Below are positions 1 through 51,035 of a stretch of DNA of 51,035 nt, one piece after another (positions within the stretch are counted from its first letter, which is position 1; the number at the start of each line of letters is the position of its first letter). Where the stretch lies: positions 1-51,035 of the forward strand of contig NZFU01000034.1 of the NCBI GenBank assembly GCA_002689345.1, given 5' to 3'. The notes under the pieces were generated by a model. That model searched no databases. It was given only the letters and a program-made list of their open reading frames with translations, and was not told the DNA's origin. The position numbers and the translations under genes are program-made. The DNA comes from Methanobacteriota archaeon (GTDB lineage Archaea; Thermoplasmatota; Poseidoniia; Poseidoniales; Poseidoniaceae).

Positions 1-60
1 CGTGATTGCGGCCTGATGATGCAATACAAGAGTAAACGCAAGAAGGATGGGAAATTTTGA
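1..60 (+). CDS. possible 3' end of a gene entering from the left edge (..RDCGLMMQYKSKRKKDGKF*)
   Basis: Open frame from position 1 to TGA at 58-60 with a DCG knuckle-like motif and a basic tail; too short to verify. Confidence 0.3.
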   Translation, partial: RDCGLMMQYKSKRKKDGKF

Positions 61-192
61 TCGAAAGGGTACGGACGCGTGAACTGTATGTACTGTGGGT
101 GTACAGAGGGTAATTTCTGCTTACGGCTATGAACCAAAAATATTCGAAATTGAATTTGATTTTTTTCGGCTTGAGTTACACCAGATTTGGTT

Positions 193-588
193 TCAGTATC
201 CTTGAGATGTAATGGATGCAATCAGGAACATGTAGAACACCAATAGTAGTAGGTACAGTCCAATGACAACCCAAGAAATGGTTTGAGCGGTTTTAGCAGT
301 ACTGGCGTCAGGGTGGCCCGGATACATAGCGGTCACCTTCAAAGCACCTTGAGCAACAATCAATGAAGGTATAGCCAAACAAATTCCTCCGGCAAATATC
401 GAAACAATTGAGAGAATCAACGCCAATTGCGCAGAGGTTGAAGGAAACCCCCCCATGACAATCGTGTTACCTACTTGCATGCCTGGTTGTTGAACATAGG
501 CCATTTGTTGAGGCTGAGTGACTACATACTGAGTTTGTGGAGCAGCAGTATATTGGGTGTAATATTGTTGATTAGGAGGGGGCTGCAT
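193..588 (-). CDS. small membrane protein with Gln/Pro/Tyr-rich N-terminus and two hydrophobic segments (CD225/dispanin- or DUF4190-like)
   Basis: ORF 193..591 (ATG at 588); QP-rich N-terminus, then two TM-like stretches (LALILSIVSIFAGGICLAIPSLIVA; WVVIGLYLLLLVFYMFLIA). Confidence 0.6.
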   Translation of the reverse strand: MQPPPNQQYYTQYTAAPQTQYVVTQPQQMAYVQQPGMQVGNTIVMGGFPSTSAQLALILSIVSIFAGGICLAIPSLIVAQGALKVTAMYPGHPDASTAKTAQTISWVVIGLYLLLLVFYMFLIASITSQGY

Positions 589-625
589 CAAAATTCCTTA
601 CCGAAGTATATTATTTGACACTATC

Positions 626-1252
626 TTAATTCGTCGCTTTATTTTTGGCCAATCTACAAGCAGCGACAAAATTTTCAAACATTTCTTTACCAAATTCCGA
701 ATCATTTACTTCGGGGTGGAATTGTAATCCAAACCTGTCACCGTCTTCGTTTTCCATACCTTGGACTTTACAAGAATCACTCGACGCTGTAATGAAGAAA
801 CCATCAGGAACCTCATGCACTTCATCATTATGACTTTCCCATACGGTTTGAGTTTGAGCTGTATTTGCAAAAATAACCCCCCCGCCATGCAATAAGTCGA
901 TACTCATCGCACCGTATTCCGGTTCTGGAGATTCACGAGCATCTCCGCCGTAGTGGCGAGCCATGAATTGGTGGCCTGCACAAATTCCCAAAATTGGAAT
1001 CTTCAATTCTAAGAATGCAGCACAATTCCCCAATTCTCCAGACAAACCAATTCTGGCAGCACCGCCTGATAAGATGAGGCCATCTAAGTCCCGAAGGTCT
1101 TCGACGGGGGTTGTGTTTTCAATTATTTGAGTGTCAACTCCAAGGTATCTTAGCATTCTCCACTCACGATGAGTCCACTGGCCACCATTGTCGACAACAT
1201 CGATGATTAGTTTCCCCTCTGCCATGTCTTTCTCGGGCCGCGCGCCACCCAT
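626..1252 (-). CDS. guaAA: GMP synthase glutamine amidotransferase subunit A
   Basis: DNGGQWTH, GLILSGG, PILGICAGHQ (catalytic Cys) and GLQFHPEV (His-Glu) motifs of class I GATase; archaeal split GMP synthase. Start uncertain (1258/1252/1225). Confidence 0.9.
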   Translation of the reverse strand: MGGARPEKDMAEGKLIIDVVDNGGQWTHREWRMLRYLGVDTQIIENTTPVEDLRDLDGLILSGGAARIGLSGELGNCAAFLELKIPILGICAGHQFMARHYGGDARESPEPEYGAMSIDLLHGGGVIFANTAQTQTVWESHNDEVHEVPDGFFITASSDSCKVQGMENEDGDRFGLQFHPEVNDSEFGKEMFENFVAACRLAKNKATN

Positions 1253-1277
1253 GAACATTCCTTGTGACAAAGGACAC

Positions 1278-1285
1278 CTTCAAAG
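1278..1285. promoter_or_regulatory. candidate bidirectional TATA-like element between guaAA and rpoP
   Basis: CTTCAAAG lies ~20-26 bp from ATGs on both sides (1258/1252 on -, 1306 on +). Confidence 0.35.
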
Positions 1286-1305
1286 AGGGGAGGCTGGTCG
1301 CGCAG

Positions 1306-1488
1306 ATGAGCGTGAACGACATGGCTGACCTCACTGTTGATTACAAGTGTGCAAACTGCGGCACTATCCAAAGCTTCACCCGAGACCGCGAAGGCAAGTG
1401 GCAACCTGCTATGACCTGCAAGGTATGCGGAACTCGTATTTTCATCAAACTGCGAAGAACCGGACACAAGATTCTGGACGCAGAGTGA
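1306..1488 (+). CDS. rpoP: DNA-directed RNA polymerase subunit P (Rpo12)
   Basis: YKCANCG...TCKVCGTRIFIKLR zinc-ribbon signature; start 1306 or 1321. Confidence 0.85.
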   Translation: MSVNDMADLTVDYKCANCGTIQSFTRDREGKWQPAMTCKVCGTRIFIKLRRTGHKILDAE

Positions 1489-1542
1489 GACGAACTTATG
1501 TTACCGAGGGGTTGAAAGACCCACTCGACCCCATTCTAATCA

Positions 1543-2679
1543 ATGGCATCTTGGCTCGAGTCATATGCGCCTCGTCGATTCAATGAATTGGCGATGCCTG
1601 AAACGATTCAGACTAATTTAGAGAAGGTCGCCGTTCAAGCAAACCCCCCTCATCTGATTTTAGCAGGACCACCCGGTGTGGGTAAGACTGCTGCTTGGCG
1701 GCTGGTAGCGCGTCAAATCTTAGGGCCTTCATGGAAATCGACAACCCACATTCTTCAAGCTAGAGACCTGGCAAAGACCGCCGGGGCGATGAAGAAGTTT
1801 GAAGAATTTCTTAGACCCGAAGGAACATCATCCAAAGACACCCTGGCAGGAAGGTCCTCTTTGGACTCCTTCGACGCTAACCTGACACCCGCATCTGCAG
1901 GCGACACACCGCCCGCCGGTGTTGAAAATAGAGAAGTCCATGGCGGTGAAACCAGTTATGTTTCTCGATTGATAATTATTGAAGACGCAGACCATCTCGG
2001 CCCAACTAGACAACCATATTTGCGCCGAATGATGGAATCAACATCTTCAACATCCCGCTTTATTTTTACAGCGAGATCACCCTCGCGGCTAATCGACGCT
2101 CTACGCTCACGCTCCAAACAGGTTCGCATACCGTCTGCAACAAATCAAATCATCACCAAGAGACTTGAAGAAATAGCAGAAAGAGAGGATTTATCTCCAA
2201 TCAGGGGTATTCTTGGCGATATCGCCCACGTTGCAAACGGAAACTTACGTAGAGCCGTATTCTTACTTGAATTACTTGCTCGTAGAAGGAACTTACACGA
2301 CAGAAAGAATTTGCAAAAGGTAGTATCAGCTACCACACTTGTTGGGGTTCAACAAGTATTGGAAGAGGCATTACGAGGTAGAGTTCACGATTGGCGGTGG
2401 GAGAAACAAGGAGGCCGAAATAAGAGAGTTCTCAAAGGCGCACTAGGTGCTCTTGATCAATTGATGAGTGAGCATGCATTGGAAGCCGAAGATGTAGTTT
2501 CTCACATTCACAGACTACTAACAACAGGACGCCTGTTACTCGATGAATCGGTATTATGTGAATTATTGAGCGCTTTGGCAAGTTGCGATGTCAAATTACA
2601 AACATCGATGCACGGAAGAGTCCAACTCGAGGAATTCCTCCACCAGGTCAAGGAGATATCTTCGGCACAGCCGGTTTAG
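1543..2679 (+). CDS. rfc: replication factor C small-subunit-like AAA+ protein (divergent)
   Basis: N-terminal WLESYAP (RFC box II), Walker A GPPGVGKT, Walker B-like IIIEDAD, ALRSR arginine-finger box, GNLRRA sensor 2. Confidence 0.8.
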   Translation: MASWLESYAPRRFNELAMPETIQTNLEKVAVQANPPHLILAGPPGVGKTAAWRLVARQILGPSWKSTTHILQARDLAKTAGAMKKFEEFLRPEGTSSKDTLAGRSSLDSFDANLTPASAGDTPPAGVENREVHGGETSYVSRLIIIEDADHLGPTRQPYLRRMMESTSSTSRFIFTARSPSRLIDALRSRSKQVRIPSATNQIITKRLEEIAEREDLSPIRGILGDIAHVANGNLRRAVFLLELLARRRNLHDRKNLQKVVSATTLVGVQQVLEEALRGRVHDWRWEKQGGRNKRVLKGALGALDQLMSEHALEAEDVVSHIHRLLTTGRLLLDESVLCELLSALASCDVKLQTSMHGRVQLEEFLHQVKEISSAQPV

Positions 2680-2687
2680 AAAAAGAG

Positions 2688-2761
2688 CGGACACGGCAGG
2701 ATTCGAACCCGCGATCTGCGGCTTAGGAGGCCGCCGCCTTATCCAGCTGGGCCACGTGTCC
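2688..2761 (-). tRNA. tRNA-Arg(CCT)
   Basis: Reverse complement GGACACGTGGCCCAGCTGGATAAGGCGGCGGCCTCCTAAGCCGCAGATCGCGGGTTCGAATCCTGCCGTGTCCG folds as a cloverleaf; anticodon arm GCGGC-CTCCTAA-GCCGC; T-loop GTTCGAATC; no encoded CCA, no intron. Confidence 0.97.
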
Positions 2762-2850
2762 AACCCCTTCGGTGAGGCCCCCTTTCAACAACCTATCGCT
2801 ATCATAAATTATCCAAAAGCCACATACCCTTGCATCTAGTGCCCTAACAC

Positions 2851-4401
2851 ATGAGTGACGCCAGCCCTTCAAAGAAGGTCATTCCTGGGAAAGGCGCTGG
2901 CCTACCTAATCCTTACAGCAAGGATTTTGACAGGGGCGAAGACTCAATTTCTAGTTCATTAGCAGACTATGAATCTGCAGAAGCCCACCGAATTAAGTAT
3001 GGCAGACTGGCATGCAATCCAGCGGTTCTACTAATGCGGCGAGTCGCAGGCCTGCTGATGGCATTAACCGCTCTTGCAGGAGTAGTTGCACCGAATCACT
3101 CCTTGACAAAACCAACATTGATGATATTGCTTTGGATACCAATGCTCCTAATTTCAATCGCGCCAGCATTTATTGCGGGAGAAAGGGGCATGACCGCCCT
3201 CGTTCTTCGCTCATCGTTGTGGAAAGAAGAAGCGATAGTGAAAGGGACTAGAAGAGACATGATGGCTGAGCCGGGGATGGATCGTATCAAAGCAGGATTG
3301 AATGATGTACGCCTGCATAATGCAACAGCATCAATCCTCGCAGCAACATCTCTATTGTTACTAATTTTAGCTGCGGGCTTAGAGCCTAATGGCCTTGCTT
3401 ACAATTTGGTGTTACTAATCACCTTAACAACAAGCCTAGCCTTATCATTCCACGCTATTTTTACTACGGACGATATTAGAAAACTAGGAGACGAATTACC
3501 ATATTTGGTATTACATTCTCCGACACATCATCCGATGAAGTTAGACACTATTTTGGGAGATTTGGTTTATGCGCATTTAGATCCCGACCACTCATTATTG
3601 TGGGATTTGTGGGAAGGGAAACTATCTCATTCAATATTGCCGGGAGTAGATAAAAGACAAGCCAGAGAGCGAATATTGTATTTGCTCCACCTCAATAGCC
3701 GGGGCGATTTAAGCGACGAAGAAACCTTCAACGAACTAAAGGAATTCATCAAACCAATGGCGATTAAGGAATTGTTGTTAGATGCAGATGCCCAGTTTAA
3801 TTGGCCAAGGTTACAACGACTAATCGCACATGCGCGTGCTTGGCAAGTCGAAGTATTCGACTTACTTGATAGATTGCAAAACGACCTACTTTCCGGCTCT
3901 GCAACAATTACCAAAGACGCATGGAGGATGGACATGGCCCTTGCATCCCAATGTAATAATCGAACAGGGCACCTATTCATCGCATTGAATAACCAAGGCG
4001 AAGAAGACAGACATCTTCGCGTTGAAGTTATTGTTCCAGGGGGAATGCCAGAAAACCAAGTCCATCGTTTCGAACTCACTTCTTGTCCGGGGCCCGAGGG
4101 GGCGGTCAAAATCACAGACCCCCTGGTCGAAGATGCATTGGATTGGATGCCAAAATATCTAGAAAAAGGCGTAATTTTGTGGATTGGAGTTGCTTGGGGA
4201 GAGAGTGTTCGCGGAAGGAGAAATGTCCAGGTAATTTTACGAGACGACGACGACACGATTCTAGGATCGAGAATTATTCGAACCGAGGTATTAGCCGGTG
4301 ATAGTAAGCTATCTCGGCAGAGGCTAAAACGCATGCTACAAGCCCGCTCAAAGGGAGAGTCAGATTTGCCAAACTTAGATTTGACCACTATACCAGCATG
4401 A
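2851..4401 (+). CDS. hypothetical membrane protein (about 4 N-terminal TM helices, large soluble C-terminal part)
   Basis: 516-aa ORF with ATG start and hydrophobic segments in the first ~200 aa; no family motif recognised. Confidence 0.75.
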   Translation: MSDASPSKKVIPGKGAGLPNPYSKDFDRGEDSISSSLADYESAEAHRIKYGRLACNPAVLLMRRVAGLLMALTALAGVVAPNHSLTKPTLMILLWIPMLLISIAPAFIAGERGMTALVLRSSLWKEEAIVKGTRRDMMAEPGMDRIKAGLNDVRLHNATASILAATSLLLLILAAGLEPNGLAYNLVLLITLTTSLALSFHAIFTTDDIRKLGDELPYLVLHSPTHHPMKLDTILGDLVYAHLDPDHSLLWDLWEGKLSHSILPGVDKRQARERILYLLHLNSRGDLSDEETFNELKEFIKPMAIKELLLDADAQFNWPRLQRLIAHARAWQVEVFDLLDRLQNDLLSGSATITKDAWRMDMALASQCNNRTGHLFIALNNQGEEDRHLRVEVIVPGGMPENQVHRFELTSCPGPEGAVKITDPLVEDALDWMPKYLEKGVILWIGVAWGESVRGRRNVQVILRDDDDTILGSRIIRTEVLAGDSKLSRQRLKRMLQARSKGESDLPNLDLTTIPA

Positions 4402-4454
4402 GATTTTAGGCGCGTTCCTTATGAAATGCCCACACTTGGCTCTCTCCACCGGAG

Positions 4455-6092
4455 GTGGAGTACTTGGAAGCATGGGACATCATCGTAATCGGAGACGGAC
4501 CTGCAGCATTACGAGCATCAGCGAACGCCGCTAAGGCCGGAGCAAAAGTTCTAATGATGTCATCAGATAGTTTGGGCGCGGGCAATACCGCAGCAATTGA
4601 TGGTATAGCAGCGCCACTGAAAGAAAGTACAACCAAATCTCATCGCGACGATACGATTAGAGCAGGAGGGTTCCTTTGCGACCAAGACATCGTATCACAA
4701 CGAGTTGCTGAAGCCTCCAGACAAGTCGATCTTCTAGAGCGCTGGGGAGTAATATTTCGCCGCGACCAAGATGGTATTCCACTCGTTCGTCGAGCAGCAG
4801 GACACACACTTCCACGCTTAGCAGGAGCAGGGGATGCTTTGATTCGCGAAACGCAACAGGTTCTCGAAGAACAATGTATGAAAAACGGAGTTGTCCGCAG
4901 AGGCGACCAAGTTCCACTTCAATTAGTCCACACCGATGAACAGGTGCATGGTCTGATTTCCTTAGATATGTCTACCGGGGCTGTGAACGCATTACAAGCA
5001 AAGTGTGTGATTATCGCAGATGGCGGCTATGAAGGAGCTTGGACTGGTGTCTCTATTGGATTAGGTGCCGATTTAGCAATGAGAACAGGCCTTGCATTAA
5101 GGGACCTTGAATTTACATCATGGACTCCTTTGGCAGTTTCTGGAACCAATGTAGTATTGCCAATTGGGATGCTTTCCGATGGAGCTACACTTCACCACTC
5201 TAATGGAAATCCAATAGATGTGGAAGATTTTGCAGACACTACTACTCTAGCCAATGCCACCACTTCACAGGGCGTTGTTTTAGATGCCCGGAACATGGGA
5301 GAGTCAGAGGCTTGGTGGGACCAAACATCTGAAATTTTGACGACACGCCTTGGAATTAACATGGCGCGCCAAACAATTCCAGTTAGTGCACAAGTTTCCT
5401 CCACACTGGGTGGAATTGCAACCGATGAATTTGGTAGAGCAATTTCAGGCAAATGGTCTAGATGGTTTACCGGGCTATACGCTGCAGGAGACTCCGCTTG
5501 TTCAGGACTTCATGGCGCAGGAATGGTTGCTGGAAACAGGCTATTAGACGCTTTAGCAGGCGGAGCTGCCGCTGGAGAGCACGCTGCAAATTATGCAGCT
5601 AAAGTGGAATTTAGTGGCCGTGCAGCCTTAGAAACACACCTCGGAGTTGCAGAAGCCGACCTTGATTTCGATATGGCGGGTGCGGAAGAAGGACCGGTCC
5701 AAAGAGCGGGCCCACTATTCGCTAAATTATCTGAAATCATGAATTCCCAAGTAGGAATTTCTAGAGACGAATCAGGGCTTCAAACAGCATTGGAAGAACT
5801 CAACAAGTTAGCAAAATCCGCTGACAAAATGCATCTTGACGATAACACTAGATTATTCAATTCCAACTTACTAGAATCTCTGAGACTCAAGGCAGGAATC
5901 CGCTTGGCTAAGGCGACCGTGCAAAGCGCCCTCTCTAGAACAGAGAGCAGAGGAGCTCATCAAAGAGCAGATTTTGCCGAATTAGACTCAGAACAAATGC
6001 ATCACACATTAGTCGATATCGAGGGAGAGATCTCAACGCTTGCCATACGCAAGGGCGTCTCTGGAACCTGGGTACTTACTCCAGATGCTTAG
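4455..6092 (+). CDS. SdhA/FrdA/NadB-family flavoprotein with degenerate active site
   Basis: DIIVIGDGPAA FAD fold, DTIRAG..DQD, DLEF, GLYAAGDSACSGLHGA and RTESRGAHQRADF all align to succinate dehydrogenase flavoprotein; catalytic residues are replaced (see findings). Confidence 0.85.
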   Translation: MEYLEAWDIIVIGDGPAALRASANAAKAGAKVLMMSSDSLGAGNTAAIDGIAAPLKESTTKSHRDDTIRAGGFLCDQDIVSQRVAEASRQVDLLERWGVIFRRDQDGIPLVRRAAGHTLPRLAGAGDALIRETQQVLEEQCMKNGVVRRGDQVPLQLVHTDEQVHGLISLDMSTGAVNALQAKCVIIADGGYEGAWTGVSIGLGADLAMRTGLALRDLEFTSWTPLAVSGTNVVLPIGMLSDGATLHHSNGNPIDVEDFADTTTLANATTSQGVVLDARNMGESEAWWDQTSEILTTRLGINMARQTIPVSAQVSSTLGGIATDEFGRAISGKWSRWFTGLYAAGDSACSGLHGAGMVAGNRLLDALAGGAAAGEHAANYAAKVEFSGRAALETHLGVAEADLDFDMAGAEEGPVQRAGPLFAKLSEIMNSQVGISRDESGLQTALEELNKLAKSADKMHLDDNTRLFNSNLLESLRLKAGIRLAKATVQSALSRTESRGAHQRADFAELDSEQMHHTLVDIEGEISTLAIRKGVSGTWVLTPDA

Positions 6093-6139
6093 ACAAATCC
6101 ACCCTCTATATTTTGAGGGGAGTGTAATGTCGGAAGGAT

Positions 6140-6577
6140 ATGGCAGAGCCGACATTGTTTCAGAAAATACTCACTGGAGAGATTCCTGGAAACTTCGTGG
6201 GCAGGGGCGAAAATTGGGGCGCATTCCTAGACGTATTTCCTCGGGCCGAAGGGCACACCCTCGTGGTTCCACTCAATCCAGTACAGAGAATTTCCGATTT
6301 GTCTAAATCTGAATTAGCAGATTTATTCTCAGGAGTTAAGCAAGTCCAGAGCACACTATCATCATATTTTGATACAAAGGACTTCACCGTAATGGTCCAT
6401 GATGGGCCAATGGCTGGCCAAGAAATACCTCATGTCCACATTCATGTAATCCCTAGAACAGAAAACGATGGGGGCAGGGCATTACCAGCACTATTCCCCA
6501 GCGCAAACCCCTCAAACCCTCCGGATTTTACAGGCTTAAACGAACTCTGCAATCAGATTAAGGGGGCTTCACAATGA
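6140..6577 (+). CDS. HIT family nucleotide hydrolase
   Basis: TLFQKILTGEIP, FLDVFP..GHTLVVP and HVHIHVIPR histidine triad. Confidence 0.92.
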   Translation: MAEPTLFQKILTGEIPGNFVGRGENWGAFLDVFPRAEGHTLVVPLNPVQRISDLSKSELADLFSGVKQVQSTLSSYFDTKDFTVMVHDGPMAGQEIPHVHIHVIPRTENDGGRALPALFPSANPSNPPDFTGLNELCNQIKGASQ

Positions 6578-8124
6578 AAAAAGGATCAGACGGAGCAAGA
6601 GATCGTCATGGAGAATTATTACCTGAATTATCAACATCTGCTACCAAAATGAATTATGAAAAATTGGTAAATACCCCTCTTCCTAATTTCGGGAAGAAGT
6701 ACCCTGGGTCTCCGTTCTTCATGGAGCTGGGCTACTATTTACTCAGAAAAACATTCAATTCAATATTCAGAACACTAGAAGTCACCGGAAAAGAAAACAT
6801 CCCACTGGATCGTGGCAGTATGTGCTCAGCATGGCACACGAACGGTTTAGTCGATCCAATTTGTATATTTTTAACTCATCCAAAAATGTTCGTAGTAGGG
6901 GGGAGACACGACCTAGTAACTCGTCCAATACTTGGCTTCTGGGCGAGAAAATTTGCAGTGCAGCCCGTGGTGAGAAAAGCAGAATTATTACGCGGAGGAT
7001 GTTCAGAAGAAGAGGCAAATTATCTCAATGGCCGTTCGTTACTAAACTTGGCCACAGGAATTTCACACGGCTTTGGCTGTGCATTATTTCCCGAAGGAAC
7101 CAGCCATTCTGAAAGTCATTTAATTCGTGTAAAGACGGGACCGTTTCGAACAGTTTTGGCCGCAGCGGCGCATGCAAAAGGTACAGGCGGCAAACTGCCA
7201 GTAATCATCCCAATCGGATTACATTTCAGAACTAGGCATTTTTTCAGAACGGATTGCTGGGTAGAATACGGCGAGCCAATTGAAATGCCTCACGAGGGAT
7301 TGCCGGACGATTTAGTCCAAACGGTAAGCAATGGAGATTGGATGGAACCTCCTGCCGAAGTAGTGATCGATTTAAGAGATAAAGTCGAAGAAAAATTGGC
7401 TCCAATGACTCCTGATAGAGACACATACAGCGAAGTCCACAGAGATGGAATAATTGCACATGTTCAAAGAAGGATTGAGAATAAACCCGAATTGACGTGG
7501 AGAGAAGAAGTTCTTGAAGTTAGAAGACTGAAACACGAGCCTGCATCAAAGAACATCCAAGAGGTTGCAACAAAAATCGGCGACACTTTACATGAGGCGG
7601 TTTTAGACGGACGCGACATAAACTCTCAAGGAGACGGACTGAGGGGCTTTTCACCGTTAGGAGCCATCACCGATTTATTCAAACTAATTCCATTATTGTG
7701 TTTGCTTCCAACAATAATTATTGGGATGGGGCCACAAATAGCGGTTGGTAGGTTGTTAGGAGACCGTACAGATGAAGGGCTCGATGCTCGAAGCTCATAC
7801 CATTTCTTATTCGGAATGTTTGGGTCATTAGGCTGGTGGCCAATTATGGCGACATCAATCACAATATTATCAATCGTATTCAGCACCGAAATAAACACAG
7901 AATTAGGCATTGATTGGATTGGCCTGTTAGGTGGGGAGTTTTGGCAACAAGCATGCTCAGCACTACTTTTATGGATTTCAACGATCCTAATATTTTGGTT
8001 ATCGGGAATGTCTTTTGCAAATGGATGGGATACGATTTCAGACTTTGCAAAATGGCGACGACGTAGCAAAACAAATCAAAAAGTTCATGCAGATTTAGTT
8101 AAATTGCGCGAATTACTAAACTGA
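6574..8124 (+). CDS. PlsC-family (lysophospholipid/glycerolipid) acyltransferase with C-terminal TM helices
   Basis: Block I WHTNGLVDP (HX4D), block III LFPEGTSH, block IV PVIIPIGLHF; hydrophobic C-terminal region. Confidence 0.85.
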   Translation: MKKGSDGARDRHGELLPELSTSATKMNYEKLVNTPLPNFGKKYPGSPFFMELGYYLLRKTFNSIFRTLEVTGKENIPLDRGSMCSAWHTNGLVDPICIFLTHPKMFVVGGRHDLVTRPILGFWARKFAVQPVVRKAELLRGGCSEEEANYLNGRSLLNLATGISHGFGCALFPEGTSHSESHLIRVKTGPFRTVLAAAAHAKGTGGKLPVIIPIGLHFRTRHFFRTDCWVEYGEPIEMPHEGLPDDLVQTVSNGDWMEPPAEVVIDLRDKVEEKLAPMTPDRDTYSEVHRDGIIAHVQRRIENKPELTWREEVLEVRRLKHEPASKNIQEVATKIGDTLHEAVLDGRDINSQGDGLRGFSPLGAITDLFKLIPLLCLLPTIIIGMGPQIAVGRLLGDRTDEGLDARSSYHFLFGMFGSLGWWPIMATSITILSIVFSTEINTELGIDWIGLLGGEFWQQACSALLLWISTILIFWLSGMSFANGWDTISDFAKWRRRSKTNQKVHADLVKLRELLN

Positions 8125-8134
8125 ACGGTTCAAG

Positions 8135-8791
8135 TTGGTGGACTGTTTCGGAGGGGTTATGTCGCCCGAAGATGCAGAGATGCAAGTACGCTCCTGGCTC
8201 GCAAGTGAACGTATTGAAATTCGTGAACAAGAAGACCCACGCGCCCACTTACATTTACTCGTAAAATATCCACAAGGAAAGAATGGGCACATGTTTGCAG
8301 TAATCATACCTAAAGAGAGAGACCTTCTTGCAATATCATCGATGACAAGAGTCGACGAAGGACAACAGCAGTCGATGAAGAATATGATGAAAGACGATGA
8401 AGAAGAATGGAAGTCTTGGATGCACGAATGCAGGATGCAATTGATTTCTTCAGGCGTTGATTGGGGCATCCATTTGGGCCACTCGGGCAAAGAAAGAACC
8501 GGTCCATTACAGGCATTCAATGTTAGCGAACCAGTATGGTTTGATGGTTTAACAAAAAATGAAATGATGCAGAATTTACGCCGCCTTTGGCTAGCAAAGC
8601 TCGGCATTATCCACGAAATAAAATTCGCATTTGGCACAGGTACAGGGAAGCCCGGGCCTGTGGATGATTGGCAGAACCGAAAAGATTCAAAGCAAAGGGT
8701 TGGAAGGCCAGCAGCTTCCCAACCAAAAGAAATCCATACAGATGACTCGATGTCATTTGGTGAAGGATTTGACCCATCTGATTGGATTTGA
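8135..8791 (+). CDS. conserved archaeal protein, DUF2299-like
   Basis: 218-aa ORF (likely ATG 8159) co-oriented with the upstream genes; resemblance to DUF2299 is from recall only. Confidence 0.6.
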   Translation: MVDCFGGVMSPEDAEMQVRSWLASERIEIREQEDPRAHLHLLVKYPQGKNGHMFAVIIPKERDLLAISSMTRVDEGQQQSMKNMMKDDEEEWKSWMHECRMQLISSGVDWGIHLGHSGKERTGPLQAFNVSEPVWFDGLTKNEMMQNLRRLWLAKLGIIHEIKFAFGTGTGKPGPVDDWQNRKDSKQRVGRPAASQPKEIHTDDSMSFGEGFDPSDWI

Positions 8792-8876
8792 ACGCCTACT
8801 TCTCACAATGACCTGAGGGGCGCGCGGTTAAGTAGGAGTAATGTAGCGTTAGGCTTGTCGTTAGGAAGGTATTCGT

Positions 8877-11800
8877 ATGAGACAAAAAATGAAGTCAGTC
8901 AGTCTTGCAGCAATAATGGTGTTATCAACCCTATCAGCAATTTTAGTTGCAGCTCCAGCAGCAGCAACTCAAGTTGTTATTACAGAAGCAATCCAAGTCG
9001 TAGATGGCGGCAGTTCCTCTGACCGTATGTCTGCGGTTGGCTCGGACTCTCAAGGCAACGTTCACGTTGTTTGGAGCCGTTCAAACCAGCACCTGTATTA
9101 TTCGATGATATCACCACGCGGCGATACTCTAATCGATGCCACACAGGTAACTGGAGCCGGACTTCACAAAATATACCACCCAGATATGGTAATCGACGAA
9201 AACGACATCGTACACATTACTTGGGCAGATCATTCCGGCCAACACAAAATCATGTACACCGCTTTACATCCATTCAATACTGCGATGGACGGCTCTGTTT
9301 CTGACGACAGCAGCCTTACCGCAATTGATGATTTCATCGTAGCCCAACACATCAACAATCGTGATTGGCCTGCAATCGATGTAGATAGCCAAGGAAACAT
9401 CCATCTTGTCTGGCAAGACAATTACGATGAGTTGGACATGTTCTTCCAACAGCCTCAAATTTACTACAAAATGTTACAGCCAGACTATTCCGTTCAAAAT
9501 GCAATTGTACTATTTGACGACACCCTACTTACTCCAATCATTGGACACAAGGGGCACCCTGACATCGTAGTAGATGCTAATGATTACGTTCAGATTGCTT
9601 GGGACGATACCCGTGGAGGAAAGGTCGAGCTAGTATTCGTAGTCGATACGTCCGGTTCTATGTACTCTGAGTGGGCAGACGTTTGTACTGTAATTTATGG
9701 AGGAAACTTCGCATCCGGTGGTAATTTCAAAGGAATCAAACCAATGCTCGAAGAAGGAAACATGACTGTATATGAGACAATTTACGGTCTAGGTAACACC
9801 TTACCTGGTGCTGCAAGCCAAGGAAACTGCGCTCAGCACAATAAGAACTCAGGACCAAGAAACACACCACTTGGACTTGTTAACAACGACGATTCTGGTG
9901 GATTAAGGACACTTCCGGGAACCGTTTACAACGGCGCAACATACTCCGGATACTCTGGAGAAGACTGGGGACCAGGATCTAACTGGGCTTGCCTTTCATG
10001 GAAAGACACAGTAGGAAACGTACCTGGAAACCCACCAACCTCTTCCGATCACCGATGGAACCCTAATGCAACTAAGATTGTCTTACCGGTTTCCGATGAA
10101 GGACCAAAGGATGGAGACCCTTCCCAACAGGCGGATGATACCACTTCTATCAACGAAGCACATGACAACTGTCTGAACGCAGGAGTAGTACCTGTCGGAC
10201 TATATGGGCAATCATATGGTGGTGCAGGAAACATTGAATCACACATGCGCGACTTAGCACAGTGTCCTAACGGGGTAGTCTCGACAGCAACCAGAAATTG
10301 CCCAGGAACATCTGTTCGCTCGACCGATGCTGGTGGACAAGCATACGAGTTCCCTTCAGGAACCGGCGGTGCTAGCCAGATGCAACTTCTTGTAGAAGCA
10401 ATGGTTTACATTTCAACCAACAACTCTCGTGAAATTTTCATGACTGTGTTAGACCCATATGGTAAGATGAATAACGACCAATCTTGGGTTCCAGGAAACC
10501 CTGGCCACACCACCATGGGTAACGGATACGCAGAAGACGTAGGAAAGGGAAGTGAAGGACACTTAGTCGTAGTAAACGACACACGTGTAACTATTGACGA
10601 CGCTTTCTCATTCCACCCTTCAATCGGCGTTGACATGCAAGGAAATACACACATTGCATGGATGGATGGAAGAGATTACGGATTCGAAAAGAATGTACCA
10701 TATGAGGTGTATTACACCAAGTTGCGCCTACAAGGGGCAGGAGAATGGGATGGAGTGCCTAATGGATTATCCACATATGCAATCAAGAGAATCGAAGATA
10801 CACCGATCTCAGAGGTTGAAGGATGGCAACAAATGCCACAAGGTAGTAGCCAAAATTCCGCTTATCCGGCACTATTAACCGACCCACAAAACAACATTCA
10901 CATTGCATGGCTAGACTTTGGTAATGCAAGCTCGGGCGAAGAAATTCGCTATACTAGATTGAATGCAACGGATGAAACTGGCCCCGGAGAGACTGCTTTG
11001 GATGCTTGGAATTCAACAGAAGTAACTTCATGGTCATCATTCAAACTTGGACCCAATCAATTATCCAAACCAACACTTGGACAACCTCCAGCTTTCGCTA
11101 ATGATTTAGGAAGCGGAGCCCACATCGCTTGGTCTGACACAAACAAGTGTTCAGATGAGAGCAATGGTGGGCCTTGGACAATTTGTTATTCTCATGTTTT
11201 GACTGGACAGGTTGATGTCGAATTTGATGACGGCGAAACTTACTATCACGTAATTGAGCCTGGAGAGCAGACAATCTACAACTTGACAATCAACAATACT
11301 ACACCGGGACCTAAAGACTTGGTTGCAGACACTTACAATCTGAACCTATCTGGAATGCCAGAAAATTGGACTGCAAACCTATACTTTGCTAACAACCATA
11401 CTGCAATCTTCCCAGATACACCAATCTTCCTCGAAGGAGGAGAAATGGCGCGTATGTATCTTCGTGTAAGAGCACCATCTATCTATCAGGCTGCCGAAGA
11501 CCAAGTTGCTCAAATCATTGTAACTGCAATTTCATTGAAAGACCCAGCAATCCGGTCAGAAAGATTAACTCTAACTCTGATGGATGTGGTTCACGGTATT
11601 GACCTTGACACCAGCCACCGTATGGCAGATGTTGAACAGGGCCAAACAGCAATCTTTTCAATCACAATTACAAATACTGGTAACGTGCATGATTCATTCG
11701 CCTTCTATGACCCTAATACCCTTGAAGGGCAACAAGAATGGCTTCTACCGTTTGGATGGGGAGTAGCATTCCCAATGCAAGTTTCGCTTGACCCAGGACA

Positions 11801-13913
11801 GTCGGTAACAAAGAATCTAGAAATTTCTGTACCTACATCTCAAGACCCAGGTACGTTTGTTGTTTATGTCAAAGGTTGGTCTGAAGGCGAACCGATTAAG
11901 TCCATAGAAAAAGGAACATTCGATGTACTCGAATTGTGGATAAATGTATCAATACGTTCTATTGGAAACATTGTATTCGAAATCTATGATACTAGTGAAA
12001 TGATTCTTCCTTCACCAGGTTCCGGCACACCATCTTGTGCAAATTATGAACTCAACGTAATCAAGAATTACGAGCAAGGATTCCTTGTTTTCACCACACC
12101 AGGGGCTCCTGAAGTTCGACCAGAGGAAATCGACCCTGAAACCTGGAGACAAGATCATTGGACCGTAGAGTTGGATTTCTCCAACGCACCGGGTCCAAGA
12201 GACCCAGCAGACCCTCATAGCCCAAGATTATGGCCAGTGGAAACCACTTACACCGTAGGAATTTCAGTGTGTGCGCCAGTTAATGCGAATGCTGGACTGG
12301 GCCCTGCAGTTACTGTAAAAGCTCACTTGGAAGGATATCCTCGTGTGGCAGACTCAGTGATTCTATCTACTAATGTAATACACGTCTTTGACCTTGTAGC
12401 CGAGGCAGATACCGGTTCTGAAAATAATGCAATATCAGCTAACCCAGGAGATACCTGGATTATTCCAGCTACAGTATCCAATACTGGTAACGGGCCAGAT
12501 AGATACGACCTACGTCTAGGGCGCGTCTATGAAACATCAACGGGAATCGATGTCTTATGGGACATTGAGGTACCTCGATCAATACTAATTGAACTAACAC
12601 GCGATACGTCTCAGACAGTCGATTTGACAATCAATGTACCAACTCAGGTTCCTGCTGGAGATTATACAGTTGTAATCCAAGCATTCAGCGAAGAGGATTA
12701 CCCTGATGATTCAGGACACAGAACAAGACTACGTGATGAAATAAATCTACAAATTACTGTTAATGAATTCTATGATATGCAAATTAGTATGGATTCAAGC
12801 GTAGATAATGCGGTTAAGACCAGTGCACCAGGAAGGATAGTTGAATTCGTTGTGAACATCACCAACGCAGGTAACGTTCCAGACACACCATCCTTACACA
12901 ACCACTCTACACAGAGAGACATTACTAGCGGCAATGATATCATGAATACTTTGCCTGGAATGGGAACCCTTTCTGGATGGAGTGTTGATTGGAAGATGGT
13001 AAATTATGTTGGAAGCGATTTAATTGTCGAGACCGATTGTATTACTACAACATCAGACGCTGAAGTCTTCCCGGACGATGTCTGTGTCTTCCTAAGCGAT
13101 GTTGGAGCCGATGGTGAGTGGAGATTACCTGAGATGGACCCTTATACCACCTACACAATGATTGCAACAGTTCACATTTCAACTGGTGCGAAACTCGATA
13201 CACGCTACATTGGCCTGAAAGTAACCAGCATGGCTGGCGACATGGACAATGATGGAGATCATGACGACAGCCCTGATTGGACTAGCGATTCTCTAGATAC
13301 AAACGAGTTCATAGTAACTCTAAGGCTACGTGCTCCAAACTTGGTAATTTCAGAAGTTTCAGTTTCAGAAACTAGCAACGAAGTCGACAAGACAATTCCT
13401 GTGCGTGTAATTTTACAAAACACAGGAAATGTTCATGCAACCAATATCGAAGTAGTTCTTTGCGAATTCAGTGATGCGGATGATGAGGTTCTCAAAGACA
13501 TTCGTTTGAACGGATGTCCTGAGGATTCAGTAGTCATGCGCCAAACCGTTGGCGCACTACTTGCACCTGATGCTAGCGAAGATGCTCAAGAAATCGAATT
13601 GTATCTTCTGTACCCTGTTTCTGCAGGATCTCACGATGTCGTGGTAGTGGTTGACCCTACAAACAGCATTGTAGAAGTAAGCGAAGCTGATAACATCAGA
13701 GTTGTAGGCGACGAACTAACAAGCGACTCACCATTTATGGACGTAGCTGGCGAAATCGTTAGTGATTGGGCACTACCATTTGGTGTTCTAATCCTAACCT
13801 TCTCACTGTTCGGAGTTCTCTACCTTGTAGGAAAGGGACGCCGTGCTGATGTAAAGAACCGCTTAGCAGAACAGAGCAGTTTGATTTCAGTTCTTCAAGA
13901 AGACGAAGCATGA
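8877..13913 (+). CDS. giant cell-surface protein: signal peptide, 7-blade beta-propeller with inserted vWA domain, about 6 Ig-like (NEW3/CARDB) domains, C-terminal TM anchor
   Basis: Signal peptide MRQKMKSVSLAAIMVLSTLSAILVAAPAAA; seven PxIxxDxxGNxHxxWxD repeats; MIDAS DTSGS; repeated TNTGN..D Ig motifs; TM WALPFGVLILTFSLFGVLYLVG. Confidence 0.85.
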   Translation: MRQKMKSVSLAAIMVLSTLSAILVAAPAAATQVVITEAIQVVDGGSSSDRMSAVGSDSQGNVHVVWSRSNQHLYYSMISPRGDTLIDATQVTGAGLHKIYHPDMVIDENDIVHITWADHSGQHKIMYTALHPFNTAMDGSVSDDSSLTAIDDFIVAQHINNRDWPAIDVDSQGNIHLVWQDNYDELDMFFQQPQIYYKMLQPDYSVQNAIVLFDDTLLTPIIGHKGHPDIVVDANDYVQIAWDDTRGGKVELVFVVDTSGSMYSEWADVCTVIYGGNFASGGNFKGIKPMLEEGNMTVYETIYGLGNTLPGAASQGNCAQHNKNSGPRNTPLGLVNNDDSGGLRTLPGTVYNGATYSGYSGEDWGPGSNWACLSWKDTVGNVPGNPPTSSDHRWNPNATKIVLPVSDEGPKDGDPSQQADDTTSINEAHDNCLNAGVVPVGLYGQSYGGAGNIESHMRDLAQCPNGVVSTATRNCPGTSVRSTDAGGQAYEFPSGTGGASQMQLLVEAMVYISTNNSREIFMTVLDPYGKMNNDQSWVPGNPGHTTMGNGYAEDVGKGSEGHLVVVNDTRVTIDDAFSFHPSIGVDMQGNTHIAWMDGRDYGFEKNVPYEVYYTKLRLQGAGEWDGVPNGLSTYAIKRIEDTPISEVEGWQQMPQGSSQNSAYPALLTDPQNNIHIAWLDFGNASSGEEIRYTRLNATDETGPGETALDAWNSTEVTSWSSFKLGPNQLSKPTLGQPPAFANDLGSGAHIAWSDTNKCSDESNGGPWTICYSHVLTGQVDVEFDDGETYYHVIEPGEQTIYNLTINNTTPGPKDLVADTYNLNLSGMPENWTANLYFANNHTAIFPDTPIFLEGGEMARMYLRVRAPSIYQAAEDQVAQIIVTAISLKDPAIRSERLTLTLMDVVHGIDLDTSHRMADVEQGQTAIFSITITNTGNVHDSFAFYDPNTLEGQQEWLLPFGWGVAFPMQVSLDPGQSVTKNLEISVPTSQDPGTFVVYVKGWSEGEPIKSIEKGTFDVLELWINVSIRSIGNIVFEIYDTSEMILPSPGSGTPSCANYELNVIKNYEQGFLVFTTPGAPEVRPEEIDPETWRQDHWTVELDFSNAPGPRDPADPHSPRLWPVETTYTVGISVCAPVNANAGLGPAVTVKAHLEGYPRVADSVILSTNVIHVFDLVAEADTGSENNAISANPGDTWIIPATVSNTGNGPDRYDLRLGRVYETSTGIDVLWDIEVPRSILIELTRDTSQTVDLTINVPTQVPAGDYTVVIQAFSEEDYPDDSGHRTRLRDEINLQITVNEFYDMQISMDSSVDNAVKTSAPGRIVEFVVNITNAGNVPDTPSLHNHSTQRDITSGNDIMNTLPGMGTLSGWSVDWKMVNYVGSDLIVETDCITTTSDAEVFPDDVCVFLSDVGADGEWRLPEMDPYTTYTMIATVHISTGAKLDTRYIGLKVTSMAGDMDNDGDHDDSPDWTSDSLDTNEFIVTLRLRAPNLVISEVSVSETSNEVDKTIPVRVILQNTGNVHATNIEVVLCEFSDADDEVLKDIRLNGCPEDSVVMRQTVGALLAPDASEDAQEIELYLLYPVSAGSHDVVVVVDPTNSIVEVSEADNIRVVGDELTSDSPFMDVAGEIVSDWALPFGVLILTFSLFGVLYLVGKGRRADVKNRLAEQSSLISVLQEDEA

Positions 13914-13951
13914 GCCTAGAAGGCAAAACATGGCATCGCCCTTCCTGATAT

Positions 13952-14704
13952 TCAGGAAGGGTCGATGCCTAATGCTGCCCACCAAGGTAATTCGATTGTT
14001 TGTGGCGCAGCAATAAATTGACCTGAGCGTTCTGCCATTTGGCGAACTACTCTAGTTCTAACTTCGTCTATTAATCGCTCACTAGCCTCTGCACCAAGCT
14101 GTAATTCTCGTGCGAATTCTTTGAAGTTGAAATTAGATCGCGGGGATTCCAAAATATTGTGGACCATCAAGCGTTGCTCATAAGACTCAAAGTCGGAATC
14201 AACGGTTGATGACACTCGCTGTTTGATTTGTTGGTGTAATGCAATCAACGCATCGCGCTCATTATCGAGTTTTTCAATAGCCTCAGAAATTGCAGAAAGG
14301 TGATGCGCACCTTCACCAACACCAATCTTCTTTCTCCCACTAACAATTTCTGCAACCTTGACAACATTTCCATTCAATTTGTTAGAGAGTTTCAGCGGAC
14401 CCCCTGCGGGCAGAATTCGTTGACTACATTGAAATAGATCTGGACCCAAATCAATACGGATAGAAATCGCTTGTTGGACAGAGTAGATATTCTTAGGAGG
14501 ACCTCCTTTATTGCTCGCAGCCTTCATTTTGACAACGAAGCCAACACCTTCGAGTAATTTCAGATGTTTCATGACAGCTTGTTGCGATATACCGATTTGC
14601 TCGGCTAATTGTAGAGGATAGTGGGGCTCTCGAACCAACCGCTCAAGAATAGCTCTACGAGCCTTATTTTGTAGAATAGCGAGCGCCTCATCAAGCCCAG
14701 CCAC
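13952..14704 (-). CDS. ArsR-like winged-helix transcriptional regulator with C-terminal coiled coil
   Basis: LQNKARRAILERL..PHYPLQLAEQIGISQQAVMKHLKLLE..GFV..GGPPKNIYS archaeal ArsR/HTH signature. Confidence 0.85.
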   Translation of the reverse strand: MAGLDEALAILQNKARRAILERLVREPHYPLQLAEQIGISQQAVMKHLKLLEGVGFVVKMKAASNKGGPPKNIYSVQQAISIRIDLGPDLFQCSQRILPAGGPLKLSNKLNGNVVKVAEIVSGRKKIGVGEGAHHLSAISEAIEKLDNERDALIALHQQIKQRVSSTVDSDFESYEQRLMVHNILESPRSNFNFKEFARELQLGAEASERLIDEVRTRVVRQMAERSGQFIAAPQTIELPWWAALGIDPS

Positions 14705-14761
14705 GACTTCACAACCATTGGTTACCTACTATCGGTTACCTATGAACCCGTCGCATCAGCG

Positions 14762-15640
14762 CTATGACTCATCCCAATTCTTCCACGAATCATCACTCGG
14801 GGGGTTTTCAGGTGTGAATGTGCTTGCTCTGTTAATCGAGCCACCTACCTTTGCAGGAGCAGATTTTGTTACTCGAGTATCTACATTAGCAAATGGACTT
14901 GGTACATTATTGGAATCTTCTTCGAAGTCAGGAACTTCGCCTCTGACCAATTTGTATAATTGGTCGGTAGTGAGCATTTCTTGATTTGGTTTCATCTCTT
15001 GTTCCAATGGGTCGGTGGAAATAATATTCTGGTCCTGAGTGAGGTAAACTTTACCGCCTCTGCCTTTGTTAATTGCAACCAATAACCATCCCAGTGGGAA
15101 TAATACTGCACCCATACAACAAGCACCCATGGTTGCTAAAAAGCCACCATCAGAAGCAATCTCTAGAAGCCAACTATCTCCATTTGTAAAGAGGAGGGGA
15201 TTGTTACATCCATCATCGGACTTACATTCAATTTCAACCAAGACCTCAGAACTATCTTTGATATCTAAAGTAGTCAATTTCGAAAAATCAACATCTGGGT
15301 GTTCTGCCGAAAAATCAGTTCTACAATCGTCAGAGACCTTAGCACCAACTTCGCCATCCTCGATGTACTTGTAAGTGACAATATAGTCGCTATCATCGCC
15401 TTCAACGTGTACAACCCAGCACCCAGAACCAAGAGTTAATGTGTTGACTTCACCTAATTCAGCAGATTGCTCTGAAGTTTCTCGCGGATCATAGTATTCT
15501 CCGAAATCATCCATCATCAACGAGAAGGTTGCAACTCCAACAAATATCAATACTAATCCAGCAATCATCAGCCGCTTGGGCCAAGGAGAAGGCTCTGGTG
15601 CTGGTTGCATGGTTACACCGAAATGGCTACACAACTTCAA
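14762..15640 (-). CDS. hypothetical membrane protein (two TM segments flanking an acidic extracellular domain)
   Basis: 292-aa ORF, likely ATG at 15610; TM LMIAGLVLIFVGVATFSLM and GAVLFPLGWLLVAI. Confidence 0.65.
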   Translation of the reverse strand: MKLCSHFGVTMQPAPEPSPWPKRLMIAGLVLIFVGVATFSLMMDDFGEYYDPRETSEQSAELGEVNTLTLGSGCWVVHVEGDDSDYIVTYKYIEDGEVGAKVSDDCRTDFSAEHPDVDFSKLTTLDIKDSSEVLVEIECKSDDGCNNPLLFTNGDSWLLEIASDGGFLATMGACCMGAVLFPLGWLLVAINKGRGGKVYLTQDQNIISTDPLEQEMKPNQEMLTTDQLYKLVRGEVPDFEEDSNNVPSPFANVDTRVTKSAPAKVGGSINRASTFTPENPPSDDSWKNWDES

Positions 15641-15650
15641 CCAAGCGGCT

Positions 15651-16748
15651 TCAAGATAATCCCATCTCGCCTAATTTTTCAGGCAGATAGGTATCGGTAA
15701 CGAAATCTAATCCATATTTTGCTAAGGACTGTTGCTCAGCTTTCTGATTAACTTCCAACATCATGTTGATCTGGTCTTGCCACCATCCATCAGCAAACCT
15801 AGGGTCTGACAATTCAGCGTTTAGGGCTTCTATGTCTTTCTTTGACAAATCATCAGAAGGCAAGTCATACGCTAGGATATCATCCGCAGTGATTCCGAGG
15901 TATGTTGCCGAAGGCGTTGCTAAATATTCTGAAATGTGAGCGGTTTTAATCGCACCATAAGCAATAGATGCAAAGATTCTGAATGACCACGGGTCACCGT
16001 CCAGGAATACTACAACAGGAATATCCCATTCTTCATTCATCCTCTTGATTATCCTTCGAGTTGAACGGGCAGGCTGCCCTTTCAAGTGTATTAATCCACA
16101 ATTGTATTCTTCATCAAATCCATTTTCAATCAATCTGTCAAACATACCCCCGGTCTCAATAGCCATTAGGAACTTAACATCATGCTCGATTAATCGAATC
16201 TTTTCAGATTCGACATTGTATGGAACCCCGTAACCCGAATCACCAACATCGTCACGTGCATTAATTCTCATCCATTGTCCGCGCCTGTTAAGCTCATCGA
16301 CCGTTATATCACCAATCATTCTCGCACCATCTTCTTCTGGTCGTAATTTGAAATCCTCTCTCAAACAAGAGGTTACAACTTCAAGGTCTTCTGCTAAGTT
16401 GTTGGATTCATTTTGACTTCCAAATTTACCTAGGCCCCATCCTTCAGAAATATAGTACATTTCTCTTAGAGTCGATGATTTTCCAGCCTCAATCATTTCT
16501 TCAATAAATTCGACAACGTGCAGTGCTCGAAGTAAATTCTTAGCCGAGCCCAAACTTGTTGCATCTCGAGTTGAACGTTTTTTACCGTACTTGTATACAC
16601 CCAATTTCGAATCAAAACCAATATTGTTCTTGGTACGAACTGGCAAAGTCATTGTAGGCGGCTCGCCCTTTACAATTCTGTCATACATCTCTTCAACAAC
16701 TAGGTGTAGTCTAGCCTTTGTTAATTCAGGATCATTTACTCGTGCCAT
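15651..16748 (-). CDS. top6A: DNA topoisomerase VI subunit A
   Basis: STLREMYY (catalytic Tyr), [18 protein letters not shown] and DGDPW Toprim motifs; ATG overlaps the top6B stop (TGATG). Confidence 0.97.
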
Positions 16749-18799
16749 CAATTTTCACCTCCGAAAAGTGTAGTTTGGCCAGAATCGCCATCTACCACAC
16801 CCGGCTCAAAACCTTCTTGAAATTCTTCATCAGAGGCCACATTTTCTGCTTGATTGAGAATATCTTCTTGCTTTCTGATATCTTCAAGCATTTTCTCATC
16901 CAACTTTGTTGCTCCAATCACATCTTGACTTCCTCTAAAGAAAACCTCAGTTTCAGTCCAATCTCCTTTTTCGAGATTGGATAGCGAATATTCCAGTACC
17001 GCATTTTGACCAGGTTCAAGAGTTTCAATTTTCCAGCCCCATATTCCCATGGCCTCCTTTCTTCCTCCGCGTTCATTACCAACCATTTCTCCGCCAGATT
17101 TTTCTGGCCAATTTACCAACAAAGAGTAACTTCTTGCACGGGCGGTATAATTGAAGAGAGTAATCGAAACATCGGTTTGTTTTGTTTCCTTATTCCAGGT
17201 TGTAGTTTCATTACAAATAACCGCACTCATGATTCTTGTAATCGAGCCAGCTAAATCGGGCACAGGGCGTTCGAGAATCGATGCAGACTTTTCAGCAATA
17301 GCCGGAAGGATGTCATTGATCAACTCAAACTTCTCTCTTGTTTTTGCCATCTTTTTCTTCTTTTCAAGATGCTTTCTCAAACCTCTCCCCATCTCTAGCA
17401 TTGCTTTACGTGTTTCTTCAAACACGAAACCATTGTCCGACAATGCTTCTTTTGCTTCGGATGTGAATTGAACATTCGTGCTTGCTAAGTGCACCAATAT
17501 TGCCGCTGGACCCTTAGGAACACCCTTTCCTCCAGCCTGCTCAAGACCATACTGTCTCCAGTCCACACTTTCGATAGCCTTTGTCAATAAACAACCACCC
17601 TGTTGGTACATTAGGGGTACACGATTTGCAAAGCGTAAGACTTCAACATGTTTGTCAGCAGCCATACCTTCTCCAAAAATTAGGCCAACTTCAACTTGGA
17701 ATGGATTCCCATGGCTGACTGTAGGCGCTCTTGTCATAGTTGCAATAAATTTAGAATCGATGGTTTTGGATAATCCCTTTTTGATTAACATCTCTTCAAT
17801 AGGGGAGAGACAATTAGTTGGAGGACTTAGTAATTTAATCGCCTTTCCATTTACAACGCGTTCTCCTTGAAATGCTTCTAGAAGAGCGCGAACATCGTCA
17901 GGCTTCATCGATTTTGGCTTTGTTCCAACACCCAATTCAGCAGCCTCGCACAATTCTTTTGCAGCACGCATAGATACTCCAGAGAAATTCTGCCTTAGGA
18001 AAACAGTTAGCCTAGAATCCTTTGATTCTCTACACATTCTTTGTAATTGACCTAATTCAATACCGTGAGGATGAGGCTTAATCGCATCGACTTTACTAGG
18101 TAGCCTTTCAGTTACTCTTGGCCAATGGTATTTTTCGCCATCAGGGTCGATGAATGTGATTTCAGCATGAGGATTAACAATACTTGTCATCCTAAGATAT
18201 TGGAATACAGATTGGCGGCCTCGTTGGTATTTAGCCTTCATTTTGGTAGTAACCCTTAGGCCATGTTCTTTGAGAGTAAGGTCGTCATTTTCCCAAATGA
18301 TACGAGTCTGTTCACTTTTTACAGCCTTATTTTTTCTAGTATCTAATCCGATGTTGACACTTACAGCGGTTGGCTCTCCCGAGATTTTCGATAATACGTG
18401 AGTGGGTTTACCAGTTGTTAATTGGGAATACATCACAACTCCAGTAATTCCAATACCTTGCTGACCACGACTTTGTCTGATGGCATGAAATCTCGAACCG
18501 AACAGTAGTTGCCCGAACACTTTCTCGATACTTTTCTGAGGAATGCCGGGGCCATTATCTTCAGAAACCAATTCCAAAATATCCTTTTTTGTATCGAGTT
18601 TTGAAATTTTAATTACAATGTCTGGAAGAATTCTAGCCTCTTCACATGCATCTAATGAATTGTCTACGGCTTCTTTGACCGCCGTAATGATTGAACGAGG
18701 TAGAGAATCAAAACCGAGGAAATGTTTGTTTTTCTCAAAAAACTCAGAAATTGCAATTTGTTTTTGATTGCTAGCCATCTTGTTTGCAATGCCTGACAT
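16748..18799 (-). CDS. top6B: DNA topoisomerase VI subunit B with C-terminal Ig-like extension
   Basis: KEAVDNSLDACE, EDNGPGI, SRGQQGIGIT GHKL motifs; H2TH domain; RFANRVPL transducer. Confidence 0.97.
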   Translation of the reverse strand: MSGIANKMASNQKQIAISEFFEKNKHFLGFDSLPRSIITAVKEAVDNSLDACEEARILPDIVIKISKLDTKKDILELVSEDNGPGIPQKSIEKVFGQLLFGSRFHAIRQSRGQQGIGITGVVMYSQLTTGKPTHVLSKISGEPTAVSVNIGLDTRKNKAVKSEQTRIIWENDDLTLKEHGLRVTTKMKAKYQRGRQSVFQYLRMTSIVNPHAEITFIDPDGEKYHWPRVTERLPSKVDAIKPHPHGIELGQLQRMCRESKDSRLTVFLRQNFSGVSMRAAKELCEAAELGVGTKPKSMKPDDVRALLEAFQGERVVNGKAIKLLSPPTNCLSPIEEMLIKKGLSKTIDSKFIATMTRAPTVSHGNPFQVEVGLIFGEGMAADKHVEVLRFANRVPLMYQQGGCLLTKAIESVDWRQYGLEQAGGKGVPKGPAAILVHLASTNVQFTSEAKEALSDNGFVFEETRKAMLEMGRGLRKHLEKKKKMAKTREKFELINDILPAIAEKSASILERPVPDLAGSITRIMSAVICNETTTWNKETKQTDVSITLFNYTARARSYSLLVNWPEKSGGEMVGNERGGRKEAMGIWGWKIETLEPGQNAVLEYSLSNLEKGDWTETEVFFRGSQDVIGATKLDEKMLEDIRKQEDILNQAENVASDEEFQEGFEPGVVDGDSGQTTLFGGEN

Positions 18800-18893
18800 A
18801 TGTATCACTCAACCCAAAGGTCCTCCTCCGTCCTAATGACGTTGGGCCTTGAGCGACCTAAGCCGAACGCCCAAGGTTCTTGAATGATAGCGT

Positions 18894-19580
18894 TCATTCT
18901 GAGCTTTCAAGCGCAATATGGGCTAGAGTTATTCGACGCAAGTAGACAATTATCCAGATTGTTAGTACTACCGAGGCTAAAACCGCAGTCCAATATGTCC
19001 AGTCTCTTCCTTCATTCATTGCAACAGAAAGATCCGCAGCCCTTGAGCCCCAATATGCATAAAGCGCACCAGGAACTATCATCCCTGCATTACCAAGCAA
19101 GTAATCTTTCCATGAAACATCGGTTAGTCCAAATCCATAGTTTAGGACAGGATATGGTATGACAAGGCTAACCCGGGTTAAGAAAACACACTTCAAACCG
19201 TCTTCACTAACCGCCTTTTTTAGAGCCCTCAATGTTGGTTTTTTGTTTAGTTTAGATTCAACCCAATTGTGGAGGTATTTTTGAGTCAGCCAGAATGGTA
19301 GAATCGCCCCAAGACAAGCGCCAATAAATGCAATAGCCCAGCCTCCCCAAAAGCCAAATAAAACCCCTGAAATGAATTTATGGAGACTTGCAGGAGCCAC
19401 AAATAATGCAAGAACTACATACAATAGTAGCCAAGCAATAATTCCAATCAATCCATTTTCTGGAAACCAAGTGGCCTTTTCAATCAAAGGCGCCAACAAG
19501 GTTTGTGTAAGATAGATAGTGAATGCAATTCCACCAATAACGCCAGCCACACTCAAGGCCGCCATCATGCGCTTAGACAC
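18894..19580 (-). CDS. TVP38/TMEM64 (VTT/DedA) family membrane protein
   Basis: Multiple TM segments, GVLFGFWGG, RVSLVIPYPVLNYGFGLT motif typical of the VTT domain. Confidence 0.88.
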   Translation of the reverse strand: MSKRMMAALSVAGVIGGIAFTIYLTQTLLAPLIEKATWFPENGLIGIIAWLLLYVVLALFVAPASLHKFISGVLFGFWGGWAIAFIGACLGAILPFWLTQKYLHNWVESKLNKKPTLRALKKAVSEDGLKCVFLTRVSLVIPYPVLNYGFGLTDVSWKDYLLGNAGMIVPGALYAYWGSRAADLSVAMNEGRDWTYWTAVLASVVLTIWIIVYLRRITLAHIALESSE

Positions 19581-19589
19581 AGTATCACT

Positions 19590-21572
19590 TCAAAGAAAGA
19601 AACCTTCTTTCCAAGCAGTAATTTGTCCAGTAAATGCACTAGCGGCCACAGTTAGTGGACTTGCAAGATACAATTTACCAGGGCCAGACCTTCCTTGGAA
19701 GTTACGATTAATCGCAGAGACTGTAACCTGTTCTGGAGTAATGGAAACACCGGGTCCTGCGCCAATACATGCTCCACAACCAGGATCGATAAGTTTCACA
19801 CCAACGCGTAGGAATAAATCGTGCCATCCTCTTTTCACAGCTAGGTCTTTTACCTGACCACTACCATATTGAATGTAGAAGTCAACACCCTCTTTGACCT
19901 GTAATCCAGCGGCCTCAGCAGCAGCACAGACCATTGCATAATACGCGACATCGTCTTCTTTACCAGCGGTGCAAGAGCCCCCGTAAGCAATATCAATTTC
20001 AACATCGCCAATATCTGTAATATTTGCACCGTTAGTCGGGTCTGATGGAATCCCCTCATCAGGATTTCCTGGATGAGCGACCATTGGGACAATATCGGAG
20101 AGGTCAATCGTGTGAACTCCACCATCATATATCGCCCCAGAGTCAGGCATTACGGCCAATTCTTGCATACGCAATCTATCGGTTCCTTGTGCGTTTTCCA
20201 TCCAGTCAAATAGGGAATCATCGGCTTCACAAATCCCAGTTCTACCACTACATTCTGTAGCCATATTACAAAGCGTAGCTCTTTCATCAACCGATAGAGA
20301 TGACAAACCAGGCCCACCAAATTCCATCGAACGGTTTAGAGTTAGTTCTTCACGAGCATGGTCGGCTAAGATGTAGAGAATTACATCCTTTGCAGTACAA
20401 CCATCAACCAATTTTCCAATTAATTCAAAGCGAATAGATTCGGGAACTTTGACGAATGTGAATCCAGAATAAACCAGGCTTGCATACTCGGTTGCTCCTA
20501 CGCCATAGGTTAGAGCATTCGATGCACCGCCCATGCAAGTATGCGAATCAGTTGCCTGAATGAAATCTCCAACCTCGATAAACTCCTCTCTAGCAACTTG
20601 GTGACAAATACCAGGGGACACACCATCTTTAGCAGAGTAATCTCTTACACCCGTGTGTTTTTGAAATTCAACTTGTAAATCACGTAATGTCTGTACCTTT
20701 TGCATATGAGGGACAAATTTGGGATTATGAGCAGCATACAGCAAGTGGTCTTCGAATACAGCAAATTTACTAGGGTTTGGTAAAGAGTAATCTTCACCAT
20801 ATTCCTCGCTCAAGAACGTATGAACTTGAGCGGTGGTAAATTCGTGGCTATAGCCTCCCTGAACTTGAGCGATTACGGGGTCATGAGGCTTAACACATTG
20901 ACCAGGCTCTTGACCGACCAAGTTGCGAGCAATAATTTTCTCAGCCATTGTCATTGCACACTCAGTCGTTTCTAATGGCGGAAGTGAAATTTTCTCACTC
21001 TTCAATTTCTCAGCAAACGGGAACAAACCTCCGCATTCAATTATCAATTTAGTGACAGGATCATATTTTGAAGTGAATTCATCTAGCGAAATACTCTCGC
21101 CATTTTGTAAACGACTCAACATTTCGTAGTCCCCCATCAATTGTCCAAGGTTTATGTTATTTCTTTCATGAATTGGAGCAAAAGAGGAAGCGATAACGAT
21201 TCTGATTCCTGCCCAACGTTCACACTGTGCAGCAGTTTCACGCGACGAACCAGTCCCTTTACGCTGCCCCGAAACAATAATCTCAAAATTACCGTTAATC
21301 AAAGCCTTCTCATTGAATACACGCATGCCGTCTTGCATTAATCCTGCATATGCATTTTTTGCAATCTCACTGGGCTCATGATCGAAACAAACCCACGCCG
21401 GCGTCATCACATCGGTATTGATGTCGTCGAGCAAATCCTCTGGCGATAAATCGCTCATTTTCAGGTCAAGGCCATCGTATAATTGGCGCTTAATCAGCCC
21501 CAAGTCCTTGGTAAGAAACAATACTCTCTTTCCGGGCGAGAGATTGATTTTTTCAGGTGGCCAAATTCCCAT
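19590..21572 (-). CDS. aconitase-family hydratase, fused LeuD-like (N-terminal swivel) plus LeuC-like [4Fe-4S] domain
   Basis: DDINTDVMTP, GTGSSRE, SFAPIHERNNIN (swivel); DSHT, GSCT, PGCGACIG and AINRNFQGRSG (cluster domain). Confidence 0.9.
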   Translation of the reverse strand: MGIWPPEKINLSPGKRVLFLTKDLGLIKRQLYDGLDLKMSDLSPEDLLDDINTDVMTPAWVCFDHEPSEIAKNAYAGLMQDGMRVFNEKALINGNFEIIVSGQRKGTGSSRETAAQCERWAGIRIVIASSFAPIHERNNINLGQLMGDYEMLSRLQNGESISLDEFTSKYDPVTKLIIECGGLFPFAEKLKSEKISLPPLETTECAMTMAEKIIARNLVGQEPGQCVKPHDPVIAQVQGGYSHEFTTAQVHTFLSEEYGEDYSLPNPSKFAVFEDHLLYAAHNPKFVPHMQKVQTLRDLQVEFQKHTGVRDYSAKDGVSPGICHQVAREEFIEVGDFIQATDSHTCMGGASNALTYGVGATEYASLVYSGFTFVKVPESIRFELIGKLVDGCTAKDVILYILADHAREELTLNRSMEFGGPGLSSLSVDERATLCNMATECSGRTGICEADDSLFDWMENAQGTDRLRMQELAVMPDSGAIYDGGVHTIDLSDIVPMVAHPGNPDEGIPSDPTNGANITDIGDVEIDIAYGGSCTAGKEDDVAYYAMVCAAAEAAGLQVKEGVDFYIQYGSGQVKDLAVKRGWHDLFLRVGVKLIDPGCGACIGAGPGVSITPEQVTVSAINRNFQGRSGPGKLYLASPLTVAASAFTGQITAWKEGFFL

Positions 21573-21825
21573 TATCCATCTCCCCTATTCCCTTTCAAAG
21601 CGGCGGGAGGTATAACGGGTTCGGATTTGCAAACACACTTCTTTGCTCACTTACTACTTCTGACTTTTTATGTTCTAGAACCCGATAGACGTTTTTTTAT
21701 GATTCTTAATTAACACGGAATACGAAAATCCGGCGATCATTTTTTGCAGGTATTACATATTTTACCCAAACGATACACTGAGCGCCAATTGCCATAGAAA
21801 GAGTATTAACCGTGCCGCCAAATTG

Positions 21826-21833
21826 TTTAAATA
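21826..21833 (+). promoter_or_regulatory. TATA box candidate for tfb
   Basis: TTTAAATA ~60 bp upstream of the GTG start, which is preceded by GAGGA. Confidence 0.45.
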
Positions 21834-21890
21834 ACTCCTGACGGAGGCTTTGGATAATTATTCGGCAAGCATGTTGCTAGCGCCGAGGAT

Positions 21891-22829
21891 GTGAAACAAA
21901 TGGATAACAACCAACATGTAGAAGATATCGTAAAGTGCAGCGATTGTGGAAGTCGTGCACTAACCCGTGATGAAACTCGCGGAGAAGTTGTATGTGACGA
22001 CTGCGGTCTTGTTTTAGAGGACAATGTAATCGATCAAGGTGCAGAGTGGAGAGTATTCTCTCCAGAGCAGGGCGATCAGCGTGCACGTACAGGTGCTCCA
22101 ATGACTGTCATGCTTCACGATAAGGGATTATCGACAGACATTGACTGGCAGAACAAGGATTACTCTGGTAAAACCATCAACTCAAGATATCGTTCTCAAT
22201 TCTACCGAATGAGAAAGTGGCAGAAGAGGTCTCGTGTTTCAAACGCAACCGAGAGAAACCTAGCAATGGCTCTAGCAGAATTAGACCGTATGGCAAGCCG
22301 CCTCGAACTACCAAAATCAGTTCGTGAAGCAGCAGCTGTAAATTACAAGAAAGCGGTCGAGAAGAGATTGATTCGAGGACGTTCTATCGAAGGTGTTGCA
22401 GCAGCATCTCTGTATGCAGCATGCCGACAATGTGGTGTACCTCGTACACTGGACGAAATCGGCCAAGCTAGCCGTACAGGCCGCAAGGAAATCGGAAGAA
22501 CCTACAGATTCATGGTTCGCGAACTGAAGATGAAGATTATGCCAACAGGCCCCGAAGACTACATTTCGAGATTTTGTTCAGGATTGGGCTTGGATGCGGA
22601 AGTTGAAGCAAAGGCTCACGAACTGATCAAGGCTGCTCAGGAAAAGGAATTGACCAGTGGGCGTGGACCAACTGGTATTGCAGCATCTATCATTTACATT
22701 GCAAGCGTTCTATGCGGAAAGCGCAGAACCCAGCGAGAAGTTGCTGAAGTTGCTGGGGTAACCGAAGTAACAATCCGTAACCGATACAAGGAACTAATTC
22801 AGAACCTTAACATCGAATTAGATATTTGA
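21891..22829 (+). CDS. tfb: transcription initiation factor IIB (TFB)
   Basis: CSDC..CDDCG zinc ribbon, EWRVFS B-reader, two cyclin repeats, [17 protein letters not shown]. Confidence 0.98.
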
Positions 22830-22861
22830 GGGAATTCCATTTGGAATTTTAGCACTCCTAG

Positions 22862-24337
22862 GTGAGTCGAATGAAGAGTAAACGCAGAGTATCACAGAAG
22901 GTATTAGAGGCCCTATCTGAACGCTTAGTGTCATCTCTTGAAAGAGGGACTGAATCATGGCCATTACCACAGCCTCCTTTGGCAGACCCTGATTTTCCTC
23001 CAATTCATCCTAAGGAAAAAGGCAAAATTATGGAAATGGGCTTAGGGCTTTTACAAGCAGACAAAGGAATGTTCGACAGGCATTTGTCAATTGTAGTTGA
23101 TTTGATAGTCCCCCATAGGATGAATCTTTCTGACGACCCGTTCGAAATCCATGAAAGATGGTTACTGAAAAGACTGAATGTTCTCACAGAGAGATTGTCA
23201 TTTGCCATTGCAACCGAATGGCTGGCCCAAGCCCTCGATCGTTCTAGCCCCGACCCTGATAGATGGTGGTTAGCAGTAGCCCTAGTCAATGGTTTATGCA
23301 CAGAATCTCACGGCCAATCCGTTCATCAAGGCTATCACTTAGTCGAATCAATTGCTCTTGCAGAGCGCCCAGGAACTTGGCACACTCAACCAGAAGTCTC
23401 CAGTGCAAATATGGATTGGAATCCTCATGGAATGGTTCCTAGAACAACATCAGTAGTTGCTCATGAAGCAGGAACAGATGCAGCAAAATGGCTCATGACC
23501 CAATTGGAGAATAGCGGCGAAGAGCGTCGCAAATTATTGGTCGAATGGTGCCGCCTACTGTTAGAGAGAAAGGAATTAATTGAGCCATTAGGAATTTCAC
23601 AAATTCTTACTCGTAGAGCCAGCGATGCTTCTGAAGAAGTATCGAGTAGAGTGGTAGTTTGTCTAGCCAAATTGCTTGAGGGAGACAAAGATTCAGGGCT
23701 CGAATGTATTAGAGTACTGAATTCTAGAGAAGATTTACTTACACGCCGAGCTATGGCGGATGTACTAACCAGAATGTTCAGAAGAATTACTACAGATGCT
23801 ATTCCTCTATTGAATAGCATGTTAGAAGATAAAGACGAAAGCGTATTAGCTGCAGCAAGCGCTACCGTGGGGGATTTACGATTTCTCGACAAAGAAATGT
23901 GGGCAAATAAAATTCTTGAATTGTGCGACCACCATTCGCAAATCGTGAGAAGAAATCTCGTCTACACTATCCGAGATTATTTGGAAGAGTTTTCTGATGA
24001 TAGCCGTGGAATTATTCCGAAGCTATGGGGAGATGGAGATGAAGTTGTATTAACTCGTCTTCGAGAGTTACTGATGAGAATGGATGAAGTTGATGCTGAT
24101 AGATTTGCAATAACTGTACGCTCTCTTGAACATCTGAACCTCGAAGGGCTTTGGAACCCTATGAAAATTAGAAACGAAGAAAGAGCCACTCAGTGGCAAA
24201 TGTGGTTAGCAGGCGAGGCAGAACAACCATCAACGCCCGAATCGGTTCATGTTCATGTGTCAGATATGACTGAAGGAGAGTTACCAGATCTTAGCGATGC
24301 CCTAGATACTTTAGATGACATGGGCTTCTTGGATTGA
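22862..24337 (+). CDS. HEAT/ARM-repeat protein
   Basis: C-terminal half has helical repeats such as LLNSMLEDKDESVLAAA and LCDHHSQIVRRNL; start 22862 or 22871. Confidence 0.7.
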   Translation: MSRMKSKRRVSQKVLEALSERLVSSLERGTESWPLPQPPLADPDFPPIHPKEKGKIMEMGLGLLQADKGMFDRHLSIVVDLIVPHRMNLSDDPFEIHERWLLKRLNVLTERLSFAIATEWLAQALDRSSPDPDRWWLAVALVNGLCTESHGQSVHQGYHLVESIALAERPGTWHTQPEVSSANMDWNPHGMVPRTTSVVAHEAGTDAAKWLMTQLENSGEERRKLLVEWCRLLLERKELIEPLGISQILTRRASDASEEVSSRVVVCLAKLLEGDKDSGLECIRVLNSREDLLTRRAMADVLTRMFRRITTDAIPLLNSMLEDKDESVLAAASATVGDLRFLDKEMWANKILELCDHHSQIVRRNLVYTIRDYLEEFSDDSRGIIPKLWGDGDEVVLTRLRELLMRMDEVDADRFAITVRSLEHLNLEGLWNPMKIRNEERATQWQMWLAGEAEQPSTPESVHVHVSDMTEGELPDLSDALDTLDDMGFLD

Positions 24338-24373
24338 CGCAACACTCATCAACGCGGCCCATATTCAACAGCC

Positions 24374-26302
24374 ATGCGCAGCGCACTATTGTTTACTACA
24401 ATCCTTCTTTTTGCGATTGTTCCTTTTTCAAATTCAGCCGCAGCAAGCGGTTTGGATGAGAACTCAGGAATTACAATTACCGCATCATTTGATAATTCAA
24501 CAGAAATGACCACATTGAATGTTTCAATGCCCGTCACCAATAATGCGACTCTATTAGATGAGCTCAAAGATGAAACGTTCTCAATTTTTAGATTAGTAGC
24601 CGGAGACTATCCGGTATACATAGAATCCATTGCAACAAATATACAATTTTGCACCCAAGGCATGTCTAATTCTGAATGTTCAGGGGCAACTTTCCAAATC
24701 GAATATTTCCCGAGCCCGTTCGATCATGATGATTTTGAATATGTTCTCGATTTTGGTAATAATGGAATACATTGGATTATCAGCAATTCAGTCGAAGAAG
24801 CGGTTTCTCCAGTTATGGCAGTAGAAAATCTAACAGGCATGTATTCTGATGATATCACCACTCTATCTTGGGATTATATCGATCAGGATTTCCCAATGAA
24901 TCATTCAGTCATGATTTACAGCCACGATTCTCCAGCAACAAGAGATAACTGGAATGGAATGGCTAAAACAATAGTTAGTAGCAGTGTTCCTGCGGGGACT
25001 ACAAGTTACCAAATTGACCATTCAGCCCAACAAGTCGAAAGAGAAATTTACTATTCTGTGACCTTATTGTTTGAAACATCAGAAGATGCTAGATTCATTG
25101 GCAGCAATACACTTTCACAACCGCTAAATGAAGACAATACTGCACCATTATTTGTTGGCGAATTAACAGCATCCTTTGATTCAGCAACCGACGTAACAAC
25201 TCTCGACTGGGAAGAAGGAGTTCCCGATGATGATTTGTTGATAAACATCTACCGCCATGACTCCGAATTAGAACAAATCAATCCTGGGAGATTGGTGGCC
25301 ACAGTTGACGCCAGTATCTCGAATTACGACATTATCGTTCCATTTGGTGAGCACAGGTTAACTTCGTATGCAATCACTTTAGTTGATTCCGAAGGTAATG
25401 AAATCTTAGATTTGACCGAAGCATCGCCTGTTTCAAATTCAGTTATCGAATCTACAATTTCTACAACTACAATTACAGATATTAGCGCTGAAAGATATGG
25501 CGATGGAACTATTGTTGTCTCATGGACAGACAATACACAAAATCCGAATGCAATCGCTAGAGTTTGGCGCTCTCTCACCGGTCCAATAGATTCCTTTGAT
25601 AATGTCGAAGAATTATCCATAGCAAATGTATCTTCAGAGCAATACTCGCACAATCCAATCAATGCTCATGATGAAGCCTGGTATGCGGTTACAATAGATG
25701 CAGCATGGGGGTCAGAACAAGAGCCATGGCACGATGATAGGCTATTCGATGGAGTAAATTCAATGCAAAACCCGATTCGCGAAACAGAAGATGCTATCGA
25801 AGAGCCAACAATTAATTTCAGTTCGCAAGTTCTAACCTCAACTGGATTTAGAGCTAATATTAGCGATGGTTCAATGTTGACACTTGGCCCAATGTATGAA
25901 GGAGATGTAATTGTAATTTCAACATCTTCTCTAGTCACTAATATCTCCTGTCACGATATTGCTGGGCAGGGCACATCAATAGGCTCAGGACCAGATTGGG
26001 CATTATCTTTCAGCGCCAATCAAACAGGTGAAAAATGCCTGGGAACTATTGTTGATGGCCAAGATGAAATTGGGTTTACTATGACTTGGAATTATATTGA
26101 GACAATTCCACAAACCGATGACGACGACGACGATAATGACGACGACGATCAAAAGGATGGGGTAAACGATGGCAAAAAAGGTCAAGATGATGACGATGAA
26201 AAGGGCCAAATTACAACCGTAATTTTGACAATAGTTATTCTGGCGTTATTGGTGTATCTCTTTGTAATGATGCGTACACAAGACTATTCTGAAGAAGAGT
26301 GA
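24374..26302 (+). CDS. secreted/membrane-anchored protein with about 4 fibronectin-III-like repeats, Asp-rich linker and C-terminal TM
   Basis: Signal peptide; repeats LTASFD..TTL(S/D)W...IY(R/S)H...Y(S/A)(V/I)TL; DDDDDDNDDDD linker; TM ITTVILTIVILALLVYLFVMM. Confidence 0.75.
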   Translation: MRSALLFTTILLFAIVPFSNSAAASGLDENSGITITASFDNSTEMTTLNVSMPVTNNATLLDELKDETFSIFRLVAGDYPVYIESIATNIQFCTQGMSNSECSGATFQIEYFPSPFDHDDFEYVLDFGNNGIHWIISNSVEEAVSPVMAVENLTGMYSDDITTLSWDYIDQDFPMNHSVMIYSHDSPATRDNWNGMAKTIVSSSVPAGTTSYQIDHSAQQVEREIYYSVTLLFETSEDARFIGSNTLSQPLNEDNTAPLFVGELTASFDSATDVTTLDWEEGVPDDDLLINIYRHDSELEQINPGRLVATVDASISNYDIIVPFGEHRLTSYAITLVDSEGNEILDLTEASPVSNSVIESTISTTTITDISAERYGDGTIVVSWTDNTQNPNAIARVWRSLTGPIDSFDNVEELSIANVSSEQYSHNPINAHDEAWYAVTIDAAWGSEQEPWHDDRLFDGVNSMQNPIRETEDAIEEPTINFSSQVLTSTGFRANISDGSMLTLGPMYEGDVIVISTSSLVTNISCHDIAGQGTSIGSGPDWALSFSANQTGEKCLGTIVDGQDEIGFTMTWNYIETIPQTDDDDDDNDDDDQKDGVNDGKKGQDDDDEKGQITTVILTIVILALLVYLFVMMRTQDYSEEE

Positions 26303-26875
26303 TTATTCCTCTTCAAAATTAAACTTTGAATCAACTACAACCGAATCCCGAATTTGGATATTTTGAATATTGTAGGTCACACTAGAAGAATCGTTATTTC
26401 CGCTTTCTTCTAAATCTTCATCGCTGTTGGCTCCAGTATCCGGAATATTATCTGAGCCGCCTCTATTGGCGGCTAAATCTTCTCTTAACGGCCCGGCTGT
26501 TGAAAGCCAAACATAGACCCCATTCGTAGTAACCAATAGTCCCACAAGAGACAGGACTAGACCCGCAGGTTCTGGAAAGAAATCAATTCGCCCTATCGCG
26601 TATGCTATTCCCAGAATTACAATTCCAGTGATAATTACCAACTTCGATGTCGCTTCAGGGTCTTTCCACATATCCATTGTTGGAACTACTCCTTTCACTC
26701 CAAAAGTAAGTCTGAACCAAGCCAGGTATAGCAACATCATCCCTGTTAATCCTAGCGTTCCTGAAGTGAAGGTGGAATCTCCCCATGGCCCTGACGGCGA
26801 GATGTCGGTGAATGTAATTCCAACCAGAATTACCCCTAGAGCGGCAAACCCTCGCCACTCAGCCTTTGCGCCCAT
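26303..26875 (-). CDS. hypothetical membrane protein (4 TM) with acidic tail ending in an NIQIRDSV motif
   Basis: ORF 26303..26887; ATG at 26875 preferred from promoter spacing. Confidence 0.65.
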   Translation of the reverse strand: MGAKAEWRGFAALGVILVGITFTDISPSGPWGDSTFTSGTLGLTGMMLLYLAWFRLTFGVKGVVPTMDMWKDPEATSKLVIITGIVILGIAYAIGRIDFFPEPAGLVLSLVGLLVTTNGVYVWLSTAGPLREDLAANRGGSDNIPDTGANSDEDLEESGNNDSSSVTYNIQNIQIRDSVVVDSKFNFEEE

Positions 26876-26898
26876 TATGGGGGCCACGGGGCGCGACG

Positions 26899-26906
26899 CT
26901 TGAAAG
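26899..26906. promoter_or_regulatory. candidate bidirectional TATA-like element
   Basis: CTTGAAAG lies 23-24 bp from ATG 26875 (-) and ATG 26929 (+). Confidence 0.4.
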
Positions 26907-26928
26907 CAATGGGGCCATGAGGCGGGTT

Positions 26929-27786
26929 ATGGCAGCGGTTGAAGACGCAGTTTTGGTAGCCGGCGGCATCGGTTCAAGGATGCTACCGGCCAGCGCAGCG
27001 ATCGCCAAGGAAGCACTACCTTTGGTGGACATCCCCGCATTATCGCATTTAGCTCGAGAAGCGGTTGAAGCAGGAGCAAAACGTCTACACATCATAACCT
27101 CGCCAAGCAAAGATTTGAGTAACTTATTGAAAGACAATTCATGGCTACATGAAAAGCGCCCAGATATCTCAAAAGAAATACTTTCACCATTTATTGATGT
27201 AGAAGTGTTAGTTCATGTTCAACATATTCCTAGAGGATTTGGAGATGCCCTAAGTTGTGCATTACATGCTATCAATGGCCCATTTATGGTTTTACTAGGT
27301 GACAATATTTTACTGGATACTTTTACAGATGCTACGAATTATTCCCCTTCAAACGCTTCAAAGATTTTAGTCGAGGCATACCGACAAAACTCTCTACCAT
27401 GCGTTGGTTTAGCAGCGGTTGAAGACCCAGAGAATTACGGAGTAGTTTCTATGGATGGCGACTTGGTTAAGGAAATAATCGAGAAGCCAAGTCGTGAGAG
27501 CGCCCCTAGCAATTTGGTGCTTTGTGGCCGTTATATTTTCACAGCTGAGACTAAATCATTACTTGAGAAATATAGTTTTGAAGAATATGGCGAACTTCAA
27601 TCAATAGCGGTTCAGAAACATTGGATGGATAATGAAGGCCTTGTAGGAATAGAACTCAAGGGTTTCCAGTGGTACGATTCAGGCGCACCATTGCCCTGGC
27701 TAAAAAGTCAAATCGATTATGCATTAAGACGTGATGATATGAGCGACGAACTCAGACAATGGCTCAAAGAACGCCTTCAACGCTGA
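26929..27786 (+). CDS. galU: UTP-glucose-1-phosphate uridylyltransferase-like nucleotidyltransferase
   Basis: AGGIGSRMLPAS..KEALPLVD, Q..PRGFGDA, VLLGD, IIEKPS, GRYIF; start 26917 or 26929. Confidence 0.8.
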   Translation: MAAVEDAVLVAGGIGSRMLPASAAIAKEALPLVDIPALSHLAREAVEAGAKRLHIITSPSKDLSNLLKDNSWLHEKRPDISKEILSPFIDVEVLVHVQHIPRGFGDALSCALHAINGPFMVLLGDNILLDTFTDATNYSPSNASKILVEAYRQNSLPCVGLAAVEDPENYGVVSMDGDLVKEIIEKPSRESAPSNLVLCGRYIFTAETKSLLEKYSFEEYGELQSIAVQKHWMDNEGLVGIELKGFQWYDSGAPLPWLKSQIDYALRRDDMSDELRQWLKERLQR

Positions 27787-28301
27787 CCTGGTTTCCAAAA
27801 AGATAGAGACGCAGGAGTCTCATCATTAGCAGCACGTATTGCCAAATGGTCGGCGCGTTCATTCCAACGATGCCCACTATGAGCCTTGACATGCTCCCAT
27901 GACAATTCTCTCAACTCCTTCACTTCATTCCATAGAGATTGTAAGTGTGCAACCAATTCTCTATTCGCTTTTGCTTTCCATGCTCCAGTTGCTTGATTTC
28001 CAGCATATTGCGAATCTGTTTTAATTACAATTCGTGACTCGCCACCTTCACTTAAAGCCCAACGTAAAGCCTCAGCCATCGCTGTTAATTCCGCTGTATT
28101 ATTTGAGCCAACTTCAGCCCCTATGAACATGGAATCATCCGGATTAGTTACAACCTTTCCACTGAATTCATGCATGATTTCTCCGTTACCACGGCCTAAA
28201 TCATTCGACCCTGTGATAATCACAACACCCCAGCCTGCTGGAGTATCACTATCCACATTTTGATTGCCAATGCAAGAACCATCAACATAAATGTGAAACA
28301 T
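27777..28301 (-). CDS. rnhA: ribonuclease HI
   Basis: YVDGSC, SNNTAELTA, TDSQY, HVKAHSGHRWNERADHLA. Confidence 0.95.
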   Translation of the reverse strand: MFHIYVDGSCIGNQNVDSDTPAGWGVVIITGSNDLGRGNGEIMHEFSGKVVTNPDDSMFIGAEVGSNNTAELTAMAEALRWALSEGGESRIVIKTDSQYAGNQATGAWKAKANRELVAHLQSLWNEVKELRELSWEHVKAHSGHRWNERADHLAIRAANDETPASLSFWKPGQR

Positions 28302-28308
28302 TCTATTT

Positions 28309-28692
28309 TCACTCGCCGATTTCAGATTTGTAATCAGCAGGCGACATCAATCCAGAAACTGCAGAAGCATCATCTAATTTCATACGGATAATCCATCCTT
28401 CGCCATACGGCTCTTGGTTCATCAATTCCGGAGCATCATCCAATGCTTCGTTGACAGCGGTAATTTCTCCAGCGAGTGGAGCGAAAATTGGTGAAGCAGA
28501 TTTAACGGATTCGACAATGGCAAATTCATCCATGTCTCCACATACTTGGCCCGCTTCGGGTAATTCGATGTAAACGATATCTGTTAGGGCATTCTGGGCA
28601 TGATCGGTAATTCCGATTACCACTTCATCCCCTTCAACTCTAATCCATTCATGCTCTTTGGTGTAAAACAGGCCTTCTGGAACGTCACTCAT
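28309..28692 (-). CDS. gcvH: glycine cleavage system H protein
   Basis: YTKEHEW, GITDHAQ, VESVKSAS (lipoyl-Lys), PYGEGW. Confidence 0.97.
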   Translation of the reverse strand: MSDVPEGLFYTKEHEWIRVEGDEVVIGITDHAQNALTDIVYIELPEAGQVCGDMDEFAIVESVKSASPIFAPLAGEITAVNEALDDAPELMNQEPYGEGWIIRMKLDDASAVSGLMSPADYKSEIGE

Positions 28693-28739
28693 GATACTCC
28701 CTCGATTATGTGCAGTTGGTTAAAGGAATCAAACCTTTC

Positions 28740-29381
28740 TCATAACTGACTTGAACAATGTGGACAAATATTCCAATTAGCTTCAACCGCATTTCCACAA
28801 TTACTGCAGGTCTTTGGGCTATTATCTGCAATCATCACCGAATCATTTAGCACAGTGTTTCCAACCTGTCCAATCTGAACCATCGGCTGAGACTGCTCAA
28901 GGTTTTCTTGTCGAATTCTTCCTGCTTCAGAATACAAGCCAGCCTTTTCATATGCAATAGCCGCATCTTCCCAATTCCTGGCTCTTTCCAAATTTATGGC
29001 CTTATTTTTCCAAGCATCTTGTTGAGATGGTAAAACAGGTTGTTGTGGCTGTGGACGAGGAACTGGTTGTTGCATTACGGGTTGCTGGTACACATGTTGC
29101 TGAATAACTGGTTGCTGAACCACAGGAACGTATTGTGGCTGCTGCTGAATAACAACAACCTTGTGACTGTCCACTTTAGTGCTGAGTGCACTGATTGCAA
29201 AGATGAGCGAACCACAACATAGTAGCGACCCACACATCTCCATCTCCACATTATCGCCAGAGGGATCATCACTACCAGAGGCGCCGATTAGGATAAAAGA
29301 AAGAATGCCAAGTACGATACAAACATTCCAGTACATCGACTTCTTTTTTTTGCCATCGTCAGGTAATTGGATATTCATCAT
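28740..29381 (-). CDS. membrane protein with Gln/Pro-rich linker, TPR-like helix pair and C-terminal zinc ribbon
   Basis: Two TM segments, QQPV repeats, ARNWEDAAIAYEKAG, CSNCG..CPHC. Confidence 0.7.
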   Translation of the reverse strand: MMNIQLPDDGKKKKSMYWNVCIVLGILSFILIGASGSDDPSGDNVEMEMCGSLLCCGSLIFAISALSTKVDSHKVVVIQQQPQYVPVVQQPVIQQHVYQQPVMQQPVPRPQPQQPVLPSQQDAWKNKAINLERARNWEDAAIAYEKAGLYSEAGRIRQENLEQSQPMVQIGQVGNTVLNDSVMIADNSPKTCSNCGNAVEANWNICPHCSSQL

Positions 29382-29731
29382 TCTTCCTCCAATTCCTTAG
29401 ATAGCATTGTATGTTCAAGTTTCGCCCAAGCATTTCCTATGTCTGCATCACTTGTTGTTTGAATAAGTTCTTCCTCAATTCGAGCAGCCATCGAAACATC
29501 ATTTTCGTCAGGAAACCAACTTGACAACGGCCCTTCTCCGCGTCCAGTTGGGCCAGCGAGAGCCAATAGCATTAACCCAATTATGGGGACGGTAATACTT
29601 AATTCTGGCTTATCTATTGATAATACGCCAGATATGAGGCCTAAGCCGCTTGCCATGAGCAAACCCAGACCAGTGCCTAGTAGCAACCTACGGGCACTTT
29701 TGGCTGGGCTCATAGAACCCCCAATTCGCAA
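29378..29731 (-). CDS. small hypothetical membrane protein
   Basis: 117-aa ORF, 2 TM segments, abuts neighbours in an operon-like arrangement; likely ATG 29713. Confidence 0.6.
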   Translation of the reverse strand: MRIGGSMSPAKSARRLLLGTGLGLLMASGLGLISGVLSIDKPELSITVPIIGLMLLALAGPTGRGEGPLSSWFPDENDVSMAARIEEELIQTTSDADIGNAWAKLEHTMLSKELEEE

Positions 29732-29754
29732 TATGGCATGAAACCAGCGGCTAA

Positions 29755-30339
29755 TCAGTAGGTTTCACGCATCAATTTGTGAATTTTGTAAGGAAGCAAT
29801 GCGCGATTGACAGGAGTCACTTCAAGAATTCGTGCATCATCTCTTCTTCTAATATCTTGTAAGAGAGGGTGTCGGCTTTTTTTGTGAAGTGCAAGAAGCG
29901 TAGGCTTGTCTACCTGTAGAGCAGATCTAACTACATTGACAAAATTTTCAGATTCGACGGCGAATTTTCCAATTTCATCAATCACGATAACTTCAGAATA
30001 ATCTCTAGCATTCTCAATGGCCGGTATTGCTACACTGTCCAATGCTTCGGTATCAATTCCATATCCTAGGACTCTCAACCTACTATCGATGCCTTTGTGA
30101 GCCATTACGGCTTCATTTCCGGTATTGATATCGATTACTTTGTACCCAACTCGCTCAGAATTTTCCACCAATGGCTCGGTTCGCATCCCACCAATAATGT
30201 CTGTATTTGCTCCATCTCCGCCTCTGGCATTGATTTCACGTCGCCTTTCGTCTTCCAGCATTTCTAGTACCTTAGCAAGTACTGCTGATTTGCCAGACCT
30301 TGGAAGTCCGGTGATTCCGATTTTTGGATGTATTCCCAT
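29755..30339 (-). CDS. nucleoside-triphosphatase (THEP1/NTPase_1 family)
   Basis: ITGLPRSGKS Walker A, GGMRTE, VIVIDEIGKF Walker B. Confidence 0.9.
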   Translation of the reverse strand: MGIHPKIGITGLPRSGKSAVLAKVLEMLEDERRREINARGGDGANTDIIGGMRTEPLVENSERVGYKVIDINTGNEAVMAHKGIDSRLRVLGYGIDTEALDSVAIPAIENARDYSEVIVIDEIGKFAVESENFVNVVRSALQVDKPTLLALHKKSRHPLLQDIRRRDDARILEVTPVNRALLPYKIHKLMRETY

Positions 30340-30561
30340 TAATGTTCACTCTCAAAATTGAAAATGCGAATTGCGCTGATTGCTTCGAGGGAGGTACTGA
30401 TAATAAAACATAGGGGGAAAATCACGCTTTTTCTTGATTCCGGAAACTTCAACCCAACATCCGTCAATATAATCTAGCAACTGGGACGGAACTAAATTCA
30501 GACTAAACTTAAGATGGAATTCCTACAATGAACTATTTTTGAACAGTATCCGAATAATCCA

Positions 30562-31020
30562 TCAAAGAATATTTTCATCTCCAGGCATTGGCAAAGCAAT
30601 AATCGCGCGCCCCTCAGCAGATAGTTTCCAAGACTCGGACACCCAATCTAGAATTTCAGACAATTCTTTCTCAGACAAGCCAGCAGCATCCGAAATTCGT
30701 CTTAACGCCCACAATTCAGATTCGTCATAATCTCCATCGACAGATGCCAATAAGGCCGAATCCCGCAAGGCGATTCTAACTGCTGAAACTTCCATATCTT
30801 CCAAAACCGAATCTAATTCTGGTGGTTGAGTTAGTAATTGACGAACTTCTTCTCTACTTTCAGGGTGAAGCATCATGGCACCCATGGCCGACTCAATCGC
30901 AGAAATCTCTTCTCTAACTAATGCGCCATCCGCAGCAGCAACTAACACTAGAGTGCTAGCAATTTTTCGTCGCTGCTCTTCGGCAAGAGCAAGCGCAGCA
31001 TCAGGAAGCAGAAAAATCAC
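30562..31020 (-). CDS. TerB-like protein
   Basis: AAADGALVREE and ASVDGDYDESE duplicated ADG..E metal-site motifs. Confidence 0.75.
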   Translation of the reverse strand: MIFLLPDAALALAEEQRRKIASTLVLVAAADGALVREEISAIESAMGAMMLHPESREEVRQLLTQPPELDSVLEDMEVSAVRIALRDSALLASVDGDYDESELWALRRISDAAGLSEKELSEILDWVSESWKLSAEGRAIIALPMPGDENIL

Positions 31021-31448
31021 CTTGAAAGATCATTCAACAAATCATATCCCGCTTGCATCCAGGCATAGCCGTCAACGGTCCAAGCAAGCAATCTGTTGAT
31101 TGCATCAGGTTGTAAATCCAAGTGTTCAGCAATTTCTTCCAAAGCTTCCCTTTCATCTTCATCAACGGTTCCATCAGACGCAGCCATTAGTACAGCATCT
31201 CTCAACGCAAGTCTTCCAGCTTCATCCCCAAGATCCTCTAAACATTCCTCTAGGGGTGGCGGATTTTTCAAAGCTCTTCGAATCATATCCCTTTGTTTCG
31301 GTGATAATAATGCAGTACCAAGTCGTTGTTCAAACATTGACATCTCTTCGACGGTTAATTCATTATCAACACGCGTCATGAAAGCCAAAAGTTTGGCATA
31401 AGCGAATCGTTCGGCCTGCGGCAACTTGTGTACTGTGTCGGGCAGCAT
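31017..31448 (-). CDS. TerB-like protein
   Basis: RVDNELTVEE and AASDGTVDEDERE motifs; ATG 31448 preferred (TTCAAG element ~27 bp upstream). Confidence 0.75.
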   Translation of the reverse strand: MLPDTVHKLPQAERFAYAKLLAFMTRVDNELTVEEMSMFEQRLGTALLSPKQRDMIRRALKNPPPLEECLEDLGDEAGRLALRDAVLMAASDGTVDEDEREALEEIAEHLDLQPDAINRLLAWTVDGYAWMQAGYDLLNDLSR

Positions 31449-31528
31449 GTAGGTGGCGTGTACGGCGCATGACTTGAATGCCTCGCTATAATCGAGCCCT
31501 TCAAATGCTACTATTCGAGCGAACAAAT

Positions 31529-31849
31529 ATGGCCGATGTTGTCGTATATACTAACAAAGGCTGCCCCTCATGTGTTAATGCTAAACATTACCTTGATAGA
31601 AAAGGCGTAAATTATACAGAGAAAAAGTTAGGCAAATCGAAAAAAACCGATATTGAATTTTCTTTACGAACAAATAATGCAAAACAGATTCCTCAGATAT
31701 TTATCAACGATGAATGGATTGGTGGTTTTGACGATCTTGTTCGGTATGATAAAGCCGGAGAACTCGACTGGAGATTAGGTCTCAGTGCGCGCAAAAACGT
31801 CGGGTTCACAAAGGGGATTATTCGTTTTCTAAAGGGTGAGAAATATTGA
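31529..31849 (+). CDS. glutaredoxin
   Basis: VVVYT..CPSC, QIPQIFIN..IGGFDDL; ATG 31529 with TTCAAAT ~27 bp upstream. Confidence 0.9.
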   Translation: MADVVVYTNKGCPSCVNAKHYLDRKGVNYTEKKLGKSKKTDIEFSLRTNNAKQIPQIFINDEWIGGFDDLVRYDKAGELDWRLGLSARKNVGFTKGIIRFLKGEKY

Positions 31850-32240
31850 CTTCTTTGAATGCGATTTCTCTCTGGCCTAAATAATTCAAGAATCCCCACA
31901 AACTTGAATTCAATAGGAAAAAGATACGTTCGTCGAATCCCCAAATAACGGTCCCGATATAATACCAAGCAGTCGAGCCAACTCCTCCAATGATATAGAG
32001 GGCCATAGTTGCTGGAATGGTCCATCGAATATCTCGCTTCGAATCAAATGTCCAAGTTCTATGAGTCCAATGTGCTTGGAGAGAGCCGAATAACCAGGCA
32101 ATCGCCCAAGAGACAGTTGGCCAGACGCCACCGTCGGGTAGAATGAACAAGAATAATTCCCAAAGAGAGTAGAATACTAGGAAATTAACCATTGCAGTAG
32201 CTACATACCTTCGAAAGGTGCCATGTTCTGGTAGCATCAA
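31818..32240 (-). CDS. GtrA-family membrane protein (putative lipid-linked sugar flippase)
   Basis: TFRRYVATAMVNFLVF...HRTWTF, four TM segments, lies in a sugar-nucleotide cluster. Confidence 0.7.
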   Translation of the reverse strand: MMLPEHGTFRRYVATAMVNFLVFYSLWELFLFILPDGGVWPTVSWAIAWLFGSLQAHWTHRTWTFDSKRDIRWTIPATMALYIIGGVGSTAWYYIGTVIWGFDERIFFLLNSSLWGFLNYLGQREIAFKEVNISHPLENE

Positions 32241-33061
32241 TCATCCTCCGTTACAACATCTGAGGGTTTTCCTGTGGCGATGTTCCGAAGAGCCGCGTTG
32301 TCATTTTGAATAGCATCAAGAAGATCATAATCAACACCAAGATTACGCGCTAACTCTCTAAGTGCTAAGGTGTCTTTAGGCAAACATTTCCCGCCAAAAC
32401 CTCTGTTCAGGCCCATTATTGGGTTTAGGTGCGAGTCGCCAATAGGTTGGTCTTGTGGAGTTGTAATGATATTACTGATAACAGACCACTCAATCCCCAT
32501 CGCTTTACAGATATCATGCATTTGATTTGCGAAAACCACTTTCAAGGCATAGAAGTTATTCTTGGTATATTTGACCATTTCAGCTTCAGTACTGCCGACG
32601 TGAAAAGTCTGTTCTCCAACCAATACCCCTGCCAATTTATGTTGCTCAAATACCAAATTAGCAACCTCTTCATGAATAGTCCCGACCACGAGAATTTTTT
32701 GATTTGCAAAATCTTCTAATCGTTGCCTCTCAACCAAAAACTCTGGTGAATATGCTAATTTTAGAGAAGGATACACGGCTTGCAATTTTTCGGTTGTACC
32801 AGGAATTACTGTACTCTTGATTACTGCGATAAAACCGTCTGGCAAGGCGTCTAGAATTTCTTCAACAATACTCGTGTCGCACGAACCATCGTCATTTGCA
32901 GGAGTCGGAACTGCAATGTAGGCCATGTCACAATTATCTGTTATGTTTGATAATTCAGTGCCCCTTGCTGGATCGTGAACAAATAACTCATGAGCGTCAG
33001 CAAAGCAATGTTCAATTGCCCCACCAACCATTCCAGCACCTATTATTCCAACACGCATCAT
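32237..33061 (-). CDS. UDP-glucose/GDP-mannose dehydrogenase family protein (short form, no C-terminal domain)
   Basis: GAGMVG, IAVPTP, KSTVIPGTT, YSPEFL, AEMVKY..N, GFGGKCLPKD (catalytic Cys). Confidence 0.88.
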   Translation of the reverse strand: MMRVGIIGAGMVGGAIEHCFADAHELFVHDPARGTELSNITDNCDMAYIAVPTPANDDGSCDTSIVEEILDALPDGFIAVIKSTVIPGTTEKLQAVYPSLKLAYSPEFLVERQRLEDFANQKILVVGTIHEEVANLVFEQHKLAGVLVGEQTFHVGSTEAEMVKYTKNNFYALKVVFANQMHDICKAMGIEWSVISNIITTPQDQPIGDSHLNPIMGLNRGFGGKCLPKDTLALRELARNLGVDYDLLDAIQNDNAALRNIATGKPSDVVTEDD

Positions 33062-33759
33062 TACATCTCCCGAATAACAAAAACACCTTCTTCGACCAAT
33101 CGGGCGGCGCGTTGAAGACTTTCAGGAGTCCCGCAATCAATCCAGGTATTCTCTCCCACAGAAATAACCCTAGCACTCCCTTCTACTAGGTATTGTCTAG
33201 TGACATCGGAAATTGAAAAATTTGGACCATCTTGTACAGAATCTAGACGATTCCAGAAACTTTCATCGAACATGTATATTCCTCCAATCGCTAGATTACT
33301 TGGCGGCTCAGAAGGCTTTTCAATAACATCGACAACCTTCTGATCCTCTACAACTGCAATTCCAAAATCTTCTGGATTTTCGACTTCTCTTGTTAGTAGA
33401 ACAGCGCCACTTTCAAAGCTGTCAACGTAATCTTTGAGAACCATATTTGTGATATTATCTGAGAACCAAATCAGCAGGGGTGCATCTTCGTTTCCAGCTC
33501 TTGCTAATTGTAAAGCAGCGGCAACGCCTCGAGGCTCTTCTTCAAGGACGTAATTTACTTCATTTCCCACGTGATTTTTTATTTTTTCAATAAATTTGTT
33601 TCCGATAATTGTGATTTCAGTAATGCCGGCATTATGTATTGTTGATAACGCATAATCAATTATTGGACGGCCACAAAGCGGAAGCAATGTTTTGTGAGTA
33701 TAGTTAGTCATAGGAAGCAATCTACTTCCATGACCCCCTGCTACTATGATGGCCTTCAT
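33061..33759 (-). CDS. sugar-1-phosphate nucleotidyltransferase (RfbA/RmlA-like)
   Basis: MKAIIVAGGHGSRLLPMT..KTLLPL, EEPRGVA, DFGIA, IEKP, WIDCGTPESL; ATG at 33759. Confidence 0.88.
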   Translation of the reverse strand: MKAIIVAGGHGSRLLPMTNYTHKTLLPLCGRPIIDYALSTIHNAGITEITIIGNKFIEKIKNHVGNEVNYVLEEEPRGVAAALQLARAGNEDAPLLIWFSDNITNMVLKDYVDSFESGAVLLTREVENPEDFGIAVVEDQKVVDVIEKPSEPPSNLAIGGIYMFDESFWNRLDSVQDGPNFSISDVTRQYLVEGSARVISVGENTWIDCGTPESLQRAARLVEEGVFVIREM

Positions 33760-33790
33760 CCTCTGACCCTCGACGCTGCCGTTTATTGAA

Positions 33791-34462
33791 TCACTGGGAG
33801 TCAGAGTCTTGGTTTGCCACTTTGGAGAACGCTCCATCTTCAGCATTTTTCTCAAAGTATTCAGTTCTGACCAAATCTCCTAACCGCTCAACACCGTATT
33901 CAATCAAATCAGGGTCGTTTGCTTCCGCCCTTTCCCATCTTTTTTGTGCAGATTCTGCATATTCGGTATTGGCTGCAGCTACCATTTTTTCGCCAGAGGT
34001 TAATTCCCCTTCCAAGCCCGAATATTTTCCACCCTCTACAATTGCATCTCTCCTCACAGGCTCATGCCCTAATTTGAAATCGGTTTTCCCCCAATCCGGG
34101 CCAGTTGGATCGCTCCCTCTTGTTCTGATTGGATTTAATTCCTCAATATCAGAAGAAATCCATTCTGAAAGATGTTCCATGTATGCCTCAAATCTTTCGA
34201 CCCTATCGTCAATGTCTAAGAGATGAGTCATGTCATATTTCTGTGCAAAGGTTTCTTCGTTTTGATGAAGGAATAGTCCCACTAGTACACTGGCAATACC
34301 CCCGCCAAGAAGTAACAAATGAATCCCCATGACCAAAGGGTCTTCTTTTCTCAAGCCGATAATTATTGCAAAGGTAACGGCAAGAATACCAATTCCTAAG
34401 AATAGAGAATATACCTTTGAACGCAATTTTAAGCGTGCTAATTCTCGAATCGAAGCGTGCAT
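33791..34462 (-). CDS. hypothetical membrane protein (2 TM)
   Basis: 223-aa ORF in a co-oriented run; two N-terminal hydrophobic segments. Confidence 0.65.
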   Translation of the reverse strand: MHASIRELARLKLRSKVYSLFLGIGILAVTFAIIIGLRKEDPLVMGIHLLLLGGGIASVLVGLFLHQNEETFAQKYDMTHLLDIDDRVERFEAYMEHLSEWISSDIEELNPIRTRGSDPTGPDWGKTDFKLGHEPVRRDAIVEGGKYSGLEGELTSGEKMVAAANTEYAESAQKRWERAEANDPDLIEYGVERLGDLVRTEYFEKNAEDGAFSKVANQDSDSQ

Positions 34463-34471
34463 AGGACCAAC

Positions 34472-35098
34472 TCAACCCAACAGGGACATGATGGCGTCAG
34501 TCATTGCAGGTGTTGAATTATTCTCTTGTGTGAGTACCGAATCGCGCATATTGATATTCTGGCGAGGCTCTAGGGCTAATTTTTCTAGTACCATAGAAAG
34601 TACTTCTTGAACTCTAGTCGTTTGTTGGCCTTGAGATATAATCATCCTCTCCAGAGATTCAAGAGTTTCAAAAGAACGATTGTTAGACATATCAAGAGCA
34701 ACTTTTTGCGCAGTCATCGCTTCTTCTTGGCGCGTTAGTAATTCCCTTGCAGCCGGACTTCCTATCGCATCTCTGCGATGTAATTCTTCTAAAGCACCCC
34801 TAAGCTCGTTTGTGGTTAGATCGAGAGCCCTTTTCATATCGCAAATCTGGTCGATTGCGATATTTAATTCAGATTGCAATGAAGTCGCTTTATTCCGAAG
34901 ATGACCTTTGGCATTTGCCTGGAACATCGACTCAGCAAAAAATGCAGAAAAAACGCCTACACTGATAGCCACCTTTTGGCTTACAGGCACCATTGACATA
35001 ATTCCCCAAGCAGTTACTCCAATTATTGCAGATCGTGTTAAGCCCATCATAATTAATGTAGCATTCCGGTATATATTGAGCCATAGCAGGGAGTCCAT
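34472..35098 (-). CDS. hypothetical membrane protein with coiled coil and QNINMRDSV motif
   Basis: 208-aa ORF; 2 TM-like segments, then a heptad-rich region. Confidence 0.6.
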   Translation of the reverse strand: MDSLLWLNIYRNATLIMMGLTRSAIIGVTAWGIMSMVPVSQKVAISVGVFSAFFAESMFQANAKGHLRNKATSLQSELNIAIDQICDMKRALDLTTNELRGALEELHRRDAIGSPAARELLTRQEEAMTAQKVALDMSNNRSFETLESLERMIISQGQQTTRVQEVLSMVLEKLALEPRQNINMRDSVLTQENNSTPAMTDAIMSLLG

Positions 35099-35113
35099 GG
35101 GCCCCCATAGATT

Positions 35114-35773
35114 TCACTCGTCAGGAATGAAACAATCATCGTCTATCTCATGAATTTGACCAGTCATTAAGAGGTGATCCAAAGCCTCATCACATTCTTC
35201 CTGAGAGATTCCATTGCCTAATAGTGGCGAAAATAACTCATCTAATTCAGCCCAATTCGCTCCATTTCCAACTTTATCTTGAGCAATTATCAACATCATT
35301 TGTGCAGTTACTGCCAATAAAGGATCATCACATCCATAATCTGGAAGCAGATTGATGAATGTACCCGCCGGGTGCGGTTCCTCATCAACAATATCTTCGA
35401 TTCTATTTGTTAGATGTTTAAGTGGTAAAGGAATATCGAAACAATCAAACAAATTGGTTTGGCCCTTTGGTATCTCGCGAATATCCTGCGGCATTAACCT
35501 CTTAGCTAATCTTTCAAGGCGATGCATTCGTTGTTCTAATTGAATACGCTCCCGCTCAATATCTAATTCCATTAATGCTAAATCTTCATTGGCTTTTTTG
35601 ATTAACCAGTCTTCGATATCAAAATTTGGATCAACACCAATCATTGCATCTGCAAGTCGCTTTACGGCGAGTGGCATTTGGTCGACACGCACTCGTCCTT
35701 CGGATTTATCGCGATTGTCCTTAACCATGCTAGTAAGCGGTGCTGTGGCGCTCCATAAAGGTACAGTTTGCAT
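35114..35773 (-). CDS. hypothetical protein with coiled coil and C-terminal winged-helix-like domain
   Basis: 219-aa ORF; C-terminus EECDEALDHLLMTGQIHEIDDDCF. Confidence 0.65.
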   Translation of the reverse strand: MQTVPLWSATAPLTSMVKDNRDKSEGRVRVDQMPLAVKRLADAMIGVDPNFDIEDWLIKKANEDLALMELDIERERIQLEQRMHRLERLAKRLMPQDIREIPKGQTNLFDCFDIPLPLKHLTNRIEDIVDEEPHPAGTFINLLPDYGCDDPLLAVTAQMMLIIAQDKVGNGANWAELDELFSPLLGNGISQEECDEALDHLLMTGQIHEIDDDCFIPDE

Positions 35774-35915
35774 TCAAAGGGTGTACTTCGATTGGAGTAG
35801 TGTAACACTGCGCGGTTGTGACACCCCTTAACTCCCTCCAGTGGACAATAACCTCTATCTTACTCCGAATCTTTCTCGGGCGCGCGTTCATGTAGGTGCG
35901 GCTTATGGCAGGGAT

Positions 35916-37097
35916 ATGAGCGACCACCGTATCGCAATCTTGCCCGGCGACGGAACAGGCAGAGAAGTAGCGGTGGAGGCGATGCGAATATTGGACGCAG
36001 TCCAAGCTCACACAAATCATGGCTTCGAACAGGTTTTGATACCTTGTGGGGGCCAGCATTATACCGAGACCGGAGAAGAATGGGCTGAAGGCTCATTCGA
36101 ATTCTGTCGAGATGACGCCGATGCCATTTATCTTGGAGCAATTGGATATCCTGGCGCAAGACTGCCTAACGGGGATCTAGCGGGAGGCTCGGTAATTCTA
36201 GGAATGAGATCCGGTCTAGATTTGTATGCAAATGTTAGACCAATCAAACTCTATGAAGGAGTTCCTCACAAAGTCCATGGCCGCTTTACACAAATTTGGG
36301 AACCAGGTATGGTAGATATGACAATCCTGCGTGAAAATACGGAGGGACTGTACCATTCACTATTGCGCCGAAGTGCAGATAGAGCACTAGGCCGAGAAGA
36401 ATACATCCCTCCTGAAATGACATTCCCCGGATTAGAAGGAGAAGTTGCATATGACCCTAGACCGATTTCTGCCAATGGTACAGAGAGGCTAGTAAAGATG
36501 GGATTTGAAATCGCTGAAAATAGAAATGGTTCTCCTGCCGATGGTACCAAGAGGGTTTCATGCATAGACAAAAGCAATGTCACCAGAGGGTGCCAATTAT
36601 TCCGCAGAGTTTTCGATAATGTAGCATCATCTTATCCAGGAATCGAAACAGATTATGGGTATATTGATGCATTTATGCAATGGCTCACTCGAACCCCTGA
36701 GTATTATGATGTCGTAGTATCATCCAACATGTTTGGTGATATTGCTACCGATTTAGGAGCCGTACTTCAAGGAGGAATGGGCATGGCGGCGTCAGGAAAC
36801 ATTGGAGATAAGCACGCCTTTTTCGAACCAGTACATGGCAGTGCTCCAAAGCACGCAGGCCAAAATAAAGTCAATCCAATTGCTAGTATTAATTCAATAC
36901 AGATGATGCTAGATTGGCTCGGTCGCAAAAATGGAGAGGAAGAACTCGTTCAAATCGCCAAATTAATCGATAATAGTGTTGCAGAACACCTCAAGGATGG
37001 AAAATCGCTAACTTATGACTTGGGCGGAACAGCGTCCTGTAGTGATGTTGGAAAATCCATCGCGGAACTACTTTCAAATAAATTGAAAGAGTTGTGA
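35916..37097 (+). CDS. isocitrate/isopropylmalate (beta-decarboxylating) dehydrogenase family protein
   Basis: IAILPGDGTGREV, LYANVRP, RENTEGLY, DKSNV, NMFGDIATD, FEPVHGSAPKHAG; ATG 35916. Confidence 0.92.
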   Translation: MSDHRIAILPGDGTGREVAVEAMRILDAVQAHTNHGFEQVLIPCGGQHYTETGEEWAEGSFEFCRDDADAIYLGAIGYPGARLPNGDLAGGSVILGMRSGLDLYANVRPIKLYEGVPHKVHGRFTQIWEPGMVDMTILRENTEGLYHSLLRRSADRALGREEYIPPEMTFPGLEGEVAYDPRPISANGTERLVKMGFEIAENRNGSPADGTKRVSCIDKSNVTRGCQLFRRVFDNVASSYPGIETDYGYIDAFMQWLTRTPEYYDVVVSSNMFGDIATDLGAVLQGGMGMAASGNIGDKHAFFEPVHGSAPKHAGQNKVNPIASINSIQMMLDWLGRKNGEEELVQIAKLIDNSVAEHLKDGKSLTYDLGGTASCSDVGKSIAELLSNKLKEL

Positions 37098-37100
37098 AAA

Positions 37101-37850
37101 TCAATTAAATTTGTCAGACATCGTTTCTACGATGTGATCTAAAGCAGATTGTAGCGCTTTGTCGTTTTTCCATTTTGTAGGCGCGGGCTTCTTTGGAATT
37201 AATTGTATGAGATTTTTTGTCACCCTAGTAACCTCGTCTACAATTCCAACAGTACCCGTTCTAGCTGAACGAGACAGGGGATTTAGATCGATTACTAAGA
37301 CCTCTTTACCCATAGCGATTAATGCTTCACAACGATCGCCATCTTCCAAAGGAACAAGAATGGTATCTGCTTCAAAAATCCCCTCGGATTGACATGCCCC
37401 ACGTGGACCTTCTAATCCAGGAATTCTTGCGTCCGGTATTCCTCCTAGAATTTCAACATCAAGACCTAATTTGGCATTTAGCATTTTCAAGTGACCAATT
37501 AACGCACCCATTCTTTCTGGAGTTCGATAAAAGATATTGATTTCAATTGGACAACCAAGTTGACTTGCAATCGTCAAAAAATCTTGACCGGCTAATGCGA
37601 TTGCATTTCCATTAAGTGACAGTACTGGCCGCTTAGCTTTGACTAGACGGGCAGCGGCTTCCTTGGTAGCATCCATTGCTGAAGGGATTGTTTGTTCCCC
37701 TAATAGGTAATCAAAAGCTTCCCCTCTACCATGTGCAATCATGGCAGAGTCTGCTAACATGCCCTTTGCCCCGGCTTCTGCAACTTTTTTTCTAATCATT
37801 AGGGATTCATATCTTGGATGGGTAGGGTCGACAATATCTTCTTCACTCAT
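37101..37850 (-). CDS. archaeal phosphopantothenate synthetase (4-phosphopantoate--beta-alanine ligase)
   Basis: HPRYESL, IAHGRGEAFDYLLGE, VPLEDGDR, IDLNPLSRSA. Confidence 0.92.
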   Translation of the reverse strand: MSEEDIVDPTHPRYESLMIRKKVAEAGAKGMLADSAMIAHGRGEAFDYLLGEQTIPSAMDATKEAAARLVKAKRPVLSLNGNAIALAGQDFLTIASQLGCPIEINIFYRTPERMGALIGHLKMLNAKLGLDVEILGGIPDARIPGLEGPRGACQSEGIFEADTILVPLEDGDRCEALIAMGKEVLVIDLNPLSRSARTGTVGIVDEVTRVTKNLIQLIPKKPAPTKWKNDKALQSALDHIVETMSDKFN

Positions 37851-37863
37851 ATTCTTAGCCTCA

Positions 37864-38805
37864 TTAATTATCTACTAGCATGGACAAATCTAGAGGAATT
37901 GTCCCGCGGTTGATTGTGCTTGTTGAGAGAACATCCAGTCCACATTCTCGCCAATCTTCAATATTCTCAAGGAGAATTCCACCACTTGCTTCTAGAACGA
38001 CATGTTCTCGTAATCCCATTTCAGTTAGTTCATCAGCTACCGCTTTACATCTCTCTGGGTCAAAATTATCTAGCATGATAACTAGTCTATCACAACCATC
38101 GATAATTCTCTTTTCAGACCATGTAAATGCAGCCATTATCGCCTCTTTCTCTTCACGAACTTCGACTTCTAAGAATGCACCACATTCTGAAGGGTTTACT
38201 TCGGAAAGGAACTTTGAGATACGGGCGCCATTACTATCAATATCTGGATACATTACAGCAAGATCATTTTCTTTAATCATCATCGCATCTTGCTTTGTTA
38301 ATCTGTGAGTTAAACCTCCTCCGAGGTGCACGGCCCATTTATCCAGCAATCCCCAAATCGTTTTGCGAGTACATGCGATTTGACCCGGGGCTTTAGAAGA
38401 CCATTTCTTTGCCTCAGTGGCAATGCCGGAAAGTTGGCCAAGAATATTCAAAATACTCCTTTCCATAGCCAATACTGCATGTTTCTCACCGCTAATTTTA
38501 GCAATTTCATCTCCGCCACTAATGCTTCTTCCTTCACCATGACTCCAAGATATTTGCAAACCACCAGCCCATATCTGAAGCATGTGATCTACAGCTGCGC
38601 AACCAGCCAAAATACCACTACTACGTGCGATAATAGTGGCTTCAATATTCTGATTACCTCCCATGAATGGCATATCTATGCCATCGTCTGCAAGTAATGC
38701 ACTTGTCCATCTATCCATGCTAGATATTAGCATTCGACTAGGGCCGGACGAAGCATCCCATAAAAGCGAGCCCCTATCATGAGGGGGTGGTACTTTCCCG
38801 GCCAT
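37864..38805 (-). CDS. nadC: quinolinate phosphoribosyltransferase (nicotinate-nucleotide diphosphorylase)
   Basis: ERSILN, CTRKT, GGGLTHR, MIKEN, EVEV, IMLDNF, EASGGI; start 38805 preferred. Confidence 0.85.
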   Translation of the reverse strand: MAGKVPPPHDRGSLLWDASSGPSRMLISSMDRWTSALLADDGIDMPFMGGNQNIEATIIARSSGILAGCAAVDHMLQIWAGGLQISWSHGEGRSISGGDEIAKISGEKHAVLAMERSILNILGQLSGIATEAKKWSSKAPGQIACTRKTIWGLLDKWAVHLGGGLTHRLTKQDAMMIKENDLAVMYPDIDSNGARISKFLSEVNPSECGAFLEVEVREEKEAIMAAFTWSEKRIIDGCDRLVIMLDNFDPERCKAVADELTEMGLREHVVLEASGGILLENIEDWRECGLDVLSTSTINRGTIPLDLSMLVDN

Positions 38806-38858
38806 ATTTGCGGCTAGAGGTACGAGGACTTCATGGTTATGCACCCCGTGGGGTGACC

Positions 38859-39752
38859 ATGAAGCGAGTTCTAGTTGTGGGGGCCGGCATCCAAGGTCTA
38901 GTCACTGCAGCCCGCGAACATTTGTCTAACAATCAAGTCTTCATTTTAGAAAAGCGCAAACGAATAGGAGGCAGAGGGACCAGTGAGGATTCATTTGGCC
39001 ACCAATTAGAACACGGCCCACATTTGCTATTGAAAGGAGGAGAACTCCATACTATGGTTAAGAAGGTCAGCAAGGTCAAGCCTTCATTACGGCCGATTAG
39101 ACCACACAAAGTGCATATTGTGGGGCACGGGATGCTACAGCCCCTGAATAATCCCAAGAAAATGCTTGCATTCAAATTAGGACAAGACCCAGTTAGAGAA
39201 CAAGCGATCAGATTAGTTTCAGGATGGGGCCAAGATATTCCGGAGAGGCGTAAGGCTTTGCTAAAAGGCCGTCTTTGTGTTGTTGGAGAAGGTTGGTCAG
39301 GTCTTGTTGGCCGATTGGCTTCTACACTGGAAGAGGTAGGAGTTCCGATTCAGACCGGAATGAAAATCACAGAACAATACGATGGAGGCGTAATCACTTC
39401 TAAAGGTCTGAAAATTGAAGCAGATATAGTTAGAATGTGTGACGGCAAGCCAGTAGGTGATCCAGTAAAGGTCTCAACATTGGATGTTATACTTGATAAT
39501 AAACCTCTAAAAGACCTTCACGGAATTATCAAAGGAGATGTTGCAATACTAAATTTGGCAGCAATTCATTCCCGAAAAGCACCTGGCATGAGCCACTTTT
39601 CGTGCATTGCACTTTCAGGGGGCGTCGAGGCAATAGAACAATTGCTAGATGAGCGAGTGTCAGGCTGGCGCTCACACATCATCACAAAAAGACAAAACGA
39701 TTCAATCACTTTAACCGACTCAAGAGGCCATCTTTCCGATGGGGTCATTTGA
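38859..39752 (+). CDS. short FAD-dependent oxidoreductase (amine oxidase/phytoene desaturase-like N-terminus)
   Basis: VLVVGAGIQGL, LEKRKRIGGR..S, EHGPH; GGGGTGA RBS before ATG 38859. Confidence 0.75.
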   Translation: MKRVLVVGAGIQGLVTAAREHLSNNQVFILEKRKRIGGRGTSEDSFGHQLEHGPHLLLKGGELHTMVKKVSKVKPSLRPIRPHKVHIVGHGMLQPLNNPKKMLAFKLGQDPVREQAIRLVSGWGQDIPERRKALLKGRLCVVGEGWSGLVGRLASTLEEVGVPIQTGMKITEQYDGGVITSKGLKIEADIVRMCDGKPVGDPVKVSTLDVILDNKPLKDLHGIIKGDVAILNLAAIHSRKAPGMSHFSCIALSGGVEAIEQLLDERVSGWRSHIITKRQNDSITLTDSRGHLSDGVI

Positions 39753-39778
39753 AGCACCGTCTAGTCTGGAGGCTATAC

Positions 39779-40561
39779 ATGCGAATCGTTACTTGGAACG
39801 TGAATGGAATCAGGGCCGCGATTCGAAAGGGTTTAGATAAATTCATTGAAAAGATAGACGCAGATGTATGGATGTTGCAAGAAGTACGCTGTTTACAAGA
39901 ACAATTACCCAATGATTGGGCATTACCTGATGGCTGCAAAATGATTCTTCATCCAGCGGAAAAGAAAGGGTACTCGGGAGTTGCTACAATCTCAAAAAAT
40001 GAAATGGTTGAGATAGGCAGGGGAATGAATGGCCAGATTGATCCAAACGATTCAGAAGGCAGAGTATTAGTTACAACACATAATGGTATTACACTAGTAA
40101 ATACATATCTTCCAAGTGGCTCTTCCAAAGAGGAGAGGCAACAATACAAGGAAACTTGGATGTCTCAATGGAGGGATTTTATCAGGCCTTATCTAAATTC
40201 AAAAGAACCAGTAATAGTGGCTGGTGATTTGAATATTGCACATACTGAAAATGATATTTGGAATCCCAAAGGCAATGCAAAAAGTAGCGGATTCTTACCG
40301 CACGAAAGAGAGTGGTTCAGTGAATTATTGGCCGAAGGTTGGTGTGATTTGTTTAGAGAGCACGTAGGCCCAGATGAGAAAACATTCTCTTGGTGGTCAA
40401 ATCGCGGACAAGCTAGAGCAAAGGACAGAGGATGGAGAATCGACTATCTTCTAGGTAACGATGCTGCGAAGAAGCGTCTTATTTCTGTAGAGATAGATAG
40501 ACAAGGCGGCCTAGAGGTTAGTGACCACGCGCCTGTGATTTTAGATATTTATTCATCTTGA
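39779..40561 (+). CDS. xth: exodeoxyribonuclease III / AP endonuclease
   Basis: TWNVNGIRA, LQEVR, GYSGVA, GDLNIAH, FSWWS, GWRIDY, SDHAP. Confidence 0.96.
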   Translation: MRIVTWNVNGIRAAIRKGLDKFIEKIDADVWMLQEVRCLQEQLPNDWALPDGCKMILHPAEKKGYSGVATISKNEMVEIGRGMNGQIDPNDSEGRVLVTTHNGITLVNTYLPSGSSKEERQQYKETWMSQWRDFIRPYLNSKEPVIVAGDLNIAHTENDIWNPKGNAKSSGFLPHEREWFSELLAEGWCDLFREHVGPDEKTFSWWSNRGQARAKDRGWRIDYLLGNDAAKKRLISVEIDRQGGLEVSDHAPVILDIYSS

Positions 40562-40776
40562 TCTGAAAACAAGGTTAGCAAATCATCGACGATAATTCGT
40601 AGCTCTTCCAAACTTTCAGCCTCAACATCAATCACCAGCGTAACCATCGTCTCATCTTCAGCAGAATCACCTTCAACGATTTTACTGTTAATTCCCTCAG
40701 GTATCAAGCCAGCAAGTTGTTGACCAACTTCAAGAGAACCGTGCCATTTCAGACAGGTCGTAAAACTCTCGGCCAT
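40549..40776 (-). CDS. small acidic protein, possibly KEOPS subunit Pcc1-like
   Basis: 75 aa; LVIDVEAESLEELRIIVDDLL resembles the Pcc1 strand-helix (IxAxDxxxLR) pattern. Confidence 0.4.
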   Translation of the reverse strand: MAESFTTCLKWHGSLEVGQQLAGLIPEGINSKIVEGDSAEDETMVTLVIDVEAESLEELRIIVDDLLTLFSDQDE

Positions 40777-40854
40777 GAAGATTACTCAAGCATCACCCCA
40801 ATGAGAGTTACTACTATTGGCATGACTCTTTGAATAGCATCTCTTCAGGAGGTT

Positions 40855-42180
40855 ATGGATGAGCCGATCCAAGTTCTTGCTGGAACGGGCGGGGTTGCCT
40901 TGGGCGAGGCAAGAACGAATCATGAAGGCAGAAAGGCGATACTTCTACACAGGGAAGGAAATCCAAGTGAATTGATTGCATTAGCAGAAACGATGGGAAT
41001 TGAAATTATCGACACCCAATACCAAAAAGGAATCGATGACCCACGTACATATTTTGGTAAGGGGCGCTTACAAGATGTTGGTGATGAAATCTCTAGTGCA
41101 GTCGAAGGACATCCGTGGCATGGTGTAGATTTAGTAATCATTCATTCTAACGCATCACCTAGACAACTGGTAAATATTCACGCATCTGTACAAGTCGAAG
41201 TTTGGGACCGAGTTCGTTTACTACTTTCATTATTCATTTCACACGCCGGAAGTGTAGAGGCTAGAACCCAGGTTCGAATTGCTCAATTACAAGCCGATAG
41301 AACAGTTCTAAGGGAATTGGTAAATCAACAAACAACTGGTGAAAGAGCAGGCTTTGGTGCTGGAGGTAAACAAGCAATTCAGGGGGTTCTTACCACTGTT
41401 TCAAGGGAATTAACCCAATTAAAAAAGAAACAGCAAAAGTATGCATCTGCACGTAAAGAGAGGCGACGTCAAAGAGTACGTGGTGGCGCTAGAACCGTTG
41501 GATTAGCAGGTTATACCAACGCGGGCAAATCCTCGCTTTTCCTAGCGTTATCTGGAAAAGAAGTACTCGTGGAAGACAAATTGTTCTCAACCCTCGAGAC
41601 CACTGTCGGCAGGATGGAGATGAGCCCACGAGTTTTACTAGTTGACACGATAGGTTTCATCGATGAATTGCCTTCAGATTTATTGGATGCATTCCATGCA
41701 ACATTAGACGAAGCCCTACAATGTGATTTACTACTCCTATTGGTAGATAGTAGCGATGAAGCAAGCGAAATAGAAAGAAAACTTTCCACATCTAGAAGAG
41801 AGGTTCTTGATAGAAGTGAAGATGGTAATTTGAGTATCAAAGTAGTCCTTACCAAAAGCGACACTGGCGGAGATATAGAGGTTGCACAAGAGGTAGTTTC
41901 ATCGATGGGCATGTCCGAAGCAATGGTTGTATCTTCCCATAATGAGCAAGGACTAGACGAGTTAAGAGAGGAGATAATGTATTCATTATATGGTCCTAAA
42001 ACCACACTAATCGTTTCAGAAGAAAAACCGGGGCAACGAAGTGCTGAAGCCTATATCAGCCAGATATACGACTTGGGGATTGTTACTGAAAAGAACGATT
42101 TAGAATTGACGCTATGGTGTGGACAAGCTGAGTTACAAAGACTGATTGCGAAATCAGATGGACGCATCTCTATCAAGTAG
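40855..42180 (+). CDS. hflX: GTPase HflX
   Basis: YFGKGRL, GAGGKQ, GYTNAGKSSL (G1), DKLFSTL (G2), DTIGFI (G3), TKSD (G4). Confidence 0.95.
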   Translation: MDEPIQVLAGTGGVALGEARTNHEGRKAILLHREGNPSELIALAETMGIEIIDTQYQKGIDDPRTYFGKGRLQDVGDEISSAVEGHPWHGVDLVIIHSNASPRQLVNIHASVQVEVWDRVRLLLSLFISHAGSVEARTQVRIAQLQADRTVLRELVNQQTTGERAGFGAGGKQAIQGVLTTVSRELTQLKKKQQKYASARKERRRQRVRGGARTVGLAGYTNAGKSSLFLALSGKEVLVEDKLFSTLETTVGRMEMSPRVLLVDTIGFIDELPSDLLDAFHATLDEALQCDLLLLLVDSSDEASEIERKLSTSRREVLDRSEDGNLSIKVVLTKSDTGGDIEVAQEVVSSMGMSEAMVVSSHNEQGLDELREEIMYSLYGPKTTLIVSEEKPGQRSAEAYISQIYDLGIVTEKNDLELTLWCGQAELQRLIAKSDGRISIK

Positions 42181-42201
42181 GACCTGCGTTTAGGAGCAGA
42201 T

Positions 42202-43098
42202 ATGTCCGAACTGCTTGAGGATGTAGTGGCCCTTCCAGAAGAAGAGCCAGTCTTCAAATCAAGCGGGGTGGCATTTGAGATAAAAAGTGAAGACGGACAC
42301 CCCGTTTTACGAATGATCGGAATTTTCGTCTTCATCATTTGCGGGCTTGGAATTGCTAATGGTCTAGACTTTATCACTCCGGAATCGGGCTTAGTTCGCC
42401 CACACGAATGGATTAATGGAATGGCTAATGGCGCTCCGTTTGATTCAGCAGAATTCGAAGGAGTGGTTTATTCTGGAGGCGAACCGATTGTTAATGCAAC
42501 AGTTGTAATTGGAATTTCTTTAGAAGACGGAACACTTTCTCAGATGGAAAATCAAACAGATGAAAATGGAAAATTTTTCTTTTCAGGAGCAACGCCAGGC
42601 CTAACTGCTATCAAGATAACTAGGTGGAATGCGGATGATATGCACGACGTTGTTCTCCATCGAATAATTCTCAATCCACCTTCGCCGATGGAATCTAAGG
42701 GATTTAGTACAATCAATTTCGATTTACCCAATACCAATGAATTTCAAAAAGAGGATTGCGGAAATGAAAATTTGAATGGATCATGTTTCAGAGAGATCAA
42801 CTACCACCCCGAGGAGATGGAGTTTCCACTAATTGATGAATCAGCAGCTGGCATGTACATAATGGTGGGATGGGGAATGATTGGCCTGTCATTGATATCT
42901 TCAGGATTTGCATTCCTTGGAATAAAGAAAGGTTCGAGAGGTATGATTCAAACGTCTTGCGTCTTAGTCTTCTTTACAGCAGGACACTATTACAGCGCTT
43001 GTCTATTTTCAATCATGGCCCTCGCCCTCACCTTCACAGTACCCCGCAAGTCGATAATTCTCGATGCCGAGGGCCGACACCCTATTCACTCCCCTTGA
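42202..43098 (+). CDS. membrane protein with carboxypeptidase-regulatory-like beta-sandwich
   Basis: N-terminal TM, GEPIVNATV...TDENGKFFF motif, three C-terminal TM segments. Confidence 0.65.
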   Translation: MSELLEDVVALPEEEPVFKSSGVAFEIKSEDGHPVLRMIGIFVFIICGLGIANGLDFITPESGLVRPHEWINGMANGAPFDSAEFEGVVYSGGEPIVNATVVIGISLEDGTLSQMENQTDENGKFFFSGATPGLTAIKITRWNADDMHDVVLHRIILNPPSPMESKGFSTINFDLPNTNEFQKEDCGNENLNGSCFREINYHPEEMEFPLIDESAAGMYIMVGWGMIGLSLISSGFAFLGIKKGSRGMIQTSCVLVFFTAGHYYSACLFSIMALALTFTVPRKSIILDAEGRHPIHSP

Positions 43099-43110
43099 TT
43101 TAGGCGGGAC

Positions 43111-44133
43111 ATGGATTTGATTCAGGCGGCTTGGATGATTCGTGATTTGGGCCAGCCAGTCAGTGCCATCCACATCGGTGATGAATCGTCTTTAATCGCC
43201 GGAGGATGGGACGGGGCATTGAAAAAATGGGACAAAGATGGCTCATTGGTTTGGGCTGTTCAATGCGAGGACCGCATTGAAACTATTCTACGAATCAAAG
43301 AATTGGTTATAGTAACATCAGGCCTACACATTACTTGTGTTAAACAAGGAGAAATTCAATGGAGTAATCCATTGGAAGGCTCAGCCGATTTGCTTTGTTA
43401 CCATAATGGACAAATCGTAGCAACCTCTAGCGTTTATGATATTGAACATGGAGATTTTATGGAAAGTGCAATTTGGAAATTTTCTCTAGATGGCGAATTA
43501 CTCGAGGTATCTCGAATGGATGAAAGACCTTGGTTTGTTCAATCTACAAAAAATTTGATTTTTGGACTAGGTAGGCCAAAATGCGGGTTGTTGATAGATG
43601 ACGTCCACCATGAATTATCTAGCAATTCCCCAGTTACTTGTGGAGCATCAAGCCCAGACAATGCCCTGTTTGGACATGCGGACGGCACAATTTCTTCTAT
43701 TGATGGAGTAATCACTAAGGAAGAATCTTCAATCGAATCTTTGGTTTGTACAAAAGATGGCTTTATTGCAGCTCTTGAATCCGGAGTTCTAATTTCTAGG
43801 GGCTTAGATGCAACTGAGATTTGGAGAAACGAAGGCGTACAGATTACAACACAATCTACCGGATTCAATAATTTGCATTGGTGTGGAAGGTCTCAGGAAA
43901 ATTCTGGAATCATTGAAGTGAGAAATATTGCTGGCGAAATAGTTGCAAAAACAAACACAACTCGTCCCAGGGTTTCTACCGCTATTGAAAATAGAGTTGC
44001 TATCGGTTTTGAAGATGGTCAGATTTTAGTTTGGGAAATGGAATTGTTTGAACGCCGCTCAAATGAAAAATCAATAGAGACAGATGGCCGAAGATCTGCC
44101 CTGGCTGCAAAGCTTCGTTCACTACGAGAATAA
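43111..44133 (+). CDS. beta-propeller (WD40/PQQ-like) protein
   Basis: LIAGGWDGALKKW, LFGHADGTI, VAIGFEDGQILVW blade motifs; charged helical C-terminus. Confidence 0.75.
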   Translation: MDLIQAAWMIRDLGQPVSAIHIGDESSLIAGGWDGALKKWDKDGSLVWAVQCEDRIETILRIKELVIVTSGLHITCVKQGEIQWSNPLEGSADLLCYHNGQIVATSSVYDIEHGDFMESAIWKFSLDGELLEVSRMDERPWFVQSTKNLIFGLGRPKCGLLIDDVHHELSSNSPVTCGASSPDNALFGHADGTISSIDGVITKEESSIESLVCTKDGFIAALESGVLISRGLDATEIWRNEGVQITTQSTGFNNLHWCGRSQENSGIIEVRNIAGEIVAKTNTTRPRVSTAIENRVAIGFEDGQILVWEMELFERRSNEKSIETDGRRSALAAKLRSLRE

Positions 44134-44153
44134 TGTTATTTCTTGCACTAATA

Positions 44154-44206
44154 TTCCAGTGGAACCAGTGGAAACCATGCTCGCAACCCCTCATTTCCGC
44201 TGGAAA
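44154..44206. promoter_or_regulatory. palindromic TTCC-N3-GGAA sites upstream of the putative large RNA
   Basis: TTCCAGTGGAA (44154-44164), second CCAGTGGAA copy (44165-44173), TTTCCGCTGGAAA (44194-44206). Confidence 0.35.
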
Positions 44207-45130
44207 ACAGTCAAAAAAAGCGTAAAGTTTATTTGCCTCCGCTACCCACCTGAATAGTGCCGCTCCACAAGGAGTGGTGGAGGACTTCTTCGGAAAGCCT
44301 CCGGGACCCTTGCCAACCGGCCTGCTCAAACCGAGCAAAGCGTTGGTCACAAACTCTGGAGACAGAGCAAGTGAGGCGACAGGGGAGATTCGAAATCTTC
44401 GGAGATCGAAAGTCCCCACCGCCCACAGGATGATTTGGAGCCTAGGCGAAAAATCAGCTACAGGACTTTCGGGAAATGTAGTACAGGGAGGGCCACAACT
44501 TGTTGTGGAATTACCAATGACTGTGCATTAGCCGGGAGGTGCAATAGTAACAGTTCTTCGGGACAACTTCTGTTGCAATTAACGGCCGGTGAAAAAGTTT
44601 CGACTTGGACACCACGGACGGAAACCGAACCAGGGATGCGACCTTCGGGAAACAAAACTGGAAACGGACCAGCCACGGACGGAAACCGCGCCACATACTT
44701 CTTCGGAAGTGAGTGGAGACGGACCTCCATGGCCGAAACCGAATCTAGGAATTACCTTCGGGAAATTCATAGAAAACGGACGGCTACGTCGGAAGGAAGC
44801 ACGATCACTTCGGTGAAAATGCGGAAAACCAACGACCGGTAAAGAGGAACACAACCTTCGGGAAGTGGAAATCAATACCACCCTGGAAATGGAACACTTC
44901 GGTGGGAAATTAACAGAAACTCGGCCGCCGGGAAGAAGGCAACTTGGAAACAAGCTGTCAACGATCTGGAATTTACTCTTAGGAGTGAAGGAAGGTGACG
45001 ACGACTCGGCAGTCACCAGCGGAGGCTGGCAGGGGGGCGGATATCCCACCCGGATGAAACCCCCCTGCCAGTTCTCCCATCCTGCTTTCACAGGTAATCG
45101 GGTGCCAGTGCGTACCGCTTATGACTGTTG
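44206..45130 (+). ncRNA. large highly structured non-coding RNA of unknown family (~800-925 nt)
   Basis: Nine CTTCGG plus one TTTCGG on +, none of the reverse (CCGAAG); GNRA and CUUG hairpins; G-U pairs valid only on +; long-range closing helices; no credible ORF. Confidence 0.85.
44612..44781 (+). repeat. three tandem ~57-61-nt structural modules inside the ncRNA
   Basis: Exact 16-mer CCACGGACGGAAACCG at 44612 and 44673, variant at 44727; each is followed by a UUCG-capped helix and A(A/G)ACGGAC. Confidence 0.85.
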
Positions 45131-45169
45131 AGGCCCTACTTCTTACCTACAACCACTTTTGTTTAGTGA

Positions 45170-46561
45170 TTATTTTTGTCCGGTCATTTCTTCAGGCCTT
45201 ACCCACTGATCGAATTCCTCATTGGTAAGATATCCTAGTTCCAAAGCAGCCTCTCTCAAGGTTGTACCTTCTTCATGTGCCTTTTTTGCAATTTTCGCAG
45301 ATTTATCATAACCAATATGGTTGTTTAATGCAGTAACTAGCATTAGTGAATTTTCAAGATGATTATTGATTACCTCGCGATTAGGCTCGATGCCTTCAAC
45401 ACACTTTGTCCTGAACGCACGCATCGAATCTGAAAGTATCCTAATACTGTGCAATAAGTTGTGGATCATCATAGGTTTGAACACATTTAACTCGAAATTA
45501 CCTTGGCTGCCACCTATTGTTATTGCAGTGTGATTGCCCATTACTTGACAGCACACCATCGTCATGGCTTCTGATTGAGTTGGGTTTACTTTACCTGGCA
45601 TTATAGATGAGCCTGGCTCATTTGCAGGAAGAGATAATTCTTGTAAACCACACCTTGGCCCTGAGCCTAGCCATCTTACATCATTTGCAATTTTCATTAG
45701 ACTAGCCGCTAATGTGTTTAGAGAACCGCTTGCAGAAACTACAGCATCATGTGCTGCTAATTGCGAAAATTTGTTTGGAGCAGAAACAAATGGCATACTT
45801 GTTTTCAACGCTATGGCCATGGCAACTCTGTTTGCAAATTCGGGGTGAGTATTGAGCCCCGTCCCTACCGCTGTTCCTCCAAGAGCCAATTCATGCAAAT
45901 CCTCCAAAACGAATTCGATACGACGAATATTTGCATCCAATTGTGCAACCCAGCCACTAGCTTCTTGGCCTAAAGTTAGAGGCACAGCATCCATCAAATG
46001 CGTTCTTCCAATCTTTACGATATCGGACCAAGCATCCGATTTTGCTGCAAGCGCGTCCCGTAGATCACTTAGGCTAGGAAGCAGATCGTTAGTTATCGCT
46101 TCAGCACCTGCAATATGCATTGCAGTTGGAAATGTATCGTTAGACGATTGAGCGCGATTTACGTGGTCGTTAGGATGAACTGGAGTTTTTGAGCCTAATA
46201 CACCACCTGCCATTTCAATAGCTCTATTTGCAATTACTTCATTTGCATTCATATTGGATTGTGTACCAGAGCCTGTTTGCCAGACTCTTAGTGGAAAATG
46301 ACCATCAAGGCCTCCCTTAAGCACCTCTTCCGCAGCCGCAATAATTAATTTTGAGACATCAGAATCTAATTGTCCTAAATCAGCATTTACCTTTGCAGCA
46401 GCCTGTTTTAGTATGCCAAATGCACGGATAACACCGCGCGGCATAGTATCATCGCCGATATCGAAATTTATCAACGATCTAGCGGTCTGGCATCCGTAGT
46501 AACGATCAGCAGGAACTTCCAGTTCCCCCATGGTGTCGGCTTCGATGCGCACGTCTCCCAT
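45170..46561 (-). CDS. fumC: fumarate hydratase class II
   Basis: [42 protein letters not shown]; ATG 46561. Confidence 0.97.
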
Positions 46562-46619
46562 GTGTAAGGGGGCGTAGGCGGTTGTCCATGTCCCTTTCCC
46601 TCTAGCAATCGTCAAAGGT

Positions 46620-47357
46620 GTGAATCTAGAGCACTGTATGATGGCAGGTTACCGTCTAGTCTGGTTTCAACATCTGCACAAGGCTGCAGGAACCTATGTG
46701 ATTAGACGTGCAATGGCCAACGGCGAGACATTTTGGGCAAATCACGAAAATGGAAATCCTGTAGAAAATGGGAGCGTAATCCAACTTTGGAAAATGTCTT
46801 CTGAAGAATTATCTTCCTTTGTTGATAAATGTGAAAAAAAAGGAGTAACCTTTGTTGCTTGTGAGTGGGGAGGCCCCGATTTCCAAACTCTATCTAATGA
46901 CGAACGAGTTACACTCTTAACCTGCTTGCGGCACCCCATTAAACGATTAGTTTCAAATTATAATTATGACCATTATTGGATGTGGACTAAAGCATCATCA
47001 TATGATGAATATCTTAGTGAACCACATTTACATTCTTCTCCTGAGTATTATACTCAGATTTTTTCCAGAGGCGAGTCCAATTTAGATAAAGCCAAATCAA
47101 ATCTCGAATTATTTGACCACGTAATTATTGCTGAAGATGGCATGGAAGCATTGAATGAATTGGGCTGGAGTAAAGAAAGCGACACAACACACCCAACGTT
47201 TGGCAATAGCAAAAGAGCGCTAATCCTCTTTGCAAAATTTAGATGGATTCGCCTATTCAATTATCTCCGAAACGTAAAATTCCAACCCGATGTTGAATTG
47301 AAAATCGAAGAAAAAAACCGACTGGATTTAGAATTATATAATTCATTGAGAAGATAA
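46620..47357 (+). CDS. sulfotransferase-family protein
   Basis: [10 protein letters not shown] (5'-PSB loop) and [12 protein letters not shown] (3'-PB motif). Confidence 0.75.
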
Positions 47358-48296
47358 ACTAGGCCCAATACCTGTCATTATTTCTCCTTCAATCCAGGCA
47401 CCTCTGTACATCAACATAGTCTGGAATGGAATTTCCACATTCCCCTCTTTGTCAATGGCGATAACGCCGCCACGGCCACCTATTGGTGCAACCATATCCA
47501 ACATACCTTTGCAAGCCTGCGACAAAGATTCTCCAAGACGTAAACGTGTAGATACCTCATGGGCAGCACAAGTTCGAATGAAAGCCTCACCTACGCCAGT
47601 GCATGAAACAGCAACGGTATGATCAGCCCATGTTCCTGCTCCAATAATTGGAGTATCTCCAATTCTACCATCTGGTTTTCCAGTCATTCCACCAGTGCTT
47701 GTTGCTGCTGCTAAAACTCCTCTCGAATCAATTGCAACAGCACCTACGGTCCCCATTCCTTCAGCATCATGGTCTAGAATCGCTCCATCATCTTCATCGG
47801 TTGAACCCGGACGGGATTTTGCACTCTTCCACTTTTCCCATTGAGCTAGGCGTAAATCAGTAATTAGCCAATCTGGAGAAACTTCCTCTACTCCAGATTC
47901 GATTGCGAATTTATCCGCAGCAGTACTATTCATCATCACCGGCCAACCATTGTCTAGAACTATTTTGGCAGCCCTAATGGGGTTTCTGATTTTTGTGACA
48001 TTTACCACTGAACCAGCAGCACGATCGCTCCCTCGCATTATACTTGCATCCATAGTTACACTACGATTGGCATCTAACACCGAGCCAATACCTGCATTGA
48101 ATAACGGCTCATCTTCCATCATTTCCACAGCCATAGTTACCGCTTCTAGGGCATCAAGTCCATTTTCAAGCATTGAGCCAACAGTCGACAATACAGATTG
48201 CATACAGGCAATTCTTTGCGGATCTAAATCTGTAGGGCCCTTCCAAGGACCATCACCACCAGCTCCACCATGAATGGCGAGCCGAACCATAATCAC
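47343..48296 (-). CDS. iaaA: isoaspartyl peptidase / L-asparaginase (Ntn hydrolase)
   Basis: AIHGGAG, FNAGIG, MDASIM, G|TVGAVA autocleavage site, AATSTGG, GRIGDTPIIGAG. Confidence 0.93.
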   Translation of the reverse strand: MIMVRLAIHGGAGGDGPWKGPTDLDPQRIACMQSVLSTVGSMLENGLDALEAVTMAVEMMEDEPLFNAGIGSVLDANRSVTMDASIMRGSDRAAGSVVNVTKIRNPIRAAKIVLDNGWPVMMNSTAADKFAIESGVEEVSPDWLITDLRLAQWEKWKSAKSRPGSTDEDDGAILDHDAEGMGTVGAVAIDSRGVLAAATSTGGMTGKPDGRIGDTPIIGAGTWADHTVAVSCTGVGEAFIRTCAAHEVSTRLRLGESLSQACKGMLDMVAPIGGRGGVIAIDKEGNVEIPFQTMLMYRGAWIEGEIMTGIGPSLSSQ

Positions 48297-48299
48297 ACC

Positions 48300-48782
48300 T
48301 CAAACGCGCTTGACAGAAAGAATCTGTTGCGGCTGAGCAGGCCTATCGCCTGGTAATTTTCTGCATCCTTCAATCGCTTTTACAACATTCATTCCTTCAA
48401 CAACTTCACCAAAGATAGCGTGATTACCATTTAACCAAGGCGTTGCAACTGTCGTTAAGAAGAATTGAGAGCCACCAGTATTTTTTCCAGCGTTAGCCAT
48501 AGAAAGAATACCCGGCCTGTCATGTAGCATATTCAAGGCATTGGATTCACAAGGAATCTTCCAACCTGGCCCGCCAGTTCCTGCCATTCTACTCATTGGA
48601 TCTTTAGAATGAGGGCAGCCACCTTGAATCATGAATTGCTCGATTACCCGGTGGAAATGCAAGCCATCATAGAATCCAGAATCAACTAATTTGAGAAAAT
48701 TATCTGTTGTTTCAGGAGCTTCTGATGTGAATAATCGAATCTTTAGGTCTCCGGCACTTGTTTGCATCATGACGTCGGTCAT
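48300..48782 (-). CDS. cyclophilin-type peptidyl-prolyl cis-trans isomerase
   Basis: YDGLHFHRVIEQFMIQGG, LSMANAG, GSQFF, WLNGNHAIFG. Confidence 0.96.
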   Translation of the reverse strand: MTDVMMQTSAGDLKIRLFTSEAPETTDNFLKLVDSGFYDGLHFHRVIEQFMIQGGCPHSKDPMSRMAGTGGPGWKIPCESNALNMLHDRPGILSMANAGKNTGGSQFFLTTVATPWLNGNHAIFGEVVEGMNVVKAIEGCRKLPGDRPAQPQQILSVKRV

Positions 48783-48844
48783 GGTATGGTCTGAGAGAAG
48801 ACCGTTCATGACCCTTACGATTTACGAGCAATTTTTTCATTATC

Positions 48845-49177
48845 TTAATCAATTCTAAATGCAATTCGAATACATACAAGAATAATTATTCCAATAATCA
48901 CGATGAGTTTCTGGAAACCAGTTTCTTTTTCTGGTTTCCCGTCATCAATTATACCATGGTCGTGAAAAGGGTTCTTGAATTCTGGACGTTCTCTTTCCCA
49001 ACCTTGCTCATTCTCACCGATTCCATATTTTATACTACTTTGATAATTAGACACTTTGTTTTGTACAGTGGCCTCTAAAGAAGATGAACCCTGGTATTCT
49101 TTAGTGGCACAGTAAGGGCAATATGCATAATTCCCATCAAACTGCTTCCCACAATTTTTGCAGTGCACATTAATCAC
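48845..49177 (-). CDS. small zinc-ribbon protein with C-terminal TM
   Basis: CKNCG..CPYC; C-terminal LIVIIGIIILVCI. Confidence 0.6.
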   Translation of the reverse strand: MINVHCKNCGKQFDGNYAYCPYCATKEYQGSSSLEATVQNKVSNYQSSIKYGIGENEQGWERERPEFKNPFHDHGIIDDGKPEKETGFQKLIVIIGIIILVCIRIAFRID

Positions 49178-49180
49178 TTT

Positions 49181-51035
49181 CTATTGGTTTAGCCAAGGTC
49201 GGAAGTGTTGGTCGGCATACGCTCTTGCTTGTTCGGCAGTGTATCCATGAGCATGCAACTGCTGCTCATATTGTAATTGCTCAGCAGTGATACTTGGGTC
49301 AGACGCAGCCATTCCCATCATAGGGTCATTGAATGCAGCATTCGCAAAGGAATCATCAGCCATGCCATCGTTGGAGCGGCCCTTTCTGAGAATAAGTAGA
49401 GTTAGTAAGATAATTAGAATCACTCCGCCACTAATACCTCCAATCATCACAGCATCAATGCCGCTTTCTGCAGCATCTTCGGTATTACCGTCGCCGTTTT
49501 CATCATCAGAGCCATCGCCGGTTCCGCCGTTTCCATCACCAGAACCATCACCGGTTCCGCCGTTTCCATCACCAGAGCCATCTCCGTTATTTCCACCGCC
49601 ATTGTCAGTTACTTCACAACCATCTTCAGGGTTTACAGTAACGCCCATGGCAGTAGCAGGACAGTCATCAAGAGAGTCAACAACACCGTCACCATCAGTA
49701 TCGAATTCACATCCATCTTCAGGGTTAACGGTCAATCCAGCTCCGGTGTCCGGACAGTCATCATCAGAATCTTGCACTCCGTCCCCGTCAGTATCTACGA
49801 ATGGAGGAGGGCAACCATCGCCACCATCTCCGCCTTCGATACCATATACGCCAGGACACTGATCTCCATCAGTACCACTACTATTGTCTCCAAAACCATC
49901 TCCATCAGCATCAACCCATTGAGTTTCATCAGTTGAATCCCAATCAGCACCTTCTTCTATGCTCCAATTATCAAGAGTAGTAGGATTTGAATATCCATCA
50001 CCATCATAGTCAGGACAACCAATTCGATCTAATTCACTATATCCTTTCTTCTGCGGGCAAGCATCTACGATTCCATCTCCAGTGTCGGTAGTATTGTATC
50101 CGTCTCTATCGAAATCATTAGCCCACAATTCATCTTCATTTTGAATAGTAAAGTTCTCTCCAACCATTTGATTATTAGAAACCGAATTTGGATATTCATC
50201 CACGGTTAGGTCCATGTTTACAGAGACTCTACATGAATATATTCCAGTGGCTGTATTTTCAGCAAATGTAGAATCGGTTGGATATGTATTCGATCTTTCC
50301 AAAACTACTTGTCCATATGTTGCAAAGGTACTCAAGGTCGCAGAATCTAATTCTTCAACTAGTGCCTCATTAGAATCAATCAACTCGAGGCTCCAAGAGA
50401 AATCTCCAATTGCAGGGCCTCGTAAATTATGGATGTCGAATGAATAAGTTATACTCTGGTTACTGAGCATATCCTCGCCACATGAAAGATTAGTAACTGC
50501 GAGGTCGGCCTTAGCAGGGTCATCGGTTTCGATTGAGAGGTTGTAGTAACCCTCCCCTCCTGCGGACTCGATAACAAGAGTGAATGTTCCATCCATTCCT
50601 TCATACATCACATCATCAAACGAGGACCAAGAGCCACCAGATGAATTTGAAACCCATGCAGTAACCATGCTTCCATTCGCATCATAAAGAGAGGAAGTAA
50701 ATACAGAGGAATTGTCTAAATCCAACATAATTTCGACATTGTTATGATCAGTCAAACTGAATTGATAAGCATCTGATGTATCTTGGCCACTTAGACAACC
50801 CGCCCCCTCTAGTGATGGGTTTGAGCCAATATTCATCGGATTCGAAACGTCAGTACCGGCATCTGTTCCAATTCCAGCATCACTCCAATCATTACATGTG
50901 AATGAGGGGACATATACTTCAGGCTCACCGATGATAATTCTGTATTCTCCAGCTCCTCCTGCAAACCATGGACTAAAGTCAGTCCAATTGAGCATCAATG
51001 TGAAGGAGCCTCCCGTGCCATTGAAATCTGTGTCC
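49181..51035 (-). CDS. large surface protein (5' end outside the window): PPC-like and CARDB-like domains, thrombospondin type-3 Ca-binding repeats, Gly-rich linker, TM anchor, cytoplasmic tail
   Basis: Frame is open to the window edge; DxDGDGxxDxxDxCP repeats; GDGSGDGNGGT linker; TM GISGGVILIILLTLLIL. Confidence 0.85.
   Translation of the reverse strand, partial: DTDFNGTGGSFTLMLNWTDFSPWFAGGAGEYRIIIGEPEVYVPSFTCNDWSDAGIGTDAGTDVSNPMNIGSNPSLEGAGCLSGQDTSDAYQFSLTDHNNVEIMLDLDNSSVFTSSLYDANGSMVTAWVSNSSGGSWSSFDDVMYEGMDGTFTLVIESAGGEGYYNLSIETDDPAKADLAVTNLSCGEDMLSNQSITYSFDIHNLRGPAIGDFSWSLELIDSNEALVEELDSATLSTFATYGQVVLERSNTYPTDSTFAENTATGIYSCRVSVNMDLTVDEYPNSVSNNQMVGENFTIQNEDELWANDFDRDGYNTTDTGDGIVDACPQKKGYSELDRIGCPDYDGDGYSNPTTLDNWSIEEGADWDSTDETQWVDADGDGFGDNSSGTDGDQCPGVYGIEGGDGGDGCPPPFVDTDGDGVQDSDDDCPDTGAGLTVNPEDGCEFDTDGDGVVDSLDDCPATAMGVTVNPEDGCEVTDNGGGNNGDGSGDGNGGTGDGSGDGNGGTGDGSDDENGDGNTEDAAESGIDAVMIGGISGGVILIILLTLLILRKGRSNDGMADDSFANAAFNDPMMGMAASDPSITAEQLQYEQQLHAHGYTAEQARAYADQHFRPWLNQ
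49507..49595. repeat. 33-bp tandem repeat (about 2.7 copies) encoding a GDGSGDGNGGT linker
   Basis: CAGAGCCATCGCCGGTTCCGCCGTTTCCATCAC / CAGAACCATCACCGGTTCCGCCGTTTCCATCAC / partial third copy. Confidence 0.85.

Follow-up and report, generated by a model that had tools for sequence, protein, structure and literature searches.

A widespread Poseidoniales surface protein with a predicted integrin-alpha-like head

A core surface protein of the Poseidoniales

We analyzed a window of 51,035 nucleotides from a Poseidoniaceae archaeon, in which the open reading frame at 8877..13913 (+) encodes a protein of 1,678 residues, as located by an earlier sequence-only reading. The gene belongs to the core genome of the order Poseidoniales, where it is near-universal and syntenic. 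Its product is predicted to carry a seven-bladed propeller with a nested vWA domain on a stalk of β-sandwich domains. We give even chances to the explanation as a whole, in which this core surface protein acts as a cation-dependent receptor or adhesin.

Marine Group II (MGII) archaea, still uncultured, rank with the most abundant archaea of the plankton. Published MGII genome surveys name only generic "adhesion domains", and the public records that we saw label the protein only as "hypothetical", "uncharacterized membrane protein" or "CARDB domain-containing". Our literature search found no paper describing it. The protein is an order-wide, strongly conserved candidate for the principal surface receptor of MGII or for an envelope component, and its head lends itself to expression and testing.

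Protein layout and topology

The protein appears to be a type I membrane-anchored cell-surface protein, judging from a signal peptide, a transmembrane (TM) helix and a basic tail. All features described below lie on the + strand. The signal peptide (residues 1 to 31, 8877..8969) has a hydropathy window above 1.8 at residues 6 to 31, ends in AAPAAAT and is kept in the orthologues. The single TM helix (residues 1631 to 1653, 13767..13835) was also located by hydropathy and is followed by the basic stretch GKGRR. The cytoplasmic tail (13836..13910) is 25 residues long and basic, and its motif AEQSSL(I/V)SVL is kept in the positional orthologues of both main families. The signal peptide, one TM helix and short tail proposed from the sequence were thus confirmed by hydropathy. 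The protein contains 15 N-x-S/T sequons.

The stalk (residues 775 to 1612, 11199..13712) was delimited from the model of its first domain, Pfam matches, motifs and hhalign comparisons, and was divided into domains at residues 775-902, 903-1022, 1023-1172, 1173-1296, 1297-1484 and 1485-1612. Domain 1 was all-β in the head model. The last domain passed Pfam CARDB (PF07705; 27.3 bits versus a cut-off of 22.7, residues 1487-1607), and DUF7507 scored 29.6 bits over the same residues. Matches to NPCBM_assoc, Ig_VWA7 and choice_anch_T were sub-threshold. An NxGN/NxTP strand-loop motif occurred in five of the stalk domains, and domains 2 and 4 were related by hhalign (92.7% probability). The earlier count of about six Ig-like domains is plausible and partly shown; domain 3 received no family assignment. 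These data partly show that the head is carried on about six β-sandwich domains and that a single TM helix and a short, conserved tail come after them.

The predicted vWA insert and its putative metal site

A segment of ~320 residues (247 to 569, 9615..10583), beginning VELVFVVDTSGS, lies between the fourth and fifth blade motifs. DSSP analysis of the head model indicated that it leaves the propeller after the second strand of blade 4, and in two models its secondary structure alternated between β-strands and α-helices. The core of the domain, from β1 to β6 by DSSP, spans ~277 residues, which fits the ~270 residues estimated previously. A model of the insert only (pLDDT 77, pTM 0.77) agreed with the head model in secondary structure. 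In Foldseek, nearly all matches of this model were vWA folds (E values of 6e-6 to 1e-1), including integrin beta-I, BatB, CMG2/ANTXR, TRAP, vWF A1, Rpn10, RGLG and the Sec23/24 trunk; TMt values against vWA domains of 180 to 200 residues were moderate (0.47 to 0.56). The Pfam VWA family (PF00092) scored only 13.7 bits on the insert itself (E=0.075, cut-off 23.8). However, a compact outgroup homologue related to the insert by BLASTP (E=2e-18) reached 28.9 bits against the same cut-off. The predicted fold supports the assignment of the insert as a vWA domain. Prediction shows an enlarged vWA domain, looped out after strand 2 of blade 4, with six invariant cysteines (270, 318, 372, 432, 463 and 475), which probably pair into three disulfides.

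The DxSxS motif noted previously at 9645..9659 corresponds to D257-T-S259-G-S261 (DTSGS). In both models it sits in the β1-α1 loop, between a strand at residues 249-256 and a helix at residues 260-274. The segment VLPVSDEG corresponds to residues 402-409; within it, S406-D407-E-G (10092..10103) lies at the C-terminal end of β4, and D407, a candidate second MIDAS aspartate, comes right after a strand at residues 399-406 in both models. In alignment A4, conservation of the DxSxS motif and of the β4 aspartate was 90% or higher. The aspartate was lost in six of the seven homologues without DxSxS and in none of those keeping it, and both elements were lost in the degenerate paralogues P0130, P0136, P0137, P0139, P0272 and P0140. 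Such joint loss is as expected if both form one site. By prediction, the two elements lie where a MIDAS has its DxSxS motif and its aspartate after β4, a Thr being the third element of such a metal site, and we regard them as a candidate site.

Resting on this intact, conserved motif, the most likely function of the protein is that of a cation-dependent surface receptor or adhesin. The vWA domain would hold a divalent cation, through which it would contact an acidic group on a conserved ligand or partner. The propeller would serve as a platform and perhaps as a second binding face, and the stalk would keep the head away from the membrane. The protein would then work like the head of an I-domain integrin alpha chain, without integrin descent.

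Distribution, conservation and a possible envelope role

The survey of MGII distribution that the sequence-only reading had proposed found the protein to be near-universal: the insert was present in 138 of 141 and 110 of 113 genomes of the two main Poseidoniales families. It was not found in any of the 45 genomes of f4 and f5 that were searched, and looking in the sister family f4 for an orthologue lacking the insert gave only generic Ig-like matches. Four other Thermoplasmatota genomes yielded only weak partial matches. Both main families have a positional orthologue with the same gene order, mostly single-copy in Poseidoniaceae. The conserved order of neighbors comprises an acyltransferase, a DUF2299 protein, an ArsR-type HTH protein and Top6A/B, a set that points to deep synteny and not to a functional operon. 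The head is 56 to 62% identical between the families, similar to Top6B, and the head and upper stalk are conserved like the housekeeping neighbors. Conservation is highest in the vWA insert with Ig-like domains 1 and 2, not specifically in the propeller.

The tie to particle attachment drawn previously is not obviously right, because the protein belongs to the near-universal, strongly conserved and syntenic core of a whole order. This status fits a structural envelope role or a role with a conserved partner equally well. It is atypical for an adhesin to be so strongly conserved and to be a single-copy core gene, and a structural role fits these traits as well. A serious rival, possible if on the unlikely side, is that the protein is an S-layer-like envelope component or a surface spacer or scaffold, whose head makes lattice or partner contacts instead of binding an external ligand. 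Beyond the distribution and the housekeeping-like conservation, the signal peptide, Ig-like array, C-terminal membrane anchor and sequons speak for such a role, and this layout resembles that of archaeal surface-layer glycoproteins. However, searches of NCBIfam and Pfam at E≤10 found no S-layer family or PGF-CTERM/archaeosortase signal, only a 7.4-bit match to halo_sig_pep. The conserved MIDAS-type site also argues for a specific cation-mediated contact, although that contact might lie within a lattice.

The predicted seven-bladed propeller and its relatives

The AlphaFold2 model of the head spans residues 30 to 903 (pLDDT 83.5, pTM 0.79). All seven blade motifs quoted by the sequence-only reading were found in a motif search, four before the insert and three after it. 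The former start at residues 51, 101, 164 and 227 (9027-9074, 9177-9224, 9366-9413 and 9555-9602), the latter at residues 580, 663 and 737 (10614-10661, 10863-10910 and 11085-11132). The motif pattern gave eight overlapping matches at seven distinct sites; 2000 shuffles averaged 0.12 matches and gave at most 4. The N-terminal half of the propeller (residues 32 to 246, 8970..9614) comprises blades 1 to 3 and strands 1 and 2 of blade 4, as indicated by the motifs, DSSP and a weak BNR_4 match (E=0.001, 19 bits versus a cut-off of 27.3), and its blades have pLDDT values of 85 to 96. The C-terminal half (residues 570 to 774, 10584..11198), delimited by motifs, DSSP and Foldseek, comprises the rest of blade 4 and blades 5 to 7, and contains a C758/C770 pair. 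Insert-less relatives of the blades scored 31 to 84 bits to BNR_4, over the cut-off, and also passed SBBP; they are fused to Laminin_G_3, GH43-like or S8 protease domains.

The repeats might not have closed into one propeller around the insert. DSSP of the head model gave seven regular four-strand units, and Foldseek alignments to seven-bladed GH145/PL25 propellers covered 768 to 786 columns (TMt 0.54 to 0.64), spanning both halves across the insert. Judged from the DSSP strings and Foldseek scores, the head is thus predicted to form one seven-bladed, sialidase-like propeller of the BNR_4/SBBP type. The GH145/PL25 propellers and the lectins used as overlay targets are seven-bladed (PMC8377490); six-bladed sialidases scored nearly as well in Foldseek (E ~1e-10). 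Searches of PDB sequences with the single sequence and with a profile of 35 sequences found no match for the head; the sole match to the profile was a weak one, between AbpX and stalk domain 1.

The best rigid overlays came from seven-bladed BNR-repeat propellers (BNR_4, SBBP), which include GH145/PL42, the PL24/PL25 ulvan lyases and the PHL/PLL lectins (TMt 0.43 to 0.64). The top ones were GH145 (5mvh, TMt 0.64) and the PL25 ulvan lyase (5uam, TMt 0.54). Together with the sialidase scores and the domain fusions of the BNR_4 relatives, these overlays would suit a surface-anchored carbohydrate-active enzyme, in which a sialidase-, GH145/PL42- or PL25-like propeller acts on algal acidic glycans and the vWA domain is an accessory binding module. 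We consider this improbable. The identity of the archaeal propeller to GH145, PL25 and sialidases is only 7 to 10%, and none of the seven-bladed BNR-repeat propellers has a nested vWA domain. Non-catalytic seven-bladed lectins overlay it similarly (TMt 0.43 to 0.54), no CAZy-type family matched over threshold, and the strongest conservation is not specific to the propeller, as described above.

The preferred reading as a cation-dependent receptor or adhesin can be extended to a conformationally regulated one. Ligand binding at the MIDAS would be coupled via the propeller and stalk to the AEQSSL tail, allowing outside-in and inside-out regulation, and the protein would be the main means by which MGII recognize particles, phytoplankton or each other. 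We regard this extension as a long shot; if true, it would mean that an integrin-type machine, alike in function and not only in shape, evolved independently in these uncultured archaea.

That the architecture is a prediction artifact, with repeats that do not form one propeller or an insert that does not adopt a vWA fold, is very unlikely. The alignment behind the prediction was shallow, with 35 sequences mostly at least 60% identical, the pLDDT fell below 50 at residues 464-484 and 652-658, and the TM-scores of the insert to vWA domains were moderate. However, two independent models with pTM values of 0.79 and 0.77 agreed in secondary structure, the compact outgroup domain links the insert to Pfam VWA independently by sequence, and the seven four-strand units are regular.

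Comparison with integrin alpha chains and other related systems

The top three PDB matches of the head in Foldseek were the I-domain integrin alpha chains alphaM, alphaE and alphaX (7p2d_A, 9p97_A and 3k6s_A), with E values of 4.7e-13 to 3.9e-11 but TM-scores of only 0.16 to 0.24 and an rmsd above 20 Å. As far as the models go, the match reflects domain order and local similarity rather than a rigid overlay. The protein shares with I-domain integrin alphas (alphaM, alphaX, alphaE, alphaL, alpha1 and alpha2) a seven-bladed propeller from which a vWA domain is looped out, a DxSxS-type motif, Ig-like legs, one TM helix and a short tail. The archaeal protein shows the integrin-type head layout of propeller plus nested vWA plus Ig-like domain, and the integrin-alpha-like architecture proposed from the sequence is upheld by these matches and by the 4+3 blades acting as one propeller.

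The components differ from those of integrins. FG-GAP (PF01839) gave no match at E≤10 to the whole protein or to either propeller half, and residues 32 to 774 contain one "FG" and no "GAP"; the blades are of the BNR_4/SBBP type, as opposed to FG-GAP/Cage in integrins. The propeller contains no DxDxDG-type Ca2+ hairpin, a feature of blades 4/5-7 in integrin alpha chains, the sole D.[DN].[DN]G match lying in the stalk at residue 1455. The vWA domain is inserted in blade 4, whereas that of integrins (alpha-I) lies between blades 2 and 3 (PMC3192720), and it has ~320 residues with six cysteines, compared to ~190 residues in integrins. The legs are CARDB/DUF11-like instead of thigh/calf, and Pfam Integrin_alpha2 (thigh/calf legs) gave no match at E≤10. 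Integrin alpha chains are obligate heterodimers with a beta subunit; no candidate for such a partner was found among the conserved neighbors (DUF2299, ArsR-type HTH protein and membrane protein).

Because the blades, insertion point and leg domains differ, the resemblance is best read as convergent, as the sequence-only reading had thought probable. Alpha-I domains occur only in chordates (PMC4237329), whereas the archaeal protein was found only in Poseidoniales. Despite the Foldseek ranking and the shared domain order, true homology by descent from a common ancestor with integrin alpha subunits is extremely unlikely, and we rejected it since four defining features failed. The protein is a clear case of convergence. 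Chordate integrins are the other known example of a vWA domain nested within a seven-bladed propeller that stands on Ig-like legs, and here the arrangement is built of a propeller of the sialidase type and a vWA domain of Thermoplasmatota.

Two other systems share parts of this architecture. The PilY1/PilC type IV pilus tip adhesins of bacteria combine a MIDAS-bearing, Cys-rich vWA domain with a β-propeller (PMC11331964). PilY1, however, is pilus-borne, with a tandem N-terminal vWA and a C-terminal propeller, as opposed to the nested vWA and own TM anchor of the archaeal protein. Compact vWA domains in other Thermoplasmatota surface proteins (L091 and L092) share with the insert the family-specific motifs VDTSGSMYxEWxDxC, TIYGLG, ESWG and KIxIPxSDExP, and provide the BLASTP match (E=2e-18) and the Pfam VWA match over threshold described above. 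They have only 175 to 200 residues, and lack both long loops of the insert as well as its C-terminal extension. Their flanking domains are Big_7, PKD and Y_Y_Y, and no propeller encloses them.

Architecture of the head

The open reading frame at window 8877-13913 (+) was found to be open over 1,678 codons, and hydropathy analysis of the surface protein it encodes showed an N-terminal signal (aa 6-31) and, near the C-terminus, one TM helix (aa 1631-1653); GKGRR comes after the helix, and the tail is 25 aa long. All seven blade strings listed in the sequence-only reading were present in this protein. The blade motifs, of 16 residues each, start at aa 51, 101, 164, 227, 580, 663 and 737. Searching for them by regular expression gave eight overlapping matches, corresponding to seven distinct sites; in 2,000 shuffled versions of the protein, the average was 0.12 and no version had more than 4. 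The Pfam family BNR_4 scored a sub-threshold 19 bits on the N-terminal half of the propeller; blade relatives without the insert pass BNR_4, and several pass SBBP too.

The head (aa 30-903) was modeled by AlphaFold2 with a mean pLDDT of 83.5 and a pTM of 0.79, using an alignment of 35 rows that included orthologues down to 28% identity. DSSP analysis of the model showed that blades 1-3 and 5-7 are regular four-strand units. Blade 4 contributes strands aa 225-232 and 238-244, with the insert (aa 247-569) directly after them, and the chain re-enters the propeller at strand aa 564-570, immediately before blade 5. Within the insert, strands and helices alternate.

Sequence and profile searches with the head found no match in the PDB. 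The top three Foldseek hits of the head model in the PDB were I-domain integrin alpha chains, i.e., alphaM (7p2d_A, E=4.7e-13), alphaE (9p97_A) and alphaX (3k6s_A), followed by six-bladed sialidases (E about 1e-10) and then by I-less integrin alpha heads and seven-bladed propellers. The TM-scores of the integrins were low (0.16-0.24), indicating a shared order of similar domains as opposed to a rigid overlay. Rigid overlays were instead obtained with seven-bladed BNR-type propellers: the GH145 protein BACCELL_00856 (5mvh; TMt of 0.64 over 768 columns), a PL25 ulvan lyase (5uam; TMt of 0.54) and PHL/PLL lectins (TMt of 0.43-0.54), all of them seven-bladed with SxDxGxTW repeats (PMC8377490). In the alignments with seven-bladed propellers, the two halves of the propeller are both aligned and the insert is passed over, as would be expected for one closed seven-bladed ring around an insertion. 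The 4+3 blades thus behave in the model as the single propeller that had been proposed.

The insert as a vWA domain

The insert alone (aa 246-570) was modeled with a pLDDT of 77 and a pTM of 0.77, and its secondary structure was the same as in the head model. Almost all Foldseek matches were vWA folds, including CMG2/ANTXR (TMt of 0.52-0.56), BatB (TMt of 0.47), the beta-I domains of integrin beta8/beta3 (E of 6e-6 to 1e-3), TRAP, vWF A1, Rpn10, RGLG and the Sec23/24 trunk. TMq was only about 0.35 because the insert exceeds a canonical vWA domain by some 130 aa. Pfam VWA gave a sub-threshold match on the insert (13.7 bits, E=0.075) that covers only beta1 and DxSxS. Surface proteins of another Thermoplasmatota family (loci L091 and L092) contain a compact 175-200-aa domain with the idiosyncratic motifs of the insert (VDTSGSMYxEWxDxC, TIYGLG, ESWG and KIxIPxSDExP). 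Scanned alone, this type of domain passed Pfam VWA (28.9 bits versus a cut-off of 23.8), and it aligned to the insert with E=2e-18, the gaps marking where two long loops were added. Together with the insert-only Foldseek matches, this bears out the earlier assignment, and by sequence and model the insert is a vWA domain. The compact domain may represent the kind of domain that was ancestral to it; it lies between Big_7, PKD and Y_Y_Y-type domains in L091 (21-2300, +) and L092 (21-5918, +). In the paralogues P0131 and P0277, the vWA insert itself harbours an extra domain of ~290 aa, so that the propeller contains a domain that in turn contains another.

The DxSxS motif had been located correctly at nt 9645-9659, where DTSGS (aa 257-261) is encoded. 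In the models, it follows strand aa 249-256 and leads into helix aa 260-274, and D407, in VLPVSDEG (aa 402-409), adjoins the end of strand aa 399-406. Beta1-alpha1 and post-beta4 are the positions of the MIDAS residues in alpha-I domains (PMC4237329). As modeled, DxSxS and D407 occupy MIDAS positions and form a candidate metal site. Each element is at least 90% conserved in the alignment. DxSxS is lost in seven homologues, six of which (P0130, P0136, P0137, P0139, P0272 and P0140) have also lost the Asp, and the Asp is lost in none of the roughly 40 homologues that keep DxSxS. These joint losses probably reflect about three lineages rather than six independent events. P0137 occurs alongside an orthologue-type copy in its genome, as the second copy there; the degenerate forms, which belong to MGIIb, are therefore paralogues. 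Six cysteines in the insert do not vary among the homologues compared, consistent with three disulfides.

Thalassarchaeaceae-type genomes (e.g., loci L087 = G024:C10 and L089 = G066:C1) carry two to four paralogues with the same propeller and nested vWA head, among them P0130, P0136, P0137, P0139 and P0140. In some, both MIDAS elements are degenerate, and the six Cys and the EDWGPG, DHRWN and EAHDxC motifs are retained.

The stalk

About six Ig-like domains had been counted in the stalk. This number is reasonable. The head model, which ends at aa 903, shows domain 1 as all-beta; an NxGN/NxTP motif recurs in domains 1, 2, 4, 5 and 6; and domain 6 is CARDB by Pfam. Domain 2 resembles domain 4 (hhalign probability of 92.7%). 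Curated thresholds were passed only by the last domain (CARDB, 27.3 bits; DUF7507, 29.6 bits), and the NCBIfam families "choice-of-anchor T" and "PDIAV lipoprotein" gave sub-threshold matches in the protein. Domain 5 contains an invariant acidic loop of the DxDxDG type, DMDNDGDHDDSPDW (aa 1455-1468, window 13239-13280), which looks like a Ca2+ site in sequence. In the paralogues P0123-P0127, the lower stalk is replaced by thrombospondin-type-3-like arrays of DSDGDGxGDN repeats.

Distribution and conservation

Close relatives number in the hundreds, all from Poseidoniales wherever the source names the organism, and are recorded as "hypothetical protein", "uncharacterized membrane protein" or "CARDB domain-containing protein". 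A relative is encoded by 232 species-representative genomes. Whole-genome searches with the insert alone as the query gave matches in 138 of 141 genomes of the window's family, 110 of 113 of the second family of the order, the single genome of the third, and none of the 45 genomes from the two remaining families of the class. Outside the order, the matches from a phylum-wide sample were all weak and partial and came from four genomes, and in the sister family f4 a query of the C-terminal propeller half plus stalk domains 1-2 found nothing but generic Ig-like matches. The copy number is nearly always one in the window's family and often two to four in the second.

The gene order FAD protein, acyltransferase, DUF2299, surface protein, ArsR-type HTH, membrane protein, Top6A and Top6B (window 4455-18808) is kept in both families, and the surface proteins are thus positional orthologues. 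The membrane protein two genes downstream (window 14762-15640, -; 292 aa, no Pfam family) ends in W(K/R)xWDE(G/S), as do its orthologues in both families. Between families, identity was 56-62% for the head, 64-82% for stalk domains 1-2 and 35-50% for the membrane-proximal domains, compared to 62-63% for Top6B and 34-41% for neighbouring enzymes. By the standards of a surface protein, these identities amount to strong purifying selection.

Relationship to integrins and possible function

In overall domain layout, the protein matches I-domain integrin alpha chains. However, the protein has no FG-GAP/Cage repeats, its propeller has no Ca2+ hairpins and its stalk has no thigh/calf families; FG-GAP and integrin leg families gave no match in the family libraries even at E<=10. 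Furthermore, its insertion is in blade 4, as opposed to between blades 2 and 3 in integrin alpha (PMC3192720). Membership in the integrin alpha family was rejected, as four defining features (repeats, Ca2+ hairpins, insertion site and leg families) fail. Since, in addition, alpha-I domains occur only in chordates (PMC4237329) and the surface protein was found only in Poseidoniales, the resemblance is convergent, as had been thought probable. By analogy, PilY1 is the closest prokaryotic counterpart in function; it too has a MIDAS vWA domain and a propeller, but in tandem and on a pilus (PMC11331964).

We found no description of the protein in the literature, and the MGII genome papers mention only adhesion domains, flagella, thrombospondin and flotillin. 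The best-supported reading, to which we give about an even chance, is a putative cation-dependent surface receptor or adhesin, in which the nested vWA domain would be the part used, with a cation. A structural envelope component, which would suit the strong conservation, the core-gene status and a layout like that of archaeal surface glycoproteins, is less likely but a serious rival. An enzyme, to which the best overlays of the propeller (GH145 and PL25) would point, is quite improbable.

The cytoplasmic tail (aa 1654-1678, window 13836-13910) carries AEQSSL(I/V)SVL, which is kept in the positional orthologues of both MGII families and suggests, as a conserved motif, a cytoplasmic partner or a sorting signal. 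The MIDAS-less paralogues end in IGDL(I/L)DDLL in its place.

Follow-up and report, generated by a model that had tools for sequence, protein, structure and literature searches.

The window that we analysed is a 51,035-nt stretch of DNA from an archaeon of the Poseidoniaceae. A beta-propeller gene and a convergent fumC gene stop at 44133 and 45170, respectively, just as an earlier reading of the sequence alone (the original prediction) had claimed. The identity of fumC was confirmed by matches to Lyase_1 and FumaraseC_C, and the propeller gene has a weak match to WD40. Between these genes, directly downstream of the propeller and on the same strand, lies a region that was predicted to form a large structured RNA; this arrangement is found in nearly all lineages. 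The features that we recognize in and around it are listed in Table 1. GC content is 0.51–0.53 across the RNA region versus 0.38–0.46 in the flanks (roughly 52% versus 42%), and the + strand of the region has a strong A>T skew.

Most of what the original prediction reported at this locus held up. CTTCGG occurs on the + strand at 44288, 44397, 44556, 44643, 44701, 44756, 44808, 44856, and 44897, with TTTCGG at 44467, and there are no minus-strand copies of CTTCGG within 44206-45130. (The nearest, at 44088-44093, is inside the propeller gene.) The rest of the window contains 31 copies, on both strands, so about 0.3 would be expected per strand per 0.9 kb, and the Poisson probability of nine is about 2e-11. 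The six hairpins that were named all exist exactly as given, and all of them belong to helices that stay paired, by way of compensatory changes, across the 27 species compared from this genus. As was also claimed, the RNA has no reverse transcriptase, endonuclease, or transposase for a neighbour. Two other claims fared less well. The proposed span of 44206-45130 is only partly right, as 44206-44257 is promoter rather than RNA, and the description of the locus as part of the core genome does not hold at the level of the order, as the RNA is missing from 10 of 25 sampled genera.

Table 1. Features of the RNA locus, with positions in the window
Feature	Position	Strand	Remarks
Two overlapping ORB-like cores, TTCCAGTGGAAC and CCAGTGGAAAC	44154..44175	+	Roughly -104 to -83 relative to the inferred start
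Full ORB-like box with G-string, 5'-TTTTCCAGCGGAAATGAGGGGT	44186..44207	-	Inverted relative to the first box
BRE/TATA-like promoter element GCGTAAAGTTTATTT	44220..44234	+	Based on sequence and fixed spacing
Inferred transcript of the large structured RNA, about 900 nt	44258..45160	+	Both ends inferred, not mapped
P1 hairpin, GCCGCUCC-ACAA-GGAGUGGU	44259..44278	+	Most conserved sequence of the RNA family; basis of model R1
P2 hairpin, with the first CTTCGG as its UUCG cap	44279..44302	+	Found in all genera
Closing helix P3, 5' strand, GACCCUUG	44305..44312	+	Pairs with 45129-45136; register uncertain in the window
5' domain of covarying hairpins	44313..44586	+	Helices 5 and 7-20; compensatory changes in most pairs
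Examples of 5' domain hairpins	44354-44367, 44375-44423, 44431-44456, 44458-44481, 44493-44508, 44541-44576	+	
Tandem hairpin modules M1-M3	44616..44783	+	CCG-internal loop-variable stem-UUCG-stem-RAAA-CGG
Variable hairpins with UUCG loops	44784..44918 (44805-44816, 44851-44866, 44883-44916)	+	Helices 28-32
Three-way domain, with helix 44923-44935/45002-45014	44919..45014	+	Helices 33-37
Hairpins enclosed in the three-way domain	44938-44959, 44962-45000	+	GAAA loop in the first; the second includes 44974-44987
Conserved 3' hairpin	45019..45079	+	GCGGAG-G-12-bp stem-apical region-stem-UU-CUCCCA
Apical region of the 3' hairpin	45038-45059	+	Loop CCCACCC
Two small 3' hairpins	45081..45127 (45081-45094; 45106-45127)	+	Helices 40 and 41
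Closing helix P3, 3' strand, UGAGGCCC	45129..45136	+	UAAGGGUC or UGAGGGUC in most congeners
Oligo-T run TTTTGTTT	45157..45164	+	Likely archaeal terminator (inferred); TTT run kept in alignment

Putative promoter and coding potential

We inferred the start of the transcript from the spacing of the TATA box and from the onset of conservation, and its end from the conserved oligo-T run. In both the window and the genera of family f3, the distance from a GAAAGGTTTAT-type box down to GAGUGGUG is exactly 49 nt, which puts the BRE/TATA element at a constant distance from the 3' strand of P1 in both families. The spacer between the promoter element and the inferred start (44235-44257) has a conservation of 0.68, which is below that of the RNA. 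A tRNA gene in the window has a comparable TTTAT box upstream and ends in T5, and the homologue in another genus (g22) terminates in U6 immediately after P3.

Farther upstream are two sets of ORB-like boxes. The cores of the first set agree with the archaeal ORB core consensus CTTCCAGTGGAAAC (PMC4153887 Table 2; PMC1868953). A + strand core is present at -92 in 54 of 67 distinct loci, drawn from both families, and a minus-strand core is present at about -64 in 47 of the 67. The 1.68-Mb assembly has only about five sites like the full box with the G-string, this one included. When we scanned the genome for the upstream palindrome, most TTCCANTGGAA sites were intragenic; the only intergenic ones were on contigs C20 (by mcm) and C33 (the likely oriC). 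The boxes are absent from the g22 copy and degenerate in some lineages.

The original prediction stated that the region contains no credible protein gene, and this held, although there are long stop-free frames: the longest are 170 aa on the minus strand and 135 aa on the + strand, and frames of up to 268 codons occur in relatives. The scarcity of T on the + strand accounts for these frames. Of 632 gap runs in the alignment, only 73 are divisible by three (88% are not), so the reading frames are not kept. Nor did we find any 3-periodicity of conservation across the region, and a Pfam search of its open frames gave no match for any of them.

Structure, conservation, and distribution

The predicted structure has 217 pairs in 41 helices. 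Across the 27 species of the genus, 93.5% of these positions can pair, and 110 of the 217 pairs show compensatory changes. When the structure was slid along the alignment, just 35–44% were paired, and none of 500 shuffles reached the observed values. The strand is clear as well: the z-score of the minimum free energy is -9.4 on the + strand and -4.9 on the minus strand, and model R2 scores 94 bits on the + strand versus 20 on the minus strand. So the conservation and covariation that a functional RNA should have are found in related genomes.

The support is spread across much of the molecule. Compensatory changes affect 6 of the 10 pairs of P2 (helix 2) within the genus, all six pairs of the hairpin at 44541-44576, five pairs of helix 33 (which is 99.6% paired), and six pairs of helix 34. 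Modules M1-M3 correspond to direct repeats D4, D6, and D10; the alignment indicates that modules have been gained and lost between species, and their stems covary at 44691-44716 (helices 26 and 27). The variable hairpins that follow the modules are the least conserved part, with identities of 0.51–0.71. At the other extreme, the two small 3' hairpins are mostly invariant, so they carry little structural information.

The conserved 3' hairpin is nearly invariant within the genus, and the evidence for it comes from more distant comparisons. Among 31 sequences from 13 genera, 98.9% of its positions are paired and 9 of 16 pairs have compensatory changes, versus 44–64% paired for slid controls. (A cross-family MAFFT alignment misregistered these pairs, so we built model R2 on one type and re-aligned the sequences to it.) Its loop is C/U-rich in every genus, and the exact 22-mer of the apical loop occurs in 74 marine metagenome contigs. 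We looked for a pseudoknot or a receptor for the C-rich apical loop within the RNA, and found no complementarity above that of shuffled loops; within the genus it was often below. This is consistent with a free apical loop.

A skeptic might ask if the region is one molecule. Evidence that it is comes from closing helix P3, which covaries between lineages at the same two positions: most members of the genus have GACCCUUG/UAAGGGUC there, family f3 has CCGCGG/UUGCGG, and g22 has GCCCUUGC/GCAAGGGC. The long-range pairing is otherwise poorly resolved. Within the genus, the long-range helices show no covariation, and the 5' strand of P3 has two rival partners, of which the one at 45100-45106 (helix 3) is predicted without covariation. 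Three runs of RNAalifold gave three sets of long-range helices, and only the closing helix has support across families.

The RNA region is much better conserved than neutral sequence would be. In comparisons with 14 congeners, its 5' part has an identity of 0.86 and its 3' part one of 0.89, as compared to 0.44–0.47 at third codon positions of the flanking genes, and the strongest constraint falls on the core rather than on the modules. Homologues of 0.36–0.94 kb are present in 15 of 25 sampled genera of Poseidoniales, and model R1 finds a single copy per genome in 132 of 251 Poseidoniales. There was no credible homologue in the 137 genera of the phylum outside of this order. The 10 genera that lack the RNA include several with genomes that are over 92% complete, and in some RNA-free genera the propeller gene and fumC abut. 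Because of these absences, the RNA must be dispensable for the order and is not a universal housekeeping RNA.

Although length varies 2.6-fold between genera, they share a core: the 5' hairpins P1 and P2, the closing helix, and the long 3' hairpin with its C/U-rich apical loop. The interior consists of UUCG- and GNRA-capped hairpin modules that come and go between species, and in family f3 a purine-rich unit peculiar to it, GGACGNAAGGAAGGGGAAGGAA, is repeated. Genus g22 has a 360-nt version, with a promoter and a terminator, at another locus away from the propeller and fumC. Its neighbours there are thioesterase-like and TerB-like genes, which are uninformative as to function.

These results show a genuine gene that does not encode protein, is structured, evolves under purifying selection, and has a limited taxonomic range. 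That it is a gene of its own is indicated by the fixed spacing of the BRE/TATA element in both families, the oligo-T end, and the relocated copy in g22, with the caveat that transcription itself is inferred. So 44258-45160 on the + strand is very likely the single-copy gene of a highly structured non-coding RNA that is transcribed on its own, is about 900 nt long, and occurs only in part of the Poseidoniales (Marine Group II); its transcription and ends remain inferences. The original prediction of a stand-alone gene for a large structured RNA of an undescribed class is thereby supported. Its suggestion that this RNA is a machine or a scaffold is still an inference.

Possible functions

Our best guess is a trans-acting role in which the RNA forms the core of a ribonucleoprotein. 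Activity, or the binding of a partner, would reside in the conserved core, and the modular interior would be a structural expansion or a multivalent platform for proteins. Both the action in trans and the ribonucleoprotein are inferred. We have not identified a protein partner, none is indicated by the genes beside the RNA (the propeller and fumC, or the thioesterase-like and TerB-like genes in g22), and we would not be surprised if the ribonucleoprotein idea proved either right or wrong.

The promoter may offer a hint about regulation. It is probably regulated via the two inverted ORB-like boxes at locked positions, which suggests binding by Orc1/Cdc6 or a similar winged-helix protein. Binding of Orc1/Cdc6 to the box at 44186-44207 is inferred, and we lean slightly against control of the promoter by Orc1/Cdc6 through these boxes. 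A bolder reading is possible, if less likely than not: this could be the first archaeal class of large “ornate” RNA, one that either serves as the core of a lineage-specific ribonucleoprotein or is active by itself. Orc1/Cdc6 at these orphan boxes would link its synthesis to the cell cycle, and the exposed C-rich loop of the invariant 3' hairpin would recognize a partner or target.

We considered several alternatives, of which one concerns identity rather than mechanism. Tan1 (Thalassoarchaea ncRNA 1) is an abundant orphan ncRNA of 229 nt that was identified in Marine Group II by metatranscriptomic differential RNA-Seq from the Red Sea (PMC5069720). It is not in Rfam, has a complex structure, ranked 5th by RNA-Seq, and has homologues (75–79% identical) only in Thalassoarchaea fosmids (PMC5069720). 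The large RNA might be the full-length form of Tan1 or contain it. In favor of this, the RNase P and SRP RNAs were assigned separately (PMC5069720), so Tan1 is a third structured RNA of Marine Group II, and if the reads came from a diverged population, only the conserved 200 nt or so at the 5' or 3' end would recruit them. Against it, 229 nt is well short of 360–940 nt. Without a comparison of the sequences, we consider this a real contender but, on balance, not quite the better bet. If it is true, then the family is partly known and its expression in situ has already been demonstrated. The large RNA was possibly glimpsed as Tan1 in 2016; our claim is to its full extent, distribution, and architecture and not to its first sighting.

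Next, the RNA could be a protein sponge, with repeated modules that titrate one RNA-binding regulator, as in CsrB or RsmZ, and a core that only stabilizes the molecule. The modules are in tandem, with invariant flanks (GAAACCG...RAAACGGAC) and covarying stems; their number differs between species; and family f3 repeats its own purine-rich unit. We find this unlikely, because the minimal 360-nt RNA of g22 keeps the core without an obvious array of modules and because the strongest constraint is on the core. Also, when we examined the repeats, we found three to four modules with shared flanks in the window, but the motif varies between families, and no candidate protein is known.

Two other ideas seem very unlikely. 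The first is an architecture made of RNA alone, in which the RNA assembles into a multimeric cage or lattice, like ROOL and GOLLD, with the modules as struts. Its size, its ornate hairpins, its many tetraloops, and the lack of a linked protein gene do resemble what is generally known of ROOL, GOLLD, and OLE. But it has no homology to the ROOL and GOLLD families, and a 2.6-fold variation in length is a poor fit to a fixed and closed assembly.

The second is that the locus is linked to replication: the inverted ORB pair would be an Orc1/Cdc6 site, serving either as a secondary origin or for control, and the RNA would contribute to initiation or to its regulation, for example through an R-loop or by binding Orc1. 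The boxes do agree with the ORB consensus, G-string included; apart from this locus, their few sites in the genome include the likely oriC and a position upstream of mcm; and their positions are locked upstream of the RNA in two families. However, an AT-rich unwinding element is missing: GC content in the neighbourhood peaks in the 1 kb beside the boxes, and there are only about 20 AT-rich bases upstream. The orc1/cdc6 genes are not adjacent but on contigs C27 and C15, and in complete genomes the canonical ORBs adjoin orc1, hundreds of kb away. Complete genome G051 is an example, with the RNA at 81.6 kb and orc1 genes at 523 and 622 kb. Furthermore, the g22 copy has no boxes, genomes that have the RNA and those that lack it do not differ in their number of orc1 copies, no orc1 paralogue co-occurs with the RNA, and the locking of the boxes to the TATA box favors control of the promoter over an origin. 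We rejected the idea that the locus is oriC itself, given the GC-rich setting, the missing unwinding element, and the distance from orc1/cdc6.

The remaining alternatives are all but excluded. The RNA could be a cis-acting part of a neighbour's mRNA, whether as an extended, structured 3' UTR of the propeller transcript or as a barrier that keeps the convergent genes apart, as its usual position might suggest, but a conserved promoter follows the propeller stop and precedes the RNA, g22 has its copy at another locus, and genera in which the propeller and fumC abut do without it. Or the region could encode small or unusual proteins, or be a decayed gene or a mobile element; the long stop-free frames on both strands fit a protein, but most gaps break the frame, codon periodicity and Pfam matches are absent, the compensatory changes are typical of RNA helices, and the element is single-copy and syntenic.

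Whichever function is correct, the hosts matter: Marine Group II rank with the most abundant archaea in surface seawater, and they are uncultured. That they have a conserved RNA of 0.4–1 kb, on which selection is as strong as at first codon positions in fumC, points to some unknown aspect of their cell biology. We see several ways forward. Sister genera with and without the RNA, with empty sites, are natural experiments; the minimal 360-nt version defines the core; the covariation-backed secondary structure is suitable for structural work in vitro; and the ORB-like boxes in the promoter provide a cheap and direct biochemical route to its regulation.

Comparison with known RNAs

We compared the region to all 4,227 covariance models of Rfam 15 and found no match at the gathering thresholds or at E<=10; eight homologous loci had no match at E<=1. 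The leftovers were chance-level matches of 14–18 bits to unrelated short models. So the RNA is new with respect to Rfam. The original prediction had reported no signatures of RNase P, SRP, rRNA, or group I or II introns, and the Rfam 15 models bear this out for RNase P, SRP, and introns. For introns, we also note that the RNA sits between two complete genes and that there is no ORF for a reverse transcriptase or endonuclease. Archaeal SRP RNA (RF01857) had no match in the region (E<=10) or in the eight homologous loci (E<=1); the canonical SRP RNAs of Marine Group II are 305–315 nt (PMC5069720).

RNase P RNA deserves more attention, as it too is archaeal and structured, with many hairpins and a helix that closes the molecule, and the window has a GAAAGUCC-like string at 44407-44414 and a ACAGAAAC string at 44912-44919. 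These strings are in the wrong order for P4, which argues against an expanded RNase P RNA. Also, the region is below the 84-bit threshold of the archaeal model (RF00373), with no match even at E<=10; the best match in the whole assembly is just 11.5 bits and is on a different contig. Moreover, 54 of 61 relatives have a canonical RNase P RNA elsewhere (178–242 bits), among them 30 of the 36 congeners that also carry the large RNA. The canonical RNA is 297 nt long and scores above 200 bits. Because relatives carry this canonical copy elsewhere, the large RNA is not RNase P RNA.

Tan1 is similar in being an orphan structured RNA of Marine Group II that is outside Rfam, and could be a fragment or a relative of the large RNA, but it has just 229 nt and was reported only for Thalassoarchaea (MGIIb). 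CsrB and RsmZ also have tandem hairpin modules that share a short motif and vary in number between species. The large RNA is about three times larger than these, with a strongly conserved and non-repetitive core, and archaea are not known to have a CsrA-type partner.

To our knowledge, no large and intricately folded archaeal RNA has been described besides rRNA, RNase P RNA, and SRP RNA. The orphan classes OLE, ROOL, and GOLLD are bacterial or phage-borne. None of these, nor HEARO, had an Rfam 15 match in the region, and we conclude that the large RNA is not a member of the OLE, ROOL, or GOLLD families. By analogy, though, these are what it most resembles: it has 0.4–1 kb of sequence with many conserved hairpins and tetraloops, strong covariation, a patchy and lineage-restricted range, and a function that is not evident from its sequence. 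What sets it apart from them is its archaeal host, its hypervariable and modular interior, its 2.6-fold range of lengths, and its BRE/TATA and ORB-like boxes.

Conservation and structure of the RNA gene

The original prediction, made from sequence alone, was that 44206-45130 holds a novel large structured RNA. Its description of the sequence held on re-reading, as did its claim about CTTCGG: there are nine copies, all on the + strand (44288-44902), and none on the - strand inside the flagged interval. Counting both strands, the motif occurs 40 times in the 51-kb window, as against 19 expected from shuffles, and the local density is about 30 times the background. The GC content is 0.51-0.53 in the RNA stretch versus about 0.40 in the flanks, and the fold z-score relative to shuffles is -9.4 for the + strand and -4.9 for the - strand.

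Strong purifying selection acts on this non-coding stretch. Compared to 14 congeners, identity is 0.86 in the 5' part, 0.89 in the 3' part (with peaks of 0.94-0.96), and 0.67 in the middle; it is 0.44-0.47 at third codon positions of the propeller gene and fumC, and 0.87 at first codon positions of fumC. By BLASTN, the element is found once per genome in 33 of the 36 other sampled species of the genus. About 20 of these matches span the whole element (72-85% identity); in the remainder, the 5' and 3' parts align and the middle does not.

The RNAalifold structure for a MAFFT alignment of 27 species contains 217 pairs in 41 helices, with 93.5% pairing, and 110 of the 217 pairs have changes on both sides (491 cells). 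None of 500 shuffles matched any structure measure, and sliding the partners by 1-3 columns gave 35-44% pairing and 33-64 compensatory pairs. The structure was taken from the alignment on which it was scored, which biases the test in its favor. Despite this bias, the controls fall far short, and many of the pairs are represented by three to five pair types. Covariation was seen again in two independent runs, and the six hairpins that had been named beforehand all lie inside helices with compensatory changes.

Among the long-range pairings, we think that only the closing helix is likely to be real, as the others from RNAalifold vary from run to run, without covariation. In this window, the closing helix pairs irregularly; at the same two positions it is GACCCUUG/UAAGGGUC in most congeners and CCGCGG/UUGCGG in f3 (a second family of the order). 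Its 5' strand might alternatively pair with 45100-45106.

In all lineages, C and U dominate the apical loop of the 3' hairpin (CCCACCC in the window's family; CCUCC, UCCUCC, CUUCCUUC, or CUCCCCC in others), and its complementarity to the remainder of the RNA is not in excess. In a scan of metagenomes, 74 marine contigs carried the exact 22-mer of the loop, and 12 or more of them stop no further than about 50 nt from it (L350, L355, L362, L366, L372, L375, L380, L393, L412, L422, and others). That contigs often end this close to the 3' hairpin indicates that assemblies tend to break inside the RNA gene, probably because its interior is hypervariable among co-occurring strains. The ends and abundance of the RNA are inferred, without transcript data.

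Features of the RNA gene and its surroundings (forward-strand coordinates)
Feature	Position	Strand	Remarks
tRNA gene, 62.5 bits	2688-2761	-	TTTAT-type box ~45 nt upstream; T5 run at end
Propeller gene, weakly WD40-like	43111-44133	+	flanks RNA gene
ORB-like TTCCAGTGGAAC/CCAGTGGAAAC	44154-44175	+	upstream of TATA box
ORB-like TTCCAGCGGAAATGAGGGGT	44186-44205	-	upstream of TATA box
P1 (5' hairpin)	44259-44278	+	
P2 (5' hairpin)	44279-44302	+	
Closing helix	44305-44312 with 45129-45136	+	
5' domain	closing-helix 5' strand to 44586	+	covarying hairpins
Spurious open frame	44435-44842	+	135 codons
Spurious open frame	44579-45091	-	170 codons
Three tandem modules	44616-44783	+	
Variable UUCG hairpins	after modules, to 44918	+	
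Three-way domain	44919-45014	+	
Invariant hairpin (3' hairpin)	45019-45079	+	
Two small hairpins	between invariant hairpin and oligo-T	+	
Oligo-T	45157-45164	+	
Fumarase C (fumC)	45170-46615	-	flanks RNA gene

Distribution within the Poseidoniales

The window's organism belongs to Candidatus Poseidoniaceae (JBMYVD010000086.1 is an example of a congeneric contig). In f3, which we take to be MGIIb and from which ten genera were sampled, the gap between the propeller gene and fumC is 450-940 nt and has the same landmarks: a GAAAGGTTTAT box exactly 49 nt upstream of GAGUGGUG; P1 as UGCCGCUCC-loop-GGAGUGG; P2 capped by UUCG; a 3' hairpin built as GCGGAG-N-(10-12 bp)-apical region-(stem)-CUCCCA; and a tail containing UUAUCAAUCAUUG, whose counterpart in the window's genus is UUAUGACUGUUG.

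We built covariance models for P1/P2 (R1) and for the 3' hairpin (R2, with a refined version, R3); their E-values are rough. Of 251 Poseidoniales genomes, 132 had one R1 match each, and these represent 15 of 25 genera. Across 301 genomes from 137 genera of the phylum, credible matches were limited to Poseidoniales; two further matches at E ~0.007 are the number predicted by chance. The 3' hairpin is 98.9% paired in 31 sequences from 13 genera, with 9 of 16 pairs compensatory; this alignment, having been fitted to the model, leans towards the structure.

Three f3 genomes (G087, G219, and G251) are each matched twice by the 5' model, with the matches on separate contigs, which could reflect a second gene copy, a mixture of strains in the MAG, or contamination. 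Also, in one locus from genus g11 (L039, G052:C68), the 3' hairpin and about 60 preceding nt are duplicated on the reverse strand (12-73 and 349-410). The two copies lie 337 nt apart; in this genus, the 3' domain has been duplicated in tandem within the RNA.

The RNA is dispensable at the level of the order, because genera g13-g16 of the window's own family and the family f2 lack it. Neither model matches in these groups, and many of the genomes are 92-97% complete. In g16, f2, and one of the g14 genomes, the stops of the propeller gene and fumC are 10-25 nt apart, leaving an empty site; in g13, g15, and a second g14 genome, the two are separated by other genes. The RNA of genus g17 lies in the usual propeller-fumC gap. 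That of genus g22 is 360 nt long and is encoded on a different contig, where it has a TATA box of its own and ends in U6; it retains P1, P2, and the 3' hairpin and has a perfect closing helix of 8 bp (GCCCUUGC/GCAAGGGC). This form outlines the core of the RNA.

ORB-like boxes at the promoter

The boxes upstream of the RNA gene match the archaeal origin recognition box (ORB) consensus CTTCCAGTGGAAACGAAAGGGGT (PMC4153887 Table 2) and the euryarchaeal consensus GTTCCAGTGGAAAC-AAA-GGGGG (PMC1868953). Across 67 distinct loci from both families, the + core is at -92 in 54 and the - core is at about -64 in 47; cores on both strands were present in 34 of 2151 control windows. Because the boxes are position-locked to the TATA box, the promoter might be controlled by Orc1/Cdc6 or a similar protein, but this is inferred, without binding data.

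The window's own assembly (G000) has only about five full boxes, of which contig C33 carries an inverted pair and C20 one. At G000:C33:18392-18563, inverted full ORB-like boxes, CCAGTGGAAATACAGGGG (-) and CAGTGGAAATGGGGG (+), flank a very AT-rich stretch and adjoin a metallo-beta-lactamase/beta-CASP-like gene. This pair is a likely chromosomal replication origin; the contig carries neither orc1/cdc6 gene. At G000:C20:2423-2482, ORB-like TTCCAATGGAAGCCAGTGGAGG and CCTCCAGTGGAAATGAAGGGG precede the mcm helicase gene (2553-4667) by about 70-130 nt, and these are the same type of element as the boxes upstream of the RNA gene.

By the usual criteria, we rejected the RNA locus itself as a replication origin. 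It has no AT-rich element, and the orc1/cdc6 genes are on contigs other than the RNA's. In complete genomes, the canonical boxes adjoin orc1, hundreds of kb from the RNA. The number of orc1 genes is the same with and without the RNA, and the g22 copy has no ORB-like boxes.

Possible roles and known RNAs

None of our results fixes the function of the RNA, and the mechanism is a proposal. The best-fitting reading, which we hold only tentatively, is that the RNA would be trans-acting and form the core of a ribonucleoprotein. In favor of this, the strongest selection is on the compact core that persists in the 360-nt form; the apical loop is invariant and would be exposed; and the interior may resemble expansion segments or a multivalent platform. 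It is possible that the RNA is instead a protein sponge, which we rank below the ribonucleoprotein. We doubt that it is a self-assembling RNA, which ranks below the sponge, and a replication-linked role seems just as doubtful.

We also consider it unlikely that the stretch is a cis-regulatory element or that it encodes a protein. The stop-free frames of 135-170 codons across it, and of up to 268 codons in relatives, exist because the + strand is T-poor (A is in large excess over T). They are not kept: in the 27-species alignment, just 73 of 632 gap runs are multiples of three. Conservation shows no three-base period (0.786, 0.776, 0.774), and the four longest frames have no matches in Pfam. 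Gene callers may label these skew-derived frames in MAGs as hypothetical proteins.

At gathering thresholds, the sole match to Rfam 15 in the whole window is the tRNA gene, which also shows what promoter and terminator signals look like locally. There is no credible match in the RNA region at E <= 10, and eight homologous loci from another family gave no match at E <= 1. We rejected an expanded RNase P RNA because 54 of 61 relatives, including congeners that bear the element, have a canonical copy (~297 nt) at a separate site. We did not find an RNase P RNA gene in the window's own assembly (77% complete), though congeners do carry one; the contig that bears it is probably missing from the assembly.

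A full-text search of the literature yielded one relevant paper (Hou et al. 2016, PMC5069720), in which the RNase P and SRP RNAs of Marine Group II (MGII) were identified in a Red Sea metatranscriptome. The same study reported Thalassoarchaea ncRNA 1 (Tan1), an abundant unclassified ncRNA of 229 nt with homologs in Thalassoarchaea fosmids only. Without a sequence comparison, we can say only that Tan1 might be a piece of the RNA that we describe.

Follow-up and report, generated by a model that had tools for sequence, protein, structure and literature searches.

In the window, that is the whole stretch of 51,035 nt that was analysed, a gene-free gap of 1,036 nt lies between an ORF at 43111-44133 on the + strand and the fumarase C gene (fumC) at 45170-46615 on the - strand. 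The ORF is a beta-propeller gene, whose WD40 match is weak. The gap sequence is G+C- and purine-rich and T-poor (17% T). It holds a large non-coding RNA, hereafter the host RNA, with a GC content of 51-53% compared with about 42% in the flanks. TTCG occurs 12 times in the 839 nt of the host RNA, which is 14.3 per kb against 3.5 per kb elsewhere in the window. An array of three hairpin modules (M1 to M3) lies inside this RNA. In the feature list below, R1 is a single-module covariance model and R2 is the model of the 3' element.

44220 to 44236, + strand: putative archaeal promoter, BRE/TATA-like GCGTAAAGTTTATTTGC, nearly invariant within the genus
44257 to 45095, + strand: host large non-coding RNA of about 840 nt with approximate ends, recognised by composition, synteny and conserved structure
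44583 to 44586, + strand: 5' strand CGGC of the domain-closing helix, which pairs with GCCG downstream
44588 to 44613, + strand: H0, optional UUCG-type hairpin, GGTG..AAGT-TTCG-ACTT..CACC, in 8 of 16 aligned orthologs
44616 to 44674, + strand: module M1, R1 60.9 bits
44677 to 44729, + strand: module M2, R1 56.6 bits, highest conservation among the modules
44730 to 44786, + strand: module M3, R1 59.3 bits
44787 to 44834, + strand: H4, separately conserved three-tier hairpin, CGU..GCA-[UCAC-UUCG-GUGA]-UGC..ACG, with GGAAGGAAG-type purine loops
44838 to 44879, + strand: H5, hairpin recognised by covariation, GGUA..CAC-AA-CC-UUCG-GG-AA-GUG..UACC
44883 to 44916, + strand: H6, hairpin and last junction arm, CUG..CAC-UUCG-GUG..CAG, 95.8-100% paired
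45015 to 45081, + strand: conserved 3' element, GCGGAG-[12-bp G/C stem]-CUCCCA, R2 94.8 bits

The host RNA and its central junction

From its consensus, the element at 44220-44236 is presumably the promoter of the host RNA. Of the four MGIIb loci shown, three have an equivalent, CGAAAGGTTTAT, upstream of their homologous RNA, and the fourth, L052, has a TTTAT-like word only. The RNA was assigned to the + strand because of its G-U pairs, its UUCG loops and the upstream promoter element. The folding-energy z scores, -3.5 on the + strand and -4.3 on the - strand, were uninformative for the choice of strand.

Several other identities of this region were considered. Two ORFs, 44435-44842 (+) and 44579-45091 (-), span it, and the longest open frame changes strand and frame among the homologs. 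Since no ORF is conserved and the indels among the homologs (31, 32, 14, 13, 1 and 2 nt) are not multiples of 3, the host RNA is regarded as non-coding. A diverged RNase P RNA was suspected from a GAAAGUCC-like word at 44411-18, but conservation is low there. A separate gene of about 297 nt encodes a normal RNase P RNA (RF00373, 188-233 bits) elsewhere in 12 of 13 related genomes, so the host RNA is not RNase P RNA. The beta-propeller gene was weakened as a candidate for a dedicated partner of the RNA: in two genomes (G045 and G027) it is directly adjacent to fumC, without the RNA in between.

At the Rfam 15 gathering thresholds, a tRNA was the sole match in the window and nothing matched at the host RNA. 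At E ≤ 10 over 44000-45300, the matches were at chance level and included no riboswitch. The host RNA thus belongs to no Rfam 15 family, and OLE, ROOL, GOLLD, HEARO, raiA and SRP RNA are among the families covered. A minimal homolog of about 340 nt was likewise without an Rfam match. In the literature that we searched, this large non-coding RNA of Marine Group II (here Poseidoniaceae, MGIIa) is not described. Marine Group II counts among the most abundant archaea of the plankton and is still uncultured.

The central domain of the host RNA (about 44583-44930) is a multi-hairpin junction with the arms H0, M1, M2, M3, H4, H5 and H6. The initial annotation, which was made from the sequence before the present analysis, closed the module block by GCCGGT/ACCGGT (44585-90/44835-40). 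This closure did not hold: 65.8% of its cells are paired in 16 orthologs, 441 of 500 shuffles are equal to it, and it shares bases with the H0 and H5 hairpins. It is more likely that CGGC/GCCG closes the central domain. CGGC at 44583-86 pairs with GCCG at 44924-27 in 93.8% of cells, and with GCCG at 44927-30, the register given by RNAalifold, in about 98% including G-U pairs. The register is left ambiguous because different orthologs favour different ones.

The remaining arms behave differently from one another. H0 is cleanly deleted (31-32 nt) in the aligned orthologs that lack it; on alignment A2 its tip helix is 100% paired and its outer helix 56%. H4 had been described as a degenerate fourth unit of the array, but the segment gives no R1 match and is a different hairpin with a GCA/UGC middle helix. 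Its tip helix is 92.9% paired, its outer helix covaries in the RNAalifold register, and the hairpin is missing from five loci (L014, L015, L016, L020 and L096). The outer helix of H5 covaries (GGUA/UACC, GGUU/AACC, GGUG/CACC), and its inner helix has double changes in 5 of 5 pairs. H6 is kept in all architectures seen, including that of L096. Outside the central domain, the stem of the 3' element covaries between MGIIa and MGIIb.

Three copies of one hairpin module

The array (44616-44786) is composed of three adjacent paralogous three-tier hairpins of 53-59 nt each, which are separated by spacers of 2 and 0 nt. They share the layout [outer helix, 2-5 bp]-AAA-CCG-NN-[variable helix, mostly UUCG-capped]-ARA-CGG-A-[outer helix'], and the three copies read as follows.

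M1: GG-AAA(44622-24)-CCG(44625-27)-AA-[CCAG..CC-UUCG-GG..CUGG]-AAA-CGG(44665-67)-A-CC
M2: GGA-C-GG-AAA-CCG(44686-88)-CG-[CCAC..UUCG..GUGG]-AGA-CGG(44720-22)-A-CC-UCC
M3: GGCCG-AAA-CCG(44739-41)-AA-[UCUA-G-GAAUU..UUCG..AAUUC-A-UAGA]-AAA-CGG(44777-79)-A-CGGCU

The initial annotation had recognised three consecutive units here, and all three are real by their R1 matches. The coordinates that it gave for the unit helices are exact, namely CCAG/CTGG at 44630-33/44658-61, CCAC/GTGG at 44691-94/44713-16, and CTA/TAG plus GAATT/AATTC at 44745-53/44764-72. Its layout of the unit, CCAYGG-(A)C-NGAAACCG, has to be redrawn, as it mixes residues of the outer helix with the motif; what is conserved is AAA-CCG...ARA-CGG-A.

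R1 was built from 33 modules of different homologs. Its E-values for the three sites are about 1e-14 to 1e-16, the rest of the 51-kb window is at noise, and in the whole 1.68-Mb genome these three sites are its only matches. A descriptor blind to the stem sequence, for which ARA-CCG, ARA-CGG-R and some minimal flanking pairing suffice, was run on both genome strands and gave the same three sites and no others. By these counts the array exceeds chance by a wide margin. By R1 and the descriptor, no modules are found elsewhere in the 1.68 Mb, for example in mRNA leaders. Tandem Repeats Finder did not detect the array because the stems are too diverged.

The unit helices covary between the paralogs, as had been noticed before, and they also covary among orthologs. 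In the paralog-plus-ortholog alignment 88.6% of cells are paired compared with 68% in shuffles (0 of 500 as high), and all eight pairs of the outer and inner helices have compensatory double changes. When 92 distinct modules were aligned to the model, 85.6% of cells were paired (about 70% in shuffles, 0 of 500 as high) and 169 cells with double changes were found against 48 expected. The outer helix of M1 varies as GAUG/CAUC, GGCG/CGCC, GGUG/CACC, GUCG/CGAC and UGAG/CUCA among orthologs. The variable stem of M2 has double compensatory changes in 8 of 10 pairs, and M3 has double changes in 5 of 5 outer-helix and 3 of 4 inner-helix pairs.

The residues between these helices are nearly invariant. 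In the 92 distinct modules A7 is kept in 98%, A8 in 88% (otherwise G), A9 and CCG in 100%, A59 in 92%, A61 in 100%, CGG in 97-100% and A65 in 97%, and position 60 is A or G; these values are inflated, because they were measured partly on sequences chosen by the descriptor or the covariance model, both of which require the motif. Within the genus, then, the residues named as conserved in the initial annotation do not vary freely. The CCG/CGG core shows a single compensatory variant, CUG/CAG in M1 of L013.

Since the module sets were picked and aligned via the motif, a position-based alignment of 16 orthologous central domains was also used, which gives support free of motif selection. RNAalifold on this alignment independently recovers the same hairpins. 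The full structure of the central domain has 80 pairs, of which 38 have double changes, and 89.3% of cells are paired; 0 of 500 shuffles reach this, and every slid register collapses to 27-40% paired. In this alignment M3 is degenerate in some lineages, with CCG/CGA in L008-L010.

The conserved motif is thus about 15 nt and consists of an invariant 3-bp CCG/CGG mini-helix with a three-purine run 5' of each strand. A 3x1 loop (AAA/A) lies on one side of the mini-helix and a 2x3 loop (NN/ARA) on the other. Because both strands read 5'-A-R-A-C-S-G-3', the motif is pseudo-two-fold symmetric. The helices flanking it vary freely and covary, and their tips are mostly UUCG caps, a loop type seldom used for tertiary contacts.

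Distribution of the host RNA and of the modules

Of 24 genomes of the same genus, 22 carry the host RNA, always at one syntenic site. The gene order at the site is an HflX-like GTPase, a DUF protein, the beta-propeller protein, the RNA, fumC and an unknown protein. A further 20 named genome contigs and 52 marine metagenome contigs came from a pattern scan. Across 78 loci, R1 gave 189 matches, which are always in tandem with gaps of 0-2 nt and number 1-3 per RNA. The copy number differs between species, a variation that the initial annotation had considered, and ranges from 0 to 3 within the genus, the counts near the R1 threshold being approximate.

The architecture varies in other ways as well. 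H0 is present or deleted, M3 is long, short, degenerate or absent, and H4 and H5 are missing in some lineages. M1 is duplicated in L096, one module each is found in L017 and L050, and none in L045, where the RNA is 658 nt. In the L018/L019 clade the motif is strand-swapped and is carried by two tandem four-tier hairpins that read [outer]-GA-CGG-ARA-CGG-A-[8-bp UUCG stem]-AAA-CCG-CG-CCG-RA-[outer']. In a tree of the conserved RNA ends, rooted at the midpoint only, the module-poor forms are deepest and the forms with 2-3 modules are in the crown. Tandem duplication, loss, shortening and inversion of strands have shaped the array within the genus.

Among 251 Poseidoniales genomes of 25 genera, R1 matches are confined to one genus and are always inside the same host RNA; 250 other Poseidoniales genomes gave no module. 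With its filters off, R1 found no module at the syntenic loci of other genera. The host RNA itself is more widespread. In MGIIb genera nhmmer matched its 5' end at the corresponding syntenic site, and in one case its 3' end too. R2 matches 45 of the 251 genomes, in 9 of the 25 genera and in both families, and by nhmmer and R2 the host RNA is also found in other MGIIa genera. The family is defined by a conserved 5' hairpin (UGCCGCUC..GAGUGGUG) and by the 3' element GCGGAG-[long G/C stem]-CUCCCA, and the host RNA belongs to it. Its position, with the beta-propeller gene on one side and fumC on the other, is the same in genus g1 and in the MGIIb loci examined. In the MGIIa genera g12-g14, no match to the host RNA was found and the site is occupied differently.

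By these sequence comparisons, the host RNA has an order-wide core of 5' and 3' domains in Poseidoniales. Genus g21 (L128) has a version of about 340 nt, which is composed of the 5' and 3' domains and has no central domain. The version of genus g16 is about 590 nt with other UUCG hairpins, and the MGIIb versions are filled by purine-rich repeats. Genus g11 has a 3' duplication in the host RNA, another segmental duplication in the family. Because the host homologs beyond the genus are without modules, the array is a genus-specific accessory expansion segment and not a part of the core function. The modules expected in homologs by the initial annotation are kept within the genus, in 0 to 3 copies, and are lacking from the homologs in other genera.

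Possible roles of the array

We favour, with confidence a little short of even, the reading that the array may be a multivalent docking platform for a trans-acting partner, most likely a protein. It is favoured because the loop bases and pair identities are the same in every copy while the surroundings drift. Each module would be an autonomous recognition unit, the partner might be a dimer, and the copy number would set the valency. Since paralogs with unlike stems keep the loop bases and the identities of the three pairs, it is plausible that the motif is recognised base-specifically and does not serve folding only. Because copy number, stem length and orientation change without compensation, the modules would act singly and not in a fixed intramolecular tertiary contact. 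The possibility of a dimeric partner comes from the pseudo-two-fold symmetry of the motif. We infer from sequence that units which are independent, additive and sequence-constrained in this way form the pattern expected of a multivalent docking domain. It is a more doubtful proposal that the module is a new autonomous motif, an 'adenine-clamped' CCG/CGG mini-helix (5'-ARA-CSG-3')x2, which might recruit a dimeric protein or mediate RNA-RNA oligomerisation, and that gain, loss and inversion of modules would tune the valency of the scaffold.

The same conserved residues may have other explanations. A-rich internal loops are classic elements of RNA-RNA (A-minor) contacts, and in the array unpaired adenines are conserved beside invariant G-C pairs. 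The A-rich loops could thus be A-minor donors and the G/C mini-helices their receptors, so that modules zip side by side and rigidify the junction or drive a homo-oligomeric assembly, as in ROOL, GOLLD and OLE particles. The linkers of 0-2 nt force adjacent arms together, the pseudo-symmetric motif could pair with itself, and the host RNA resembles the ornate RNAs in its size, its many UUCG caps and its multiple branches. Fixed-geometry tertiary contacts are, however, hard to reconcile with a copy number (0-3), stem length and orientation that vary among lineages with no visible compensation elsewhere in the RNA, and a long-range partner shows no covariation signal. We consider RNA-RNA packing unlikely, although to be taken seriously. 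That the host RNA occurs without modules in other genera speaks against the docking platform, since the modules may then matter little. It is rather improbable that the array is a largely neutral expansion segment like those of rRNA or RNase P RNA, which arose by slippage during replication or by tandem duplication where the RNA is tolerant and keeps its residues for local folding only. In favour of neutrality, g21 lacks the central domain and g16 and MGIIb have a different one, M3 has decayed or been lost in several lineages, and segmental duplications such as that of g11 are found elsewhere in the family. Against it, the loop bases and the identities of three Watson-Crick pairs are kept in paralogs with dissimilar stems, whereas folding alone would permit CCG/CGG to covary as the neighbouring helices do. 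The M2 flanks, moreover, are invariant across 16 orthologs, whereas the neighbouring protein gene is 51-68% identical across the same-genus homologs.

Two further explanations borrow from known regulatory RNAs. Tandem ligand-binding aptamers would likewise appear as copies of a hairpin of about 55 nt in which the internal loops are conserved and the stems vary. The pair of internal loops would then form a pocket for a small molecule or an ion, comparable to the tandem domains known from glycine or NAD+-I riboswitches. This reading is very unlikely, as the modules are inside a stable large RNA and not in an mRNA leader, an expression platform is not visible, a module is upstream of no gene in the genome, and there is no riboswitch match in Rfam at the permissive threshold. 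The initial annotation drew an analogy with CsrB/RsmZ, and a sponge of this type, in which single-stranded A(N)GGA words titrate a CsrA-like protein, is the least probable of the explanations considered, to the point of being nearly negligible. ACGGA is indeed about 100-fold enriched in 44614-44780, where it occurs seven times on the + strand as the initial annotation had counted, with 41 others on both strands in the remaining 51 kb. Three of the seven words are the 3' core A-CGG-A, and the other four come from a doubled CCACGGACGG that forms outer-helix strands of M1 and M2. The CGG of the former pairs with CCG in 97-100% of the 92 modules and has the compensatory CUG/CAG variant, so that the GGA is not exposed. 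No CsrA gene (PF02599) was found in 16 genomes, whereas the controls E. coli, B. subtilis and T. maritima were positive. CsrB, CsrC and RsmX-Z also have a short word repeated on tandem hairpins, a species-variable copy number and the idea of multivalent titration in common with the array, but their GGA lies in loops or single strands and binds CsrA, whereas here CGG is paired within a unit of 45-60 nt. The multivalent-domain reading of the initial annotation survives in that true repeated modules lie in one large RNA, and the likeness to CsrB is given up.

If the proposal of a new adenine-clamped motif is true, archaea would have in the host RNA their first known multivalent scaffold or sponge RNA. 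If the fold of the motif is distinct, it would add a new internal-loop motif to the structural repertoire of RNA. The array is the best-resolved portion of the large RNA and provides a compact motif with clear invariant residues. Natural variants carry 0, 1, 2 or 3 copies, a duplicated M1 or the inverted motif order, and a sister genus serves as a control without the central domain. The binding or building role of the RNA should therefore be testable without culture, by use of short synthetic RNAs and proteins encoded in MAGs.

The module shares with the kink-turn that it is a self-contained internal loop with a run of three purines on one strand. The consensus of the kink-turn has tandem sheared G.A/A.G pairs after a 3-nt bulge, flanked by one canonical and one non-canonical stem. 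Like the kink-turn, which is bound by L7Ae-family proteins, the module motif is used repeatedly and in either orientation to the tip. Unlike it, the module has no tandem sheared G.A pairs and has a 3-bp G/C helix between the 3x1 and 2x3 loops. The AAA run is next to C-C-G in one strand and C-G-G-A in the other; a GA/GA tandem is missing, and the kink-turn was rejected. A box C/D-like reading of the inner loop of M1 was also rejected, since it misfits the consensus and the feature is not common to M2 or M3.

The host RNA resembles the ornate bacterial RNAs OLE, ROOL and GOLLD (bioRxiv 10.1101/2024.12.08.627333) in being large (about 340 to 1000+ nt), multi-branched and lineage-restricted. As in these RNAs, it is more conserved than the neighbouring genes and has peripheral hairpin arms with conserved internal loops. 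It differs from them in being archaeal and without an Rfam match, and the array is a genus-specific insert and not a conserved core. The expansion segments of rRNA, RNase P RNA and telomerase RNA are likewise lineage-specific insertions of variable length and branching that are dispensable in relatives. The array differs from them in that it consists of tandem copies of one sequence-constrained motif and not of generic helices.

In the literature searched, the sole related report is that of Tan1 (Thalassoarchaea ncRNA 1; Hou et al. 2016, PMC5069720), an abundant, structured and unclassified ncRNA of MGIIb in metatranscriptomes. Compared by the published description only (PMC5069720), Tan1 and the host RNA are both ncRNAs of Marine Group II, and Tan1 is 229 nt.

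Rearranged hairpin modules

The modules M1, M2 and M3 are tandem hairpins (window 44616-44786) of an ~840-nt non-coding RNA (window 44257-45095, + strand), and they share the motif AAA-CCG...ARA-CGG-A. Altered arrangements were found at these loci:

L018, about 1240-1360, and also L019: strand-swapped module motif, same-genus homologs
L096, 8423-8594, - strand: RNA variant with duplicated M1, marine metagenome contig
L073, 315-373 and 950-1008: repeated M1, metagenome contig of 1,012 nt

L018 and L019 each contain two four-tier hairpins in tandem, each hairpin with an 8-bp UUCG stem, in which ARA-CGG-A occupies the 5' side of the stem and AAA-CCG-CG the 3' side. Because the motif is strand-swapped around the UUCG stem, inversion relative to the hairpin tip is tolerated by the module motif. 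The module order in L096 is M1a, M1b (a tandem M1 duplicate) and then M2, which is followed by hairpin H6 alone, M3, H4 and H5 being absent. In L073, one and the same M1 module, with identical scores, lies near each end of the very short contig; a repeat from assembly or an artefact of circularisation probably explains this double M1.

Reduced and expanded forms of the RNA

Outside the genus of the window genome, three forms were found:

L128, about 868-1205: minimal RNA, about 340 nt, genus g21 of the same family
L130, 735-1377: tandem 3' duplication, genus g11 of the other family, MGIIb
L055, about 790-1100: repeat-built central region, MGIIb

The L128 RNA keeps the conserved 5' hairpin and the 3' GCGGAG-stem-CUCCCA element and lacks the central multi-hairpin domain. 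Its gene neighbourhood differs, and the genome is AT-rich. In L130, a 3'-terminal stretch of the RNA (~300-340 nt), which takes in the 69-nt 3' element, is doubled in tandem with 82-100% identity. Of the ten g11 genomes matched by R2, the covariance model of the 3' element, five carry a pair of matches at a distance of about 300-340 nt. The central region of L055 consists of short purine-rich repeats, such as GAACTGGACGAAAGGAAAGG (twice) and GAACCGGACGWAAGGAAGG, and has 13 occurrences of the word AACCG. It also contains mini-hairpins of the form CCGG-AAA-CC-GCAA-GG-AAU-CCGG, which are reminiscent of the AAA-CCG half of the module.

Extra copies, overlapping ORFs and flanking genes

The following features concern other contigs of the same MAGs and the RNA region itself:

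G010:C103:1887-1966 and G017:C45:2-450: second, partial RNA copies
Window 44435-44842 (+) and 44579-45091 (-): long ORFs through the RNA, 135 and 170 aa

Strain heterogeneity within the bins, or duplication at contig edges, likely accounts for the second copies (77-98% identity). RNase P RNA (RF00373) was not found in the window's own genome, a 77%-complete MAG, and was found in all 12 relatives searched; its gene is presumably located on a contig missing from the MAG. Neither frame nor strand of the two ORFs is conserved among homologs, and both could be mis-annotated as genes. In two genomes (G045 and G027), the propeller gene directly adjoins fumC with no RNA in between. The beta-propeller-like protein encoded upstream (window 43111-44133) has diverged to 51-68% identity among same-genus homologs, whereas the 5' and 3' ends of the RNA (window 44200-45130) are nearly invariant.
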